Source: a virus | IMG/VR virus record: IMGVR_UViG_3300037189_005453 | Span: 15,517 to 79,516 of that record | Length of the DNA stretch: 64,000 nt | Direction: 5' to 3' (one strand) | Shown: positions 1-64,000 of the stretch, piece by piece | How the letters are laid out: every line of letters starts with the position of its first letter | Position numbering within the stretch: position 1 is the stretch's first letter | Position numbers and translations under genes: made by a program | The notes under the pieces: model-generated | What the model was told of the DNA's origin: nothing | Seen by the model: the letters and a program-made list of their open reading frames with translations, nothing else | Database searches by the model: none

Positions 1-1
1 C

Positions 2-106
2 ATGGATGAGTGGGGGTTCGGCCCCGAAGATATGGATGAATGGACGCAGGGTAACTACGAAGCGTACAAGCATCTGTTTACAATCATTATCGGAACAAAG
101 GAGTAA
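2..106 (+). CDS. 3' part of a small hypothetical protein (probably truncated by the window edge)
   Basis: Open frame ...MDEWGFGPEDMDEWTQGNYEAYKHLFTIIIGTKE-stop; its end contains the AAGGAG RBS of the next gene. Confidence 0.5.
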   Translation: MDEWGFGPEDMDEWTQGNYEAYKHLFTIIIGTKE

Positions 107-110
107 TAAA

Positions 111-416
111 ATGCAGTACTACAAAGAACTAGATTCAGAACTGGCGAACTGTTTAGGCACTGACCCTGACATGTTCTTTCCCGATGCTGGTGACCGTTGG
201 GCACTCGGCAAAGCACAAAAGATATGTGCAGTGTGTGACATCCGAATGGACTGCTTGCAGGTAGCCCTAGACAACGATGAGAAAGAAGGTATCTGGGGAG
301 GTGCGGGAATGACAGCACGAAAGAAAATGAAAAAAGACCCCGCAGCCCGCAAAGAGCACGAACGTGAAATGCGTAAACTCGCTAAGGAAATAAATAAAGG
401 AAAAAAGAATGGCTGA
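111..416 (+). CDS. whiB: WhiB family Fe-S transcription factor
   Basis: C...DPDMFFP...AQKICAVCDIRMDCL...GIWGG: four Cys plus the GxWGG turn; AAGGAG RBS before ATG 111 (shorter than the ORF track call). Confidence 0.92.
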   Translation: MQYYKELDSELANCLGTDPDMFFPDAGDRWALGKAQKICAVCDIRMDCLQVALDNDEKEGIWGGAGMTARKKMKKDPAARKEHEREMRKLAKEINKGKKNG

Positions 417-621
417 GTCGTGGTGGTCAATAGCACTTGATCCAAACCACATCATCGCTGAGTTGTTGTGGACGATAGCGTTTGATTTCATTGTCGTAGC
501 CTTCCTATACAATGTAGTGTTCAAGCGATACGTCCTTCCAAAGATGCGTAAGCAGATTCACGATGAGATAGACGCGGAACACGGTGTGACGCACGACCTG
601 CCAACACAAACAAAGGAGTAA
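409..621 (+). CDS. small membrane protein
   Basis: One hydrophobic segment; overlaps whiB stop; AAGGA RBS. Confidence 0.65.
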   Translation: MAESWWSIALDPNHIIAELLWTIAFDFIVVAFLYNVVFKRYVLPKMRKQIHDEIDAEHGVTHDLPTQTKE

Positions 622-624
622 CAA

Positions 625-798
625 ATGGATGACAAATACACAATTCGCCTACGCCCTGACGTGGTTCAGGAGTGGGTAAAGGATGCCAACGATGTAATGG
701 ACCGCATTACAGAGGGAACACCTATGTACAACTGGTATAAGGGACGCCGAGATGCTTGGCAAATGCTCCTGGACTACTTCGACACTGGAAGGAAATAG
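625..798 (+). CDS. hypothetical protein, 57 aa (not in ORF track)
   Basis: AAGGAG RBS, ATG 625, MDDKYTIRLRPD...DTGRK-TAG; fills the gap. Confidence 0.7.
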   Translation: MDDKYTIRLRPDVVQEWVKDANDVMDRITEGTPMYNWYKGRRDAWQMLLDYFDTGRK

Positions 799-800
799 AA

Positions 801-1016
801 ATGGGAATGGCAGACAACTACTACACTCCAAAAGACGATGATGGTTTGGAGTGTTACTACTGTGAGGGTACAGGTGAAGCCGATGGAGGTGATTGCCCGC
901 AGTGCGACGGAGTAGGTTACGTAGACAGCAGTGAGATTTGTGGTCTGTGCAACGCATACCCTTGCCGCTGTGATGACATATATGACTCGTGGAAAGAACG
1001 CGACATGGAATGGTAA
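801..1016 (+). CDS. DnaJ-type CxxCxGxG zinc-finger protein
   Basis: CYYCEGTG and CPQCDGVG repeats plus CGLC/CRC; GGAAGGA RBS. Confidence 0.7.
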   Translation: MGMADNYYTPKDDDGLECYYCEGTGEADGGDCPQCDGVGYVDSSEICGLCNAYPCRCDDIYDSWKERDMEW

Positions 1017-1028
1017 AGGAGATAAGTA

Positions 1029-1181
1029 ATGGATCCACTAATGATTGCAGCGATAGCGGTTGGTATTGACCTGATCCTGCTCTACACAGCAATTGGTCTG
1101 TACCTCAAGACCACACGCGAAGCAAAGGAACGCAAGTACAAGTTTGCCCAGATGTTCAACAAGGCAAACCCAATTAAGTAA
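1029..1181 (+). CDS. small membrane protein, 50 aa (not in ORF track)
   Basis: AAGGAG RBS; MDPLMIAAIAVGIDLILLYTAIGLYL hydrophobic segment, then basic tail. Confidence 0.7.
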   Translation: MDPLMIAAIAVGIDLILLYTAIGLYLKTTREAKERKYKFAQMFNKANPIK

Positions 1182-1193
1182 AGGAGATACACA

Positions 1194-1673
1194 ATGCAGA
1201 CATTCATGCCCTCTGTTAACTACACAGAGACAGCAAGTATGCTGGACAACAAGCGCCTTAATAAGCAAGCGCTAGAAGGCTGGCAGATTCTTATGAACCT
1301 GCTCGAGCTAGACCCCGAAGGCAATTACCGTGCTCCTAAAGGTTGGAGTAATCACCCCGCAGTTAAGATGTGGCGTGGCTACGAGTGGTCACTCTATACA
1401 TACATCCAAGAGATGGTTAAGGAGTGGAAGCGACGTGGGTTTAAGTCAACCATTGGAGACAAAGCGACTAAAACGTTCCTTGTCTTTAATAAGCGACCAC
1501 TAACACTCGAGCACCCTGATTGGCTCGAAGACATGCGCACATCAGACTCGGTTACATCAAGCCACCGCCTGGCCTTGCTTGTCAAGGACTACGAGTGGTA
1601 CTCTCAATTCGGATGGGAAGAAGACCCTGGCTATCCTCCCGTCGATTACGAATACACCTGGCCAGTAGAGTAA
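1194..1673 (+). CDS. pyrimidine dimer DNA glycosylase / endonuclease V-like (MSMEG_6728-like family)
   Basis: MQTFMP...LDNKRLNKQALE...WSNHPAVKMWRGY...SHRLALLVKD...YTWPV family motifs. Confidence 0.85.
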   Translation: MQTFMPSVNYTETASMLDNKRLNKQALEGWQILMNLLELDPEGNYRAPKGWSNHPAVKMWRGYEWSLYTYIQEMVKEWKRRGFKSTIGDKATKTFLVFNKRPLTLEHPDWLEDMRTSDSVTSSHRLALLVKDYEWYSQFGWEEDPGYPPVDYEYTWPVE

Positions 1674-1683
1674 AGGAGGGGCT

Positions 1684-1920
1684 ATGCGCCTCAGCAGTAA
1701 CAAGGACGTTAACGACCTCATCAAAGAGGCGCAACGTCAAGGATGGACAATCACCATGACTAGAAGCAACCACCTCAAGTGGGTGTCTCCTATGGGTGAT
1801 TTCTTTTTCTCCTCAAGCACACCAAGCGATGGTCGCCGTGTGGTTAACAAGATCTCCCAGGATCTTCGCATGAATGGATTTATCCAGATCAAGCACAAGC
1901 AGTCTCGTAAGAAGCGATAG
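1684..1920 (+). CDS. HicA-like dsRBD-fold toxin / RNA interferase
   Basis: LIKEAQRQGWTITMTRSNHLKW...STPSD pattern typical of actinophage HicA-like proteins. Confidence 0.7.
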   Translation: MRLSSNKDVNDLIKEAQRQGWTITMTRSNHLKWVSPMGDFFFSSSTPSDGRRVVNKISQDLRMNGFIQIKHKQSRKKR

Positions 1921-1963
1921 TAGTCTGTCTTAATTAAGACGATCACTAACCGAGTAAACTAGT

Positions 1964-1999
1964 AATCCCCCCTGGCTCTACTGCAGGGGGGATTGTTTG
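1964..1999. terminator. hairpin terminator at the convergence of + and - transcription units
   Basis: 11-bp stem AATCCCCCCTG (1964-1974) / CAGGGGGGATT (1984-1994), followed by T-rich sequence on +. Confidence 0.8.
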
Positions 2000-2046
2000 T
2001 GTTGGCTCATTTTTAGGACCTAATATGTTTCAAGCACAAAGGAGTG

Positions 2047-2717
2047 CTGTTATCAGATACTAGCCTTCTAGGTTGTTCTGGATAATTCTGGTTGTTTGAT
2101 CCTCATTCAGAGGCTGTTGCATCTCCTTTAGAGCACTTGCTCGGTCTCCAAAAATAGCACTTAGCACGCCGCCAGAACTCTCTCGAGACGCGGTGATTTG
2201 TACAAACTCTTTGTCGGTTTCTAGGTCCTTCATGTTACCTACCAACTTAAACAAGCGGTCTATCTCCTGTGACACATTTGGGTCAGCGTAGCCGCCATTT
2301 AGCTCCTCTTGGAATCGCATGAATGCCACCCTTTGGCCCTGCATTTCAACGATTGTGGTCAACAACGCTTTCAATTGATCCTTTGTCTTAACCTCCACTG
2401 GCAGGTTAAATCCACAGGTACTTGCGGCCTTGAATGCTGGACAATTTGCTGCGACAAAACACGTGTCGCATTGTCTTACGCTCCCATAATTGGACTGAAC
2501 AACTGGTACGTCCTTTAATACTTCACGCCCATCTTCGGTCTCTACAACGGTCTTCATGTTGTATCCAAAAACAGGCATCGAAATGACCTCTTGCGGGTCT
2601 CTTTGCGTAACTTCTGCTCCTTCAGGTTTCCGCTTTTCTAAACCACTGTTATTAGAAACCACCCCCCCTATTTCCATCAAACCTGTGTATAGGGTGTCAT
2701 CACTGTTATCAGATACT
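2047..2717. repeat. dispersed 15-bp direct repeat CTGTTATCAGATACT (2047-2061, 2703-2717) plus degenerate copy CTGTTATTAGAAACC (2646-2660)
   Basis: Two exact copies and one 12/15 copy read directly from sequence. Confidence 0.85.
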
Positions 2718-3538
2718 TTATCGTTATTGGGTCGCTTTGCCATTGTCTTCTCTAACTGTAAATAGGACCAAACTGCTACTTTGGTTGCTTCCTTCGTGTC
2801 ATCTTCTACGAACTTTGTGAAATCTAGCCCAGCTTTCTCCACGACTGTTTTGTAACGCAACCGTGCCTGGGCCTTCATTTTTTTTGGATACCTGGCCAAT
2901 CTCGCTCCGTCGTACACAATGGTTTCTCCATTACGCATTGGCGACAACCAGGACAACGTGCTGACAGAATCAAACGGGATGCTTCGCAAATTATCTGGTT
3001 TTGCGGTCCCCAATCCGTGAATGCGTACATCGTACGCTCCTTTGATCCTACGGATTACGCTCGATAACACTGGCACACTATCAATCGCTGCGCCAGAAAT
3101 GGCTACATTGCTCCACTCTGCCGCCCACTGTTCCAACAACGGAACACTGTACGCTTCGTGCCAAACTACCCACAATTTTGGATCGTTTTCATACACTGCG
3201 CGGTTTTGCACAATGTCGTGCAATCCCAATACTTGTGAATCAAATTCGGTGAACCCCTCGATGCGGTCGTAATTCATCGCGATGAACTCTTCGTAATCCG
3301 ACGCGTAGGCTTCCAACTCTCCTTTGGACAGGTTGGCTTTGTCTGCCTGCGTTGCTCCGCTATCTACCCAAACTTTCATCTCTGGCAGGAAATGCTCACC
3401 AATCAGGTACGGTTTTGTTTTTGGCAAACCACGCTTACGGAGGCCCCAGTAATTCAACATTACGTTGTTTACTCCCATGGACTCCAACAGCGTCCTGTTG
3501 CTGGGGATTTCTACCCCACTAAAAATGATCTCACTCAA
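2060..3538 (-). CDS. TGT/DpdA-like (tRNA-guanine transglycosylase fold) protein fused to a C-terminal Cys-cluster/helical domain
   Basis: VWVDSGA, YEEFI, EFD, VVWH, VAISG, IHGLG, PFDSVSTLSW...RNG follow the order of phage TGT/DpdA-like motifs; C-terminal CDTC-x5-CP-x7-C. Confidence 0.65.
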   Translation of the reverse strand: MSEIIFSGVEIPSNRTLLESMGVNNVMLNYWGLRKRGLPKTKPYLIGEHFLPEMKVWVDSGATQADKANLSKGELEAYASDYEEFIAMNYDRIEGFTEFDSQVLGLHDIVQNRAVYENDPKLWVVWHEAYSVPLLEQWAAEWSNVAISGAAIDSVPVLSSVIRRIKGAYDVRIHGLGTAKPDNLRSIPFDSVSTLSWLSPMRNGETIVYDGARLARYPKKMKAQARLRYKTVVEKAGLDFTKFVEDDTKEATKVAVWSYLQLEKTMAKRPNNDKVSDNSDDTLYTGLMEIGGVVSNNSGLEKRKPEGAEVTQRDPQEVISMPVFGYNMKTVVETEDGREVLKDVPVVQSNYGSVRQCDTCFVAANCPAFKAASTCGFNLPVEVKTKDQLKALLTTIVEMQGQRVAFMRFQEELNGGYADPNVSQEIDRLFKLVGNMKDLETDKEFVQITASRESSGGVLSAIFGDRASALKEMQQPLNEDQTTRIIQNNLEG

Positions 3539-4016
3539 AATTCAACGCCTCCGTACGTGACAATCGGGCGTCTTGTGTCCTTAATGAATTTTGCTCTTCT
3601 ATGGCCTTTTCAATATCATTCCATGCGCGCACTCTCTTTGGCGCATCTGGTCTGAACTCTGGCCGCGTATAACTTGGCACGCCAAACATCATCGCTGCGA
3701 TTCCCTGCTCGAATGCAAATGCCCACAGTGTCGGATCATTTGTGATAAACAAATCCACTGCTCCAATTGAACGGGCAAATGTGATCTGTCGCTCGCCCAG
3801 CTTCTCATCAACCAGGCTCACGGATGAATCAATAATCTTATCAAAATCAACAATTTTGTTGACATCCAACCACTGTTGTGTTAACTTCGCGTCCAGCGGT
3901 GACATCAACGTGATTTTATTCCACGCACTTAACGACCCAACCGTGATAACCCCTTGGGAAATCGGTTGGTCGTTCGGGCCCCTCAGTACGCCATCTAAAT
4001 CCACCAATATTTGCAT
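3531..4016 (-). CDS. HAD-superfamily-like protein
   Basis: N-terminal ILVDLDGVL (HAD motif I, DxD). Confidence 0.6.
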   Translation of the reverse strand: MQILVDLDGVLRGPNDQPISQGVITVGSLSAWNKITLMSPLDAKLTQQWLDVNKIVDFDKIIDSSVSLVDEKLGERQITFARSIGAVDLFITNDPTLWAFAFEQGIAAMMFGVPSYTRPEFRPDAPKRVRAWNDIEKAIEEQNSLRTQDARLSRTEALNFE

Positions 4017-4126
4017 TAATAATCCTCGTCATCAGCTCCATTGCAATCACACTTGCAATAATCGTCGGTGCATATGCCCTTCAGCAATTCGTGCCCGCAC
4101 CAATGACAATAATCTGTTATGGACAC
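4016..4126 (-). CDS. 36-aa Cys-rich peptide (not in ORF track)
   Basis: MSITDYCHWCGHELLKGICTDDYCKCDCNGADDEDY; GTG overlaps the upstream TAG and TAA overlaps the downstream ATG. Confidence 0.7.
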   Translation of the reverse strand: MSITDYCHWCGHELLKGICTDDYCKCDCNGADDEDY

Positions 4127-5001
4127 TAATTGTTCCTATACAACGCCGCGCGGCGAACTAATGTGTCTGCGTCTGGCAACTCGACATGTTGCGTCAGGTT
4201 TGTTTTCATGTACTCACGAATGGCGCGCAACTTGTCAATTGTTCCATAACGCTTGCCCAACTGCCAACGATAATTGTTGAAATCGTTGTATCCTTGGCCC
4301 TCTGACGAAAATGCGATTGATCTATTTTCGTGAATCTCGTTATACAACGCGTTGGCCTGCGCAGCGGCCATCGTCATTTTGTTTTCCGCATTACGCTTCA
4401 TAGGACCATTGGATGACATCTGAACATCCTGTAATGCTCCATTAAAACGGTTATGTGCTGACTCTGCCATTTCGGCATCGCGCTTTGCAATCTGATCCCA
4501 CTCGGCGTTCCACATCGGTGTCTGATTTGGATCGGGGGTTACTGTCCAGTCGTCATGCTTCAAATCGTACGCTGCGTACGGCTTAATTGCACGGATATTT
4601 GTGGCTGAAGGATTAACATAAAACGTCAGCTCATAACCATTCCAGTTGGACGTCTGCAACTGCAGGTTTTCGTGAAACTCTTCGTTGAGTTCCGCTGCAA
4701 TTTCTCTGTCTGACAACCCTGTAAACTCTGGGTTTGCCTTACGGAATTGAATAAAATTTACCCCAACCAGGCAATCTAGGTCACCTGGTTCTCGGGCAGC
4801 CTCCCACTGGTATGAAACACCAGACCCAGCTAACCACGGTTGCGCCCACAGTTCTGGGTGTCGGTAATGGAGGTTTAGGAAATCCATCAACAGTGCCATT
4901 ATTCCTTGGCGCACCCACGAACGGAGGACCCGCCCTTCAAAAAGGGTCGGGTCCAACGTGGTCGCTGGGTGGCTGAAATAACTTGTCGGGTATACAGTCA
5001 T
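4126..5001 (-). CDS. Pol-beta superfamily nucleotidyltransferase
   Basis: LAGSGVSYQW...GDLDCLV (GS...DxD) and downstream ELTFYV third-carboxylate strand. Confidence 0.75.
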   Translation of the reverse strand: MTVYPTSYFSHPATTLDPTLFEGRVLRSWVRQGIMALLMDFLNLHYRHPELWAQPWLAGSGVSYQWEAAREPGDLDCLVGVNFIQFRKANPEFTGLSDREIAAELNEEFHENLQLQTSNWNGYELTFYVNPSATNIRAIKPYAAYDLKHDDWTVTPDPNQTPMWNAEWDQIAKRDAEMAESAHNRFNGALQDVQMSSNGPMKRNAENKMTMAAAQANALYNEIHENRSIAFSSEGQGYNDFNNYRWQLGKRYGTIDKLRAIREYMKTNLTQHVELPDADTLVRRAALYRNN

Positions 5002-5010
5002 GTAACCAGT

Positions 5011-5313
5011 TTATTCGGTTACGGATGCGCTTTCTGGGTCAATCCCGCGCTCCTTCAGCTTCTCTTTAACAGCCTCAGCTGGCGTAGGCTCCTGGGCCCC
5101 CTGCAAAACCGACAACAGTGCGATCATGATTCGGTCAGTCAACTGAGAATTCTCAATCTCCTTTACCAACGCAGCTGATGTAGTCAACACGTCATAAACG
5201 GTTGCGGTACGCTTTGCCTCAATCTTTGTTTCGGGCTGCTCGAGGTCTGCCGTAAACGTTCCGTCGGTGAATACCGATACAACGAATACTGTGTCTACTT
5301 CTTTTTCTGCCAT
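5011..5313 (-). CDS. hypothetical protein
   Basis: AGGAG RBS, compact ORF in operon. Confidence 0.7.
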   Translation of the reverse strand: MAEKEVDTVFVVSVFTDGTFTADLEQPETKIEAKRTATVYDVLTTSAALVKEIENSQLTDRIMIALLSVLQGAQEPTPAEAVKEKLKERGIDPESASVTE

Positions 5314-5329
5314 TTTTTGCTCCTATATA

Positions 5330-5899
5330 TTAATCGTACAATCCTGCCAGCATACGTCGACGCTGTAGGACCATGGAATGAACGGGACAAAAATTACACG
5401 TGTAAATCTTTGGTCCGTCCAAGTGTTCGGGTTTTGGCAGATTCAGGTCTGCTCTTTCCTTTGCGGTGTTTGGCAACAGGCGCTTTGAATCGCTCTGGTA
5501 ATCACTGCAATCCTGTTTTGGGCTGTTGTGGCGTTTCCAACAATCCATGGCGTCCTGTGCAAACGTCATCTTTGTGTCGTAAAACGACTTTTCAGGGTCT
5601 AGGTCATCCAAACCACGTGATCCTGCGCCCAAATTATCCAGAACTGCTTTGCGCTGTTCTCCATTAGCCCACGTCTTAACTGGTACTTTAAACAGTTTAC
5701 CTACGTGAGGTTCCCCCGATGGGAACTTGTGCTTCTCGAGAGTGATCTCGAGGAGGTAATCGCGGTCTGATGGGCCCTCATAATCGGGCAACTCTTCCCA
5801 TGTTTCACACACTAAACAGCGCAGCAAACGAATAACGGGCCCATCGATCTGTTTAGATCCGATGAGGGGTTTACCTGCAGGGTCAACCAATCCAGCCAA
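5330..5899 (-). CDS. hypothetical protein with CxxC pairs (probable metal binding)
   Basis: CLVC, CWKRH...C, CNFC motifs; AGGAG RBS before TTG. Confidence 0.7.
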   Translation of the reverse strand: MAGLVDPAGKPLIGSKQIDGPVIRLLRCLVCETWEELPDYEGPSDRDYLLEITLEKHKFPSGEPHVGKLFKVPVKTWANGEQRKAVLDNLGAGSRGLDDLDPEKSFYDTKMTFAQDAMDCWKRHNSPKQDCSDYQSDSKRLLPNTAKERADLNLPKPEHLDGPKIYTCNFCPVHSMVLQRRRMLAGLYD

Positions 5900-5964
5900 A
5901 ATATACTCCTATGTGGTGTTACGAATTACTTTACCGTGTTTATGCCTTTATGGCAACTAAACTC

Positions 5965-6180
5965 TTACTTTTTATCGTCCGTGTACGGTTCGCCGTTCCA
6001 CTGGATATCTGCCCACCTGCTGGCAATCGGCTTTTCACCGTCGTAGTGTGCCACCACGTGCTCCCGTGCTGCTGGCCACTCACCTAAATTAATTCGTTTT
6101 GCGTTGTGCGCCTCTACGAGATCACGGGCGAGGGCTTTAAAATACAGGTCCTTACGGCCCTCATCGTTGTCTCGTGCCAC
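5965..6180 (-). CDS. hypothetical protein
   Basis: Tightly packed ORF, GGGAAG RBS. Confidence 0.55.
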   Translation of the reverse strand: MARDNDEGRKDLYFKALARDLVEAHNAKRINLGEWPAAREHVVAHYDGEKPIASRWADIQWNGEPYTDDKK

Positions 6181-6182
6181 AA

Positions 6183-6395
6183 CTACTTCCCAGGGTTTAC
6201 GCGCGACTCTGCGGGTGCCTCTGATGTTGCAAAACCGTAACCGTAGAACGGGTGGAGGGTCTGACGGTTTTCCATGGTCTTTTCGTTACCAAGGATGTCT
6301 TCAACCTCTGTGTTTGGGCGAATCTTACGGTACTTACCGTCAGTTGCTCCTTCAGCAAGGCTTTCGTTCATTGAACGGCTGGTGTTAACTGCCAT
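6183..6395 (-). CDS. hypothetical protein
   Basis: Overlap with upstream gene; AAGGA RBS. Confidence 0.65.
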   Translation of the reverse strand: MAVNTSRSMNESLAEGATDGKYRKIRPNTEVEDILGNEKTMENRQTLHPFYGYGFATSEAPAESRVNPGK

Positions 6396-6714
6396 TTTTC
6401 AATCCTTCGTTTTTCTTTTCAACCCAGTTGTCAAGGTGTTTTGTGGGATCGACGTATGCCGAATCCAAGATTTCTGGCGAAGAAAACTCGCCTGTTCCTT
6501 TAAGTGTAGCATCGTGCTCTACGGATGCGCTGCGCAAGTAGTGTGAGGCTACCCGCATTGCCTCGTCTGCTCCATTGCCAGTGTGCTTACCGATTGCAAC
6601 GGCGCGTGCGTGCTGATACGCACTGTTTGCGTTCCTGCGAACACGTGCGGTTGTTCCTTTACGCATCAGCTCTGCTGCGGTATTCATGATCTCAATTGGA
6701 TCAGAACTAATCAT
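6385..6714 (-). CDS. hypothetical protein
   Basis: TAATG coupling. Confidence 0.6.
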   Translation of the reverse strand: MISSDPIEIMNTAAELMRKGTTARVRRNANSAYQHARAVAIGKHTGNGADEAMRVASHYLRSASVEHDATLKGTGEFSSPEILDSAYVDPTKHLDNWVEKKNEGLKNGS

Positions 6715-6911
6715 TATGCTAACCGCCCCTTTACACGGCGAGCAGCCTTGGCGTCATTGCAAGGTGGGCAAAGGAGCGAACTCATTGCCTCAACAGGGTT
6801 AAGGATTACACCGCAGGTTGGGCAGGGGGCTGATCCTCGGTAATTTACCTGGTTTTGTGCAATCTTCCATGCCTGCAGCTCTAGTGTCTCTGCACCGTCT
6901 CCATCAAACAC
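6714..6911 (-). CDS. small zinc-ribbon protein
   Basis: CPTC...CPPC; coupled start/stop. Confidence 0.65.
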   Translation of the reverse strand: MFDGDGAETLELQAWKIAQNQVNYRGSAPCPTCGVILNPVEAMSSLLCPPCNDAKAARRVKGRLA

Positions 6912-7861
6912 TACTGTCCACCTCCACTAGGACGCGCTGTTCTAGCACGGCGGTCATCCACGATGTCCTGCGCTTTTTTAGCCACTTTACCCCCCATGCG
7001 AACCATGTTTGCCTCAGAAAAACGGTTCGCAGGTACTGCTTCGTAGTCACGATCTCCACCGATGCTTTCATCGTTGTCTACCTCAGTGGGGATACCTGTG
7101 GTGCGTGCTAGGTGCTCAAACCACGCTTGACGAACGGTGTCCAGATGGCGACGAGCATTTTTCAACGAAATGTTTGGGAGTGCCTCATCCGAAGAACTCT
7201 TCAACCAGTTTTCCTTGTTTGGGGACCAGTCATCGCTCAGGATTCCTGCACCCCGATTACCTCCTATAGAACGGAGAGTACTGTTGGACGTGTGCCCTGA
7301 CGGCATACCAATTTTAACCCTAGGGGATTGATCGGGGTTTGCTTCTGCGAGTGTCAGTGCGTTTGACAGGTGGTCACTTGCCTTGGTCAAATACTTGGTT
7401 GCGTTTACAGGATCCACAGCCATAATGGCTGAACGGTGTAACGCAAGTGCCTTGTGAAACTTTTCAAGGCTATCAACGGCAGGTGCCATACGCTGGCTTG
7501 CCTCGTCGACCACGGGGACTCCGCCAACCATGTCACGCTCTGGGGGAATTCGTACCACTGCGCGAGTTTCTATTCCTTTTGCATATGGAACTTTTGCGGC
7601 AGCGACCGACTCTACGGGCTTATCAATAACAGGACTAACTCCTGCAGCGCGAAAAACACGCTCTCCCAGCTCATTTGCGATCAGCTCGAGAGCATCTCCG
7701 TGTTGCATGTTTTCACGGAATGCTGCGTGACCAGCGTTGGCCATTTGCCGTGAGATTCCACTACGGTTTCCCCCTGAAGGAATTGGGGAGTAACCAGGGG
7801 TATTATTCAGCACTTCCTTCAAACGTGCCGCTGCAATTTCTGGGTCTTGTGATTCAGCCAT
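6911..7861 (-). CDS. hypothetical protein
   Basis: 316-aa ORF abutting neighbours. Confidence 0.7.
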   Translation of the reverse strand: MAESQDPEIAAARLKEVLNNTPGYSPIPSGGNRSGISRQMANAGHAAFRENMQHGDALELIANELGERVFRAAGVSPVIDKPVESVAAAKVPYAKGIETRAVVRIPPERDMVGGVPVVDEASQRMAPAVDSLEKFHKALALHRSAIMAVDPVNATKYLTKASDHLSNALTLAEANPDQSPRVKIGMPSGHTSNSTLRSIGGNRGAGILSDDWSPNKENWLKSSSDEALPNISLKNARRHLDTVRQAWFEHLARTTGIPTEVDNDESIGGDRDYEAVPANRFSEANMVRMGGKVAKKAQDIVDDRRARTARPSGGGQ

Positions 7862-7863
7862 GA

Positions 7864-10800
7864 TTACTTCTTAAAGAATTCGGGGTGAGTTTGGGGAGTA
7901 GGTGACGGTGCTTTGGTAGCGTCAATTGCCTTTGTAATACGCTGACCCTTGGTTGTTTTCTTTGCTGCGGGCTTCTTAGCCGCTGGCTTCTTTTCCGCAG
8001 GCTTCTTGGCTGTAGACTTCTTGGCTGCAGGCTTCTTAGCTCCTTTAGCCACTGCTGATCTTTCAGCAGTTGCAGGGGTGATGTCACCAGACATAGTTGC
8101 GGCCAGCTCGTCGCGAGTCTTTGGAATCTGTCCAATTGAACGAGGACCACCACTGGGAACAGGTTCGGGTCGGAATCCAGCTTGACGCTGATCCCAACGA
8201 ATGCTCTGCTCCTTCTCCAGCTGCTTTTTGATTGCGTCTTCATCGCGCTCTTCAACAGGCTTTTCAGGAGCTTCAATTTCAACGTCCTCGGCTTTACGTC
8301 CAATACCAGACTGGGTAACGTTGGGAGACTCTTTACCGAGAGACGCAACGTGGACTCCACGGTTTACTACAGGAACAGGTGTGGCCTGGACTGTCTCGGG
8401 AGCAGACTCTCCTGTTCTCCACTGGACCTGTTCCTCTGACTCTGCACCAGTTCCAGAACGCTGACCGTCGATATCCATCGGTAGTCCCTTTTCGCGACCA
8501 CGAAGTCGGGAAGTTGATAGTCCTTTAGAACGCTTAATAAACTCTCTAATGATGTCCTTTGGAACACCTGAGAAGTCTGGGTGGCCTTCTTTAATCATTT
8601 TACGAGCGATGTTGAGCTTTTCCTTCATACCCTCGTCGGCCAGGTTAAACGTGTCTTCGCTTCCGTTTAGATCAACACCTGTTGGAACGTGTGTGATCTT
8701 GTACATGGTTTTTCCATTAGCGTCCTGGGATGTCTCAACCTTAATCTTGGGGCCCAGGTCAGCAGCATGAACAATCGAGGCAGGAATCGGGTTAGTTTTA
8801 ACTGTCTGAGTACGCTCCGACACCTTACCTGCACGGTTGAACTTGACCTTTGCGTCACGCTTAGCAATCTTCTCAGTTTCATCCAGGTTTAGGGGAGAAG
8901 GCGCGCGCCCTACGGCGTCTGCAACGTGAACGTACTTGTTAACGGGTTTTTCTCCTTTAACAGACAGTTCATCTCCACCACCGTAGGAAAGTTGCTGGTG
9001 AATGTCCTTAATCGTGGCGATGTGCTTTACCAGCTCTTTACGAGCAAACTCACCTGCTTCACGACCAGATACGATCTTTTGCTGTGTTGCGCGAACTCCG
9101 CCAGGAGTCGGGCTGTCAGAGAAGTCGAGGGCAACCCGCGGGAGATGCTGTTGGCCCAGGTATCCCTTGATACGGTCAAGGGCGGCCATCGTCTTAACAA
9201 GGCGGGCGGCCTGTGTCTGAATGTGCTTGTGGACTTCAGGAGCACCGTATGCGAGGGTCGGTGATGCGGTCCACTCACCATTAGCGTCAAGGATCTTTCC
9301 CACCTGCTGTCCGCGACCATCTGTCACAGTATTGTCAGCGGTTGCTGCCGCTGGGGTGTGGGTAATTGATCGAATGTGCGCGGCAAGGCGCTGAGCTGCG
9401 CCGTGTACCTCAGTGAGGGTTTTGAGTGGACTTTGATATAGCGCACCCGAGTCAGTGTTGGCGAGTTCTGATGCCAGGCTTGGTTTTTCGGGCTCGCGCT
9501 CTGTGTTAACTGCGGTAAAGGAGTTGGGGGTTGCCTGTTTCTTTACCCAGTTCTTCTGGGCATCGGCCAGATATGGCTCGGCCGCTGCGTTTTCCGCTTC
9601 TTGCTCTGGGGTTAGCTTATTGCGCTTTTTACCCGTGTGACGAGTGTGCGGCAGTGAGTAGCCACTTATCTCGTCAAAGTGAAGGAGGTCTTTTCCGCTC
9701 TTCTTGCTGGCAGTCTTTGGGGATTTGTACCCCTCAAGACCACGCCACTGAGGCGAACTCTGGTCTTCTGGAAGAGCGGTGTACTTGGTTGGGTGGTACT
9801 TGGTTCCATCAACCGCGTAAGGTTTGGTAGGAATGTGGCCTTCCAACCCTTCCCAGTCCTCGTGTGATCGGTCGGATGGCAGGGGGAAACCTGTCCTGGG
9901 GTGATATGGGAGGCCGCCCTGGAAGAACGGACGAGTCCTGTCGATGATAATATCCTGGGGAACATGGGCTTCCCAGTTGCTGTGTACGCTCATATCACGT
10001 TCTGGAGCCTCTTCGGCACGCTGTCTACGAGCTTCGCGTTGAGCTGCCTCTGCGTCCTTCAGGGTTTCAAAAGCCCCCCTAAACGTACCGTTTCGCGAGC
10101 TGCCTCGACCTGTCATGCCCTGAACGATTTCTTCATTTTGGGCAGAGGTTCGTTCCGCGTTTTCGGCTCGTTGCTGCTCCCTTACACTACGCTGTTGCTC
10201 CTGCTCGGGAGTAGCGGGGCTCGAGTCAATAGTGAGTCCTTTGCCTTGACCGCGAGGTGCAGTATTTGCGCGAATCGCGTCAATCTCGGCCTGATGGGCT
10301 GCCAGCATTTCTGGAGTCTTTCGACGTCCTCTGTTAAGAGACTCAAACTGACGCTGCTTAGCGTCAACCCGACGCTCGTTATCTGCCTTAATAAGCTCTA
10401 GCTGTTTTGCACGCTTTTCGGGATCGTCATACTTTTCGGAAAGAGAAATCTCATTACCCTGGGGTTGGAAAATGCTAATTCTGCCGCCGAGTTCGTTTGT
10501 GGGGGTAACAAACGGCTTAGTTTCTTCGCTAGATTCCCCAATCTCTGGCATAACACCAGTACCTGCAGCAACTCCTGAACGTCCAAAAATGGCACGCTTA
10601 GTAAGCCCCTTTTCCCAAAGAGCTGCTCCCGTGCTATCAGGTTTCCCAATGCTTCGGTCGCGGTCTTTAACGCGGGCAGGCTCCCTGAGTCGACTAGGTA
10701 ATGATGCCCCAATGCCGCCTACTCTTACGGGAGTCGGCTTTAGTGCCTGGCCCTTTTCGTCTGTTCCAAGTCGGCTCATAACCTGGTTGTAAATGTGGTG

Positions 10801-11076
10801 AGGGATAATGTGCTTAGGCCATGACTGGATGTCGGCGGATCGGACCTCACCGTTTTGAGGGTTGTACGGAAGCCTATTTCCCTGCTCATCCGCGTGAAAT
10901 GCACTGTGAGTAACACCAGAGGATGTGGGTGCTTGATCGGCCGTGCGAACACGTGCAACGACCTGACTAATCAGGGCCTCATCGGGGTTGCGACCTGCAG
11001 CTGGCTGCTGTGAGCCACCGTCTTCGCTCCCTGCGCCACCGCGTGCTTGGTGAAATGCGCCGCTAGTACCAGCCAT
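7864..11076 (-). CDS. large low-complexity, Cys-free protein with AKKP (histone H1/HupB-like) C-terminal tail
   Basis: 1070 aa; AGGAG RBS; C-terminal AKKPAAKKSTAKKPAEKKPAAKKPAAKK. Confidence 0.8.
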   Translation of the reverse strand: MAGTSGAFHQARGGAGSEDGGSQQPAAGRNPDEALISQVVARVRTADQAPTSSGVTHSAFHADEQGNRLPYNPQNGEVRSADIQSWPKHIIPHHIYNQVMSRLGTDEKGQALKPTPVRVGGIGASLPSRLREPARVKDRDRSIGKPDSTGAALWEKGLTKRAIFGRSGVAAGTGVMPEIGESSEETKPFVTPTNELGGRISIFQPQGNEISLSEKYDDPEKRAKQLELIKADNERRVDAKQRQFESLNRGRRKTPEMLAAHQAEIDAIRANTAPRGQGKGLTIDSSPATPEQEQQRSVREQQRAENAERTSAQNEEIVQGMTGRGSSRNGTFRGAFETLKDAEAAQREARRQRAEEAPERDMSVHSNWEAHVPQDIIIDRTRPFFQGGLPYHPRTGFPLPSDRSHEDWEGLEGHIPTKPYAVDGTKYHPTKYTALPEDQSSPQWRGLEGYKSPKTASKKSGKDLLHFDEISGYSLPHTRHTGKKRNKLTPEQEAENAAAEPYLADAQKNWVKKQATPNSFTAVNTEREPEKPSLASELANTDSGALYQSPLKTLTEVHGAAQRLAAHIRSITHTPAAATADNTVTDGRGQQVGKILDANGEWTASPTLAYGAPEVHKHIQTQAARLVKTMAALDRIKGYLGQQHLPRVALDFSDSPTPGGVRATQQKIVSGREAGEFARKELVKHIATIKDIHQQLSYGGGDELSVKGEKPVNKYVHVADAVGRAPSPLNLDETEKIAKRDAKVKFNRAGKVSERTQTVKTNPIPASIVHAADLGPKIKVETSQDANGKTMYKITHVPTGVDLNGSEDTFNLADEGMKEKLNIARKMIKEGHPDFSGVPKDIIREFIKRSKGLSTSRLRGREKGLPMDIDGQRSGTGAESEEQVQWRTGESAPETVQATPVPVVNRGVHVASLGKESPNVTQSGIGRKAEDVEIEAPEKPVEERDEDAIKKQLEKEQSIRWDQRQAGFRPEPVPSGGPRSIGQIPKTRDELAATMSGDITPATAERSAVAKGAKKPAAKKSTAKKPAEKKPAAKKPAAKKTTKGQRITKAIDATKAPSPTPQTHPEFFKK

Positions 11077-11077
11077 A

Positions 11078-11437
11078 TTAGTTTGCTCCTAAATCATTGC
11101 GGCTGCTACCACTGTAGCTGCCAGCTCCTCCAGAATACCAGGAAACACGGGGCTCCACATAGTTTCTGTCAACACTTACAACGTCATCAATCTCGGGTTG
11201 AGTTCGATCTCCATAACCAAATCTGGGGGGAAACAACTGGATCTGTGGAATGTTTGGCCTAACAATTTCTTGCAGTTTTGCTCCAGGAATGGTAGCAACG
11301 GCGAGTGCTTGCTGTGTCAACCGCTCTTCATTTGACGACCACGGTCCGTTGTACGTCCATCGAGGATTGCCATCAGGAGTAGTAACGCCCTGTTGCCAGG
11401 GTTTGGTGTAATCGTATCTTCCATCAAACTGAGACAT
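11078..11437 (-). CDS. hypothetical protein
   Basis: TAATG coupling. Confidence 0.65.
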   Translation of the reverse strand: MSQFDGRYDYTKPWQQGVTTPDGNPRWTYNGPWSSNEERLTQQALAVATIPGAKLQEIVRPNIPQIQLFPPRFGYGDRTQPEIDDVVSVDRNYVEPRVSWYSGGAGSYSGSSRNDLGAN

Positions 11438-11748
11438 TATTCGCCCTCATTCCATGGAAGTTCCTCAAACTTCTCAAAGTCAATGTTTGATTCAGAGAAA
11501 CCGTACATCTCTGGTTCGGGGTTAAGTGGGCGCAAGTGATCAATTGGTGATTCGTGGCGGTAATACTCCGACATCGAGTTTTGGTGTGGGTGCTCAAACC
11601 CCTCATAGTTCCCAATATCAAACATCTCATTAGGCTCGATACGCCAATCTTCATAACGATTCAGACGAAGGGCGTTATAGCTGTCGTGATACGGGCTGTT
11701 GTGATTAAAACTGCTAGATACTTTGCGGCCCATCATGATTACGCCCAC
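11437..11748 (-). CDS. hypothetical acidic protein (start uncertain)
   Basis: Fills gap, overlaps neighbours. Confidence 0.55.
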   Translation of the reverse strand: MGVIMMGRKVSSSFNHNSPYHDSYNALRLNRYEDWRIEPNEMFDIGNYEGFEHPHQNSMSEYYRHESPIDHLRPLNPEPEMYGFSESNIDFEKFEELPWNEGE

Positions 11749-12272
11749 CTAGGCTTTAGGTAATTCAACTGGTTGGCACGCTGCACGTTAATGGTTCCAG
11801 GAGAGTCGGAACGCATGTTGGACTTACCATCATTAACAAGGTGAGGAGCGGGGGTGAGTCGGATGTCCTGTGTGTAACGTTTGGTTGCCCACACCGTAAC
11901 GCCATTAATTTCTACTTGTTTTGCCTTCATCTGGCGCTGAATGCTGGTTTGATCGTTGAAGTCGGGGCTCCAGTAGTAGGCGGACGGCTCGATGCGCTCA
12001 CCCTTGTGCACACCACGCTGATATGCTTTCTGGTTGACCCTATTCTTAATGGAGTCAAGGAGGCGGTCATCACGACGCGAACGAATTGTTCCCAGGTACC
12101 CATCAGGATACTCGGCTGAAGGAACGCGGCCCGTGCCAATACGGATGGCATCCAGATCACCTCGAGCTACGGGGCCACCGTAACCGCCTTGGTTGTTGTA
12201 TCCGTTTAGTCCATTACCACCAATAGACTGCCAGTTTTGCTGGGGGCTAAAGTTATTGACTGCACCAGCCAT
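11739..12272 (-). CDS. hypothetical protein
   Basis: GGAG RBS, TAATG coupling. Confidence 0.7.
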   Translation of the reverse strand: MAGAVNNFSPQQNWQSIGGNGLNGYNNQGGYGGPVARGDLDAIRIGTGRVPSAEYPDGYLGTIRSRRDDRLLDSIKNRVNQKAYQRGVHKGERIEPSAYYWSPDFNDQTSIQRQMKAKQVEINGVTVWATKRYTQDIRLTPAPHLVNDGKSNMRSDSPGTINVQRANQLNYLKPRWA

Positions 12273-12553
12273 TACTGTGCTCCAATACTTCCACCAAAGA
12301 CTGTTCCAGAAGTGTCGGCAGTATATGCGTTCGGGTGCTGGCGTTCTTTAGCAATATCACTGCTGTAGAAATTAAACGCAGTAGACTGACGAGTAAATTT
12401 GCTACCTGGTCGAACAGTCGGGCCAACCTGGCGGTAATCGTCAATACTAGAAACGTGGTTAGCAGCAGACACGGGCGACAAGCGTAGTGTTGCTTCTTTA
12501 GGCCCAAGAACCCGCATTTGACTACCCGAAGTAACGTTGTGAGCCATTTCCAT
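12272..12553 (-). CDS. hypothetical protein
   Basis: AAGGA RBS. Confidence 0.6.
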   Translation of the reverse strand: MEMAHNVTSGSQMRVLGPKEATLRLSPVSAANHVSSIDDYRQVGPTVRPGSKFTRQSTAFNFYSSDIAKERQHPNAYTADTSGTVFGGSIGAQ

Positions 12554-12564
12554 GTTAATGTTCC

Positions 12565-12822
12565 TTAACGTTGAGGGGCCTGGTATGTGCCAGAGCTGAG
12601 GGTGTTTGCTCCAAGAGGCATAAACCCAGTAACAAAACGCGCGTCCATATCGCGATCAACTGGGTTCCCAGTAAACTGGTTAACGCTTAGAGGACGTGGG
12701 CTGCGCATAGAGGCCACGTTAATGTCCCGAACACGCTGAACTCCGCTATCACTGCTTACTTCAGGATTAGCGGAATTGGGGTTAAACGTGGAGCTGGTAG
12801 CGTCCATGCCAGTAGAAGGCAT
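12565..12822 (-). CDS. hypothetical protein
   Basis: Purine-rich RBS, fills gap. Confidence 0.6.
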   Translation of the reverse strand: MPSTGMDATSSTFNPNSANPEVSSDSGVQRVRDINVASMRSPRPLSVNQFTGNPVDRDMDARFVTGFMPLGANTLSSGTYQAPQR

Positions 12823-12832
12823 ACCCTACCCC

Positions 12833-13276
12833 TTAGTAAGCGGCCTGAATACCAGATTCGAAGTTCGGGTTAGTACGGCCCTGTACAGAAGGAATGACAC
12901 GGGCGTTAGCCATTGTCGGACCTGCTGCGGGGTCAACCTGAACGAACGTCGACTTGGGCTGAACGCGGAAAGTAGCACCAATATTTTCAATGTTGGCACG
13001 GTTCTGCTTTGAACCTGCACCTGTAGGATCAGCAGACTTGACGTTTTTGCGAGGCATCTGAGTGCCTGCAGTAGGCATAACAGGGGTAAAGGAGGGCATG
13101 TTGCTCTCCGCTGCTCCTACAGAAATGCGGTGGCTGCCAGCTGCAGCTGCCTGTGCGTGAGCCTCATCTGAGGTCTGGTGTGAACGTGCCATGCTGGTAC
13201 CTGCTGCTTCCAAAGGGTTTGAGGGGATTCCGCTACGACGACGCATTGCGTGTCCCACACTGTACTGAGTTGCCAT
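12833..13276 (-). CDS. hypothetical protein
   Basis: AAGGAG RBS; preceded by a TATCCT -10-like hexamer. Confidence 0.7.
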   Translation of the reverse strand: MATQYSVGHAMRRRSGIPSNPLEAAGTSMARSHQTSDEAHAQAAAAGSHRISVGAAESNMPSFTPVMPTAGTQMPRKNVKSADPTGAGSKQNRANIENIGATFRVQPKSTFVQVDPAAGPTMANARVIPSVQGRTNPNFESGIQAAY

Positions 13277-13313
13277 GGATAACTCCTTCGCTTATATCTA
13301 GGATAAGCTATTT

Positions 13314-13610
13314 TTAAGACGCGTAAATGGCAAACACAATCGCGGAGATCTCTCCGTCACGTGATTCGATTGTGGCAAAACCTGGGGTGCATGTGAGGTT
13401 AAGTCCTCGAGGGCCTACGTATCCACGTGCAATTGCCATAGCTTTGACTGCCTGGTTAACCGCACCTGCTCCTACGGCACGAAGCTTTACGCTTTTGTTT
13501 TCGTAGATTGCGTGTGCAATTGCGGATGCTACTGATTGTGGATTAGATCCAGCGCTTACTCTGAGTACAGGCTCTTCGGTGGACGGCAGGATGGGGGTTT
13601 CTTCGGTCAC
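13314..13610 (-). CDS. spoVS: SpoVS family (Alba-like) nucleic-acid-binding protein
   Basis: LRVSAGSNPQSVASAIA...LRAVGAGAVNQAVKAMAIARGY...PGF signature. Confidence 0.9.
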   Translation of the reverse strand: MTEETPILPSTEEPVLRVSAGSNPQSVASAIAHAIYENKSVKLRAVGAGAVNQAVKAMAIARGYVGPRGLNLTCTPGFATIESRDGEISAIVFAIYAS

Positions 13611-13671
13611 GATTTGTGGTCCTTTAGTGTTCGGTATGAGTGCGCCCGCCTCATCACTAAGGATACAGGAG

Positions 13672-14274
13672 TTAAAGGATTGTGTCGCGGTATTTAATAT
13701 CAGTTATTTTGTCAATAACTTCTTGCTCAATTTTATCAATAGCGTGTTTACCAGCTAAACGTCCAAGAGAATACGCGTCTGCGGCATTATCATCATTGAA
13801 CTCTACGCCCCACCTCTTATAGATCTGTAGGAGCATCTCTTGCTTCTTTGCAGTGCCCTTACCTGTCGCGTACTTCTTCAAAGTCATAGGGGGAACCTGT
13901 AAAGGGGTCCTTAGAGTTTGATCCAGGGCAGGGAAGTAGTTGTTGGACTCAAAGAAGTACTCAAAAAAGAAAAGCTTAACTGTTGCAGCGAGCTCACCGA
14001 GTACTAGGGCAGACTGGGATGCAAGAACAGTACCCTCCATAGCAACATCTATGGGGGTGTTTCCGTTGAGTTTAAGGTAACTAAAACGGCTGTGTAGAAA
14101 AGTTTGGATATCGTCCAAACGCTGGACACCAGAGTAATTCGATTTGTAGACCCAAGTCATGTGCTCCGAAGGAGATTCAACGGAGACCGCCGAGAAAGCG
14201 AACCCTGTCAAAGATTGGTCTATACCTATAGTTACTTGATGTTCTTTTCGAAGGCCTCCGTTGAATTCCTTCAC
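13672..14274 (-). CDS. ruvC: RuvC-like Holliday junction resolvase
   Basis: IGIDQSLTG, VAMEG, LKKYATGKG, DDNAADA catalytic motifs. Confidence 0.88.
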   Translation of the reverse strand: MKEFNGGLRKEHQVTIGIDQSLTGFAFSAVSVESPSEHMTWVYKSNYSGVQRLDDIQTFLHSRFSYLKLNGNTPIDVAMEGTVLASQSALVLGELAATVKLFFFEYFFESNNYFPALDQTLRTPLQVPPMTLKKYATGKGTAKKQEMLLQIYKRWGVEFNDDNAADAYSLGRLAGKHAIDKIEQEVIDKITDIKYRDTIL

Positions 14275-14276
14275 GA

Positions 14277-14831
14277 TTAGTCTACCTCTTCAGTTAGGGG
14301 AAGTGTGGCCATCTCGTGGAGGTCACCCGCAGGAACGGCAAAGTTCTTGTGACCGTATGGGGCTTTGTACTGGTTTCCAGTAATAATTTCATAACCACGC
14401 ATCCAACCAATTGCTCGGAAGGGAGGGGCAGCGTATCCGTTTTCAGGATCACGACGAGTCTTTTTCTCTGGACCACCAACCATCAGGATATAAATCTGAT
14501 TTGGGTCATCTACACCGAGCTTAAATCGCAGAGCGTATTTAGGTCCGTCTTCTCGCTCTTTAGAGAAGGAGTATCGGATCTCGTAACCTGGAATGTCCAA
14601 TACAGTGTGAAAGGTATTTGCGTGTGGCTCAAAATCATCCATGCCCATCATTCGGGCTGCTGCGATTTCTGACGCTGCACAAATCATGTGCTGCCAGGTT
14701 TCCCAGATATCGCCTTCGCTGTAGTTTCGATTACGCTCAGGTTGGCCTAACATGGGGAGCTGTCGTTCCCAGCCAACTCGAGCAGCTGTTGCCTCTTCCT
14801 GTGGAGTGAGGCTGTACATCCAGTTATTCAT
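14277..14831 (-). CDS. hypothetical protein (possible degenerate PD-(D/E)XK fold)
   Basis: ASEIAAA...LDIPGYEIR pattern; coupled ORF. Confidence 0.55.
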   Translation of the reverse strand: MNNWMYSLTPQEEATAARVGWERQLPMLGQPERNRNYSEGDIWETWQHMICAASEIAAARMMGMDDFEPHANTFHTVLDIPGYEIRYSFSKEREDGPKYALRFKLGVDDPNQIYILMVGGPEKKTRRDPENGYAAPPFRAIGWMRGYEIITGNQYKAPYGHKNFAVPAGDLHEMATLPLTEEVD

Positions 14832-15004
14832 TACCAGTCCTTTGAGGTTAAAGTTTCAATAACACCTTTGATAAGATCTGCGGCGTAAGAATCTGTGACA
14901 TTTGAGACCATCTCTTCTAGGAAAACCACGATCTCATTGCGCTCGGTTCGCATACCTTCAACAAACCAAGATAAAGACACAAAGTCTTCGTCAGGGCTAG
15001 TCAT
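14831..15004 (-). CDS. hypothetical protein
   Basis: Start MTSPDEDF overlapping upstream stop. Confidence 0.55.
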   Translation of the reverse strand: MTSPDEDFVSLSWFVEGMRTERNEIVVFLEEMVSNVTDSYAADLIKGVIETLTSKDW

Positions 15005-15434
15005 TGGGCCACGTTCCTTCAAGAACCATCATTGCAATGATCGAGTAGTTTGCCAGGTCCAGGAAGGAGTCACGGAGGCTCTCATTCTCTGGTGTTGCAC
15101 CGTTATCAATCAGGTGATTAATACGAGCAAGCTTGTCCCACATGCGAACACGCAAACCATTCAGGGGGCCACCAGGGCTTTGAGAAATGTTCTTGGGGCC
15201 GTAGTCCTTGTGCTTCTGTAGCAAGACTGCTTTAGCGTGCTGAAACTCCTGCTGTACAGATTCGTTGAACTCTTTGTTGGGGTCGTAATTGCGGATGCGC
15301 TCGACCAAGAACTCTGGAAGATCGTCGATTTCTCCCAGTCGTTTGTTCTCCTTAATCCATTCGCTGATGTCTACTGTTGCGGGGTCAATGCCCTGCTCCT
15401 GCAGTTCAGTGAAAATCTCTTTCATCTTGCCCAT
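14997..15434 (-). CDS. DUF1599 / nucleotide-modification-associated domain 1 (Nmad1, MazG-like fold) protein
   Basis: KHKDYGPKN...RMWDKLARI...ESLRDSFLDLANYSII. Confidence 0.85.
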   Translation of the reverse strand: MGKMKEIFTELQEQGIDPATVDISEWIKENKRLGEIDDLPEFLVERIRNYDPNKEFNESVQQEFQHAKAVLLQKHKDYGPKNISQSPGGPLNGLRVRMWDKLARINHLIDNGATPENESLRDSFLDLANYSIIAMMVLEGTWPND

Positions 15435-15889
15435 TAGTAGTCCTTTCGTATTGCCCAAGATTCGTTTGAGCGTCGTGTAATTTCTCGGCTTACGAGTGAG
15501 AGGTCTCGCTCGTGATTGGAGAGAAGCATCTCTACCAACTTACGATAAGCGTACTTCTCTTCGTAATCGTTGTCAAGGTCGACAACATCCTGGCTTACGG
15601 CGATCTCTGCTTTTACGGCAGTGATTCGTTCGCCCTTAACTTGTGCGCCCATTCTTTTTACAAGGAGGGTGTTCTCTAGGTAGTCCCGCTTCTTTAAAGC
15701 TGCCCGCTCTTCTAGCTGTGCCATGGTCAACTGTGAAGCAATGTAGTCGGTCCAGGAAGTCAGCTCTGTAAACAAACGCCCTAGTTCGTCTGAGGAGATG
15801 TCTGTAATATCGGCAGGGAGCCGTACTTGATCTCCTTCGGGGCGATGAAAAGCAAGGCCCCATCCTTCAAACTTTTTTACTGCACTCAT
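15434..15889 (-). CDS. helical protein, possibly UvsY-like recombination mediator
   Basis: Coiled-coil ending SREITRR, in RecA/exonuclease operon; AGGA RBS before ATG 15889. Confidence 0.5.
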   Translation of the reverse strand: MSAVKKFEGWGLAFHRPEGDQVRLPADITDISSDELGRLFTELTSWTDYIASQLTMAQLEERAALKKRDYLENTLLVKRMGAQVKGERITAVKAEIAVSQDVVDLDNDYEEKYAYRKLVEMLLSNHERDLSLVSREITRRSNESWAIRKDY

Positions 15890-15896
15890 GATGTTC

Positions 15897-16085
15897 CTAC
15901 GGCCATACAGGCATAGCTTTAATAAGGTCGATAGCTCCTTGGGCGGCGGCAACACCGTCTAGGGTAGCAAGGATGCGGTTACGCTCAACCTCAGCACCGT
16001 GTTCAGCACCCTTATTAAAAGAAATGCTGTTTGCTTTTAAATTGGCGCTGTAAACGTCTTTTTGCCAGTCTTCCATTTGTTCCAT
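15897..16085 (-). CDS. hypothetical protein
   Basis: GAGGAG RBS, TAATG coupling. Confidence 0.6.
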   Translation of the reverse strand: MEQMEDWQKDVYSANLKANSISFNKGAEHGAEVERNRILATLDGVAAAQGAIDLIKAMPVWP

Positions 16086-16945
16086 TAGTTGTTCTCCTCT
16101 GTGTACGGTTCGCACTGCTTGCAAGTGCCTCCAGGGTTGTTGTTGCAATCAGGAGCAACACCTGCATCTACAGCATCTACGATAAATTGCGCCTTGTCAA
16201 ACACGTGGCGTACCAGTTCAAAGTCTGCTTTTACCGAAAACTCTTTGTAAGACTGGTCTGCTTTAAGTTCGTATAAGAATACGATCTCGTTGATTGGATT
16301 TCCCATACGCTTCATCAGTTCCAAGTAAACCTGACCCTGCATGATGTGGTCTGAGAACGGGCGGCGTACGTTGTTCCACGCCTTCATGAAGTCTCCATCA
16401 GCATCCATAAACAGGTTTGGCGCTGATGAGCGGATGGTTCCTGGGCCGATTGACTTGATCTCGATCAGGGTGTCGTCACCGAGGCCCTTGATCCATCCGT
16501 CTGTGTGTCCCTTGATGCGCAAGTTATCGTCCTTTAGGGTAACCTCGGCATACTTTAGTTTGTACCCAGGAGCTCCGCACTCTTCACACGCCTCAGGAGA
16601 TGTCCCCCAGGTCATGTGATCACATCGGTCACACTGGAAGTTACCGTGAAGAACGCCCATCTCCTGGAACCAGTTCTGCCACTTAGCGTGAATAGCGTGA
16701 CCCTCGTCAAAGATGCTCTGCAGGCGTAGCCCAGGCTTTTCAGCAATCTTGGTGCGACCACTTAAAAGGAAATACGAAGCTCGCTTACAAAAGTCTTTCT
16801 TAATCATTTCTGACGGGTGAAGGACAGTCGTAGAACGGTCTCCTACAGGTCGCTCTTGCAGGTGACGCTCAATGTCACCTAGCAGGCGATGTGGTTTAGT
16901 TTTTGCATTAAGAAAGTTTTTTAGATCCGATTTTACTACTGCCAT
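16085..16945 (-). CDS. Cas4-like PD-(D/E)XK exonuclease
   Basis: LHPS...C, GHAIH, GHTDG...IEIKS, QGQVY, C-terminal C...CKQC. Confidence 0.88.
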   Translation of the reverse strand: MAVVKSDLKNFLNAKTKPHRLLGDIERHLQERPVGDRSTTVLHPSEMIKKDFCKRASYFLLSGRTKIAEKPGLRLQSIFDEGHAIHAKWQNWFQEMGVLHGNFQCDRCDHMTWGTSPEACEECGAPGYKLKYAEVTLKDDNLRIKGHTDGWIKGLGDDTLIEIKSIGPGTIRSSAPNLFMDADGDFMKAWNNVRRPFSDHIMQGQVYLELMKRMGNPINEIVFLYELKADQSYKEFSVKADFELVRHVFDKAQFIVDAVDAGVAPDCNNNPGGTCKQCEPYTEENN

Positions 16946-17273
16946 TTTTTTGCTCCTTTTTATCCAATTGAAAGACGTATTCTTCCAAACTCATTTGGTT
17001 TTTGAAACTTCGATTCCATTTACGTACAAGGGCGTTTCGTTCTCTGTGACTCATTCCGCCCCAGATGCCGTGCTGCTCGTTATCCCTAACTGCCGACAAC
17101 AAGCACTCGGCCCTAACTGGACAGGGTGACTTACCGCCTTCACCTAGACAATACGTCTTGGCTTCTGTCGCTATTTTTTTATAGAGATCTTTATCCCGAG
17201 GGGGGAAGAAGATGTCTGGATCTTCAATATTACGGCATCTGGCATCTTCTGTCCAATGCTGGTATTCAATCAC
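16908..17273 (-). CDS. whiB: second WhiB family transcription factor
   Basis: ARC...DPDIFFP...YC...CPVRAECL...HGIWGG. Confidence 0.9.
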   Translation of the reverse strand: MIEYQHWTEDARCRNIEDPDIFFPPRDKDLYKKIATEAKTYCLGEGGKSPCPVRAECLLSAVRDNEQHGIWGGMSHRERNALVRKWNRSFKNQMSLEEYVFQLDKKEQKNGSSKIGSKKLS

Positions 17274-17595
17274 GGTTTGCTTTATCCCAAATCTCTAGGA
17301 AATCGGTCTCTGCAAGGATGACGTAATCTTCGCCGTCCAAATGGATTCCGAAAACAGGAAGACGACCATCCATAAACGCCTCTGTACTGATCTTCTTCAG
17401 TTCAGCTGAGCTAATGGTCTTGGTCTTTTTCCCAGTCCACTTGTGTTCAATGAGGAGCCCTTCTCCTCGAACATCTCCTTTACGTGACCAGAATGCCCCA
17501 GAAGCAGCGGTAGTCTGCCCACCTACCGCCTTAGCGAGTCGTTTCTCGTGCTTCTGGGACTGCTTTTGTCCCTCACTCTTCGACAAGTCGACCAT
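17266..17595 (-). CDS. Hjc-like PD-(D/E)XK Holliday junction resolvase
   Basis: HEKRLAK...ASGA...KGDV...IEHK pattern. Confidence 0.75.
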   Translation of the reverse strand: MVDLSKSEGQKQSQKHEKRLAKAVGGQTTAASGAFWSRKGDVRGEGLLIEHKWTGKKTKTISSAELKKISTEAFMDGRLPVFGIHLDGEDYVILAETDFLEIWDKANRD

Positions 17596-17818
17596 CCTTA
17601 TAAGCGTCGATAATGCGGGGAATGAGGAACATGATCCATTCACGGCTAACACAGGCGTCGCACCCACAAAAAGGCTGCCCTGAAACGGTCTCAAAGCCGT
17701 CTAGAGCGGGGATATCTTCCTCAGCGTAGGCGGACTCCCAACAGGCGTCCATGTACTCCTGGAAGGCGCGTGAGAGCTCCAGAGCCCACTCTGCGTCTGT
17801 GTGAGAGTAGTTAGCCAT
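17573..17818 (-). CDS. hypothetical protein with CxCxxC
   Basis: FCGCDAC; GGAG RBS. Confidence 0.65.
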   Translation of the reverse strand: MANYSHTDAEWALELSRAFQEYMDACWESAYAEEDIPALDGFETVSGQPFCGCDACVSREWIMFLIPRIIDAYKDGRLVEE

Positions 17819-18869
17819 CGATAGTCTCCATGGTTGGGGTGTCGGTAGTATTTAGGACCTTGTCGCGAAGCTCTTCAAACAGATCTACTTCTTCTCGAAT
17901 AGAGTTTGTTAGGTTTTCTACGCCCTGCCACTTACGCTCTCCGTAGTAAATCCAACCGCCCTTGCGGTCAACAATCTCGAGAACAATAGACATCGCGGCA
18001 ATCTCTTTAGCAGTGTCAAAATCTCCTGCATCGTAAACTCCCAAAGGAGCAAAGTAGAAGTCTACAAAAGCGGTACGTGATGGCGGTGCAGTTTTGTTCT
18101 TCAAAGTCTTGAGGGCAATTGTTTGACCCACACGGACCTTGTTACCTGCGGGGCCAGTCTCGATGTACTCCTTACGACGAACCTCAGTACGAGTGAAGTA
18201 TGCGTAGTCCTTGCCCTGGCCACCAGGAGTGGTTCGGGGGTCACCGTGCATGACACCGATCTTCATGCGGTACTGGTTAATAACAATACCCAGAATTGGA
18301 CGCTCTGCCTCTACCATGGATCGCTTCATTGCGGCCCCAGCTTTACGGAAGAACTTGTTGGTAATAAGTGCGCCACGACCCACAGTCATCTCGTCCATAG
18401 TCTTCTCGTCCTCTGGTCCAGGGACAAGAGCGGGAAGGGAGTCGATAACAATCGCGTCTACCGACTTTGACTCAGCAAAGGCGAGTACAGCATCGTACGC
18501 CTCTTCCATGATGTTGGTCTCGATGACAATGACACGGCTAGTGTCTACACCACACATCTCTGCGTACTCGGGAACCCACTGCTCTGCGGCTACCCAGACT
18601 GCAACAAAGTCAGGATTAATGGATTGGTTAGCGGCGATAGTCTTAAATGCAATAGCCGTCTTACCGTGGCTTGGCTCGCCTACAAGCTCGTTCCATTGGT
18701 TAGTAGGAAATCCTCCACCAAGGATGTAGTCGAAGGTTGTGGAGCCTGTGGTGGCTCGTTCAATAAGGTCGGATCGAATGTCCTGACCAATTACTACAGA
18801 TCCTTCACCCAGTTTTTTATTGATCTGGGCCATGATCTTTAATGCTTCGGGATTTATTGCCATCTTCAT
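17811..18869 (-). CDS. recA: RecA-like recombinase
   Basis: GEPSHGKT Walker A, IVIDS Walker B, INQYR...GDPRTTPGG, KNKTAPP. Confidence 0.95.
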   Translation of the reverse strand: MKMAINPEALKIMAQINKKLGEGSVVIGQDIRSDLIERATTGSTTFDYILGGGFPTNQWNELVGEPSHGKTAIAFKTIAANQSINPDFVAVWVAAEQWVPEYAEMCGVDTSRVIVIETNIMEEAYDAVLAFAESKSVDAIVIDSLPALVPGPEDEKTMDEMTVGRGALITNKFFRKAGAAMKRSMVEAERPILGIVINQYRMKIGVMHGDPRTTPGGQGKDYAYFTRTEVRRKEYIETGPAGNKVRVGQTIALKTLKNKTAPPSRTAFVDFYFAPLGVYDAGDFDTAKEIAAMSIVLEIVDRKGGWIYYGERKWQGVENLTNSIREEVDLFEELRDKVLNTTDTPTMETIDG

Positions 18870-18900
18870 TTTGCTCCGTATAATTGTTAGTTATTAAGTT

Positions 18901-19287
18901 CTAGTTAAGTCTACCGATAATTCCCTGAGGATTCCAGTTGCTGGCCCCATCGTTACCTAGCGAGGCTCTTGCTGGGCCGTCTACACGGGCAGTAGAAAGA
19001 TTTCCGTAACGGCTACCAGATTGAGATACTGGATAACCACAGTCGAAGCAGCGAGCCGTTAAGCTGGCGTCGTTTGGCTTCATGTAGTTTCCTGAGCCGC
19101 ATTCAGGACAAGTTTGAGTCTGTGATGCGCTCTGCACACGCCCAGCAGCAGGCTGTTGCTGCTGGAGCGTGGGCATCGGCGTCATAGGCTGCTGAGACGG
19201 CGGCATGGGGGGAGTGGGGTCAGGACGATACTGAGGCGTCTGTGCCCCTCCATTAAGTTTACTGGCCCACCAGTCGGCGTTACTCAT
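18901..19287 (-). CDS. Pro/Gln-rich zinc-ribbon protein
   Basis: CPECGS...RCFDCGY; AGGAG RBS. Confidence 0.7.
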   Translation of the reverse strand: MSNADWWASKLNGGAQTPQYRPDPTPPMPPSQQPMTPMPTLQQQQPAAGRVQSASQTQTCPECGSGNYMKPNDASLTARCFDCGYPVSQSGSRYGNLSTARVDGPARASLGNDGASNWNPQGIIGRLN

Positions 19288-19302
19288 TTATGCTCCTAGT
19301 TG

Positions 19303-19404
19303 TTACTGGCAGCTCTCACACTGGAAGGCATCCATCGGGTCGACGGGGACCGCGTAGTTGCCGACAGTGTCGTTTGAGCTGAAGGTGTTTGTTGACTCAT
19401 TCAT
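19303..19404 (-). CDS. 33-aa peptide ending in CESCQ (not in ORF track)
   Basis: MNESTNTFSSNDTVGNYAVPVDPMDAFQCESCQ; starts 3 nt after the upstream stop and fills the gap. Confidence 0.75.
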   Translation of the reverse strand: MNESTNTFSSNDTVGNYAVPVDPMDAFQCESCQ

Positions 19405-19407
19405 ATT

Positions 19408-19818
19408 TTACTTGTACTTTCTTGGAATTTCCAGTAGGCCCATGTCAATGAGTTGCGAAACCGAACCCATTAACGCGGATAGCGAGACTTGTTCCATCAT
19501 CTTTCGGCTTTCCCACCAGATTTCGGATGGGATTTCTCCCAGTTCATCAGGTAAGTTTTCTTTTTGAAACTCAATTGCTCCTTCAGCTAGAAGGTGCACC
19601 TGAGCAAAGAGTAAAGGAACAAGATAGGATATTTTTGCGATTCGCTTGTCGCTCTCTTCCTCTTCGCGCTCCATGACCTCATCGCTTATCGCAGCACATC
19701 CGAGGATAACGCTCAGTTCATGAGCGTTGTTAATCTGCGAGTCAAGGATAAGTCCACGAATGCGATTCGTAAGATCAGCCAGGGTAATTGCCGTTTGTTT
19801 TTTCTTTTTAAGCCACAT
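19408..19818 (-). CDS. hypothetical protein
   Basis: TAATG coupling to polA. Confidence 0.7.
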   Translation of the reverse strand: MWLKKKKQTAITLADLTNRIRGLILDSQINNAHELSVILGCAAISDEVMEREEEESDKRIAKISYLVPLLFAQVHLLAEGAIEFQKENLPDELGEIPSEIWWESRKMMEQVSLSALMGSVSQLIDMGLLEIPRKYK

Positions 19819-21830
19819 TATTTTGCTTCACCCCACTTGTTTACGATCTTAACGTCAGCAATTAGAGGGACGGTAATCTGGGGAAGACGAATGCCTTCCA
19901 TAGACTCACGGATAGCCTCTGCTACTTGTTCCGCTTTGTTTTCTGGTGTAATTGTCACAAGTTCATCGTGTACCGTAAGAATCACGTTTACGTCGGTCTC
20001 ATTCACGAAGCAGGAGTGTGCTCTCACGAGCGCCAACTTCATAAGGTCCGCTGCTGATCCTTGAATCATAGTGTTAAATGCTTGACGTTCTGCACGACCA
20101 AGAGCCGAAAAGTCCTTGGTGTTCAGTTCTGGAATATAGCGACGACGGCCAAACATGGTCTCTACAAACGGGATTTTTCCCGCTTGTTTTGCGTCACGTA
20201 TGACCTTTGCCTTGTACTTTGCAATTGAAGAAAATCGCTCCTCAAATCGATTAAGGAGGTCTTTTGCTTCTTTTACAGTACAGCCGATGGAGGCTGCGAT
20301 CTTGTCTGGACCCACCCCGTATGAGATGGCCAGAACCAAAACCTTACCAGCCTTGCGATCTACTCCCATGGTATCACCAATGGTTGTGTAGATGTCTCCA
20401 CCCGATAGGTAATTCTCAATCATGACGGGATCTTGGGAGAAACTCGCGATAACTCGCGGTTCAATTTGAGAATAATCCGCTACAACAAGCTTGTATCCAG
20501 GGGGAGCAACAAATAGATCACGGACCAGTTTTCCGTACTCTCCTGAAGAAGGAATGTTCTGTAGGTTAGGGCCACTGGAAGAGAATCGACCAGTGTCTGC
20601 GCCATCTGCACGGAAGTTAGTGTGAACACGTCCGTTTATGAGGAGACTTTTACGTTCTGTAATCTTTTCTTTACCCTTAGTCACTCGCTTAACTTCACCG
20701 CCAGTGTAGGGAGTTACGTAGGTAGTCATCAACTTGTTGAGGTCTTGGTACTCCAAGATTGCGTCAACTAAAGGATCTTTACCTCGATAAAACTCGAGTG
20801 CCTCAGCAGAAACCGAGTAATGAGTGTGGCTAGGATCGTCACCGTTCTTCATAGCCTGGTATCCCTTAGGAGTAAAGGCAACTTTAAGCTTCGGATTTGG
20901 CGCGGGCAGTCGTGGAGATTCTCCGCCAAACAACAGCAGTTGCTTTTCTGGAACTGAGTTGATTGGGAAAGGTTTGCCTGCCTCTTTATAGACTCGGCCC
21001 TCTGCCTCTACCTTACCTCGCTCTACCTCTTTGGCAAGAGTTTCCAGGGCATCCTGGTCGATGTAAGCGCCAGTCAACTCCATATCGCAAAGTGCTGACA
21101 GCACGTCCATCTCAAGTTTCCACACACGCTTGAGGTTGCCCGTGATCTGTGGCTCGAGCGCCTTGTATAGTTTCCAGGTAACCTCTGCGTCAATTCCCGA
21201 GTACTTTGCAACATCGCTGAAGGAGTATAGGGCTACGTTTTCTCCAATGCCCTTCTCAACTTCAATGCCCAGCTCACGCTTTACACAAGCTGCCAGGCTC
21301 ACACCAGATCCAAACTTAACCAAGTTGTTGATAATAAATGCAGCCATCATGGTATCAAAGTGGGGCTTTGAGGGTACCTGGCCCTTGTAATACTTGGCTA
21401 CAGACTTAAGGTCGAACTTAGCGTTGTGTGCAATCTTGAGAGCAGAGCCAAACATCAAAGGCTGAATAGCGTCGAATACCTGCCGTGGGGTGAGTTGTTT
21501 TGGTGGCTCGCTGAACTTGGGAACCCACTTTGATTGGTCCTTTGAGTAGTGCGCGTCAGTAAGCGGCTTGCCCTCAGCAAGGCGACGGACTCCAGGAGTG
21601 AGCAGTGGCTTGTCCCAGCCCTCTAACTCACCGTTGGGGTGACCCATTGGGATTACGTCTACGTGGATCTCTCCATTGATTTCAGTGGAAAAAGAAACCC
21701 AACACACGTCGTTGATAACGGGGTACAGACGGTCATCCCCGATGGTCTCTACGTCCCATGCAAATGCGGGAACTTTGGAGTAGCGACGGACAAAGTCCTG
21801 AAGTTGCTGCTCAGTTGTAATGATATTCAT
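19818..21830 (-). CDS. polA: family A DNA polymerase (3'-5' exonuclease + polymerase)
   Basis: WDVET, HNAKFD, TGRFSSSGPNLQNIP, ADYSQIEPR, IQGSAAD, TVHDE. Confidence 0.96.
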   Translation of the reverse strand: MNIITTEQQLQDFVRRYSKVPAFAWDVETIGDDRLYPVINDVCWVSFSTEINGEIHVDVIPMGHPNGELEGWDKPLLTPGVRRLAEGKPLTDAHYSKDQSKWVPKFSEPPKQLTPRQVFDAIQPLMFGSALKIAHNAKFDLKSVAKYYKGQVPSKPHFDTMMAAFIINNLVKFGSGVSLAACVKRELGIEVEKGIGENVALYSFSDVAKYSGIDAEVTWKLYKALEPQITGNLKRVWKLEMDVLSALCDMELTGAYIDQDALETLAKEVERGKVEAEGRVYKEAGKPFPINSVPEKQLLLFGGESPRLPAPNPKLKVAFTPKGYQAMKNGDDPSHTHYSVSAEALEFYRGKDPLVDAILEYQDLNKLMTTYVTPYTGGEVKRVTKGKEKITERKSLLINGRVHTNFRADGADTGRFSSSGPNLQNIPSSGEYGKLVRDLFVAPPGYKLVVADYSQIEPRVIASFSQDPVMIENYLSGGDIYTTIGDTMGVDRKAGKVLVLAISYGVGPDKIAASIGCTVKEAKDLLNRFEERFSSIAKYKAKVIRDAKQAGKIPFVETMFGRRRYIPELNTKDFSALGRAERQAFNTMIQGSAADLMKLALVRAHSCFVNETDVNVILTVHDELVTITPENKAEQVAEAIRESMEGIRLPQITVPLIADVKIVNKWGEAK

Positions 21831-21852
21831 AATGCCCTCTAAATGTGAATAG

Positions 21853-21891
21853 GGGGGGCCAGAGTGAAAGGAGGAAAGTCTCTGGCCCCCC
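21853..21891 (-). promoter_or_regulatory. 12-bp GC hairpin upstream of the polA RBS, loop ACUUUCCUCCUUUCA
   Basis: GGGGGGCCAGAG (21853-21864) / CTCTGGCCCCCC (21880-21891). Confidence 0.7.
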
Positions 21892-21904
21892 TGATGGTGA
21901 CTGG

Positions 21905-22552
21905 TTAGGAAACGAGTGAACGTGCCAGCGTCAGAAGTTCTTCGCGAGGGCTCACGTAGATAACTTCTGCGTCGTACGACACTGCGGTTGAAACGAACGC
22001 TTCGATAGCGTCACCGTCCAACTCCCAGTCTTCGGCCAGGTCGGTGGCGCGTACACGGTCAAGCATGTACTGCGTCGTGTTACCCGATCCTGTACGAGTG
22101 ATTGCCCAGTAGTACTTGGTCAGCGGTCCACGACGGGGGTCATCGTTGGCCGACTGAAGCTGACGTGCAAACGTGGGGGGAGCAGTCAGGATCTGTACAT
22201 TGGGCTCGCCGTCCGAGAGGACAACGATGTTGAAGGCGAACTTCGGGCGAGGCTTGTCACCAGCAATGGTGCAAAGCGGGCACTCGTCGCCAAGGCAAAC
22301 GAACGAACGCTTGCCTTCCGTGCGGTCAATCCAGTGCTGCTGGTACACAGCAAAGGGCTCGTCCTGCAGGAAGCGGACAAGTTGTGCCTGCTCAGAGAAG
22401 CGGAAGTCTGTAGCGTACTCAGACTTCTTCGGAGACAGGGCATCAACAGCAGCACCCCAGCCCGACTGCACGGTGGTTCCGTGCTTAGGAGCGAGGTCTG
22501 CGGTGTCTTCAGCCAAGTAGGACTCAGCGGAGACGGAGGGGGTGTTAATCAT
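21905..22552 (-). CDS. single-stranded DNA-binding protein (gp32-like)
   Basis: LVRFL...QHW...FVC..DECPLC...FAFN...ITRTGSG..TQY; located before polA. Confidence 0.75.
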   Translation of the reverse strand: MINTPSVSAESYLAEDTADLAPKHGTTVQSGWGAAVDALSPKKSEYATDFRFSEQAQLVRFLQDEPFAVYQQHWIDRTEGKRSFVCLGDECPLCTIAGDKPRPKFAFNIVVLSDGEPNVQILTAPPTFARQLQSANDDPRRGPLTKYYWAITRTGSGNTTQYMLDRVRATDLAEDWELDGDAIEAFVSTAVSYDAEVIYVSPREELLTLARSLVS

Positions 22553-22618
22553 TTCGGTATCTTTCGGTCTTGGTACTTACGTACACATCGGTCTTGGGCC
22601 TTGTGGCCACGTATTCAA

Positions 22619-23089
22619 TTATAGTGCCTCTTTCCAGCGGACCGCAAGGACCCCTGGTAAATCGGCGTGTTGCTTCCACTCTACTCGAGCGTTTCCCAAC
22701 AATCCGCGCTTTGTAAACTCGTCAATCGTTATCTGAATCAGGGCGCGTGTATAAACGCGGTTCCCATTCACCTTGGTACCATTGAGGTTTTTGGAGCGTA
22801 GACGGTAAGGTGCTGCGGGGATATACCCCTTTTTCTCCCACAGGCGAATAGTAACGACTTGCTTCTCCAATGCAGCTGCTAGTGCGCTGATCGGGAACAC
22901 TTCGACTTGTTCACCTTTGAGGGTCTTTACGATTGGGTTTTCATCCCAGCCGTTAGACTCCCCCAGAAGTTTTTGACGACGCTTTTCCGTTTCTGGTGTT
23001 TCTTCTCGTCGTTTTTGTTTGGATCCAGGCACGGTGTCGAGACCCTCAAAAGACTTAAGGACCTCGTCGACTCCGCGAATACCTACCAC
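22619..23089 (-). CDS. MerR-like helix-turn-helix DNA-binding protein
   Basis: ISALAAALEKQVVTIRLWEKKGYIP...RVYT. Confidence 0.75.
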   Translation of the reverse strand: MVGIRGVDEVLKSFEGLDTVPGSKQKRREETPETEKRRQKLLGESNGWDENPIVKTLKGEQVEVFPISALAAALEKQVVTIRLWEKKGYIPAAPYRLRSKNLNGTKVNGNRVYTRALIQITIDEFTKRGLLGNARVEWKQHADLPGVLAVRWKEAL

Positions 23090-23092
23090 TGA

Positions 23093-23536
23093 CTACTTCT
23101 TAACAGTGCGTAGTGCCCAGATGACATTTACAGGATACATCTCATCAAGCTGCTGCTCAGTGATCTTGTCCTCATAGTAAGCAGCCATGAGGGCATCCTC
23201 ATTAATGACTCGAACGGTCTCGTAAACTTCATCCGTGAGTCCCAGTGACTCCAGGAGAGTCTCTGCGGTGGCCTCGTCTAGTTTTCGGCTAGCACGACGC
23301 TGCTTCTCAATGCGCAGGATACCATCAATCTTTTCTTCAAACTCAAGAACAATGTTTCCATTGTGATCTTCGAATCCGTTCAGATCGATTTTCTCCATGA
23401 GCTTGTCACGGAGCTGCTTTGCACGAGAGTCAAGTACTTCCATAGAAGCCTTAACCTTTGCGTACTCGCTTACCTGGGCTTCCAGGGATTCAGGGTCCAA
23501 GAAGCGAGATACCTCTTCTTCAATTACTTTTGCCAT
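23093..23536 (-). CDS. hypothetical coiled-coil protein
   Basis: GGAGG RBS. Confidence 0.7.
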   Translation of the reverse strand: MAKVIEEEVSRFLDPESLEAQVSEYAKVKASMEVLDSRAKQLRDKLMEKIDLNGFEDHNGNIVLEFEEKIDGILRIEKQRRASRKLDEATAETLLESLGLTDEVYETVRVINEDALMAAYYEDKITEQQLDEMYPVNVIWALRTVKK

Positions 23537-23767
23537 TTAGTCCTCCAATTTTCCAGCAGCGAGTTCGGCCTGAGCCTTGTCTGCTGCGTCAGACAGCTTC
23601 GAAATGAAGTCACGAACTTCAGGGATCGTAAACGCCATGTCGTCAAACTCATGTTCGTTTGATCCGATAAATACGGCGGGTTGAGCGGGCTGCTTACCCT
23701 CGGATGTAATTACTGACATCTTGCCGTAGTAAACGTCGATATCGTTGTTGATGGTATCGGTTGCCAT
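23537..23767 (-). CDS. hypothetical protein
   Basis: AGGAGG RBS. Confidence 0.65.
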   Translation of the reverse strand: MATDTINNDIDVYYGKMSVITSEGKQPAQPAVFIGSNEHEFDDMAFTIPEVRDFISKLSDAADKAQAELAAGKLED

Positions 23768-23776
23768 TTTTTCCTC

Positions 23777-25342
23777 CTAGATTAGTTTGGCTGTGATGAA
23801 CTCTATCAGACTTCCGACTGTTAGGTCAACTCCCCCTCTGGTGTTGATGTTTTCACCATCGAGGATCGCACCTGCAATATTACTCTTTTGTCTTAACATG
23901 TCAAATTGACGCTGTTCAATCGAGTCTTTTACCAGTACATCTTGAATTGTAATAGTTGTCCATTCGCTGGACGTCCTGTTGATCCTACCATTGCGTTGAA
24001 CAAGAAGTCCAGAACTCCAGGGTTGATCGTAGTTTAACAGAAGATTGGCTTGAGGCAAATCCACGCCGTATCCTCCCGCATCACTGCTTACTAGGACTCG
24101 GATGTGAGATCGAGTTTGGAACTTTACTTTGGCGTCTTCTTTTTTTACGGCGTTCATTTCTCCCGTGTACGCCAGCGCACCAAATCCTTTTTTGTTTAAC
24201 CTGTCCACTAACTCGTCTACCGAATCCAGGTATGAAGCAAACACGACAGCTTTGTATGAATCATCAATACTGAGGTGCTCCACTAAATAGTCTGTGGCAA
24301 CATCTAGTTTGGGGGTTTTAGAAATTCCGTGAAGCAAATTTCCCAAAGAGTGAATGTATGCACTACCGCCTAGCTGTTGATCAAACTTGGCTGCGCTAGC
24401 TAAAAGAACGTTTGGGCTAGAACAGAGCATCCTGAGAGCGCCAATGCGGGACATGATTTCTCCGCGCATTTCTACTGCGGGGTCTCCTGGCTGATAACTT
24501 TGGCCGTAGTGTGCGGCTACGTTAAAGGAGGATCCAAATAGCTCCTTTGCCTGGGTAAGCAGATCCATGAGGTCCCCAGCGATTTTGTTGTAGAGAACCT
24601 GGCTGCCCCTGTCAAGTTTTACAATCAAAGGATCTCGGTATACCGCGTCGGGTAGGTAGGGGCGAACATCCTCATCTTTTTGTGACTTGCGAACAGCGTG
24701 TTCCATCAAGGTCTTATTAAGGAGGGGGAGGTTCCTATACCTCTGTACACCACCAAAGTGGTTCCTGACAATAAAGGTCTTGTCAAAGATGTCAAACCTT
24801 CCCAGGATCTTTGCATTAACAAACTGCATGATAGAGAAGATCTCTTCGGGTTTTCCGTTTTCAATTGGAGTCCCAGTGAGAGCAAATCTAATTGGGATGT
24901 TTTTTGAAAGCTCCTTTACTTTCTTTGCGCGCTTGGCACGGAACCCCTTGATTGCTGTGGCCTCATCGCAGATAACGGCCGAGAAGTTGAACTTTTTAAG
25001 TGCTTCCCAGTCATTGACTACCTGCTCGTAGTTCATGATTATGTAGTTAAAGTCTTCGACAAACCCATACGCTGTAGCACGCTGTTTAGGCGTGCCGTCG
25101 ATTACCAACGCGGAGGAATCACTAAACTTGCGGATCTCTTTTTGCCACTGGTACTTGAGGCTGGCAAGACAAAGGACTAAAACAGGCCCCGTTATCTCAC
25201 CCCTAGATCTAAGTTCTTCGATCGCGGCAATGGTCATGGGTGTCTTGCCTAGTCCCATTTCATATGCAACTAAGATGGTCTTTTGATCGACCATCTTTTC
25301 AACGGCCTCAACCTGATACGGTTTGAGTGTCCCCTGAAACAT
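23777..25342 (-). CDS. SNF2-family SF2 helicase
   Basis: EMGLGKT, DEAT, LTGTPIEN, GGYGVDL, QRNGRINR; likely start MFQGTLKPYQ after GGAG. Confidence 0.93.
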   Translation of the reverse strand: MFQGTLKPYQVEAVEKMVDQKTILVAYEMGLGKTPMTIAAIEELRSRGEITGPVLVLCLASLKYQWQKEIRKFSDSSALVIDGTPKQRATAYGFVEDFNYIIMNYEQVVNDWEALKKFNFSAVICDEATAIKGFRAKRAKKVKELSKNIPIRFALTGTPIENGKPEEIFSIMQFVNAKILGRFDIFDKTFIVRNHFGGVQRYRNLPLLNKTLMEHAVRKSQKDEDVRPYLPDAVYRDPLIVKLDRGSQVLYNKIAGDLMDLLTQAKELFGSSFNVAAHYGQSYQPGDPAVEMRGEIMSRIGALRMLCSSPNVLLASAAKFDQQLGGSAYIHSLGNLLHGISKTPKLDVATDYLVEHLSIDDSYKAVVFASYLDSVDELVDRLNKKGFGALAYTGEMNAVKKEDAKVKFQTRSHIRVLVSSDAGGYGVDLPQANLLLNYDQPWSSGLLVQRNGRINRTSSEWTTITIQDVLVKDSIEQRQFDMLRQKSNIAGAILDGENINTRGGVDLTVGSLIEFITAKLI

Positions 25343-26312
25343 AGGCAAGTTCTCCGAGTACTGACGATTTAGCGTTCTGAATACCCCAGCGAATTTCCTC
25401 ATCGGTCATGTCACCTGGGTCTTTTTTACTACTTCCACCATAGTTGAAAAAGAACAGGTTTAGTCCGTATTTACGGGCAAACTTAGACATTTCAGCACAC
25501 GCTTTTTTACCAGCGTTATCTACATTTGGGTTGTCAAAAGCTACGATGATTCGTTCTGATCGTCGGAGGAGTTTGATTTGTTCCTCGGAGAGTGTTGTTC
25601 CGCACGTAGCCAGTGCCCCGTCAATACCAGCAGAATAAATACGCAAACAATCAAGGGGAGACTCAACAACAACAGCCAGATCAGCAATTTGAACATCCAC
25701 TCCAAAAAGGGTCTTTGCCCGCTGAAGTCCAGCAGGGCGGTTAAAGAACGTGCGTTGTTCCGTACCTTTTTCCTGCCACCCCATAAGGCGGTTGAAGTGT
25801 GGTTCACGAAGGGGGAGAATCCATGTCGCTTTATTATTATCCCACAGCACTCCATACTTGCGGGCTGACTCCGCAGTAATGTTTCGGCTTTCCAGGGCTT
25901 TTGCAGGCGGTTCTTCGAAAACAGCAAGTCTGGCCTCGGACATCTCTAAAGGCTTGGGGTAAGCCTCGATGCGAGTAGGAAGATTTTTTACCATTTCTAG
26001 GAGATCCTCTATAGGAATAGAAGACATCTCTGCAAGCCAAGCTTGAGCAGTTGGATAGTCGTAGTAGTACTTGTTATCCCAAGTCTTGGTATAAAACTCT
26101 TTTACATCACAAACCAACTGTGCGAGGTTGCCTTTGTATCCACAAGAAAAACAGATGTGCTGACCAGTCTCTAGGTTGATCCACCAGGATGGAGAGTTAT
26201 CGGTTTTTCCAGTGCGGGCAAGGTGTTGGGGGCACAGGGCGTTAGCCTCATTGTTGCGTTCGGAATAGTCGATCCCCAACGCGTCAAGAGCAGCGGGCAC
26301 GTCTAGAAGCAT
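25308..26312 (-). CDS. DNA primase (zinc finger + TOPRIM)
   Basis: CPQH...CFSC; VVESPLD; AFDN...AG; KDPGD. Confidence 0.9.
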   Translation of the reverse strand: MLLDVPAALDALGIDYSERNNEANALCPQHLARTGKTDNSPSWWINLETGQHICFSCGYKGNLAQLVCDVKEFYTKTWDNKYYYDYPTAQAWLAEMSSIPIEDLLEMVKNLPTRIEAYPKPLEMSEARLAVFEEPPAKALESRNITAESARKYGVLWDNNKATWILPLREPHFNRLMGWQEKGTEQRTFFNRPAGLQRAKTLFGVDVQIADLAVVVESPLDCLRIYSAGIDGALATCGTTLSEEQIKLLRRSERIIVAFDNPNVDNAGKKACAEMSKFARKYGLNLFFFNYGGSSKKDPGDMTDEEIRWGIQNAKSSVLGELAYVSGDTQTVSG

Positions 26313-27559
26313 TACCAGGACACCCCATAAGTCGTGCAGAACTTACAGGAGATGTTGTCATCGTGAAAACAGCCCTTGTCCCACTTCCAGGTAATTGTGG
26401 TTGATTCGGGGGCGGAGTTTCGGGACTGTACTACGCGAAGGGTTCGCAGTTCGTCGTCTGTTTCAATTGGGTCAAGGCCCAGAATGACATCAGAGTCTTG
26501 GAAGAACGAGGACGAATAACCAATTGAGTCTGCAGAAACCTTTCCGCCCTTCATCTTCCATAGCAAAGTCTGGGTGGTGATGATTACGGGGATATCAAAC
26601 TTCTGAGCTACGCGCTTTAGACCACGAGTAATGTTTGTCAGGGCTTGAGGAGTGTTGGCTTCTCCAGTGACCTGGTCAAGCATCAGGTATACACCGTCAA
26701 CAATCAAGATGTCGGGAACCAGTTGATCTGCCTTGGCTACGAGAGAGTCGATTGTCAAACCGTTGACTGCGTCTACAAAGTGAAACGATTGAGCGGTTTG
26801 CATGGCGTCAAGGTGGGCCAGAAGACGGTCCTCCTCATCGGCCTTCAGCTTTCCCTGTCGGAGGTTTGCTGTTGAGATGTGAGCGCACATAGCGTTAAAG
26901 CGAAGCGCCTGCTCGTGATTATTCATCTCAAAGGACTGGAACAAAGGAACTTTTCCAGCAGCATGAACGTTGGCTGCAATGCGAAGAGCAATTTGAGACT
27001 TACCAGTCTTTGGTGGAGCAATAATGGTAATCAACTGCCCACCCTGCAAGCCAGCAGTTGCCTCATCGATCTTTTTAAATCCTGTGGGAAGTCCCAAGAG
27101 CTTGGAGTTCTGTACGTTCTCGTATTCTTCCCAGAACTTGTTAGGGTTCTCTGTTACATCGAGGTGACTTGTTCCTACGATGCCCTGCTCGTTGACAACG
27201 GCAAGAGCCTTACCCATTTCGAGAAGAGCGGCCTCGTGGTCATTTTGGTTCAGCTTCTCGACGATATCCTGCACACCATTACGGGTGAGTGTACGGCGAC
27301 GAAACTCAACCATCTTGTCGATGAGATAGTCAAGAGTGTCCTCAACCATGAGTGTCTTGAAGTTGGGGAAGTTGTCGTTGACTGCGACGGCCGTGGGGAC
27401 CTCGCGATACGTCGCGTAGTGCTCTCGAACAAACTTCCACACACGACGAAGGTCATCATCTACAATCCAGTCGTCTTTAACTCCCCGCTCGATGACGGGA
27501 ATGATATTGCGGTCAAGAATGACCTTACTTACGAGACGATACTCGTTATCTGCTGCCAT
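26312..27559 (-). CDS. dnaB: DnaB-like replicative helicase
   Basis: APPKTGKS, SFEM, IVDGVYLM, QDSD motifs. Confidence 0.92.
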   Translation of the reverse strand: MAADNEYRLVSKVILDRNIIPVIERGVKDDWIVDDDLRRVWKFVREHYATYREVPTAVAVNDNFPNFKTLMVEDTLDYLIDKMVEFRRRTLTRNGVQDIVEKLNQNDHEAALLEMGKALAVVNEQGIVGTSHLDVTENPNKFWEEYENVQNSKLLGLPTGFKKIDEATAGLQGGQLITIIAPPKTGKSQIALRIAANVHAAGKVPLFQSFEMNNHEQALRFNAMCAHISTANLRQGKLKADEEDRLLAHLDAMQTAQSFHFVDAVNGLTIDSLVAKADQLVPDILIVDGVYLMLDQVTGEANTPQALTNITRGLKRVAQKFDIPVIITTQTLLWKMKGGKVSADSIGYSSSFFQDSDVILGLDPIETDDELRTLRVVQSRNSAPESTTITWKWDKGCFHDDNISCKFCTTYGVSW

Positions 27560-27582
27560 GGTGTGCCCTCCATTACTTAAGT

Positions 27583-27996
27583 TTAAATGTTTTGTATTTC
27601 AATGCCCCAAGAGCCGAAGCGAGCGACTGTTCCTGGATTGGCGATAACGCCTTTGAAGTTTGCTTTGTACGGTAGTTCGTCAATCAGTTCTTGCAGATCG
27701 TCGTACAGGTAAGAATAATTAAAAGGGTTTCCACCACGGTTGTCAAGTTTGTCCATCATTTTGGACAAAGATCCCTCTGTCCACCCGAGATCTTCTGTGG
27801 CTGCTAGCTCAAGAGATAGACCATATTTGTAGGAGATGTCCCACAGGTGTTTAAGGTTTTCTTTGATCCACTTTGTTTTAGGAACCTGAACTTTACGAAG
27901 ACCCTTTCGTTCTTCTGAAAAAGTAACCTCTGCTACGACATCAACCATCACAACAAGTCGTGGCGGTGTTTCGTTGGAGATGTCTCCGTTAATCAA
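27583..27996 (-). CDS. hypothetical protein
   Basis: GAGG RBS, overlap with upstream gene. Confidence 0.65.
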   Translation of the reverse strand: MINGDISNETPPRLVVMVDVVAEVTFSEERKGLRKVQVPKTKWIKENLKHLWDISYKYGLSLELAATEDLGWTEGSLSKMMDKLDNRGGNPFNYSYLYDDLQELIDELPYKANFKGVIANPGTVARFGSWGIEIQNI

Positions 27997-28297
27997 TTAC
28001 CTCAACCTTGCCGTACTTGATAACAAAATCACGGAATGATTCGGCGCTCTTCATGGCAGCTATGGCGATGTTCTCATCAACATCTACGGGGATCTGGATT
28101 GAATAGTGGCCGTCGTTCTCTTCCATTGCGTCTTTTACAAACTTTATGTGCTTACACTTAGCAAGGCGCTGGAATCCTTGGCACGTGCAGCGAGCTTTGT
28201 TGTGGTTTTCTTGATCTACTTCAACCTCGACTACGCCGTAGTCTTCTAGAAACAGCTGTACGGTTCTCCACGCAATATCCATATTTACATCTTTCAT
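27989..28297 (-). CDS. SWIM-type zinc-finger protein
   Basis: RCTC...KCKHI. Confidence 0.75.
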   Translation of the reverse strand: MKDVNMDIAWRTVQLFLEDYGVVEVEVDQENHNKARCTCQGFQRLAKCKHIKFVKDAMEENDGHYSIQIPVDVDENIAIAAMKSAESFRDFVIKYGKVEVID

Positions 28298-29013
28298 TGT
28301 TTACGAAGGTCCTCTCCTATCATACGTACATGGTAGAAAGCTTCGTGGGCGAAACTTCCCATGGCTGCACCGTACTGGGCATCCCACTGTTCACGGGGGA
28401 TGTTGGTTGTCATTAAAGTAGGCAGTGACTTATCGTAGCGCGAGCGTAGGAGCTCGTCAAACGATGTGTCGTCGTACTTTGATCCGTACTCTTTACCGAC
28501 ATCATCAATTACCAGAAGGCGAACATTGAGACGGTCATCTTCGCAACGTCCATGAAAACCCTCCATCTCACGGAAGAGTTGGGCACGCGAGTCTGCGTCT
28601 GCGTCAATCAACGCTTTCTTACGAGACAAGAATTCTGGGAACGTCATGTAGTACGCAGGTCGTGCTGCCATCCCATACACCTCGGGAGACATGCCCAAGA
28701 TCTCTCGAGCGGCCTTGTCCTCGTTGGGCAGGTTTCGCAAAAACTCCATCAACGTGATAAGTGCAAGGGTTGTCTTGCCACGACCTGGCTTGCCGTCAAA
28801 CAAAATGCCTACGCCAGTAATGCCGATGTCGCCTGTGTTTTTGATAACAAGCCCGCTCAATGCTCGCTCATCCCAACGAGCAACCTCGTCAAGATAAGCA
28901 CCAACCTTGTCGGCAACGTCGGAGGGTTCTAGTCCCAGGAAGCGTTGAGGTATGTTTGCGCTACGAAGCCAGTGTCGTTTTAGTGATGACACTTCTTCAG
29001 GTGTGTAAGTCAT
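28294..29013 (-). CDS. DnaC/IstB-like helicase loader ATPase
   Basis: GKPGRGKT, LLVIDDVGKE, RY...PTLMTTN. Confidence 0.9.
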   Translation of the reverse strand: MTYTPEEVSSLKRHWLRSANIPQRFLGLEPSDVADKVGAYLDEVARWDERALSGLVIKNTGDIGITGVGILFDGKPGRGKTTLALITLMEFLRNLPNEDKAAREILGMSPEVYGMAARPAYYMTFPEFLSRKKALIDADADSRAQLFREMEGFHGRCEDDRLNVRLLVIDDVGKEYGSKYDDTSFDELLRSRYDKSLPTLMTTNIPREQWDAQYGAAMGSFAHEAFYHVRMIGEDLRKQ

Positions 29014-29033
29014 GATTCTCCTTTCATGATGAC

Positions 29034-29288
29034 TTAAAGTTTGGTGATGTCTGGTTTGGGGATATCCATATTACCAGTAGCTAGTCGGTAAGCAGCAAGT
29101 CCCTGCATGAGCGTGTCTTGAATCAACTTCTGCTGTTCGTCGATCTTATCTTGGACCTGCTTGTACTGTGCGAAAGTTAGCTCAGCTTTATTAGCTTCCA
29201 CCATTTCTACCGCAATGTCAAGGTTGGCCCAAGCCTTGGCGCAGTCCATCTGGGTCTGCTCCCACTCTTTGGTTGCTTTGTCGGTCAT
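29034..29288 (-). CDS. hypothetical protein
   Basis: AGGAGG RBS before MTDKATKEW. Confidence 0.7.
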   Translation of the reverse strand: MTDKATKEWEQTQMDCAKAWANLDIAVEMVEANKAELTFAQYKQVQDKIDEQQKLIQDTLMQGLAAYRLATGNMDIPKPDITKL

Positions 29289-29392
29289 TAGTGTCCTCCT
29301 ATCAAGGATATGATTGAGGAGCAAATAATTGCCCCAACGATTATTCCCGTTACAAATATGATGTTGAACCAGTCGGAATCTTTGTTATCCAT
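29288..29392 (-). CDS. 34-aa single-pass membrane peptide (not in ORF track)
   Basis: MDNKDSDWFNIIFVTGIIVGAIICSSIISLIGGH; overlaps both neighbours. Confidence 0.55.
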   Translation of the reverse strand: MDNKDSDWFNIIFVTGIIVGAIICSSIISLIGGH

Positions 29393-30269
29393 TTTTGAGT
29401 TTCTTTTCATAATAGTCAAGGTTGGCTCGACCAGAAAGAGACTTGTCAAATCGAGTTCCATCTGAGGCGTACAGGTACTCGATAGACTCGGCCAGTTCGA
29501 TGGCGGATCCGATAGTAACCTCAGTGCGGATAGAACCGATGTTGTTTGTAAAGTACGCCAGGAAAATACCGATGGTGTTACGTGGGCTCTTTTTTATCAG
29601 GTTGATGTTTCGCTGGTCACCAAAGAACTTCTCAATAATTGCAAGTTCGTGCTCAGCAGTGATGTCGTACTTCTTGCGGTTCATGGCTAGCACTCCGCGA
29701 AGCTTCATTGTGTTCACCAGGTTTGGCACTCCGCGAACATTGTCGTAGAGCCGTGAAGCAAACTCACAGGCTACGTCCATGGCTGTCCACTCTGCCTGTG
29801 GGCGTACAAAGCGGGTCTTGGGGTCTGCCTTGCTTACTTTCTCGGTTGAGATTGTTGGTTCGTCTAGTAATCCAAATGACATTTGGTCTTCATCCTCTTC
29901 TTTCCATTTGTTGACCATGATTTCCTTCCCCGCGCCATCGGCGCGGAAAGAATACGAAGTATTCTTTACTATGACTAACTTAGTACTTTGGTTAATGTAG
30001 TCATTATTGTTACCTTGGTCAGCTGTTGATGTTTCAAAGTTTAGCACCTTGTATCGATTCTTGTAAAGCCGCCCCAGGTTACGCTTGGTGCGCGTTGTTT
30101 CTACGAGTCCGCGATCAGTCAACACGGTCAGAGCACGCCAAAGTGTGGTGCGGCTCATGCCCGTCATTTCTGACAACTCGTCCATCGTGAGACGGGTCTC
30201 TCCCCATCGGTCTTTCTTATCTGAAAGAACCGTCAGCAAAGACATCTCACGGCGTTTTAATCCGTGAAT
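29385..30269 (-). CDS. replication initiator (N-terminal winged HTH), probable ATT start
   Basis: LTMDELSEMTGMSRTTLWRALTVL...NRY HTH, upstream of DnaC-like loader; AGGAGG 5 nt before in-frame ATT 30269. Confidence 0.75.
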   Translation of the reverse strand: MHGLKRREMSLLTVLSDKKDRWGETRLTMDELSEMTGMSRTTLWRALTVLTDRGLVETTRTKRNLGRLYKNRYKVLNFETSTADQGNNNDYINQSTKLVIVKNTSYSFRADGAGKEIMVNKWKEEDEDQMSFGLLDEPTISTEKVSKADPKTRFVRPQAEWTAMDVACEFASRLYDNVRGVPNLVNTMKLRGVLAMNRKKYDITAEHELAIIEKFFGDQRNINLIKKSPRNTIGIFLAYFTNNIGSIRTEVTIGSAIELAESIEYLYASDGTRFDKSLSGRANLDYYEKKLKNG

Positions 30270-30282
30270 GTGATCCTCCTGA

Positions 30283-30549
30283 TTAACGTTTGATGTTAAC
30301 TATAGAGGCTCGCTCCAACAAAATCAACAAGGCGTTTGAAAAAAATCCTGCGGCGAGTGTGACGACGACATCGCTAGGCCACGGGACGCCGAGAAGATAG
30401 GTTGCTCCAAAGGCAAGTGGGATCGTTAGCCAAAGGCGAACTGCTCGAGGAGACAGCCACCAAAGCCAAGATCCAAGAGTGTTGTTAATAAACTCAATCG
30501 TAAAAGCCGTGGCTAGTCCAGCCACAATAGTCCAAATTAAAACATCCAT
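30283..30549 (-). CDS. small multi-pass membrane protein
   Basis: About three hydrophobic segments in 88 aa. Confidence 0.6.
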   Translation of the reverse strand: MDVLIWTIVAGLATAFTIEFINNTLGSWLWWLSPRAVRLWLTIPLAFGATYLLGVPWPSDVVVTLAAGFFSNALLILLERASIVNIKR

Positions 30550-30561
30550 GCGGACATCTTA

Positions 30562-32763
30562 CTACGAGATTCCTCCGACGTATGGTCCTTTGTACGTGTC
30601 GATGTAATACGGTGTTCCAAAACCGATATAACTTTCGATCTCTGTTTTGAGGCGTCCCAATCGAACAGACCTGGCTGGGTAGTTTCCAGAGTATGCCGCA
30701 CTGGCAGCGTCTCCTTGCCACTCACTTCCACTACCTGTCAGATAACCGTCAAAGTAATCAGTAGGAACGTTTGACTGCTCAAATTGCGCAGCGTCAAAGT
30801 AAACAACGCTGTTATTGGCGGGCGTAGTTGTCGATTGTACATAGAGGAGGGCTTGGGTAGCGTTGGCGGGCGCTTTACCGCTGATTGAAAGTCGTGTCCA
30901 CCCTGTAGTTGAAGGGGTTACCTCCGCGCTAGTCATTGTGCCACCAGCTGTAGTGATAAGCGTTGTTCCGTTGTAGAACTTTACGCTCACCGTATACTTA
31001 GCAGCAGTGTTTGCGTCTTTAACGTAAATAGATCCTGAGTAATAGTTCCCTACAGTTACGGGAATATAATCAGACGCGTATGCCGTAAGTACCCCAGATC
31101 CATTGGACGTTGCCGAAAGACAGGTAGTTCCAGTAAATGCGGTTGTTGCCACTTGCGCTAACGAGGCGTTGGTCCCAGCCCAACCTGTTGTATTTACTAG
31201 AAAACTTGGGTTTTTAATGTAGTTAATTTTTGACGGAGCAAGAGTGATGATAACTCCGCGAGGTTCCTGATACGAGGTTGCTGTTGATGATTGCTCGAAC
31301 TGAACCATGTCTATATACATAGGATAATTTTGGCTTACAAAAGTAACGACAATACCCACATAGACGGCGTTAGTTGGGGCAGTTACGTTTTCTACTTTGT
31401 ACTGTGCCCATCCACCCTCAATAGTTACAGATCCACTACTGCTGCTGATATAGAGGCCGCGTTTGTCATACCACTTTACTTCCACCGTGGTGTTGTCTAC
31501 GTCAGACCCCTCAGTTTCGGCACCTTCTTTTGCGTACATAGAGAAGCTGTATGAAAGACCTGCAGTTACTGGTACACCCCGATTAATGGGGTCTACTGTA
31601 CCCAAAGCTATTGCTTGGTTTGTAGCTGACGGGTTGATCTTGGCGCAATAAACCGTGTCTAAGGTCCTCAGAACCGTGGAAGAAGTTAGGGGTTCTTGGT
31701 CGGAAACAACAGACAAAGAAACATTGGATGTTGTAGTTGTCCAGTTACCCACGGGAGGAAGAGATGTGCTGTTAGTTACCGCAGAGTTATACCTGTCTTG
31801 CCAATCTTGAATATCAAACGTAGAGTCTTCATGCGACAGCAGCAAGTTAACTGTGTCTGACAAAGTTGCTGCATAGCCAGTCATGCTTTGTACCAGCAAC
31901 TGAAGTCCAGGAGTAGTTCCCTTTTCAGAGTAGATCTGTACTGCGTTCCTAAGAAGAAGTCGCTGAGTGTTAGTCACTGTCTCCACATCTTGGGTCATGC
32001 CCAGTTCTTGGGATCCAAGATAAACAGACATTGGGGCAGAGTAGTGAAGAGAAACGCTAGGGGCAATAAGCTGCGTAAAGGTCATGAACTCATCAAGAGT
32101 AAAAGAAAACGCAGACAAGAAGGTAGAGATTAACGAGTTGTCTTTATAACCAGTGTTGTCCGCGTATCGGTCATAAGTATTATTGACGACATCTGTACCA
32201 CTGTTTGTAGAGGTGGTAATAACTCTGGGAAGAGTTTCCATGAAACGATCATGGGTTGTAGAAAGGGTGGGAATTAAACTCGCGTTGTTATAGACGTACG
32301 CATCACCAGTAACGTACGTCGGCTTTCCCGTAGACGTAATCTTTGAGACACTGTATTTTGCGTCACGTCCAATTCCCAGAGTGTGTGGGGAGGGTACGAG
32401 GGTAAACGCGTCTCCAGCCTGAACCCAGTCTGAGGTGCTAGTTAGCTGCACCCAGGTTCGATAAAAAGTAAACCTACCAGGAACTAAAGGAGCTGTTAGG
32501 TTTGAGGAGGTGTCGTTGATTAGCGATGTAGTGGGTGCTCCCACCGATGAGTAAATGATCACACCGTCTTCTTGAGTTTGCGGGTACCCACGTTGGCTGC
32601 GCACTACTCGAAAGTTTGAGTAAGAACCCGAAGGAGTATTCCAAGAAACTTCTACCGTCGAGTAATCTATGGCAGTGGCCGTCACTGGCCTAGCGGAAAA
32701 CGCTAGAGGGCTTTTGGTTCCGTAGTATCCAGTGCTGTAGTAAAACTCATTATAAATAGGCAT
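30562..32763 (-). CDS. baseplate wedge protein (P2 gpI-like core) with FN3-like and carbohydrate-binding-like domains
   Basis: LLRNAVQIYSEKGT..GL motif; NYIKNPSF and YFDAAQFEQ CBM-like repeats. Confidence 0.75.
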   Translation of the reverse strand: MPIYNEFYYSTGYYGTKSPLAFSARPVTATAIDYSTVEVSWNTPSGSYSNFRVVRSQRGYPQTQEDGVIIYSSVGAPTTSLINDTSSNLTAPLVPGRFTFYRTWVQLTSTSDWVQAGDAFTLVPSPHTLGIGRDAKYSVSKITSTGKPTYVTGDAYVYNNASLIPTLSTTHDRFMETLPRVITTSTNSGTDVVNNTYDRYADNTGYKDNSLISTFLSAFSFTLDEFMTFTQLIAPSVSLHYSAPMSVYLGSQELGMTQDVETVTNTQRLLLRNAVQIYSEKGTTPGLQLLVQSMTGYAATLSDTVNLLLSHEDSTFDIQDWQDRYNSAVTNSTSLPPVGNWTTTTSNVSLSVVSDQEPLTSSTVLRTLDTVYCAKINPSATNQAIALGTVDPINRGVPVTAGLSYSFSMYAKEGAETEGSDVDNTTVEVKWYDKRGLYISSSSGSVTIEGGWAQYKVENVTAPTNAVYVGIVVTFVSQNYPMYIDMVQFEQSSTATSYQEPRGVIITLAPSKINYIKNPSFLVNTTGWAGTNASLAQVATTAFTGTTCLSATSNGSGVLTAYASDYIPVTVGNYYSGSIYVKDANTAAKYTVSVKFYNGTTLITTAGGTMTSAEVTPSTTGWTRLSISGKAPANATQALLYVQSTTTPANNSVVYFDAAQFEQSNVPTDYFDGYLTGSGSEWQGDAASAAYSGNYPARSVRLGRLKTEIESYIGFGTPYYIDTYKGPYVGGIS

Positions 32764-32767
32764 TTAA

Positions 32768-32995
32768 TTACGGTGTCCCGCCATCAATTCCCGAAGAAAA
32801 GGAAGATACGGTGTTCTGGAGTGACGCCAAGGCCGCAGTAACTCCGCCCGTGCTGGTAAGGTCACTATAGGTCCCAAGCTGCTTCTGGATGGCAGTGATC
32901 TCGTCATAAGCCGTGTTTACGTCAGAAGCAACAACTTTGTCCTGGTTGTCTACTTTATACGTAAAAGATTTTACTGATGCTGGGTAACTTGCCAT
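32768..32995 (-). CDS. short tail-fibre-like protein
   Basis: MASYPASV...VASDVN...EITAIQKQLG; ends IDGGTP. Confidence 0.55.
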   Translation of the reverse strand: MASYPASVKSFTYKVDNQDKVVASDVNTAYDEITAIQKQLGTYSDLTSTGGVTAALASLQNTVSSFSSGIDGGTP

Positions 32996-33010
32996 AATAA
33001 CTCCTAAAGA

Positions 33011-33325
33011 TTAGGCACTTCCACCATCTATTGTACTAGATGAGGTAGTTGCTGTGGATATAGTTGAGGCAAGGTTGTCTGTAAAGCTACCGTGCCAAAT
33101 AGGATAAGACGGATCTCCGCCTTCAAACTGCACCCAGACCCCTTGGCCAGGTTTAGGGATTGAAGAAACAAATCCCACGGGCCAAGCCCACTGCGTCTCG
33201 TTGTTAGCTAAGATTTGTGGTACTTGGACCTTAACCCTGTTTTTGCTTAGTGGGTCTTGAACGTTTGATACGATTCCTCGGTAAACACCAAAGAAGCGTG
33301 TATTACCATAAGAATCTTTTATCAT
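33011..33325 (-). CDS. baseplate spike protein (gp5/gpV OB-fold)
   Basis: YRGIV...DP...RVKVQVP...WAWP...P..GQGVWVQFEGGDPSYPIWHG. Confidence 0.9.
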   Translation of the reverse strand: MIKDSYGNTRFFGVYRGIVSNVQDPLSKNRVKVQVPQILANNETQWAWPVGFVSSIPKPGQGVWVQFEGGDPSYPIWHGSFTDNLASTISTATTSSSTIDGGSA

Positions 33326-36300
33326 GACGTGGCAACCGATACCTTAAACTTGTACGAGTTAACAGTGACGCCGTCTTGTGCAGTAACAACAATGATAAGT
33401 GTTGTATCGGGAACTTTAAGGTTGGAAACGGTGTAGGTAGTAGTTCCTCCAACCGTAGCCTCCGTAGCAATGTTGTCATTAACAGAGACTGATGCCAGCG
33501 CGTCATTGGTACTAGCCACAATGTTAATCTTGGCACTGTTGTAAGGCAAGGCCAAGGTGTACGAGTAAACTCCCGAGTTAATTGTCGGACTAATTGTTCC
33601 AGCTCCCAAAGACGTACCCGAGCTGTCATAAGCCGTAATTGTTACAGGAGCAATCAGGTTAGCATTTGTACTTGTGGCAGTAATTCCAATATCTGAACCT
33701 GAGAATACAAATAGCTCATATGGATCTCCAATCAAGCTGTTACGCCCATTTCCACCATCACGGTAGAGGCCAACAACTCGAGCATTTGCAACCCCGTCAA
33801 CCTGACGAATCTTAAACTCAACTTCTTCTGGAGTAATAACATCAGCAAAAGTCAAGTTGTCATATGAGAATGAGTCGAGAATAGACTGCTTAATTGCAGT
33901 TTCTACAAGACCCTGGTTGTACTGAGGAAGAAGGCTGTACTGAAGCTCTACGTGAATAGGACTGTAAACTGGCTCAAGGACAGTGACCGTTGTTCCAATC
34001 TGCTTCTTTGAAGCAAGGTAATCTGCTACGTAGCCTTTGTACTGTGCCATTGCTGTAGTTGCGATGCCAGCATCATCAACGCCAGGAGTTGTTTCTCCTC
34101 CAGAGGTGGGAGCAATGTAGATTGTTACTGAGCTTCGAGAATTGGCAACTGCGTTAGCCTTTACAATTCCATCAACAGACAGCGCCAGGTTTGAGAAGTC
34201 CTCGAGAGTAACCGCACGGTTAAGGGCTCGAAGGCTCTTGGGGGCATTGTAACGAATAGAGTCGTTACTCTCAGGATCAGCCCCACCGACTGCCGCAGCC
34301 GTGTTTGTAACAGTCATACTGTTCTTAATCGTGTCCGAGTTTACGCCCACAACACTGTTCCACGTAGTAAGCGAGCCCGCAGAAACGTTGCCGATTGCTC
34401 CTCCACCAGCAAAATAGACTGCTTTAATCCCTGAGTCACGGTTTGGAATCATTCCCGAAATTCCATCACCAAAAGTTGCACGAACCTCTCCAGAAGCAAG
34501 CACGTCAACTTGAAAAACCTTTGAGGAAGGCGTGTAGTCATTCACGTGCTCAACTTGCAGCCACTCTTCCCAAGAAATGCTGGTATCTACAAATACACGG
34601 ACGTCTCGTGTCGCTACCTCAACTTCTTTTAGTGCAAAAGATTGGTCCGCAGATCCATCTGAAAAACCAAGAAGTTCACCAGCAATGTCGTATGGCTTTG
34701 CCACCGAATTGGCGGCGTTTTCGGTACGCAAAGACACGTCTTCTCCGTGGCGAGCCAAGACAGACGCCGATGAACGGAAAGGAACAGAGAGATCAGAAAG
34801 AGTAGAGAAGATAATCTGCTTTGTTACTCCTTCAACGGTCACGTTTGTACTTACTTGAGTTCCTTTGGGAACAATCGTTGACCCAACGGCAGTGACGTAT
34901 GGCCCACTTGTAACAAGGGTAGGAATGTTTGCATAAACAATTTCTCCACCAGAAGTGTATGTTCCTCCAACAACAGGTGTAGCCAAAGCGTTTGTCGAGG
35001 AAGCCCATGATCCAGAGAAACCAGAGGGCTTTGCAATTGTAAAGTACTCAGAAACAGCGGATCCGCTTGAACGGCATTCGCCAAAAACATTTGCACCTCC
35101 GATAGTAAAGCTGTACATAGTTGCTGTTGGACTGGTTGAATTAACTGCGTCGTATGTCTGGGTCCAGTAACCTTCTACAACAAACGAAGTGGGTGTAGGA
35201 ACTGCGAGGATTTTTGCAGCAACAAGATTGTAGACGTTAGTGCTTGTAACTGTTGTGTCGGCAAGGTTAGCGACACCAGTGATCGTCACGTAGTCATTTG
35301 TCAAGAAACTGTGAGTAGAAGAAGTCTGGAAAGTAATTCTTCCCGAACTGGGCGACGCACCTACAACACTGTTGATTGTAAAAGGAACTGTTCCCACAGC
35401 CGTAATGGTTTGGTCTGTAAGGTTGTACCCAAGATCATCTTGTGCAACCTCGTTACCAGCGCTAGCAATACTTCGAGTGGTAACGTAGTCTCCTACTGCA
35501 AATGCTTGGCTAACATAATACGTGGGAACGCCAGTAGTGACCGTTGCCCTAGAAACAATTGCTTCAACATTTTTTCTAGAAGTGATCACCTTGTTAGCCA
35601 GGTTAAAAAGCGTTCCAGCTACGGTAGCTGAAGCGGTTGCTCCTGTAACAGAACCTCCAGTGGCGCTGTTTAATACGGTGAACTGACTAGATGTCGCCGT
35701 GTTTACAAGTACGTTCGTGAGGTTGAAAGCGGTAGTAGAAAGGCCTGTAACGCTAACTGTCTGGCCAGCAGCAAAAGAGTTTGTTGCTGTGTAGGTTACG
35801 GTTGGAAGTTGGATTGTAGCCGTCGCTGTTGCACCAGTGACTCCAGCTCCTGTTGCAGAGTTTGTGACAGTGAACTGCGTACTAGACGCCGTAGCAATTT
35901 GCACGTTAGTGAGGTTAAATGCGGTTGTGGAAATCCCTGTAATGCTTACGTACTGGCCGTTAGTGAATGAGTTATTGGCGGTATAAGTTACAGTCCCTCC
36001 AGCGGCAGAAGCAGCTGTGACCGTTGCTGTGACTGAAGACGCGGTATATCCAGCCGAAGCAGCAGTTACCGTTGCGGTTTTGTCTACAAATCCTGTAATT
36101 GTTACCGTTTCTCCCGTAACAAAGCCGTTCCAAGCAGAGTACATGAGGTAATCGGTTCCAGAAATGGTGGTTACCTTAGCGCTACTAATGCTTGCATCGG
36201 TACTGAAACTCGTGATGGGATCTACGTAAGTTGTTCGGATGTAAACCTGCAAAGGAGTAGTGGAAGTTTCTGGAGTAACTGAGTCAATAACCCAGATTCC

Positions 36301-37467
36301 GTTGTAGTTTGCTCCACTAGATACCAGAACATTTCGTAGGTGGATTCGCTGTCCAGGAACTGGGGACATTGTGAGATTGCTGTCTGAGAGGCTGAGGGTA
36401 AACCCGAGATCAGTTGCAGTTGCTGAAGCTCCCGTAACGGCTGTTCCAGTCAAAGTACTCAGAATAGTAAACTGCGTGCTGTTGGCAGTAGCAATGGTTG
36501 CAGAAACAAGGTTGAACGCTGTTGTTGAAAGTCCTGTGATTGTTACGACTTGGCCAGGTACAAAAGTGTTAGCAGCCGTGTAAGTGATTTTTGTGCCAGA
36601 AGCAACAGCAGCAGTAATAGTCGCAGTTTGAATGGAGATTCCCGTGACATTTGCCATTGGGCGATACCAAACGGTGTTCTTACCAAAATTGTCGTATCCA
36701 ACATACGCCACAGGGAATGTTCCGTTAAAAGCTGACGACTTGTATTTAACTGCTCGCTTACCAACAAACCCGTCAGCCTCGTCTGGCATAGAGTTAACAA
36801 TAACCTGGTTGTACTTCCCCGTAGCAGGCACGGAGTCAGCTGTAAACGGGTGATCATTAGGAACAATGATTTTTGCATAGTTACCCAGAGTAACGGTTCC
36901 AGTTCCAGAGGCCGTGCCTGAAACAGCAGCAGAGACTTGGAAAGTAGTCGGAGTTACAGCCGTAATAGCGGCGTTAGTCAAGTTAAAGGCTGTGTTAGAA
37001 AAGCCAGTAATGGTTACTTGCTCTCCAACAACAAAAGTATTAGCACACGTGTAAGTAACAACAGATCCCGTTCCAGTTGCACCCGTAGCAGTAAAAGTAC
37101 CTGGCTCAATAATTGCTCCACCAATGTAACCCGCGTAACCCTGGGAGCTTGTGATCTGAAGCTCAGTGCTTGCACTCACATAGTTTGCTGGACGGTAGCC
37201 GTACATTGCGGCCAAGTTAAGAAGCGAGTCCCTTTGAGTAGCCGTAAGAAGGTACGTCTCATTTGCAATTCGGTCAATGTAGTAGTTTACCAAGTCTCCC
37301 ATATAGGCAAAAGACTCGACCAATGCCAAACCAAAGTCGTTGGGGTCTGTGCCCTGCCAGTCAGGAACACGGTTTTGAACGCGCTTGATCAGCTCATTTC
37401 TAATCGCGTAGTAATCGCGACCAGTGTAGTCTACAGAAATCGGGGTGTTACTAGCGGCGGCGGTCAT
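33322..37467 (-). CDS. baseplate J-like wedge protein with large repeat insertion
   Basis: DYTGRDY...YYIDRIANE, TFGDG..G..P, GGADPES...RAVTLEDF; internal repeated beta modules. Confidence 0.9.
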   Translation of the reverse strand: MTAAASNTPISVDYTGRDYYAIRNELIKRVQNRVPDWQGTDPNDFGLALVESFAYMGDLVNYYIDRIANETYLLTATQRDSLLNLAAMYGYRPANYVSASTELQITSSQGYAGYIGGAIIEPGTFTATGATGTGSVVTYTCANTFVVGEQVTITGFSNTAFNLTNAAITAVTPTTFQVSAAVSGTASGTGTVTLGNYAKIIVPNDHPFTADSVPATGKYNQVIVNSMPDEADGFVGKRAVKYKSSAFNGTFPVAYVGYDNFGKNTVWYRPMANVTGISIQTATITAAVASGTKITYTAANTFVPGQVVTITGLSTTAFNLVSATIATANSTQFTILSTLTGTAVTGASATATDLGFTLSLSDSNLTMSPVPGQRIHLRNVLVSSGANYNGIWVIDSVTPETSTTPLQVYIRTTYVDPITSFSTDASISSAKVTTISGTDYLMYSAWNGFVTGETVTITGFVDKTATVTAASAGYTASSVTATVTAASAAGGTVTYTANNSFTNGQYVSITGISTTAFNLTNVQIATASSTQFTVTNSATGAGVTGATATATIQLPTVTYTATNSFAAGQTVSVTGLSTTAFNLTNVLVNTATSSQFTVLNSATGGSVTGATASATVAGTLFNLANKVITSRKNVEAIVSRATVTTGVPTYYVSQAFAVGDYVTTRSIASAGNEVAQDDLGYNLTDQTITAVGTVPFTINSVVGASPSSGRITFQTSSTHSFLTNDYVTITGVANLADTTVTSTNVYNLVAAKILAVPTPTSFVVEGYWTQTYDAVNSTSPTATMYSFTIGGANVFGECRSSGSAVSEYFTIAKPSGFSGSWASSTNALATPVVGGTYTSGGEIVYANIPTLVTSGPYVTAVGSTIVPKGTQVSTNVTVEGVTKQIIFSTLSDLSVPFRSSASVLARHGEDVSLRTENAANSVAKPYDIAGELLGFSDGSADQSFALKEVEVATRDVRVFVDTSISWEEWLQVEHVNDYTPSSKVFQVDVLASGEVRATFGDGISGMIPNRDSGIKAVYFAGGGAIGNVSAGSLTTWNSVVGVNSDTIKNSMTVTNTAAAVGGADPESNDSIRYNAPKSLRALNRAVTLEDFSNLALSVDGIVKANAVANSRSSVTIYIAPTSGGETTPGVDDAGIATTAMAQYKGYVADYLASKKQIGTTVTVLEPVYSPIHVELQYSLLPQYNQGLVETAIKQSILDSFSYDNLTFADVITPEEVEFKIRQVDGVANARVVGLYRDGGNGRNSLIGDPYELFVFSGSDIGITATSTNANLIAPVTITAYDSSGTSLGAGTISPTINSGVYSYTLALPYNSAKINIVASTNDALASVSVNDNIATEATVGGTTTYTVSNLKVPDTTLIIVVTAQDGVTVNSYKFKVSVATS

Positions 37468-37871
37468 TGCGTGAGCTCCTGGTAGGGGGGATTAATATCT
37501 GAGATAACCATGACACCAGCTTGAGTTGTTACCTGGGTCTTGTTTGGCAAAGAATATGTAACCTGAATTTGAAGAACATTTTCTGTGTTGTTATACACAG
37601 TAGTGATATCGATTACAGAAAGGAGGGGCAAAAAATCTACAAAGACCCTGCGGACATCTCGCTCTACAACGTCTTTAAATCCATCAACCGTGTTAAACAA
37701 CGAAGAAGGAACTCGAGTCCCATAGCCTGGGCGCATCACCCTCTCACCAAGATTGGTTTCAATAGCCATCTTTACGCGGCTAGACCAAATTGTTTCTTGG
37801 GAGGTGGTAGTTACAATTGACCCAGTAAACGGGTCCAAACTAAATGGCAACACCAACGCAACTTCTGCCAT
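37464..37871 (-). CDS. gp25-like baseplate wedge protein
   Basis: TNLGERVMRPGYG. Confidence 0.9.
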   Translation of the reverse strand: MAEVALVLPFSLDPFTGSIVTTTSQETIWSSRVKMAIETNLGERVMRPGYGTRVPSSLFNTVDGFKDVVERDVRRVFVDFLPLLSVIDITTVYNNTENVLQIQVTYSLPNKTQVTTQAGVMVISDINPPYQELTQ

Positions 37872-37872
37872 G

Positions 37873-39150
37873 TTAACCTACGTTCTTCCATCTTTTGGGG
37901 GTAGTCAAGTAGCCTTGATTTGATTCCGAGGGGTACGGGGTGTAGTCCTGGAGCTGAACAGAGTCAAGGCTGAATGATAGTGCAGCACTAGATCCGTTTT
38001 GAACGCTCTGCTCTAAGTTTACCGTGCCAGCGCCCGTATCGGTCCTTGTTCTAAAAGGAGTTTGAACAACTGCGTCTCCGATTCCATCCGTAGAAACAGC
38101 AAGTTCAATCATGTAGTCACCAATTTTGTGAAACTGATGTTTTGCTTCATTAATGATCCAGAACCCATCAGTAGTTGCGCTAGTTCCCGCAACATACGTA
38201 GTTCCGAAAGGACGGATACGTGGGTCTCCCTGTCCTTTAATTGTTGCTGGAATTCCAAACCTAGAAAGCTGCGCGGCAGCTTTTGCTGTTTCAGTTGCAG
38301 AAACTTGGTTGTTAATTACTTGGTCAGTTCTAAACTCCTCAAAAAGAACAGAACTTACCGTCTCACGAAGAGCGTCACCCGTGGTGTCTGGACTAGAGGA
38401 GGACAGGAGAATATTACCCGAGGCAATGTCTACACCTCCAACATTCTTAACAGTTCGGAAGTTATTTGAGCTCTCTACGTTGTCTCCATAGATGATTTTA
38501 AACTCGTCAAGTGTGCGGTCTAGAAACTGAGTGTTAAAAGGAGCTCCAGCATTTCCAAGAGAAAGTACGGGGGCGTTTGAGAACCCCATGTCAATCAATT
38601 TGTCAATCGGCCGAAACACAAACGTCATACCATCAACAATGATTCCATAACCAATTTTTTTGGCTTGTTCAGAAATCCACTCCCAGTAAGAGTTTCCCGT
38701 CATAGCAAGTTGAGGAAAAATCTGAGGGTGAGGATCAGTAATTACCTTGAACCCAAATTCCTGGGCAATTTTTGAAACAGCATCAGGAACTGTTGAGTCA
38801 GTAAAAACCCTAGTTGCACGTTGCTTCATAGGGAACGTGGAGCCAACGCACATGACGCGCATTACGTTGGTCCTTTGTGGGGAATTCACCTTTGAAATAG
38901 AGGAGACGTACCCAATCCAATCTTTAGAAAGAGTATCTTGCCGCCAGCTAAACTGAACAGGAACTCCCGTCTTTAGTGTCTCAAACCAGAGCGTACTTTC
39001 AGAAAGAAACTCAAGAATAAGAACATCGTGAGAGTACTGTTTTTGAAACAAGTCAATACTGGTTGGCTGCGCAGTAAGAGACGGCAAAGTAGGGAAGGTA
39101 ACCTGGGTAGCGGTACCTCTCCTATACTTTGTTGCCAAAAGATCAGACAC
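37873..39150 (-). CDS. baseplate hub protein (gpD/gp27-like)
   Basis: SYWEW...AKKIGY, GQGDPRIRP, GFWII..A.H; synteny. Confidence 0.8.
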   Translation of the reverse strand: MSDLLATKYRRGTATQVTFPTLPSLTAQPTSIDLFQKQYSHDVLILEFLSESTLWFETLKTGVPVQFSWRQDTLSKDWIGYVSSISKVNSPQRTNVMRVMCVGSTFPMKQRATRVFTDSTVPDAVSKIAQEFGFKVITDPHPQIFPQLAMTGNSYWEWISEQAKKIGYGIIVDGMTFVFRPIDKLIDMGFSNAPVLSLGNAGAPFNTQFLDRTLDEFKIIYGDNVESSNNFRTVKNVGGVDIASGNILLSSSSPDTTGDALRETVSSVLFEEFRTDQVINNQVSATETAKAAAQLSRFGIPATIKGQGDPRIRPFGTTYVAGTSATTDGFWIINEAKHQFHKIGDYMIELAVSTDGIGDAVVQTPFRTRTDTGAGTVNLEQSVQNGSSAALSFSLDSVQLQDYTPYPSESNQGYLTTPKRWKNVG

Positions 39151-39418
39151 TCGGGATCCTCAAAGTAGTTCCAACAGGAATGCTGAACGGGTCAATAATT
39201 TCGGGATTAAAGTCCATAATCTTCCACCAGAAAACGGAGCTACCCAACAACTCGGACGCAACAATGTCGATGCGGTCTCCCTGCACCCAGGTATACCAAT
39301 AGAACTGGGCTCGAGCCTTAGGAAACTTCCTATAAACAGCAAGACGGTATGCCCCGTTTCTGGGATCTTGCACCTTAGTTATAAGCCCTTGGGCGTATCG
39401 GCTATCTGCATAAATCAT
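39143..39418 (-). CDS. LysM/tail-X-like baseplate protein
   Basis: GDRIDIVA...LG...WWKIMDFNPEIIDP..IPVGTTLRIP. Confidence 0.85.
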   Translation of the reverse strand: MIYADSRYAQGLITKVQDPRNGAYRLAVYRKFPKARAQFYWYTWVQGDRIDIVASELLGSSVFWWKIMDFNPEIIDPFSIPVGTTLRIPSV

Positions 39419-40899
39419 TAGTAATAGATCTTTCTTCCGTTTTTCCACATAAAGTCATCTTTAGAGGTTGTATCGGCGGGGTAGTCTGGGAGTCGAGCAA
39501 ACGCAATATCCAAAGTAGAAAAAAGAGGAACCATACGTGAATCAAAAATGATGTGGTTTAGATTAAGCGAGTTAATTGTTCCCAAATACCTCATCTCTTT
39601 ACCAAGGTGAAGTTCGACAGGAAGGGCAGGTAACCAACCCATGTCGGCCGTCTTTGTGCCTCGAAGATAACTGTTCATAGTAGTTCCCATCAATACCCGC
39701 AAAAGAGATTCTACGTCATACATGGTTCCGTGCTCATATAGTGCTTTAGCATCCAGAGCGGTCGGGTCATCGCTTACTATTGGGGGGACCGCGTAAATAT
39801 CAGTGAGGCTGACTCCTGGTTTAAGTGCCCCATAGTTGTCAAAATACTGCATATCAAAAATTCGGTTAATTACGACCTGGAAAGATATTGATCCTTGTGA
39901 TCCCGAAACTCCCGCAAGGTTAAACATTTCCTGCCCGCTAGTCATGAGAGTAACGTCAACATTCGGTGCGGTGAAATAAGACATCGCAACTGTTCCAGGG
40001 TTGTACTGGAACTGAAATCCGTAGTTGTGGTTATCGGACAAGTTTGCTGTATTTGCTGGATTTGATCCCGAGTTCCACGCCCTCAAAACCTGCTCTGATG
40101 TAACAATCATTCCTTTATTAGCTTTAGTTTGAGTCCATAGATCGCTAGCTTGTTGTACAGCTGAGGGGCGGTTGTTAGGGCCTTGAACTCGATTAACAAA
40201 GTTCGAATTACTACTAAAGTAGGCTTCATTAACAGCACTTGCGTTATAAAGGAGGTCGCCTCCTCCATTACTGAGTTTGGTTTTATAAGCACCAATTGCT
40301 GTATTTGTAACCTTGTCTGCAGCAGCTACTACCTCATCAGCCGCAGACTGTTCGTTATTGCTCTTAAGGTTTTGATCCGCAAGATGTGCAGCAACCAATT
40401 GCGTATAAAGTGTGTTCTTTTTTGTGTTTAACCCAGAAAGGGTTGTTTTTGCAGTTGACACAGCCTTTGCGTCTACGGATGTAGTTCCCACCCCACTAGC
40501 TCCTGTAACCGCAGTTCCTGTAGCCGCGTTTGTTACTGTGAACGCAGATGATGTTGCGCTAGCAATCTTGACATTACTTAAATTAAACGCTGCAGTTGAA
40601 AGTCCAGTAATACTGATTGTTTGGCCCGCAGTAAGAGCATTTGCGGCTGTATAGGTGACGACCCCACCGCTTGCTGACGCAGCAGTAATCGTTACAGATA
40701 CTGGGGAAGCTTGCAAGGCATTAAGGAGAGTTGTCTGGGTAAAAATACTATCTTCTGTAGCCTTCAGCTGCTTAGACAAAGAATCTGCATTCGTATCCAA
40801 GTTTGCAGTATTAGCGGCTATTTTTGCCACAGTTGTTGCAGATGCTTTTGCAGCGATCTTCTTGTCCCTAGCACTGGTTGCTTTTTTTGCAGTAGCCAT
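39418..40899 (-). CDS. tail tube initiator-like / minor tail protein
   Basis: FQFQYNP and FDSRMVP motifs; follows tape measure. Confidence 0.65.
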   Translation of the reverse strand: MATAKKATSARDKKIAAKASATTVAKIAANTANLDTNADSLSKQLKATEDSIFTQTTLLNALQASPVSVTITAASASGGVVTYTAANALTAGQTISITGLSTAAFNLSNVKIASATSSAFTVTNAATGTAVTGASGVGTTSVDAKAVSTAKTTLSGLNTKKNTLYTQLVAAHLADQNLKSNNEQSAADEVVAAADKVTNTAIGAYKTKLSNGGGDLLYNASAVNEAYFSSNSNFVNRVQGPNNRPSAVQQASDLWTQTKANKGMIVTSEQVLRAWNSGSNPANTANLSDNHNYGFQFQYNPGTVAMSYFTAPNVDVTLMTSGQEMFNLAGVSGSQGSISFQVVINRIFDMQYFDNYGALKPGVSLTDIYAVPPIVSDDPTALDAKALYEHGTMYDVESLLRVLMGTTMNSYLRGTKTADMGWLPALPVELHLGKEMRYLGTINSLNLNHIIFDSRMVPLFSTLDIAFARLPDYPADTTSKDDFMWKNGRKIYY

Positions 40900-40902
40900 T
40901 TA

Positions 40903-43389
40903 TTAAATACTCCCCGTGTTAGACATAAGCGTGTTGTTGTCTAGGTATCCCTTAACAAGTTGGGCAAACTTCAAAGCGTCTGCTGATGTCACATCAGGAA
41001 CCTGCACTGTGATCGCCACGTTGTTATTGTAATTAGTTCCCGCAGCCCCATCCGCAGCCTGTGCTGCTGCAGGTGTCGTGGCGGGCCCAGGTCCAGCGGT
41101 AGGATCTTGCAGGTATTTCTGCCAGTCTGAAGAAGACACCCCAAGATTAACAGCCATTTTTTGTACGGCGGAGTTAATTCCCGATTCAGTACCCGAGTAA
41201 AGCCCTTGAAGGATTCCCATAGCATTTGTAGCAGCAGTGGGTGTAGCCGACGCAGTGTTTGCTTGGCTCAGTACTGAGTTGTACGTTGATTGATCAGAAG
41301 CACTCACTCCTGAAGTCGATGAGTCAGAAGAAGAGCTACTAGAAGAACTACTAGAAGAGCTTGTGCCTTTATCCCATGTCACAGCACTCTTTGAGCCGTC
41401 TGTTTGGATTTGAGAAATAGCATCAAGAGTAAGGTTTTTTCCACCCCGTCCGCTACCCTCACGAAGTTCGAAGTGAAGGTGAGACCCAGTAGAACGTCCA
41501 GTGTTACCCTGGTAACCAATGATGTCGCCTTTTGTAACGACTTGTCCTTTAGATACTTTAACAGACTTGAGGTGACCGTAAACACTTGTGTACTGGTTGA
41601 CACCTTTTTTATTCGATGTTTGATGCAGAATCGACACGTAATTTCCAAGACCACCATTAGGCCACTCGTTTCCGTGGCCAGTAACGGCCTCAAGTACCTT
41701 ACCGTCTCCAACAGCTCGAACGGGGTTTCCATCTCCCAGGAGAAAGTCGGTTCCATCGTGGGGGGTGCTATGCACGTCGTCTACTTCGCCAAGGTGGGTC
41801 GAAATTGTTTTCCCATTAAATTGATCGAGAGAGAACTCAGGATAACCCAAAATAGTGGGGTTAGCTGCGCTCATAGTGGCAAGGGCGTTGTAAGAAGTAG
41901 TCCATGCAGAGCCGTAGTCTGGCCCACCACGACCGTATTTTTCCCCTCCGCTAGCTCCATTCCCCCCCATATTTCCAAGCATTACACTGCCAGCCGCTCC
42001 AAGCCCTAATCCAACGGCCATGTTAGCTGCGTATCCAGCAATTGCAATTCCAGAAGGGATTGCGTTAAACGGAGTGGTATTAGCGGCCTGGTTTACAATT
42101 GCACCAATGCCCTTGCTCGCGTAATCTACGGTACTTGTGATTCCAGATACAGCACCACTAAAACTTTTGTTTCCAAACAGTGTTTGGATCATTGCTGAAG
42201 CACTACCCAAAGCTCGAGCAAAACCACCAGAAACATCTGTTAATACACCAAGCGCTTTAGTTGCCGAGTTAATTCCGCTAATGTACGGATCTTCAGCATT
42301 TCCCATTGCACCCGTTTGTTTGTTTGCCAAAGTCATTTGCGCATTAAGGGGGTTAATGTTTCCCTTACTTCCAATGCTTTGGTCAAGAGGCGTTGCCGAT
42401 GACAAGTCCATGTTTTTTCCGCCAGCGCGGTCAATCATGTATTGTTTAAACATTTGTGCGCCCTGTTGGTCCCCTTGGAAGAAGGAGTCAATCGTCACAC
42501 CAAGCGCACCACGACGAATAGAGGCTTGAGTCTGCTCTACTGTTGCTTGACCACGTCCAGCAGTTAGCCTCTGCGCCAATTCCTCAAAAATATCTTTTTG
42601 AGTTTTTTCCTGACCAGTGTCAAGTTTGGCTGTGTAGATACCAAAGTTTCGCAGCATCGAGGAAGCACCCTGAGCAGAAGTCAATCCCTCAATAGAGGCT
42701 GCAGCTTCTTCGTTGGAGATGTTCATGTAGCGTGCAGCGTTTGCCACTGATCTCAACGTTTGCTGATATACCCCGTTAGCGTTTGAGGAGGCAGTCATTC
42801 CACGACCAGCAAGGAACTGAGCAACGTTTGCGTCTGATCCAGCAGACGTCATACCGTTCATACGTGACAAAGTTCCGTATGTCATGTTTTGCAGCGACTG
42901 CCTATTCATGACATTTCCACCACGAACACCCGCGTTGTAGTAGCTAGTGGCGCGGTTCATTGTGTCGCCAACTTGCGGAAGGAAGTTAGACGCAGCCGCA
43001 GACATATTTTCTAAGAACTTAGCTGTATCTGACAAGCCAAAGTTAGAAGACACAATTCCAGAGTCGCCGCCCTGAGGAGTAGATGAGTAGTACTCTGGAT
43101 TCTTTTTCAGATTGTTGTAGGCAATTCTTCCGCCAATAAATCCGCCAAGTTTTCCAAAAGGGCTCATTGGGTTAACGCCACTAGAGACGTTAGCCAAAGA
43201 GTTGTCCATTACTCCACCAGTGGAGCCATGTCCTGATTGTCCTCCAGTTGGAGACACCTTACCAGAACTCTTAGCGATGCCTCCCACAGCCTTTTCGGCT
43301 TTAGTCAGCGAACTTTCAATGCCCTGGGCATACCCCATGATTTTTTTCATGGAGGATTCTAGGGATTTAAAGTCTGCGGCTTCAGACAT
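40903..43389 (-). CDS. tape measure protein with C-terminal M23 peptidase
   Basis: Ala/Gly-rich helical N-part after the chaperones; HDGTD...YGHL...GNTGRSTGSHLHFE. Confidence 0.85.
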   Translation of the reverse strand: MSEAADFKSLESSMKKIMGYAQGIESSLTKAEKAVGGIAKSSGKVSPTGGQSGHGSTGGVMDNSLANVSSGVNPMSPFGKLGGFIGGRIAYNNLKKNPEYYSSTPQGGDSGIVSSNFGLSDTAKFLENMSAAASNFLPQVGDTMNRATSYYNAGVRGGNVMNRQSLQNMTYGTLSRMNGMTSAGSDANVAQFLAGRGMTASSNANGVYQQTLRSVANAARYMNISNEEAAASIEGLTSAQGASSMLRNFGIYTAKLDTGQEKTQKDIFEELAQRLTAGRGQATVEQTQASIRRGALGVTIDSFFQGDQQGAQMFKQYMIDRAGGKNMDLSSATPLDQSIGSKGNINPLNAQMTLANKQTGAMGNAEDPYISGINSATKALGVLTDVSGGFARALGSASAMIQTLFGNKSFSGAVSGITSTVDYASKGIGAIVNQAANTTPFNAIPSGIAIAGYAANMAVGLGLGAAGSVMLGNMGGNGASGGEKYGRGGPDYGSAWTTSYNALATMSAANPTILGYPEFSLDQFNGKTISTHLGEVDDVHSTPHDGTDFLLGDGNPVRAVGDGKVLEAVTGHGNEWPNGGLGNYVSILHQTSNKKGVNQYTSVYGHLKSVKVSKGQVVTKGDIIGYQGNTGRSTGSHLHFELREGSGRGGKNLTLDAISQIQTDGSKSAVTWDKGTSSSSSSSSSSSSDSSTSGVSASDQSTYNSVLSQANTASATPTAATNAMGILQGLYSGTESGINSAVQKMAVNLGVSSSDWQKYLQDPTAGPGPATTPAAAQAADGAAGTNYNNNVAITVQVPDVTSADALKFAQLVKGYLDNNTLMSNTGSI

Positions 43390-43392
43390 GCT

Positions 43393-43557
43393 TTAGTTCC
43401 TTACTGTGGCTTTTTTAAAACTAGAGGAAAGATCCATCCAGTTTTTTCTTTCTCTAGGAGAAAGTGACTTTATTTCTTCTAATGACCATCCTGGGAAAAG
43501 AGTGCTAAGTACAAGCCAATCCATCATCAGAGCTTCATATGAAGATACTTTAGAATC
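43393..43557 (-). CDS. tail assembly chaperone extension (probably reached by frameshift)
   Basis: GWSLEEIKSLSPRERKNW, gpT-like; no good RBS. Confidence 0.65.
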   Translation of the reverse strand, partial: DSKVSSYEALMMDWLVLSTLFPGWSLEEIKSLSPRERKNWMDLSSSFKKATVRN

Positions 43558-44365
43558 GAAACAAGGTTCCGAGATTAAACGGAACCACAACCTTTCCGTC
43601 CTCGCAGTCTGAACAATCGATTACAATGTCTTCAAACTGTGGGCCAGGTAGGCGATTTGCCAACTCTGTAGTGATTTTGTTTCGATCAGCAATACCGAGT
43701 TCCTGAACTTGTGCTTTTCCTAAAACAGGCTGGCCATCGATTTCAAGAATTGTGTTTTGCAAGAGAATGGTGTTTCTTTCACCAGTTGTTTTGCTATCTG
43801 TTTCTGCAAGTTCTTTCTGTACAAGACCAGTAGGAAGAGTTACAAGGAATTCTTTTTTACGGCCGTGGACTGTAAACGTACGGTCATCAATTGGGTCTAC
43901 CAAGATTTTAGTCTTAACATCTCGGTTGATGTCAATTGCAACAACCTTAATTTCGTTGCATTCACTGCAAATACCAGGAAGCTCTACATCGCTTCCGAAA
44001 GACGCCTTCCAGATACCCAAGAGCAAAGCATCGCGATCCCCAATAATCAAAGAGTTAAGGATCTTCTCGTTTACTGGCTCTCCCCCAATGGAGACTGTGG
44101 CTCGAGCAAGGACCGTGTTATACGCCTTTGCTCCACCACCCGATTTGCCAATGATCTCTTCATCACGACCGTTTAGTTCACGAACCTCTGCGGTCTTGGC
44201 GACCTCCCCGTCTGGCTTAATGTAGCCAGCGGGAAGGTCAACCAAGGTATCCGAAGGAGGGGTAATTACTACGGGTTGTTCTTCGACCTTTGTTGTTGCG
44301 GAGAGCACTGTTTCAATGAGGTCATTGTTAAGTGCGGCTCCACTTGCGGTCTTTACGTTTTCCAT
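43550..44365 (-). CDS. tail assembly chaperone
   Basis: VRELNGRDEE, GDRDALLL, two CxxC; between tube and tape measure. Confidence 0.8.
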   Translation of the reverse strand: MENVKTASGAALNNDLIETVLSATTKVEEQPVVITPPSDTLVDLPAGYIKPDGEVAKTAEVRELNGRDEEIIGKSGGGAKAYNTVLARATVSIGGEPVNEKILNSLIIGDRDALLLGIWKASFGSDVELPGICSECNEIKVVAIDINRDVKTKILVDPIDDRTFTVHGRKKEFLVTLPTGLVQKELAETDSKTTGERNTILLQNTILEIDGQPVLGKAQVQELGIADRNKITTELANRLPGPQFEDIVIDCSDCEDGKVVVPFNLGTLFRF

Positions 44366-44385
44366 TTTATTCTCCTAATTAGTTG

Positions 44386-45018
44386 TTACTTGAACGCGGG
44401 TGCAGACCCATTAAGGGTGAGGTCAGTTCCCCACGACATGTCAAAGCCCTCGTGAACCAGAGTGATCTGCTCAACGAAAAGGGCGTTGTCACCAGCGTTA
44501 AGGTCCGAGTATGAAACGCTGGTAGGCCATGCGTTGTATACCTGGAAACGGGCTGAGACGTGATCCTTGTAGTTAGCTACGGTAAGGTCAACGTTTGATC
44601 CACCAGAGCCTGCGATTGGGTGTGTCAGAACCTCAATCTCAACATCCGCACGGAAGTTTTCGCCAAGTGTAGAGGCAGTTCCCTGCTGAACAGTTGCGAA
44701 CAACTTACGCATCCAGTCCCAGTGCTGCGAGGTTCCGAGAACGACACCGCGCTGCAAAGTAATGGGTGAGAAGGTTGTCTGACCAGGAATCTGGTGAACA
44801 GTCGTGTTGTATCCGCCTTCACGGTAAGGGATGCTGTCGGTGTTAACCGACAGACCCGATACCGACGTAAAGCCAATAGTAACCTTTGTGTTCTTGTACC
44901 ATGAGCCACCTGCATTGGTTCCAGTTGCAAGAGGCTTAAATGTGACCAGGAATCGGAAATTCCTAATCGGATCCGTCTCGAGAGTCGAGCGGTTGTTGAT
45001 AATAGTTGGACCAGCCAT
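44386..45018 (-). CDS. tail tube protein (T4 gp19-like)
   Basis: DPIRNFRF, GFTSVSGL, YREGG, ITLQRG, NAWP, LVHEG. Confidence 0.93.
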   Translation of the reverse strand: MAGPTIINNRSTLETDPIRNFRFLVTFKPLATGTNAGGSWYKNTKVTIGFTSVSGLSVNTDSIPYREGGYNTTVHQIPGQTTFSPITLQRGVVLGTSQHWDWMRKLFATVQQGTASTLGENFRADVEIEVLTHPIAGSGGSNVDLTVANYKDHVSARFQVYNAWPTSVSYSDLNAGDNALFVEQITLVHEGFDMSWGTDLTLNGSAPAFK

Positions 45019-45037
45019 TTACTATTTTCTCCTTCGG

Positions 45038-47011
45038 TTATTCAGCGGTCTTTTGGCTGAGGTTAATGACCACAAACTCAGCAGGGTACTCGAGAGCCAC
45101 ACCGATTTCGACGTGAACCTCTCCTGCAGCGATTGAGGCGGCGGTGTTGTTCTCGCTGTCACACTTAATGTAGTATGACTGCTCGATTGTAGTTCCACGC
45201 AAACCACCCTGGTTACGGTAGTCATTAAGGAACGTACCCAGGTTGGTGATGAGCCGAGCCCACAGCTTTTCGTCGTTGTTCTCAAAAACAGCAAACGAAG
45301 CGAGGTCGTTGAGGCGCTTCTCCAGGTAGGTAAGAGAACGACGCATGTTGATGTAGCGGTTAGCTGAACCATCCTGAAGGAGAGTACGAGCACCCATAAC
45401 AACAACGCCTGCACCAGGAACGTTACGAATAGCGTTTACAACGGTTGGTGATGTTGTAGTTCCTGTTGTCTTGTAACCCGAGTTAAGAGCGTCAAGTTCA
45501 ATAGAAGTGAACGCGCGCTCAATAGCGAGGGCATCAGCGACCTTTGCGTCAATACCTGCTGGGGACTTAAACGGACCAATGCGAGTGTCTGTTGCAAGGT
45601 AGATACCAACAACTGCACCTGAAGGTCCGATGTTTCGAACAGAGTTACCTGAACGGCCCAGCGGATCCTTGATGTAGATGTGCGGGTAGTAGACTGCTGC
45701 ACGGCTTGACTTCGTGGTGATTGCCGCCGCAGCATCAATTGCCCCGTTAACATCGAGTCCCGCATCCGTCTCAATTACTGCGAAGTGACGTCCAAGAGTC
45801 TTTGGAGCCTCGACCCACGATACAAGTGCGTTAAACACGTACTTTGCAAGTCCCCAACCACCAAGCACTGCCGTGTTGGGGTCTGATGTAGAGGAGATCT
45901 TTCCAATAACATCAGGAAGGAAGAAGATAAGCGGACGGTCAACCACCTCAAACTCAGTAAACACGGTGCAGTTATCTACAACAAACGAACCTGTTGAGGT
46001 GAACGGGTTGTAAACTGTGTCGCCTGTGTAGTCTGCGTAGGTAAGCGGAACCTGAGGATCAGCTGCACCAGAAAGTGCATACGTTACATCAACACTGGGT
46101 GTCGAGCCGTTAGATCCAACAGAGTACGTCACTACTGGGCTAACTGTTGTTCCGTCTGTGTTGTACTCAGTCACAGCTCCAGAAAGGACACGGACGTATG
46201 CCGAGCCGAATTCCAGAACGTTAACAATGTAGTCGCCAGAAAGCGGGTCATTGAAAACAACGCCGTTAAACTGCTCAACCAGGATGTCATCCCCACCATT
46301 TGCAGTAACTACGTTATTAACAATGGTGTCAGCAGTTCCCTTTTCGTAAAACACTGACAGGTCGTAGTAACCATCCGTGGCCACGGAACGGGACTTGGTA
46401 AGACGAATACGAACAGCATTTCCGTCAATTCCACGGTGCTTAGCGGCAAATGTAGCATAAGCAGGAACAAAGCTGACACTCATTGCTCCAGCACTAACGG
46501 GAACATCAGCAGTGTTAGCGTGTGTCAAAGCAAACGTTACAGTGTTGCTTGTGTAGCCCGTAATGGTGAACGTTCCGTTCAGGGTGCTGTCTGAAAACCC
46601 TGAAAGAGTAATGGCCTGAGTGTTAGAGGTAATGCCGTGAGTAGCGGTAGTCAGAGTAACAACGTTGCTTGTTACGCTGAACTTACTAGCAGCAAATACC
46701 GACGGAGCCGAAGGAATTGCTACCTTAGAAACTTTCTTTGCCGATGTAGGAAGGATGCGCTTTACATAAAGCTCCGTTCCTCCATTAATAAAGAATGATC
46801 CAACAGAGAATGTTGCGGGGTAGGCCTTGTTGTAACCGCCAAACTTCGAGGTGAAGTCGTACCATGAAGTAACACGGGTGACGGTGTCAGGACCCTGCGA
46901 GAAAGATGCAATAACTGCACCTGCCGCAGTTGCTGCTGCTGTGCTGTTTACTGGCGCAGCGGCAAGCGGGAGCTCATTTACATAAACTCCAGGACGATTA
47001 TAAGTCGCCAT
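45038..47011 (-). CDS. contractile tail sheath protein
   Basis: RPGVYVNE, KSPAG, GARTL, YINMRR, VFENND, PAEFV. Confidence 0.95.
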   Translation of the reverse strand: MATYNRPGVYVNELPLAAAPVNSTAAATAAGAVIASFSQGPDTVTRVTSWYDFTSKFGGYNKAYPATFSVGSFFINGGTELYVKRILPTSAKKVSKVAIPSAPSVFAASKFSVTSNVVTLTTATHGITSNTQAITLSGFSDSTLNGTFTITGYTSNTVTFALTHANTADVPVSAGAMSVSFVPAYATFAAKHRGIDGNAVRIRLTKSRSVATDGYYDLSVFYEKGTADTIVNNVVTANGGDDILVEQFNGVVFNDPLSGDYIVNVLEFGSAYVRVLSGAVTEYNTDGTTVSPVVTYSVGSNGSTPSVDVTYALSGAADPQVPLTYADYTGDTVYNPFTSTGSFVVDNCTVFTEFEVVDRPLIFFLPDVIGKISSTSDPNTAVLGGWGLAKYVFNALVSWVEAPKTLGRHFAVIETDAGLDVNGAIDAAAAITTKSSRAAVYYPHIYIKDPLGRSGNSVRNIGPSGAVVGIYLATDTRIGPFKSPAGIDAKVADALAIERAFTSIELDALNSGYKTTGTTTSPTVVNAIRNVPGAGVVVMGARTLLQDGSANRYINMRRSLTYLEKRLNDLASFAVFENNDEKLWARLITNLGTFLNDYRNQGGLRGTTIEQSYYIKCDSENNTAASIAAGEVHVEIGVALEYPAEFVVINLSQKTAE

Positions 47012-47061
47012 GTGGTGTCTCCTAACTAGGGGTTAATTGTTTCAAGAGGTTACGAATAGTG

Positions 47062-47727
47062 TTACGGAATTACGAATGAGCCGATACCGTCAAAGTTAGC
47101 CTCGCGGCCACCAGTAGGCATATCGACGTGTACTTCGAGTACCTTGTAGATTGCTCGGAACGCCGTCTGTACCATTTCCGAAGAAACACGCACAGTGAAA
47201 GCGTTGACAAACAGGCGCTTTGCCTGCTCGCTGTTGTTGTCGCGTTTTGCGACACTAATGAGATCCATACGTCGAAAGGTAGATGTGATTGTCTCAGTAC
47301 TTCCTGAGGTCACATCCTTCTCTACGATTTCTAGATACCCAAATCTTTGGAGACGCGTAGTAAGCATCTGCGATAGGATCTCGCGGTCATGACGAGGATG
47401 ACGCGAGTACGTGGTGATTTGATAGTCAATGCTGATAGGGATAGGAAGATCCACGGAAAACTCCGTTGCTCCATCAAGCCCGAAATTTGTAGGCTTAAGA
47501 TACTCTGCGTTTGTGATACCGCGCATTTCTCGCTGGGTATCCCTTTGTACATCGATCATATCGATAGTAATATAGGGATAATTTTGTGACCTAAGTTCCT
47601 GGTCAGGCTGACCGTAAAAAACACCGACTTGCCTAGCAGTGGACGATCCGTCAGCTTTTTGGTCGTGAACAACAATCCCTTGAAGTTTTTCCCTAAGGGC
47701 CTTATCCTCTGAAAGTAGAAATGCCAT
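47062..47727 (-). CDS. tail terminator / tail completion protein
   Basis: YPYITID...PISIDYQITTY; immediately upstream of sheath. Confidence 0.7.
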   Translation of the reverse strand: MAFLLSEDKALREKLQGIVVHDQKADGSSTARQVGVFYGQPDQELRSQNYPYITIDMIDVQRDTQREMRGITNAEYLKPTNFGLDGATEFSVDLPIPISIDYQITTYSRHPRHDREILSQMLTTRLQRFGYLEIVEKDVTSGSTETITSTFRRMDLISVAKRDNNSEQAKRLFVNAFTVRVSSEMVQTAFRAIYKVLEVHVDMPTGGREANFDGIGSFVIP

Positions 47728-48035
47728 TAGTCAAACAACTCCTGCAGGTAAATACCAGCAAATAGATTTGCCGTCTCCTTTTCGCTACTCAACGTCTTTC
47801 GGATCGTAGCGGTTCCCTTGCTTGTCTCTGTACCAAATTCCATATCAAACACAACTGTTCCGTGTTCTGGAGCATGAGACATCTCGAACTGTCCCGAGTT
47901 AAACTTTACGGTCAGAGAATTTGCCGCACCTTTGGGCCAGCCATCAGAAATGGCATTCTGAGAAAGCTGCTCAGAGAGTTCCTCAGCAGCTTTTTCTCCA
48001 GCCTTATTTATGGCTTCGCTAAAAATCTTTTTCAC
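47727..48035 (-). CDS. hypothetical (neck-associated) protein
   Basis: DMEFGT motif; synteny. Confidence 0.55.
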   Translation of the reverse strand: MKKIFSEAINKAGEKAAEELSEQLSQNAISDGWPKGAANSLTVKFNSGQFEMSHAPEHGTVVFDMEFGTETSKGTATIRKTLSSEKETANLFAGIYLQELFD

Positions 48036-48228
48036 GACTACGACCTGTATAGGGTTGCGGCTTCTCGAACTTGTTATTAATGTAGCCTGAGCTAAGTTGA
48101 CCCATCAGTACATTCAGGGGGAGGTTAGGTCGAAGACCATTTGCTCCCTGGGTAAACTCTTTTCGCTCCTCAAATGAAAGATAGTCATTGACTTTCTCCC
48201 ACCAGGGCATGTTCTTTGGAGAAGACAT
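48019..48228 (-). CDS. hypothetical protein
   Basis: AAGGG RBS; first gene of tail operon. Confidence 0.55.
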   Translation of the reverse strand: MSSPKNMPWWEKVNDYLSFEERKEFTQGANGLRPNLPLNVLMGQLSSGYINNKFEKPQPYTGRSREKDF

Positions 48229-48306
48229 CGCAAAATCCCTTTTACAGGTGCAGGCTACTTACGTAGATGGGGTCCGCATGGATTCCCACCCTTTAAGCAT
48301 AGGGAC

Positions 48307-48696
48307 TTATTTAGCAGCAGAAGGGCTAAACGTATTAGGCATCCAGTCTTGATTCATGGCAGTTTTATACGCGTGACAGTTAGCGCACAGTGTCATGAGA
48401 TTAGATGTGTCGTTATTAGCTTTACTTCCGTCAATGTGATCGACGTGAAGCTGTGAGGCGTGCAAAGCTACAAAGCCACACTTTTCACAATAGTCTTTTT
48501 TATGTGCACGCCAAGGGGCGCGCTTTGCGAGAGTAGATGTGCGGTGAGCTGTTTTACAGCGCCAATACTTTCCGCCGTCAGTCTTGTACTTTCCAGTATG
48601 GACAATCTTTACTAGGGTCTCGCACTTATCGCAATACGCCATGAGGAGATCTTCGTCGATCTCCGTAAGTAGATGGGGGGGTCGTCTGGTCATCAC
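48307..48696 (-). CDS. free-standing HNH endonuclease
   Basis: CEKCG...LHVDHIDG...NN...NLMTLCANCH. Confidence 0.9.
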   Translation of the reverse strand: MMTRRPPHLLTEIDEDLLMAYCDKCETLVKIVHTGKYKTDGGKYWRCKTAHRTSTLAKRAPWRAHKKDYCEKCGFVALHASQLHVDHIDGSKANNDTSNLMTLCANCHAYKTAMNQDWMPNTFSPSAAK

Positions 48697-48707
48697 TTAA
48701 AGCATAG

Positions 48708-48737
48708 CAAAAGGGCCCCTGCACAGCAAGGGCCCAA
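48708..48737 (-). terminator. intrinsic terminator after the basic-protein array
   Basis: GGGCCCTT-loop-AGGGGCCC followed by TTTTG on - strand. Confidence 0.8.
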
Positions 48738-48750
48738 ATGTTTGTGTTGG

Positions 48751-49002
48751 TTACTTCTTTCCAGCCGCCTTGATGCGCTTAGCCAGTGCATTGTCCTTCT
48801 TGGTGTCTTCCTTCTTGGTAAGGGTCTTGTCCTTATCCATCTTGGCGTCACCCTTCTTGAACTTTGCCTTCTGAGCAGGAGTCATACCCTTCATGGTTTT
48901 TGCATCCTGCTTCTTGTCGGCTGCTGAGCCGATGTACTTCTTCTTGCTGTCTGCCATGCGCTTCTTACAGTCAGCACACTTTCCACACTTACACATTGCC
49001 AT
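48751..49002 (-). CDS. small Lys-rich protein with N-terminal CKCGKCADC
   Basis: AAGGAG RBS before MAMCKCGKC. Confidence 0.7.
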   Translation of the reverse strand: MAMCKCGKCADCKKRMADSKKKYIGSAADKKQDAKTMKGMTPAQKAKFKKGDAKMDKDKTLTKKEDTKKDNALAKRIKAAGKK

Positions 49003-49042
49003 TGCTTTTCTCCTTGCCACACTTACATTGTCCATTGCACAT
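48989..49042 (-). CDS. 17-aa Cys peptide MCNGQCKCGKEKSNGNV (not in ORF track)
   Basis: TAATG coupled to upstream ORF, GGGAG RBS. Confidence 0.4.
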   Translation of the reverse strand: MCNGQCKCGKEKSNGNV

Positions 49043-49194
49043 TATTTCTTCTCCCGATATGCTTTAGCGGTAGTTTTGCTCTTCAACTTACGGTCCTTCA
49101 AGGTTTGAACTCTCGCCTTGTTGGGTTCTTTTGAAAAGCGGGTCTCTTTAGCTCCTTTAGGTTTTAGATCATCTAAAGGATTTTTTCTAGGCAT
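49042..49194 (-). CDS. 50-aa Lys/Arg-rich protein (not in ORF track)
   Basis: MPRKNPLDDLKPK...AYREKK; TAATG coupled at both ends. Confidence 0.7.
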   Translation of the reverse strand: MPRKNPLDDLKPKGAKETRFSKEPNKARVQTLKDRKLKSKTTAKAYREKK

Positions 49195-49361
49195 TACTTG
49201 CCCTTCTTGACGCCAGAAACCTTCTTCAGGTCTGGGTTCTTTTTAACTGCAGTCTTACTGGCCTTACGAGCACCAGATGCCAGGATAGCACCAGCCGCTT
49301 TCATTGAGACGCCCTGCTTCTTAGCAATCTTCTTCTGGTTAGCCTTAAAACCTTCGGTCAT
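49194..49361 (-). CDS. 55-aa Lys-rich protein (not in ORF track)
   Basis: MTEGFKANQKKIAKKQGVSMKAAGAILASGARKASK...; ATGA/TAATG overlaps. Confidence 0.75.
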   Translation of the reverse strand: MTEGFKANQKKIAKKQGVSMKAAGAILASGARKASKTAVKKNPDLKKVSGVKKGK

Positions 49362-49654
49362 TTTTTTCCTACCCTACGCTTATTCTCTTTAGCCGTATTC
49401 TTACCGTGAGCTAGAGGGCGCAGGTTTGACTTGCGGTCATCAGAGTGCTTGTTGTTCTTGTGGTCTACGTCAGTTCCTTTAGGAAGCTTACGCCCAGACT
49501 TCTGCTCGTAGTCTTCACGAGCTTTGTTCTTAGACTCAGTCTTCCATCCTGTAGCTGTTTTTACTTTCCAAACGTAGATCTCTCGCCCACCATTTTGGGC
49601 TGATCCTTTATAGGGACCAAACTTCTTTCGAGTCCCAACCTTAACTTCAGCCAT
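49358..49654 (-). CDS. basic protein with minimal HNH motif
   Basis: DVDHKNN...D..SNLR...N. Confidence 0.7.
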   Translation of the reverse strand: MAEVKVGTRKKFGPYKGSAQNGGREIYVWKVKTATGWKTESKNKAREDYEQKSGRKLPKGTDVDHKNNKHSDDRKSNLRPLAHGKNTAKENKRRVGKK

Positions 49655-49899
49655 TAGCGGTGCCTCGCAGTCTTTTTGGCAATCTTCTTAGGCTGAGCAA
49701 CAAACTGCTTTCCAGGTTTGCCGCCATCTCCTTTAGACTTTGCACGGTTAGTAGCAGCCTTTTCAGCGGGAGTCAGGTCAGCCCAAGCTTTCTTTGGGAG
49801 GTAGCGCTTTTTTCCTTTAGACGGCTTACCGTCTGAGGTAGTCCACTCTTCCTTAGTCCACTTATCCAGAGACTTCTGCGGCTTTGCTTTAGCGGTCAC
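49654..49899 (-). CDS. small Lys-rich protein (DUF5872-like part)
   Basis: QKSLDKWTKEEWTT..GK....RYLPKKAW...GKQFVAQP. Confidence 0.7.
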   Translation of the reverse strand: MTAKAKPQKSLDKWTKEEWTTSDGKPSKGKKRYLPKKAWADLTPAEKAATNRAKSKGDGGKPGKQFVAQPKKIAKKTARHR

Positions 49900-50102
49900 T
49901 TGTAGCCACCGCCAGCCTTTTTGTACTCTGATGCAAGAAGCTGTGCTTTACGGGCCGACCATTCACCTGGGTCTCCGCCCTTGGTTCCAGCTTTGATCTG
50001 CTTAAAAAGCCTTTCACGAAGAGCTGGCTTCGTGTAGTTTCCAGCCTCATTAACCCGCGACTTAGTCGCAGGCTTTTTAGCAGCAGGTTTCTTAGTAGGC
50101 AT
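49896..50102 (-). CDS. small Lys-rich protein (DUF5872-like part)
   Basis: YTKPALRE...GEWSARKAQLLA..YKKAGGGY. Confidence 0.7.
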   Translation of the reverse strand: MPTKKPAAKKPATKSRVNEAGNYTKPALRERLFKQIKAGTKGGDPGEWSARKAQLLASEYKKAGGGYK

Positions 50103-50317
50103 TACTTAATCCTCGGGTGTTCCTTATGGAACTTTTTGGTCTCTTTGACGCCTTGCTTTACGGTCTTTGCGCCAGCAAGCTTGGTCAGGTTCATGCGTTC
50201 TTTCTTACCTGACTTGCTGTTTTGCTCGACAATGATGTCGCCTTTTTTACCAGCGCCTTTGTCGACTTTCTTTTTGGTGACTGTGTGCTTTTTGCCACCA
50301 GCTGTAATGCGCGTCAT
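50102..50317 (-). CDS. small Lys-rich protein
   Basis: TAATG coupled; start MTRITAGG. Confidence 0.7.
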   Translation of the reverse strand: MTRITAGGKKHTVTKKKVDKGAGKKGDIIVEQNSKSGKKERMNLTKLAGAKTVKQGVKETKKFHKEHPRIK

Positions 50318-50607
50318 TACCACTTCACCTTGTTGGCCCAATAAGCGGCAGACATTTTACCTTTAGCAATGTTCTTTGCGTGACGAGCTTGGAATGATTC
50401 ACGACGCTTACGGTACGCCTCGGACTCGCCCTTTTTCTTAGGAGAACCCTTAACACCGTGCTGACCAAAACGAATCAGCTTGATCTGGTCACCCTCTTTT
50501 GCAACAACTACGTGAGAGTGCTTGGGGTCATTGGGCGTGGCTTTAGGCTTGTTGTACCCTGAAACACCTGCTCGAGCAAGGCGTGGGTCTTTCTTTTTCT
50601 CTGCCAT
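50317..50607 (-). CDS. small basic phage protein
   Basis: KLIRFGQ.G...RRESFQARH...SAAYWANKVKW. Confidence 0.75.
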   Translation of the reverse strand: MAEKKKDPRLARAGVSGYNKPKATPNDPKHSHVVVAKEGDQIKLIRFGQHGVKGSPKKKGESEAYRKRRESFQARHAKNIAKGKMSAAYWANKVKW

Positions 50608-50741
50608 TATTTGGTCCGTTTCTTCGGTTTCTTCTTTACTTTATCAGGAAGAGGGCCTTTTGTCTTTGCTTGGAATTCGGCCGCTAATTTGGGGTTAGTT
50701 GCCCACATCATCTTCTGTTGTGCTTTAGATTTGAACGGCAT
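50607..50741 (-). CDS. 44-aa basic protein (not in ORF track)
   Basis: MPFKSKAQQKMMWATNPKLAAEF...LPDKVKKKPKKRTK; AGGA RBS. Confidence 0.75.
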   Translation of the reverse strand: MPFKSKAQQKMMWATNPKLAAEFQAKTKGPLPDKVKKKPKKRTK

Positions 50742-50744
50742 TGG

Positions 50745-51596
50745 TTATCCTACGTTAAATACATTGATCTTTACCGCAGGGGATGCGGGCCTAGTTGGGT
50801 TAGTTCCTGCAGCGGTTGTAGCAAGGTATATGCCGTTAGGTCCAGCAGATGGGGCGACAGAGGTATACCAGTAGAATTGAATATAGTCTCCAGCAGCAAC
50901 AGTGACGATATCAGTGACATTAGCCATAATCTGAGAGCCTTGAGAACTTGTCAACGTAAAGGTAGATGACGTATTAGCGACAGCGGAAGACGACCCACTG
51001 CCGCTGCCCTTAGCCATCCAAACAGTAACATCGTAGTTGCTTCCGCCACCTGTAAACTTAAACTGCCCAAGAAAGTTTACGTAGTAATCGCCAGCATTAG
51101 CAAAAGTGATTTTAGAACCAGAAACAACAGATACACCATTAGAAGTAGTAGTACTATTTACAGTCACTAGGTTAGCGGTAGTTGTACCCCCAGAAACCTG
51201 ATTGGTACTGGTGTCTTCAAATGACCCGTTGTACAAAGGTTTAGCAGCCGTAGTCATTGTGCTGTTATCATTAAATGTAAGTGTAGTTAACTTTACGTTA
51301 GGAAATTGGGCCTTAGAAATCCCACTGATGTTGAACACACCGTTGGCAACGCCAATCGCAGAGTTAGTGTTTAGTACAGAATCGGTGATGTTTAGCGTTC
51401 CAGGACCAAGGTAAATAGACGAGAACCTTTTAGTGGAGGAACCAAGTGCAACAGCGTTATCTGTTGTAGGGAGTATGGTTGTACCTACAGAAGATAGGTC
51501 AACGTTAGTTTTATTTGCGTCGAGCCAATCAAGGGCCGTGTTTAACTTGCTACCCCAGGCGGTTTCGCCAACTGTTGGTTTATTTGGGACTGTCAT
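50745..51596 (-). CDS. fibre-like virion protein with C-terminal jelly-roll-like domain
   Basis: P..GETAWGSKLN.ALD N-terminus; Thr/Ser-rich beta C-terminus. Confidence 0.6.
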   Translation of the reverse strand: MTVPNKPTVGETAWGSKLNTALDWLDANKTNVDLSSVGTTILPTTDNAVALGSSTKRFSSIYLGPGTLNITDSVLNTNSAIGVANGVFNISGISKAQFPNVKLTTLTFNDNSTMTTAAKPLYNGSFEDTSTNQVSGGTTTANLVTVNSTTTSNGVSVVSGSKITFANAGDYYVNFLGQFKFTGGGSNYDVTVWMAKGSGSGSSSAVANTSSTFTLTSSQGSQIMANVTDIVTVAAGDYIQFYWYTSVAPSAGPNGIYLATTAAGTNPTRPASPAVKINVFNVG

Positions 51597-52199
51597 TTAC
51601 TCTCCGTAAGGGTCTGAGCCATACGCACCTGCGCCATAGCCGATTGTTCTGTTCTCCGAGATAGACGGAGAGGCTTGTTTTTGGAACTGTGGGTCATTAA
51701 TAAGCTCTTCAGGGTTAACCTGGTTGCAGTCAACAGTTACTACAGCCCAACGATAACCAAAGGATCCACGTGGAAGAACGCGCGTAGGAACAAATACTTC
51801 ACCACGGTAAACAATGCGGTCTTTGATGTGCGCGTTGGAGTCAGTAAGCAGGCCAGGAAGCATTCGCTGCACATCTCCAACATTCATTACAAGACGAAGG
51901 GTGTCAGACACATAGAAACCGCGTTCGTTCATTACGTTAGTACCACGAATAAACTGAGCCATTACCGCAGGCATTTTAAAGGGAAGCATCCAACGACGAC
52001 CTTTACCTACCTGATAGTTTGAAACATCGTAAATGTCGTCAACAACGTCAGTATAGTTTGCTGTTACGTAGTCATCGCTCCAACGCCACCAGTCTACTTC
52101 TACACCTACGGTGCCACCAAGGTCCTCGGCAATGCCCTCATACATTGACTTGGACTCATAGTCCATGTCAAATCTGCCTTGCAGTTTAGTTCCGCGCAT
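51597..52199 (-). CDS. head closure / neck protein
   Basis: DDIYD, KDRIVYRGEVF; synteny. Confidence 0.6.
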   Translation of the reverse strand: MRGTKLQGRFDMDYESKSMYEGIAEDLGGTVGVEVDWWRWSDDYVTANYTDVVDDIYDVSNYQVGKGRRWMLPFKMPAVMAQFIRGTNVMNERGFYVSDTLRLVMNVGDVQRMLPGLLTDSNAHIKDRIVYRGEVFVPTRVLPRGSFGYRWAVVTVDCNQVNPEELINDPQFQKQASPSISENRTIGYGAGAYGSDPYGE

Positions 52200-52258
52200 T
52201 AAGAAACCTTCCTTAGACTTCTATTTTCCCGCATATATAGCGGGATTACTTGCCAACC

Positions 52259-53413
52259 TTAAGCAACAGGGTGCCAGAAAGTTCCGTCCGCAGGGTTTGT
52301 GTAAGTGTTATCAAAAATTCGCATGTATGCGGGAACCCAAGCGTTATTCACGCGTACCTTAAGTGTTGATCGAGCAACTCCTCCACCTGAAATTGTCAGA
52401 GGTTTAGTCTTATCAATAACTACAAGGGGGGAGCTATTTAACACAGAGATGGTTTGGGTACTGGACGTTACAGTTCCCCACCCGTTTGTTGCGTCAATAG
52501 TAAAGGTTGATGTACCAGTGGTAGTTGGGGTTCCAGAGATTGTTCCTGAAGAAGACAGCGACAGTCCTGCTGGTAGAGACGTTCCTGAGGTAACACTGTA
52601 CGTTGTAACGTTTTTTGCTGAGACAGTATATCCATAAGGTTTTGCTACGAATCCACCAGGAATATTAAGTGGGTAATTAAAAATAGGGGGGGCGTAAGCA
52701 ATATACGGGTCTGAAGGTGTTGAGGTACCAGCGTCATTATTTGCGGTTACATTAGATATAGTCACGTTCGCAGTATCAGGAACCCCAGTTAAAACATACG
52801 GATTTGCACCAGTCCCCACACTCGCACTAGCAGCGGGGTAACCAGACCCAGCTGGGTATGACCAAAACAGGCTCCAACCTGTAGCCGCTGTTCCTCCATT
52901 TTGTGCAGTAGAGGAAAACGCAAGGCTAACCGTTGTTGGATCAGCAGTAGTTCTTGTGATGGAAACAGTGGGCTTTGTCTGTGTGCGCGGCCCCAAGTAA
53001 GTAAGCGGTAGAGACTTTGTAGTGAGCACCAGGTTTGGCGTGTAGTAAGTGGTCGTATTTGTTGCAAGTTTAGCCCTTACATACATGGTTCCATTACCCT
53101 GGGGGTCATGGTAAAAAGTGTGTGTATTGCTATACAGTGTTTGAGAAGAAGGCCAACCATTAGCTCCTAGAGCGTATTGAGAACTACTCGGGTATTGCGC
53201 ACCCGTTGGCGGTTGCCATAGTGTAGTCCAAGTGACCCCATCTCCAGAATATTGAAAAAACGCGTTTAGAGTGTACTGGTCATACCCCGATGTTGTTGAG
53301 TATGAAAACGCCACAAGCACCTGAGATGAATTAGTCGTCACATTGTGGCTAGTTTCACTGATGGTAAGGGTGCCTGTGTAGCCCTTACCATCTGACCAGG
53401 ACCATGAAGTCAT
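52259..53413 (-). CDS. virion protein with Ig-like domains
   Basis: SLPAGLSLSSSGTISGTPT..G...FTIDATN putative Ig repeat. Confidence 0.75.
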   Translation of the reverse strand: MTSWSWSDGKGYTGTLTISETSHNVTTNSSQVLVAFSYSTTSGYDQYTLNAFFQYSGDGVTWTTLWQPPTGAQYPSSSQYALGANGWPSSQTLYSNTHTFYHDPQGNGTMYVRAKLATNTTTYYTPNLVLTTKSLPLTYLGPRTQTKPTVSITRTTADPTTVSLAFSSTAQNGGTAATGWSLFWSYPAGSGYPAASASVGTGANPYVLTGVPDTANVTISNVTANNDAGTSTPSDPYIAYAPPIFNYPLNIPGGFVAKPYGYTVSAKNVTTYSVTSGTSLPAGLSLSSSGTISGTPTTTGTSTFTIDATNGWGTVTSSTQTISVLNSSPLVVIDKTKPLTISGGGVARSTLKVRVNNAWVPAYMRIFDNTYTNPADGTFWHPVA

Positions 53414-53417
53414 TTAT

Positions 53418-53909
53418 TTACCAAGCAATCCACACGTCACCGTTATTAGGCGATGACGGAGCTGAGCCACTTGGACTTACGTAAATGTTTGAGAATGAGG
53501 CTGAGGTGGTAGCCGCTGTACCGTAAACTGCTCCACCAACCACAATTGGGGCTGTTCCGTTAAACGCAGTTCCATTGATGTTTCTTGGAGTAGCAAGCGC
53601 AGTGGCTGTACCAGCAAGCCCAGAAATATTTCTAGAAATAGTTGAGGGTAGATCAAGAGTAAAGGCAGAAGATCCGTCAAAAGAACCAGAGTTGGTAAAG
53701 GCGTTGCTAATTGTCATCTGCTGTGGGGTAGCAGTTTTAATTCCAGAGTTAGCGTATCCAAGCAAGGAGTACTTCTTTACTCCATCACCGATCTTAAACG
53801 TGTAATCGTCGGTGTTGAGACCTATCTCACCCGCAGCAAGAACGCGGTTTGCGAGGTCTGCGGCACTCCAGTCGCTGGTGCTACCTCGTTTAAGCTGAAT
53901 CCTGGTCAT
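53418..53909 (-). CDS. short fibre protein with Mtd-N-like domain
   Basis: IQLKRG...W...LAAGEIG..TD...KIGDG. Confidence 0.75.
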   Translation of the reverse strand: MTRIQLKRGSTSDWSAADLANRVLAAGEIGLNTDDYTFKIGDGVKKYSLLGYANSGIKTATPQQMTISNAFTNSGSFDGSSAFTLDLPSTISRNISGLAGTATALATPRNINGTAFNGTAPIVVGGAVYGTAATTSASFSNIYVSPSGSAPSSPNNGDVWIAW

Positions 53910-53950
53910 GTCTATCCTTTAAATCTAAGGGCCCTCATAATAGTTTAGCG

Positions 53951-53986
53951 TCATTAAAGCGCAAATACCCCCGAAGTAATCTTCGA
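53951..53986 (-). terminator. hairpin terminator after lysis gene
   Basis: GCGAATGCCCTCGAAG-ATTA-CTTCGGGGGTATTTGC on - strand (G-U pairs valid on this strand); coordinates approximate. Confidence 0.65.
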
Positions 53987-54006
53987 GGGCATTCGCTCTA
54001 ATTGTG

Positions 54007-55188
54007 TTACTTCTTAGTAGAAGCGTTTGCAATCGCGATTGTGCTGAATGGAACTGCAAGGTTACCGATTACGGCACTGGCAACGATCAGCCATACAGGA
54101 GCCTGGGCACCTGCAGCCATAACACCTACGGCAATATTGCTAACTACGAGAGAAGCAAGGCCGTATGCAGCGTAAGCAATCTTGCGGTTCTTTGGGCTGG
54201 GGATGAGAATACCGAGAGCGTCGTTCTCTGCGGCGACCTCTTCTGCGGGAGCGGGGGTAATGTCAGACACGGTGGTCTCCTTAATTGGGGTTGTGGGGAT
54301 TGAGTTGTCAAGCCCGCCAACGGCGTCAGCGGGAGGGATGATGGGGGCATCCTGTACAGGAGCCTCAGAAACTACAGGAGCCACTGCTTCTGCGGCCTCT
54401 ACGTGAGCCTGTGTGGGGTTAACCACAGCGGCAGGAACTACGGATTTCTTAATAGCGGCAGCAAACCCAGCCCATGACTTGGGTCCGAGAATGCCGTCGA
54501 TAGCGCCAGTATAGCCGCCGTTCTTGGCATACGTCTGAAGTCCCTTATTGGTAATAGGGCCAGGAACTCCGTCGATAGTTCCTGCGTACAGGTTGTGCTG
54601 CTTAAGGAATGTCTGAGTGGCTTTCCAAGATGCAGGACCAAAGTTGCCATCAATAGCACCTGTGTAAAGACCGTGGTCCTTTAGTCCTTGCTGTACAGTC
54701 TTTTCGTCTGCGCTAGAAGGGGCGGGATCGGGGGTTGATCCTCCAACGTAGTGGGCGTGCCAAGATTCCGAGCCAATGTCAAAAACAAATCCGTGCTTGG
54801 CAAAGATGTTCTTTACAGTCGGGTTGTCTCGACCAGGGCTAACATCGGCTGCCTTTCCCCATCCGTGGATCGATCCACCAGGGTAAGCAGCGGTAGGAGT
54901 TTCCCCACGATTCATTCGACCATACTGGAACCACTGGTTTGATCCACCTGTTGAGGTTTTGGTTACGGGGTCACCGTTACCATTTGACTTGATGTGCTGG
55001 TCAGCAGGAATACCTAGGGGACGGTATCCTTCGTTGATGTGGATGTTAATCCCATGAGTGGCACACTCTTTAATGGCGGCCAGAAGCGCGCGTCCTACAT
55101 CTGGCTTAAAGTAGTGGGTTGCTTGTACAGGGTACAACGCAGTATTTGGAATCTGGCCGTTTTTAAAACCGCCCCAGTTGTCTGACAT
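54007..55188 (-). CDS. endolysin (M15-type Zn peptidase + peptidoglycan-binding repeats) with C-terminal holin-like transmembrane domain
   Basis: EGYR, SIHGWGKAAD, ESWH; three G.IDG..GP repeats; two C-terminal hydrophobic helices. Confidence 0.88.
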   Translation of the reverse strand: MSDNWGGFKNGQIPNTALYPVQATHYFKPDVGRALLAAIKECATHGINIHINEGYRPLGIPADQHIKSNGNGDPVTKTSTGGSNQWFQYGRMNRGETPTAAYPGGSIHGWGKAADVSPGRDNPTVKNIFAKHGFVFDIGSESWHAHYVGGSTPDPAPSSADEKTVQQGLKDHGLYTGAIDGNFGPASWKATQTFLKQHNLYAGTIDGVPGPITNKGLQTYAKNGGYTGAIDGILGPKSWAGFAAAIKKSVVPAAVVNPTQAHVEAAEAVAPVVSEAPVQDAPIIPPADAVGGLDNSIPTTPIKETTVSDITPAPAEEVAAENDALGILIPSPKNRKIAYAAYGLASLVVSNIAVGVMAAGAQAPVWLIVASAVIGNLAVPFSTIAIANASTKK

Positions 55189-55242
55189 GGCTATTCTTTC
55201 TTAGAGGATACTCTATAAGTATACCTGGGACCCTAGAAAGTA

Positions 55243-56412
55243 TTAGGCATAAAGATCTATAAAAACAACACCACTAGCGCCAGCACCACCAGCAGTCGAT
55301 GTAGTAGCTGAAAGTCCGCCAGTTCCACCGCCACCATAAGCTAATCCAGCTGCTTGCGCTGTACCAGGTTGCTGGATAGAGCCCCCTAGCTGGCTGGCTC
55401 CTCCATAGCCTCCAACGACAGAAACACCAGCTGTCACGCGACCATTACCACCAGAACCTCCGACTAGAGTAATGTCCCCAGTCCCAGCAGCTCCTCCTGC
55501 ACCAGCTATAGCAAATGATGTTCCAGTCCCAGCAGCAGCCATACCTGCACCACCAGACCCGCCATTTGCTACAACTGTAGTTGAGTTAAAGGAAGAGGGG
55601 TTTCCAACTACACCAGCGTTGTTTCCAGCGGTTCCACCAGTGCCGCCAGTACCTACCGTTACTGTGATTGATCCAGAAGCAATATTAGATGCAAGGATAA
55701 AAGATTCAGAGTAGCCTCCTCCTCCCCCACCCGCACCATTAGACGCACCAGAAGCGCCTCCAGTGGATCCGCCGCCGCCGCCCCCACCTCCGACCATTCG
55801 GATGCGAACAGCCCTCAGCCACGGAGTTGTGTTAGTCCCATCAAAGGCTTTTGATTTATCAAACGTTCCAGAAGAAGGGTAAATGCGGGTCTGTACATAC
55901 CGATACCCTTGGCTGATATCTCCTGCGCTCACCCATTGGGTAGCGTAATCAGTTCCAGAAGACTTTGTAAGAATTGCGTTTGTAGCACCCCCCGTAGGAA
56001 CACCCTGCCCAGAAACAAGCGCCGTTCCAGAAATCTTAGAGGGAGCAATCGCAGCAGACGCACTAATGTCTGAATCTACAATTGTTCCAGTAAGAATCAT
56101 TGCAGATGTAACTGTCCCCGTATCTGCTTGAGTTACAGCTATTCCAGTGATTTTAGATGCGCTTAAAGTGGACGCGATCATGGAGTCAGTAATAGAGTTT
56201 GCCGAGGGTGTACGCGTATCTGAAAGGCGAGAGTCGTTAGAGAGAACGTTTGAGTAAAAAAGAATGGAGTTCCACTGGTTAGTTCCATTTCCAACTTTAA
56301 ACTTACCCGTGTCGGTCTCTAGCCCGATCTCACCAAGAGCGAGCTTTGGGTTTATTGCAGACCAATTAGCGGCCGTATCTCTACGGACCTGGATAGTTGT
56401 TTTAGCAGGCAT
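55243..56412 (-). CDS. fibre protein: Mtd-N-like domain + glycine-rich C-terminal domain
   Basis: IQVRRDTAANW...NP.LALGEIGLETDT; GGGGGGG...GGAGASGVV. Confidence 0.8.
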   Translation of the reverse strand: MPAKTTIQVRRDTAANWSAINPKLALGEIGLETDTGKFKVGNGTNQWNSILFYSNVLSNDSRLSDTRTPSANSITDSMIASTLSASKITGIAVTQADTGTVTSAMILTGTIVDSDISASAAIAPSKISGTALVSGQGVPTGGATNAILTKSSGTDYATQWVSAGDISQGYRYVQTRIYPSSGTFDKSKAFDGTNTTPWLRAVRIRMVGGGGGGGGSTGGASGASNGAGGGGGGYSESFILASNIASGSITVTVGTGGTGGTAGNNAGVVGNPSSFNSTTVVANGGSGGAGMAAAGTGTSFAIAGAGGAAGTGDITLVGGSGGNGRVTAGVSVVGGYGGASQLGGSIQQPGTAQAAGLAYGGGGTGGLSATTSTAGGAGASGVVFIDLYA

Positions 56413-56744
56413 TATCGAGATTGCCCCAAAAGTATGTTAATCTCGTCTTCTGTTAGGCCCAGTTTAATCAGCTTGTCAATCGCTGACTGTCGCAATGCGG
56501 CTCGGTCTATAATTTGCTGCTGCACTGCTGCGTGGCTTGTAATAAACGCTTCGCCCCATGCAATAGCCTCGGCCTCAGTTGCCCATGCTTGATCGTTTGA
56601 AGGATCCCAGGGTTGTACTGAGATGATTTTGTCACCGTCTACAACGGCGGGGAAGGGCCCCACTACTCCTCGAGAAAACTCGACAATTTGTTCTGCTGTG
56701 TACTGGTAAAAATCTCCAGATCCACTATAAAGTTCTACGTTCAT
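56412..56744 (-). CDS. fibre-associated protein
   Basis: QPWDP..W...EA..W and SAIDKL..LGLTEDEI. Confidence 0.55.
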   Translation of the reverse strand: MNVELYSGSGDFYQYTAEQIVEFSRGVVGPFPAVVDGDKIISVQPWDPSNDQAWATEAEAIAWGEAFITSHAAVQQQIIDRAALRQSAIDKLIKLGLTEDEINILLGQSR

Positions 56745-56746
56745 TA

Positions 56747-57901
56747 TTAGTTCCTAGCTACTTTGTATCTGGTATCCCAGACTTTTTTATAGTTACCTAA
56801 AAATGGCCCTGACATTTGAATGACGCCATTAGTTATATTTTGCAAAATTTTATAAATTTGATTATAAGTAGGTATAGACGAATTAAGGTTATTTGAAGAA
56901 ATTAAGTTTCCAGAAGAATCTATACCAGCAAATCCATACATACTAACTCCATTAACTGATGAAAATCTTCCTGCAATATAAAAATTACCGTTATATGTAG
57001 CGTCATATATAAAGTCGTTTACTGTTGGATACCAAGATACCAACGCACCAGTTGACGTTGATACTGCAGCTATACTGTTTCTTGTTACCCCATTTATTTT
57101 ATTAAATATTCCAAACATATATAATGTTGATCCTAAAATTTGAAAAGTGTACGGAGCAGAAGTATAAGTTGTTGGTGTTCCAGCAATAATTGTTGGATTA
57201 AATGTATAGTCTGGAGTTCCAGTAGTGGCCCCAAACTTTATCATTCCACTGTTTAGTGCGCCTCCGTCAGGGCCATTTGTTCCGCCACCTGCTGTGGTTG
57301 CATATATGCTTTCTCCAGACAATGCCATATACCAAAAACCATAATTATAACCATCTCCAGTACCGTCATATACTGATGCATTATATTTAAACAAACCTGT
57401 TGTTCCATCTAATGCCATGTGGTTAGATGAAGAATCATTAATATGAAGAATATTATTGGTTGAATCATAAAACATGTAAAAAACATTTGTATAACCAGAA
57501 GAATATAGTGGATCTGGTACATAGCTTAAAAGTGATCCAGTTGTTTTATCTACTGCAGCAAAACAGTTTCTTGAAACCCCATTTACTGTTGTAAAAGTAC
57601 CCCCCAAATAAAGGGTGTTTCCTCTTAAAAGCATGTAACTTACATCACCATTAATTACTGCGTTAAAATTAGAGACTCTACCACTTGGATCAAAAGCACC
57701 TAGCTTATACCTAGAAACACTGCCATCAGAACTAAACGCTGAATAGGCACTCTTTAGTGCTGTAAATGCTCCAGCAACGTACATGACTCCTGTTGACTCA
57801 TCATAAAGCCAGCTAAATATTTGACCATTCATTCCACCAGCGATGGTGTTATATACAGAGTCTTTACCTGATGTAGAGTTGATTACTGGGTCAATAGCCA
57901 T
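56747..57901 (-). CDS. beta-propeller-like putative receptor-binding protein (AT-rich gene)
   Basis: Repeated Y.(A/G)G.FT..NG..R...AAVD..TG blades. Confidence 0.65.
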   Translation of the reverse strand: MAIDPVINSTSGKDSVYNTIAGGMNGQIFSWLYDESTGVMYVAGAFTALKSAYSAFSSDGSVSRYKLGAFDPSGRVSNFNAVINGDVSYMLLRGNTLYLGGTFTTVNGVSRNCFAAVDKTTGSLLSYVPDPLYSSGYTNVFYMFYDSTNNILHINDSSSNHMALDGTTGLFKYNASVYDGTGDGYNYGFWYMALSGESIYATTAGGGTNGPDGGALNSGMIKFGATTGTPDYTFNPTIIAGTPTTYTSAPYTFQILGSTLYMFGIFNKINGVTRNSIAAVSTSTGALVSWYPTVNDFIYDATYNGNFYIAGRFSSVNGVSMYGFAGIDSSGNLISSNNLNSSIPTYNQIYKILQNITNGVIQMSGPFLGNYKKVWDTRYKVARN

Positions 57902-58296
57902 TACGCTACCGCCGTATCTCCCGAAACAAACCACTCATCTGTACCGATTTTAATTGCAGTAATAGCAGAGTACTGAGAACGTGTTTTAACGGTAGTTGAA
58001 TAACGAAGAGTAACACCAGACCCAGCAACAATGGTTACCTGGCCTGTATTGTATTGGAGAAGAGTTACTGTATCACCAACAACGCCATAGCTTGGTGGAA
58101 TTGTTACAGCTGCAGATGTTGCATTTGACAAAAGAATTAATGCCCTAATGTCTGAGTTTGCAAGGGTAACTGTTGAAGCAGAATATGTAGTAACTGCACT
58201 ATATGAATAACCATTTGTTCCATTAGTACCTGAAGCACCAACAACAACAACATCCCAAGTTGATGTTCCAGAGTTATATTGTCTTAATACTGTCAT
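57901..58296 (-). CDS. fibre-associated protein
   Basis: Q..TGQVTIVAGSGVTL...QYS....K..TDEW..SGD. Confidence 0.65.
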   Translation of the reverse strand: MTVLRQYNSGTSTWDVVVVGASGTNGTNGYSYSAVTTYSASTVTLANSDIRALILLSNATSAAVTIPPSYGVVGDTVTLLQYNTGQVTIVAGSGVTLRYSTTVKTRSQYSAITAIKIGTDEWFVSGDTAVA

Positions 58297-59375
58297 TATG
58301 ACCACGCTCCAGTAGATACCGCATTTGTCGATGCTAGTGGTGTGATTATTAGGTAATTATCAGCGTTAAACGTAACTGTACCGCTTGTTAGTGTTGCACC
58401 GAATTGATACGAAGGGATAAGGGTTCCAGCTGTAGTCACACGAATTAGACCACTACCTCTTGCAATATATGTACGCCCAGCAACTGAAGATGAACCAGAA
58501 ATAATTGTTGCATTTCCTAAAGTTGTACCTTGATAAAGAAATTGATAGGGTTGACTTGCATTTGCTGTAATTGCTGTACCATCATAACTTGAGGTTCCAA
58601 CAGCATTTCCAGAACCACGAAGATTTAGATATAGTGTTGAGGCAACAGTTGATGTAGCCACACTGACAATTATAGAGATTTGATATTGATACAACCCTAC
58701 AGGAAGAGTAATTGTGTCATTTGCAGTAGGGAATAATGCATAGCTAGTGTTTGCTGTGATGCCCGAAGTACCAGCACCTGATGTAAATACTGGAGTTGCA
58801 ATCGCAGCACGACCAAGACTTGTGTTTGGAGTAAGTGTGGCTATAGTGCCGTCGTACTCAACAGACCCAGCAGCTGCAGCTGACAAGTTTGTTCCAGACG
58901 TTAGTTTCAAAGGAGCAACTGATGAGCTTCCTGCACCTAAAGTAAGAGTGCTAGCCGACCCCAGTGTTGCTCCACCAGTAAGTGTGCTAAGGCCCGTAAC
59001 ACCAAGTGTAGTTCCAACAGTAGCAGCACCAGTAATAGTTGTAGCATTAGCAGTCAAGGTGGTTACTGTGGGGGATGCAATGTTTACCCATTTTGTTCCG
59101 TTATAGGAAAGCAGGTTGTTTGATGCGGCACCCGTAATAGTGACATCACCCAAGTTACTGAGGTTAGGGTACACACCGACGGTAGATGTATCTGCCCACA
59201 AAACACTAGTGCTTGAAGGCGCAGTGGACTGGATAGCAATACCACCCGAAGCTGCCGCCCAAGTTGGGGGTTGCCCTGATCCCTGGGATGTCAATACGTA
59301 GTTAAGGGTTCCTGCAGAGCCGTTAACTTGAAGCTCTGATGTTACGTTTATTCCAGAAAGTATTTGCTTAGTCAC
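58296..59375 (-). CDS. fibre-like virion protein
   Basis: VLTSQG...PTW, LSNLGDV repeats; Thr/Ser/Gly-rich. Confidence 0.65.
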   Translation of the reverse strand: MTKQILSGINVTSELQVNGSAGTLNYVLTSQGSGQPPTWAAASGGIAIQSTAPSSTSVLWADTSTVGVYPNLSNLGDVTITGAASNNLLSYNGTKWVNIASPTVTTLTANATTITGAATVGTTLGVTGLSTLTGGATLGSASTLTLGAGSSSVAPLKLTSGTNLSAAAAGSVEYDGTIATLTPNTSLGRAAIATPVFTSGAGTSGITANTSYALFPTANDTITLPVGLYQYQISIIVSVATSTVASTLYLNLRGSGNAVGTSSYDGTAITANASQPYQFLYQGTTLGNATIISGSSSVAGRTYIARGSGLIRVTTAGTLIPSYQFGATLTSGTVTFNADNYLIITPLASTNAVSTGAWS

Positions 59376-59384
59376 GAGCTAATC

Positions 59385-60860
59385 CTAGCCGATGATTACG
59401 TAGTTGTATGTCCCAGCAACAGAAGAGGTTACCTTTACGTTATTTGAATCAAAGTTCAGAACGTCCATTTCAACATTATTCCAAGAAGAGTCAAACATTT
59501 GAGTAACAACGGCCTGAGTACCCAGATTGTGATTAATTGTGTACTGTGTTCCAGCAACGAGTGTTATTGAGCCAGTAAGCTTAGTGGTTGCACCGAGGTT
59601 TGCCCGAGCAGTTGCAGCACTCGTTGCTCCTGTGCCTCCGTTAGCTACGGCAATTGCTGTTCCATTCCAAATACCCGAAGTAATTGTTCCTACTGATGCC
59701 AATGAAGACAAGGTAGTTACAGTGGTGTTTACTAGGGTTCCACTTGTGGGAAGAGTTACGTTAGTAGCACCAGTAACCGTGAGGGTTGTTGAGTATGCCC
59801 CAGAAGTAGTGAGGTTTCCTCCAAGAGTGATCGTATTAGAGCCGTTATTTACACCCGTACCACCATAGGTTGCTCCTACCAGGCCGCTTGTAATCAAAGC
59901 ACCAGAAAGGTTGTTTACGGAAACTGCTCCAGTAACAACATTGAACTGTGAGTTTGAGAAAGAAGCGATACCAGCGGTACTTGTCGTGGCATACGGAACC
60001 GTTCCAGCAGAACCAAACTGGTTGTAAACGATGTTGTCGGTACCAATCTTGATACCTCCACCAATAGCTGTTCCTAGTGTGGCCTGTACGTAAGACTTTC
60101 CAGTGTTTTGAGTTCCATTAACTACGTAGACAAAGTCACCCGCACTAAGTTGGCGAAGTACGTGGTTGTCTGCATCTGTAGCTCTAGTAAGAGTAATGGT
60201 TGCAGCTACCGAAGTAACTACATAAATGCCGTTTTGAGTCTGAGTTGTCTGGTCTTTAATAAGGATTCGGGTACCGTTAGTTACATCTGTAGAGGTAAGC
60301 GTAACGCCGTCAATAGCTGCAGCAGTAAATGCGAGCGTTGCCCCTACACCAGTACCGCCATCAGCACCTGTTGATCCAGCCGTGTACACCAGACCAGTAG
60401 TAATTGCAACTGCAGTTGCCAGGGAAACAGCGTCGTGGATATTAAGGCCCTGGGCAGTGGTGTCTACGTAGTTTTTAGTTGCTGCGTCTTGAGCACCAGT
60501 CGGGTCTAGAAGACCAGTGATCTTGTAGTTTCCCATTGCAATGGCACCTGACATTGTGCCACCAGCTTTGGGTAATGCAGCACTAGCAAGGTCATATGCA
60601 GACTTTACGGCAGTAGATGAAGCACCCGTAGTAGAGCTGGTAAGGCTGGTGCTGTCGGAAAGAGGGTTACCAACCTGCACCCAAGTAGTACCGTTGAAAA
60701 TATAAAGGGTACCGTTGTACGAGGACAACTGGCCAGTTACGGCCGTTCCAGTTCCAGTGGGGTTAGTGGTACCCGAAGGGGCACTTCCCCACGCCTGAAT
60801 CTTGGCGTTAAGAAGTACGTTGTTATTAAGGTTGAGGTCTGTTAAAAACGACTTAGCCAT
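59385..60860 (-). CDS. fibre-like virion protein
   Basis: DPTGAQDAATKNYVD, RILIKDQ...QNGIY...LTRATD, GGTG repeats, HNLG. Confidence 0.75.
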   Translation of the reverse strand: MAKSFLTDLNLNNNVLLNAKIQAWGSAPSGTTNPTGTGTAVTGQLSSYNGTLYIFNGTTWVQVGNPLSDSTSLTSSTTGASSTAVKSAYDLASAALPKAGGTMSGAIAMGNYKITGLLDPTGAQDAATKNYVDTTAQGLNIHDAVSLATAVAITTGLVYTAGSTGADGGTGVGATLAFTAAAIDGVTLTSTDVTNGTRILIKDQTTQTQNGIYVVTSVAATITLTRATDADNHVLRQLSAGDFVYVVNGTQNTGKSYVQATLGTAIGGGIKIGTDNIVYNQFGSAGTVPYATTSTAGIASFSNSQFNVVTGAVSVNNLSGALITSGLVGATYGGTGVNNGSNTITLGGNLTTSGAYSTTLTVTGATNVTLPTSGTLVNTTVTTLSSLASVGTITSGIWNGTAIAVANGGTGATSAATARANLGATTKLTGSITLVAGTQYTINHNLGTQAVVTQMFDSSWNNVEMDVLNFDSNNVKVTSSVAGTYNYVIIG

Positions 60861-60869
60861 TGTGGTTCC

Positions 60870-61487
60870 TTAAGATAGGTAAGCGGTTCCATACACCGCG
60901 CTTGAAAAATCGATGGTAACCGCGTTAATACTATTGTAGGTCACCGTGCCAAAGTATTCCGTTCCAACAGAGTCCTGTACCCTTACATTGGGATAAAACC
61001 CAAGATTGTGGGCAATGTACCAGGAGTTGCGTGCATCCGCTGGAGTATACGTAAAGGCGGTTACAGCGGAAGGACCAACTGGGCCCGTGTCTCCCTTATC
61101 GCCTTTAATAAGAGGTATTCCAGCTCGAGTCCATGCCCCATTAGTGTCGGGGAAGTATACCCAGAGGTTTAAGGGATTTGTCGGATCCTTTGCGTAACCC
61201 CAGTCCGATGTTTTTACAGGTGAAGGGTATGCTGCCAAAAGGAGCGCAGGACTATCGTACACACCGATAAAGTGCGCTGGATCCCCAGAAAATCCTCGAG
61301 GTCCTCGTTGACCAGGGACCCCAGGAAGAAGGCTGATGTCCACTTCGGGTTGAATTTGATCATTAGGGACCTGAAAGTCGGGACTGCTATAGGGGGCGGC
61401 AGGTACTGTAAGAATGGGTTCTGCACCATTTTGAAGCAGACTAATGTCTGCCTCTGGATAGATTGGGTATGAAGGATCAAGTGCCAT
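60870..61487 (-). CDS. virion protein with short collagen-like segments
   Basis: GVPGQRGPRG, GDKGDTGPVGP; W.IAHNLG.YP. Confidence 0.7.
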   Translation of the reverse strand: MALDPSYPIYPEADISLLQNGAEPILTVPAAPYSSPDFQVPNDQIQPEVDISLLPGVPGQRGPRGFSGDPAHFIGVYDSPALLLAAYPSPVKTSDWGYAKDPTNPLNLWVYFPDTNGAWTRAGIPLIKGDKGDTGPVGPSAVTAFTYTPADARNSWYIAHNLGFYPNVRVQDSVGTEYFGTVTYNSINAVTIDFSSAVYGTAYLS

Positions 61488-62596
61488 TAAAGCACGACCT
61501 CACTTGCACGAACCGTAAAGAAGTTGCCGCCCTTGACCTCATTAGGAATTACCAGTCCGCTATTCGGGTCTGTGTTATTCGGGTCGACCAACTGGATAGA
61601 CCACCAGGTGCGGTTAGCCAGCATCAAAGTCTGGTTAGCATCGAGCGAAAGAGTAGCCACGTAGTTGTTGGTGGTAGTTACTCCGTTTACAGTAATCGAG
61701 TTGGGTCCGTCAACCGAAAGAGTAAAGTCCATGATGTGGAGTGCAGACGCACGCTGATTTAGTACTCGAGCAATAAAGGAGACGCTGTTGTCGTAATCCC
61801 CTTGGAAAGGGATGGTAGCAGTAAACTCTCGACCCTGGTAAGAAGTAAGCTCCACATCCTGAGTAGGCCACTCTGCGGGTTGGTCTCCGTAAGTGGGTTC
61901 TGGGATGTGTACGCGCTGTGGGTAGGAGCGGTCATCAACTTCTTGGGGCTTGTAGATGGGCACATAACGTCCAGTGGCCAGAGATACTCGGCGCAAACTG
62001 AGCACATCGATCTTGTACATACCAATACCGAGGTAGGTACACAGCTCCCTGTACTGCTCACGGCGGGTCTGCACCATTTCCATGAGTTGGCGGTAACGCT
62101 CCGTACGCGGGATAGTAACTCCGTCTGGAGCCTGGATGTCAATGTCAAAAGCTGAGTCCGTAGCGAGGGTATAGAGCGCCAGTGTGACGGCGTAAATAGC
62201 TACGGGGTATTCTTCAATTACGGGAAGATTGGCAATAGTAATTTTGCGACCAACAGAGTCTGTGGTCCGACCAGTGTGCTGCACGATTGCATCATTGACA
62301 AGAGTCTGCATTTCAGTCTGTGTAAAGTAACGGTAGTAGTTACCACTGACAGTGAACTCATCGCCATCGGCGGGAAGAGTGTCTGTAACCATGACACCCG
62401 TAGACTCTTCAATAGAGCAGTGGTTGGATATGTCAATGCCGTTTTTAAATACGGTCACACCATTGCCGTCTAAAGGAGAGTAGTGCAGTTTAAACCTGTT
62501 GGTTGTTCCATCAGCTACGAACTGCGTGACAAAGGACTTACCGAGGTCACCGAGTTCTACTCGGACTCTGTTTACAAGGCTTGCGAGGGTGGCCAT
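61487..62596 (-). CDS. head-to-tail adaptor-like protein
   Basis: LVNRVRVELGD, YFT..E; GGAGG RBS before ATG 62596; follows capsid genes. Confidence 0.65.
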   Translation of the reverse strand: MATLASLVNRVRVELGDLGKSFVTQFVADGTTNRFKLHYSPLDGNGVTVFKNGIDISNHCSIEESTGVMVTDTLPADGDEFTVSGNYYRYFTQTEMQTLVNDAIVQHTGRTTDSVGRKITIANLPVIEEYPVAIYAVTLALYTLATDSAFDIDIQAPDGVTIPRTERYRQLMEMVQTRREQYRELCTYLGIGMYKIDVLSLRRVSLATGRYVPIYKPQEVDDRSYPQRVHIPEPTYGDQPAEWPTQDVELTSYQGREFTATIPFQGDYDNSVSFIARVLNQRASALHIMDFTLSVDGPNSITVNGVTTTNNYVATLSLDANQTLMLANRTWWSIQLVDPNNTDPNSGLVIPNEVKGGNFFTVRASEVVL

Positions 62597-62653
62597 AAAT
62601 CCTCCGAAGATTTCCTCTAATAATTGTGACGCATAACACGCGCCATTACATAG

Positions 62654-62701
62654 CAAAAGTCCGCCCCGCTGGTGAGGAGGGCAGATACCAGCAAGGCGGA
62701 C
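62654..62701 (-). terminator. intrinsic terminator after capsid operon
   Basis: 15-bp stem GTCCGCCTTGCTGGT / ACCAGCGGGGCGGAC with two G-U pairs, then TTTTG. Confidence 0.85.
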
Positions 62702-62719
62702 AATGCTTTGGAAAGGAGC

Positions 62720-63103
62720 TTAGCTAGCCTTCCAGACGTAGCCTAGGTCCTCGAGATAAACAGCAAGGTCACGAGGGACCGAGTATTTAACTCCCGCTTT
62801 AAAGGTGTAGTTCTGGGGAGCCCCGTTAACTACGCCATAAGTCATGTCTTCGATGTCGTGGTGGGTACGAATAACCACCTTCTCATCCTTGAGAGATACG
62901 CCGACCTCTTCGATCTCATCGATCAAGATGGGCTTATCGGGGTTCTTGGGGTCAAAGACACCCGTCTCGAGCAGCTCTTCCTCAGCAGCGCGGGAGAGTG
63001 CGATCTCATCCTTGCGGTCTGCGAGTTCCTTTGCTCGGAGTTTTGCAGCGTCTTCAGCTGCACGTCCTGTTGCGTCCATGGGACTAGTTGGTTTATTTGC
63101 CAC
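62720..63103 (-). CDS. hypothetical protein following major capsid
   Basis: AGGAAG RBS, GTG start. Confidence 0.75.
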   Translation of the reverse strand: MANKPTSPMDATGRAAEDAAKLRAKELADRKDEIALSRAAEEELLETGVFDPKNPDKPILIDEIEEVGVSLKDEKVVIRTHHDIEDMTYGVVNGAPQNYTFKAGVKYSVPRDLAVYLEDLGYVWKAS

Positions 63104-63136
63104 GATGTTTTCTTCCTGTTAGTTGATTTGTTTGTG

Positions 63137-63164
63137 TTGGGGGACCCCCGAAGGGGCCCCCCAA
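63137..63164 (-). promoter_or_regulatory. C(UUCG)G hairpin after capsid gene (stabiliser/attenuator)
   Basis: TTGGGGGGCCCC-TTCG-GGGGTCCCCCAA, no U-tract. Confidence 0.75.
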
Positions 63165-63174
63165 ACGGGTTTAC

Positions 63175-64000
63175 TTAGTTGGTGTAAACCTTGTTGATAG
63201 CGTTGTCGGTGATGATACCGAGACCCCAGATGGAGTACCATGCCAGAGCGTGCTCACGACCGAAGTCGAGAACGCCACCGTCACGGAGCTCAACGGGGAG
63301 CGAGATAGCGTGTCCGAAAGCGTTGTCACCAATCATGATCGATTCGTAGACAGTCTTACCAGAAGCAGGCGTACCCGAGTTGGCAGCGTTGTTGGTGGTC
63401 TCAGGGTTACCACCAAGACCAGCAGCGGTGTTAGCCGATACTGGAACCGAAGTCTGTGACGACGGAGCAGCCTGGTTCGAGGTGTAGTCGAACGGAGTTG
63501 CGTTGGTGAATGCGTTAACCTGAGTGGTCTCGATGAAGACGACGTCGAAAAGACGACCGATCTCACCAAGCATGAAGTTACCAGGAGCAGCGTACTTCGT
63601 AACCTCGATGAACTCGGGGTTTGAACGAAGGTCACGAGACTGCTTCGGGTGGATGAACTGAACGTAGGTCTCACCAATGCGAGGGATGTTCTTCGAAGCC
63701 AGAACCAGAGCGGAGTCCTTGATGGCACCCGTGGTGAGCTTGAAGTTACCGTTCAGGCCAGCGATGGAGGTACCAACGGTACCTTCCTGGTACTGGTTGA
63801 ATGTGGTGGCCGAGTTGTCGAATGCCGAGCGGTCGTAACCGAAGGTAGCTGACGTAGCAGCACCCAGGGTCTGACGAGCCTGAACATCGAGGTACTGAGC
63901 CATGTGGCGACCAAGAAGACGCGAAGCCGAAGCCATGATGTCATCGAACGAAGCGTTGAGCAGAAGCTCTGAGACAGCTACAGCGTAGCCGTGCTCTGCA
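63175..64000 (-). CDS. major capsid protein (N4-gp56-like family), 5' end outside window
   Basis: FIHP.Q..DL...EF...KYA.....GEIG....V.FIET; DFGREH.LAWY; frame open to the window edge. Confidence 0.9.
   Translation of the reverse strand, partial: AEHGYAVAVSELLLNASFDDIMASASRLLGRHMAQYLDVQARQTLGAATSATFGYDRSAFDNSATTFNQYQEGTVGTSIAGLNGNFKLTTGAIKDSALVLASKNIPRIGETYVQFIHPKQSRDLRSNPEFIEVTKYAAPGNFMLGEIGRLFDVVFIETTQVNAFTNATPFDYTSNQAAPSSQTSVPVSANTAAGLGGNPETTNNAANSGTPASGKTVYESIMIGDNAFGHAISLPVELRDGGVLDFGREHALAWYSIWGLGIITDNAINKVYTN

Follow-up and report, generated by a model that had tools for sequence, protein, structure and literature searches.

The AG-poor zone near the start of the window, the 64,000-nucleotide stretch of viral DNA analysed here (positions 15,517 to 79,516 of IMG/VR record IMGVR_UViG_3300037189_005453), is the mark of a purge that selection maintains: a single transcription unit has lost the word CTY from its sense strand. 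Because every gene in the zone lies on the - strand, the AG missing from the + strand is CTY purged from the coding strand; in its strictest form the word is KCTY, which has the form RAGM on the template (+) strand. The analysis confirmed an operon-sized purge of CTT and CTC (2.3-2.9 kb), limited to the coding strand, as a strong and genuine signal with the following extent.

2257..4607, - strand: purge core, in which the sense strand carries no CTT/CTC save one CTC at 3440-3442 (equivalently, AAG/GAG is missing from the + strand)
about 2257..5147, - strand: longest KCTY-free run (GCTT/GCTC/TCTT/TCTC), 2892 nt; elsewhere such runs reach at most 704 nt
4608..7000, - strand: shoulder of intermediate depletion over the nucleotidyltransferase 5' part, fam4, fam2 and small upstream genes

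The first-pass annotation had counted about 32 AG by hand on the + strand of 2341-4620, and a recount gave the same 32, where the window mean would predict 149.8; GA (80), CT (172) and TC (194) are more numerous. As it had also reported, the survivors are mostly CAG (24 of the 32, with six TAG, one AAG and one GAG), AAG is missing between 2254 and 4609, and a single GAG (at 3441) lies between 2186 and 4688. The complements remain frequent on the + strand (CTT 55, CTC 46), which bears out its view of a one-stranded effect. When observed/expected ratios of all 16 dinucleotides are followed in sliding windows along the complete genome (79,516 bases), AG has its minimum of 0.24 at 3485-4484 (z = -4.1), the sole trough of its kind genome-wide; a check of uniqueness found no similar dip at any other place in this genome or in 7 complete relatives. 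The two longest CTY-free runs on the - strand, 1187 and 1168 nt, are adjacent and split by the CTC at 3440-3442, and the third-longest in the genome is 412 nt. KCTY itself occurs 0 times on the sense strand of 2341-4620, against 34.4 expected. The intermediate AG levels that the annotation saw further out are genuine and extend to about 7 kb, the shoulder carrying 9.9-13.2 CT per 100 codons versus ~20 genome-wide.

Codon-shuffled controls that preserve the proteins do not reproduce the dip, in agreement with the earlier claim that base composition is not its cause. Shuffling with the same amino acids and genome codon usage yielded 138.7 +/- 7.8 CT and 70.1 +/- 6.1 CTY; the observed counts of 30 and 2 were reached in 0 of 2000 shuffles. 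The same amino acid sequences are thus compatible with anything from 0 to more than 130 CT, and the purge is therefore synonymous recoding, visible in codon choice inside the zone versus elsewhere (TTG for Leu, 56% versus 15%; ACT, 0% versus 36%; GCT, 3% versus 36%). Even a synonymous shuffle inside the zone that retains local codon usage gave 18.1 +/- 3.2 words in which C and TY meet across a codon junction, versus 0 observed (0 of 2000). Depletion is present in all three codon phases, as the annotation had maintained for all codon positions, as well as at codon junctions and in a small coupled ORF. Strictness falls in the order KCTY, ACTY, CCTY; CTA and CTG are nearly spared when pooled over six purged relatives (0.76 and 0.82), and within this window they are down to 0.19 and 0.56. 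The complementary words are still common on the sense strand, with AAG at 1.14 times and GAG at 1.26 times background. Since selection produced the purge, some enzyme must read the word.

The zone forms the tail of a 62 kb co-oriented gene array, adjoining a convergent array, and the purge tracks one promoter-led operon within it (fam2, fam4, nucleotidyltransferase, Cys peptide, HAD, TGT/DpdA-like); the crossing of several genes noted earlier is borne out.

5928..5956, - strand: promoter-like site TTGCCA-17-TAAAGT, sigma-A-like, ~25 nt 5' of the fam2 ribosome-binding site
5330..5899, - strand: fam2, 189 aa, first operon gene, with Cys and His invariant in the alignment
5011..5313, - strand: fam4, 100-aa operon member with no function assigned, syntenic in all relatives
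4126..5001, - strand: putative Pol-beta-type nucleotidyltransferase (NTase), 291 aa, motif GS...DLD read from the sequence
4016..4126, - strand: Cys-rich ORF, 36 aa, with translational coupling on both sides, kept in many relatives
3531..4016, - strand: HAD-like protein, 161 aa, with an N-terminal DLDGV; its homologue in Streptomyces phage GiJojo carries a hydrolase annotation
2060..3538, - strand: TGT/DpdA-like protein, 492 aa, bearing a Cys-cluster and a helical part at its C terminus; phrog_887, E 2.7e-67
2703..2716, + strand: second copy of CTGTTATCAGATAC, within the dpdA-like gene
2646-2659: third, degenerate copy of CTGTTATCAGATAC
2047..2060, + strand: box CTGTTATCAGATAC, immediately 3' of the dpdA-like stop codon, kept in relatives including the unpurged G002
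1964..1994, no strand assigned: 11-bp perfect hairpin AATCCCCCCTG / CAGGGGGGATT, then T-rich sequence, between two convergent gene arrays

A TANNNT -10 element occupies the site of the promoter in most relatives, and a terminator hairpin lies 5' of it in L009, L013 and L019. Within the operon the HAD-like gene has neither a CTY nor an NCT codon. The purge sets in inside the nucleotidyltransferase gene near 4608, leaving its 5' part less purged, and the 3' end of the dpdA-like gene (~200-240 nt, 2060-2300) is unpurged, as it is in L003. The GiJojo homologue of the TGT/DpdA-like protein is annotated as dpdA-like; the protein itself has no Pfam TGT match (PF01702), and its N-terminal model shows a beta/alpha repeat with generic TIM-barrel matches, TGT among them, at low confidence. 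The putative nucleotidyltransferase has no match in Pfam, and a low-confidence structure model of fam2 found no fold match.

Comparison with relatives came out divided with respect to the annotation's expectations. A graded purge is shared by about half of 57 IMG/VR relatives, and the remainder have normal AG; distant homologues in Streptomyces phages lack it. CTY density in the operon orthologues ranges continuously from 2.9 to 37 CTY/kb. Because the purge is scattered over the dpdA tree although third-codon identity is saturated at 0.38-0.58, we conclude that it is actively maintained; its graded, scattered distribution further indicates a current constraint, repeatedly gained and lost, as expected for an enzyme that depends on host or partner. 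Six purged genomes, complete or near-complete, each have a single purged zone (complete relatives being circularly closed contigs with arbitrary starts). In every purged relative the zone is centred on HAD and dpdA and overflows into neighbours, including upstream genes and the 5' part of an RTPR gene. Its outline varies by lineage: a ramp down to a cliff in L010, flat in L003, and lowest at the nucleotidyltransferase 3' end and HAD in the present genome.

Could the operon simply be a recently imported cassette that still carries the composition of its donor? Mosaicism is evident in these phages, as in L019, where fam2 and fam4 are purged while dpdA and RTPR are normal, and L006 has an HNH homing endonuclease gene between dpdA and RTPR. 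Donor bias is nevertheless largely refuted, and we regard it as barely tenable. The effect acts on words rather than codons, junctions included; at least 28 lineages have retained it despite divergence past synonymous saturation; the continuous range among orthologues does not follow the tree; and no entire genome among those sampled is purged.

The annotation's own proposal was a factor for packaging, entry or translocation that is loaded near 2050-2700, at the CTGTTATCAGATAC boxes, and acts rightward, leaving a decaying footprint. The boxes, palindromes of the form TTATCnGATAA at dpdA +820 and just past the stop, are conserved, with one copy intergenic, and in the present genome the zone does start sharply, ~250 nt from the box at 2047, and weakens beyond 4600. 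As a general rule the sharp start beside the repeats fails. The boxes are also found in the unpurged G002, and where an RTPR gene lies 3' of dpdA (L010, L018, L022 and L006) the zone passes them by 0.9-1 kb, into the first ~1 kb of RTPR. The profile varies by lineage, and in L003, L010 and L018 the zone begins at the promoter end of the operon, with about its first gene. A box-loaded factor is thus very unlikely, and the sharp edge near 2300 with its fading is best explained as a lineage-specific outline of the purge.

We propose, as a tentative first choice, that the operon mRNA has been made uncuttable by an RNase that recognises a short motif. CTY, or KCTY, would be the cut site of an endoribonuclease of the MazF/MqsR kind, which might come from the host, as an abortive-infection toxin, or be the HicA-like protein that the phage itself encodes beside the operon. 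The operon products would be enzymes of nucleic-acid repair or modification that are needed while the RNase is active; on this proposal the message is uncuttable because its products must be made during that time, whereas the remaining phage messages could wait until the threat is over. The loss of the word from the sense strand only, in every reading frame, speaks for such an RNase. So too do the confinement of the purge to a unit that a sigma-A-like promoter of its own precedes, a start in L003, L010 and L018 that roughly coincides with the first gene, its being the only zone of its kind in each of the 6 purged genomes, and a graded, scattered distribution suited to a host- or partner-dependent enzyme. 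RNases reading three bases are well documented (MazF, ACA; MqsR, G^CU; Table 1 of PMC8546651).

Among near-complete relatives, the HicA-like gene (PADLOC E 9.5e-12), a putative RNase gene convergent to the operon, is present in 10 of the 11 that are purged and in 2 of the 7 that are normal. It is neither necessary nor sufficient for the purge (G018 is purged without it; G003 and G011 have it and are normal), and the association is confounded by phylogeny. Other observations also sit uneasily with an RNase. We know of none with KCUY specificity, and that of HicA is described as 'poorly defined' (PMC8546651). Purge edges inside genes (dpdA here and in L003; RTPR in L010, L018, L022 and L006) are not predicted by whole-cistron logic, and the presumed early genes (convergent array, replication genes) are unpurged. 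Calling the operon an 'antidote' is conjecture, its one family match being to DpdA-like proteins, which modify DNA.

A close rival, which we consider rather unlikely, places the reader on DNA: RAGM on the template strand would be nicked, base-excised or base-exchanged by a host defence or by the phage's TGT-like system. One strand would suffer because a template-strand lesion halts RNA polymerase and a lesion on the other strand does not, and the template strand would have been cleared of RAGM because the operon responsible for the protective modification has no means of shielding its own copy just after replication. The phage group does carry complete purges of DNA words (GATC, 0 versus ~350 expected in 6 of 8 genomes; AGCT, 0 in G002), which imply strong nuclease-driven selection. 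One of the operon's products is TGT/DpdA-like, the chlorovirus nickase Nt.CviQII has R^AG as its site, and edges within genes come more easily under a positional DNA process. Yet template-strand RAG is normal in all other genes, and the 14 CTY that remain between the promoter and 4608 in this genome would still stop polymerase. Phage CAjan, moreover, lacks a local GA dip at its own dpdA cluster. Pfam scans of 40 larger proteins detected no nickase or AG-specific methyltransferase, the sole methyltransferase being a Dam-family enzyme confined to G000, and QueC (PF06508), the marker of preQ0 synthesis, was matched neither in G000 nor in any of five complete relatives, although the host may supply preQ0 instead. 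To our knowledge, no bacterial or phage nickase reads 3-4 bases.

It is also conceivable, if improbable, that the agent acts on a sense strand exposed in transcription bubbles, an R-loop or an origin, either as a DnaG-type primase of the phage at CTY or as a single-strand-specific deaminase or ADP-ribosyltransferase, with the word cleared wherever exposure is greatest. DnaG primases start at CTN with a class-dependent third base (CTA/TTA in Firmicutes, CTG/CTA in Proteobacteria; PMC2978363). Both a primase of the DnaG type and a DnaB-like helicase are encoded by this phage. GC skew is stronger in the zone than anywhere else in the genome, the sense strand of the zone is purine-rich, and its edges are positional rather than gene-based. 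We see no reason, though, for one operon in a 62 kb co-oriented array to be without priming sites; a search found no origin features such as iterons or an AT-rich unwinding element; and a CTY-specific primase, or a deaminase of such context, is hypothetical. Simple C-to-T change, we infer, cannot clear CTT and CTC Leu codons while sparing CTG, because it is non-synonymous.

Self-inflicted damage in cis appears more doubtful still. Here the operon's own base-exchanging or nucleotidyl-transferring enzymes would hit their own gene or message first and hardest, and the word would have decayed or been selected away nearby, fading outward. The restriction of the purge to one operon, and its centring on HAD and dpdA with overflow into neighbours, are in keeping with this account; the 3' end of dpdA, nearest to protein release, is unpurged in the present genome, and strand specificity would need an extra assumption. 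Nor is there a clean protein column between purged and normal relatives: over the five operon proteins covered (the 36-aa Cys peptide yielded no usable columns), the best of 1199 columns reached a balanced accuracy of 0.95, with mixed residues, so nothing points to a difference in enzyme specificity between purged and normal phages.

Least probable of all, in our estimation, is avoidance of the type I-E CRISPR PAM (AAG, then GAG) near an often-primed site. Type I-E systems are common in Actinobacteria, and the depletion order of AAG and GAG, then TAG, then CAG resembles their PAM preference. But AAG and GAG abound on the opposite strand (the CTT and CTC of the + strand), so the region remains targetable, and AAG avoidance is not genome-wide. 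In primed acquisition PAMs are oriented towards the priming site, which would put that site where the purge is weakest.

The kinds of agent that the annotation listed are all possible ones, with mRNA free of CU ranked first and primase sites a minor rival. More broadly, we think it plausible, though short of probable, that the purge is the footprint of an undescribed class of reader in phage-host conflict, which recognises a strand-specific word of 3-4 bases (KCUY in RNA or RAGM in DNA), with the operon a counter-measure module intrinsically immune to its target agent. If so, local one-strand word purges could be mined across phages for the specificities of unknown defence and counter-defence enzymes, and the TGT-like, NTase and HAD proteins would together form a new system of repair or modification linked to the word. 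A selected purge that recurs in dozens of diverged relatives, on in some and off in others, means that a very short asymmetric word is read by some enzyme and matters to one gene set only. KCTY/RAGM offers a concrete handle for seeking that enzyme, be it RNase, nickase or base-exchanger, and suggests a general route to unknown immune effector specificities from phage sequence alone.

Phages are already known to avoid words at palindromic restriction sites and in leading-end DNA; the purge of a 3-4 base word from one strand, on the scale of an operon, is different. Restriction-site avoidance resembles it in that selection can fully remove a short word, as with GATC and AGCT in the relatives. 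Classical avoidance, however, concerns a palindrome on both strands and extends genome-wide, whereas here an asymmetric CTY is lost from the - strand only, in a single 2.3-2.9 kb zone of one operon (about 3-4 kb). Animal viruses provide another parallel: APOBEC3 and ZAP read words of 2-3 bases on single-stranded nucleic acid and deplete them there, but these host enzymes are eukaryotic and their effect is usually genome- or strand-wide rather than restricted to a single operon. Transcripts free of toxin RNase sites (MazF ACA, MqsR GCU) share the absence of a 3-base word from the sense strand irrespective of frame; they differ in that KCUY is not a known specificity and the purge edges here fall inside genes. 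In T7-like and T5-like phages the first-entering DNA is site-free (PMC12455610, PMC10644984), a comparable local absence in DNA whose genes act before protection is established. The present zone lies at the tail of the 62 kb array, in an assembly with unmapped genome ends and no terminal repeat, and involves a 3-4-base word on one strand. Among chloroviruses, Nt.CviQII cuts R^AG and M.CviQII methylates AG (PMC3017599). That site equals the RAG purged from the template strand, and the pair exemplifies a virus-encoded, short, strand-specific reader with a protective modification, although it belongs to a virus of eukaryotic algae and protects by methylation, not by absence of sites. Finally, the DNA motifs on which phage DpdA enzymes act are GA and GGC for CAjan (PMC7544227) and GA for iggy (PMC10484667). 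The operon's TGT/DpdA-like protein recalls these characterised enzymes, which read motifs of 2-3 nt; it differs from them in the missing Pfam TGT match and QueC, and CAjan differs in turn by showing no local dip of its motif at its own dpdA cluster.

The AG-poor zone described in the first-pass annotation is real: the + strand of 2341-4620 carries 32 AG dinucleotides against ~150 predicted from the window mean, a shortfall not matched by GA (80), CT (172) or TC (194). The AG trinucleotides that remain are CAG (24), TAG (6), AAG (1) and GAG (1). In a sliding observed/expected (O/E) scan of all 16 dinucleotides over the entire 79,516-base genome, of which the window is bases 15517-79516, AG falls to its lowest value, 0.24, at window 3485-4484 (z = -4.1), and there is no other AG trough. 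Because the genes here are all on the - strand, the purged word is CT on the sense strand. On this strand, CTY (CTT or CTC) is missing from two neighbouring stretches, 1187 and 1168 nt long, with one CTC (3440-3442) between them; outside this pair, CTY-free runs in the genome extend to 412 nt at most. For KCTY (K = G or T), the longest free run is 2892 nt, and elsewhere in the genome such runs do not exceed 704 nt. Separately, the genome's highest AG O/E (up to 1.9) and lowest AT O/E occur at window ~48500-50500; a RAG peak (R = A or G) at the matching place is kept in 8 of 8 genomes compared and is probably an effect of Lys/Glu-rich proteins.

The zone lies in an operon of tightly coupled genes, all on the - strand. 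This operon closes a leftward gene array of 62 kb; a hairpin at 1964-1994 marks its meeting point with a convergent array that encodes WhiB, a pyrimidine-dimer glycosylase and a HicA-like protein. The features are as follows.

5330-5899, - strand: fam2, with many invariant Cys and His
5011-5313, - strand: fam4, an operon member
4126-5001, - strand: nucleotidyltransferase, a Pol-beta-type candidate
4016-4126, - strand: 36-aa Cys-rich ORF (CxxC...C...CxCxC), coupled translationally between the nucleotidyltransferase and HAD genes and kept in many relatives
3531-4016, - strand: HAD-like protein
2060-3538, - strand: TGT/DpdA-like protein (gene dpdA), 492 aa; phrog_887, E 2.7e-67
1684-1920, + strand: HicA-like protein, 78 aa; PADLOC PDLC02910, E 9.5e-12; final gene of the array converging on the purged operon

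A promoter-like TTGCCA-17-TAAAGT lies upstream of fam2, and a TANNNT -10 element occupies the matching place in most relatives, just preceded in three by a terminator hairpin; the operon is thus its own transcription unit. A seeming gene on the opposite strand, upstream of fam2, proved to be an antisense reading of genuine small genes. The operon proteins gave no matches in Pfam, NCBIfam, PDB sequence or Atlas searches, the TGT-like protein does not match the Pfam TGT model, and QueC is absent from this phage and from 5 complete relatives. The predicted model of fam2 (pLDDT 63) has no fold match, and that of the dpdA-like protein (pLDDT 49) gives generic TIM-barrel matches only. The phage is actinophage-like, ~91-95 kb when complete, and has PolA, RecA, a DnaG-like primase and DnaB. 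A single tRNA gene, for tRNA-Ser(UGA), was found, at genome 697-782 (record L067, - strand), and the 64 kb window has none; the early array encodes a MoxR-like AAA ATPase (AAA_5) followed by a VWA-domain protein (L067:9709-13042, + strand).

Neither codon usage nor composition accounts for the purge. With 40 kb of - strand genes from outside the zone as reference, the strongest losses are of CTT (0.02), CTC (0.03), ACT (0.09) and TCT (0.11), with ratios of 0.19 for CTA, 0.23 for GCT, 0.47 for CCT and 0.56 for CTG. Among codons, TTG supplies 56% of Leu in the zone (15% elsewhere), and CTT (0%, 35% elsewhere), ACT (0%, 36%) and GCT (3%, 36%) are lost or nearly so; T-ending codons without a preceding C are retained (GTT 34%, CGT 34%, ATT 51%). 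Resampling the zone proteins with genome codon usage yields 139 +/- 8 CT and 70 +/- 6 CTY, against 30 and 2 observed, so codon-shuffled controls do not reproduce the dip. As a zero-CT encoding of these proteins is possible, the remaining CT is not forced. Synonymous shuffling with local codon usage predicts 18 +/- 3 C|TY codon junctions, and 0 are observed (0/2000 shuffles). UV, Rho, anti-Shine-Dalgarno and tRNA-supply causes were dropped because TT and CC are not depleted, NCC codons are retained, and an effect at codon junctions cannot be a codon effect.

A context-specific C-to-T process also fails, since it would turn CTT and CTC Leu codons into Phe and reduce CTG no less than CTY; CTG makes up 19% of Leu codons in the zone versus 16% elsewhere, while CTT and CTC are gone. 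NCT codons, for their part, would be losable only via non-synonymous changes at C or changes at T. We infer that the word must be either selected against or damaged as a unit by some process, and by either route some agent should recognise it. Selection at the word level is feasible, given that GATC or AGCT has been lost completely from these same genomes: across whole genomes (records L036-L065), GATC occurs 0 times against ~350 expected in 6 of 8 (G002, G003 and G006-G009), and AGCT occurs 0 times in G002. TCGA is at 95 against 349 expected in G006. Two genomes have normal GATC counts, this one with 293 and relative G001 with 303, and a Dam-family adenine methyltransferase (PF05869; genome 4194-4625, L067) is present in this genome alone.

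Relatives were found via protein searches only, a nucleotide search of the phage collection having given no matches; among sequencing runs, the stretch appears in the source metagenome alone, as contigs, with no RNA run listed. The distant Streptomyces phages BRock and GiJojo (~36% identity) have the same gene set and normal CT content. IMG/VR holds 215 relatives, of which 80 were fetched, and 57 distinct loci with enough flank were scored. Block KCTY is 1-6.6 per kb in about half of these (purged) and 10-19 per kb in the rest (normal), and a clade at 60-63% identity is normal throughout. CTT, CTC and TCT are the depleted words in every purged locus; a search of normal relatives for an alternative purged word found none. 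The deficit of C|TY junctions repeats in every purged relative tested (observed/expected 2/32 in this window, 6/33 in L003, 4/25 in L010, 7/33 in L018) and is absent from normal ones (35/40 in L009, 43/39.5 in L014). Pooled junction-only z values are -13.6 for CT and -9.6 for TC in purged loci, and -0.6 and -3.5 in normal loci. Per-gene densities limit the purge to fam2 through dpdA, deepest at HAD and dpdA, with spillover into the adenosylcobalamin RTPR gene where it adjoins dpdA; in 8 complete or near-complete genomes the operon block is the sole such zone. The 97-kb relative L123 has a normal CTT count. Some amino-acid changes may be a consequence of the purge, as at column 72 of fam2 alignment A1, which is Leu in all normal relatives and mostly Val or Ile in purged ones.

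Purge state is scattered on the dpdA tree, with L019 (35 CTY/kb) beside L016 (9) and L022 (6), and at third codon positions relatives share an identity of only 0.38-0.58. It follows that individual lineages keep the purge in place or lose it, and that it is not the legacy of one import; we give donor bias very little credence. A comparison of gene content across complete genomes of both states, purged and normal, turned up no convincing marker. Cis-acting self-damage is a doubtful account, against which it counts that no residue discriminating an enzyme-specificity switch was found in the 5 operon proteins scorable.

The CTY left in the most strongly purged zones defines the word more closely: nearly all of it follows C or A (CCTC 15, ACTC 12, CCTT 10, ACTT 9), and little follows T or G (TCTC 3, GCTC 2, GCTT 1, TCTT 0). 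The ratio of purged to normal relatives is 0.00-0.07 for KCTY, 0.10-0.23 for ACTY and 0.19-0.43 for CCTY; in the pooled comparison CTA (0.76) and CTG (0.82) are nearly spared. KCTY is at 0 against 34 expected in 2341-4620, and at 0 over 3.3 kb in G006. The template-strand form is, strictest first, RAGM (M = A or C), RAGT and RAGG. The analysis yields a precise candidate word for tests of what the agent might be. Avoidance of a CRISPR type I-E PAM is the least likely of the explanations weighed, as AAG and GAG are plentiful on the other strand.

The first-pass annotation had invoked a factor loaded at repeated boxes and running one way. The 14-nt box, GTATCTGATAACAG on the sense strand, includes the palindrome TTATCnGATAA and is probably a protein-binding site.

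2047-2060: box
2703-2716: box
2646-2659: degenerate copy

The boxes are kept at dpdA +820 and right after the dpdA stop, both in purged genomes and in unpurged G002. Where RTPR follows dpdA, the purge runs ~1 kb past them, and its outline varies by lineage: a ramp to a cliff in L010, flat in L003, and in this genome an abrupt start at 4608 with slow recovery towards 2300. For these three reasons a one-way factor loaded at the boxes is not supported, and we judge such a model very unlikely; the loaded-factor interpretation as a whole is supported in part only. Some edges are intragenic, the 3' 200 nt of dpdA being unpurged in this genome and L003 and the 5' kb of RTPR being purged in L010. Recent recombination was rejected as the source of the sharp RTPR edge, there being no sign of it in third-position identities of sampled relatives. 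Mirror-image depletion across the convergent junction was likewise rejected, since the early array is mildly low in some genomes (G006, G008) without KCTY preference. Locus L006 carries an HNH endonuclease gene on the opposite strand between the dpdA-like and RTPR genes (9503-10084, - strand), which looks like a homing endonuclease at a recombination-prone junction.

Because the purge respects the difference between sense and template strand and stays with a single transcription unit, agents reading either RNA or DNA fit; in both cases, a counter-measure operon would itself have to withstand the threat that it counters. We tentatively propose that a short-word endoribonuclease cuts KCUY and that the operon mRNA may have been made resistant to it. 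RNases that read three-base words are common (MazF ACA, MqsR G^CU; PMC8546651), and the much higher prior for such RNases places this proposal first and the DNA reading second. The HicA-like gene has no HicB-like partner beside it; among near-complete relatives, 10 of the 11 purged ones carry it, as do 2 of the 7 normal ones. As a purge determinant it was rejected: its association with the purge is weak, is confounded and has exceptions in both directions, and the gene is neither necessary nor sufficient.

At the DNA level, a nicking or base-exchanging activity would hit RAGM on the template strand; only hits on that strand would stop transcription, and the operon would have to work on unprotected DNA. 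This we consider rather unlikely. Phage DpdA enzymes do recognise motifs of 2-3 bases (PMC7544227, PMC10484667), and a chlorovirus nickase has R^AG as its site (PMC3017599), but CAjan shows no dip at its own dpdA cluster. Intragenic edges strain this account and the endoribonuclease proposal alike. Agents acting on single strands, a CTN-type primase (PMC2978363) included, are improbable.

Set against motif avoidance generally, the purge described here is a variant. Unlike every described form, it affects an asymmetric word of 3-4 bases, on a single strand and within a single operon, all at once, and it has the further trait of being on or off among close relatives.
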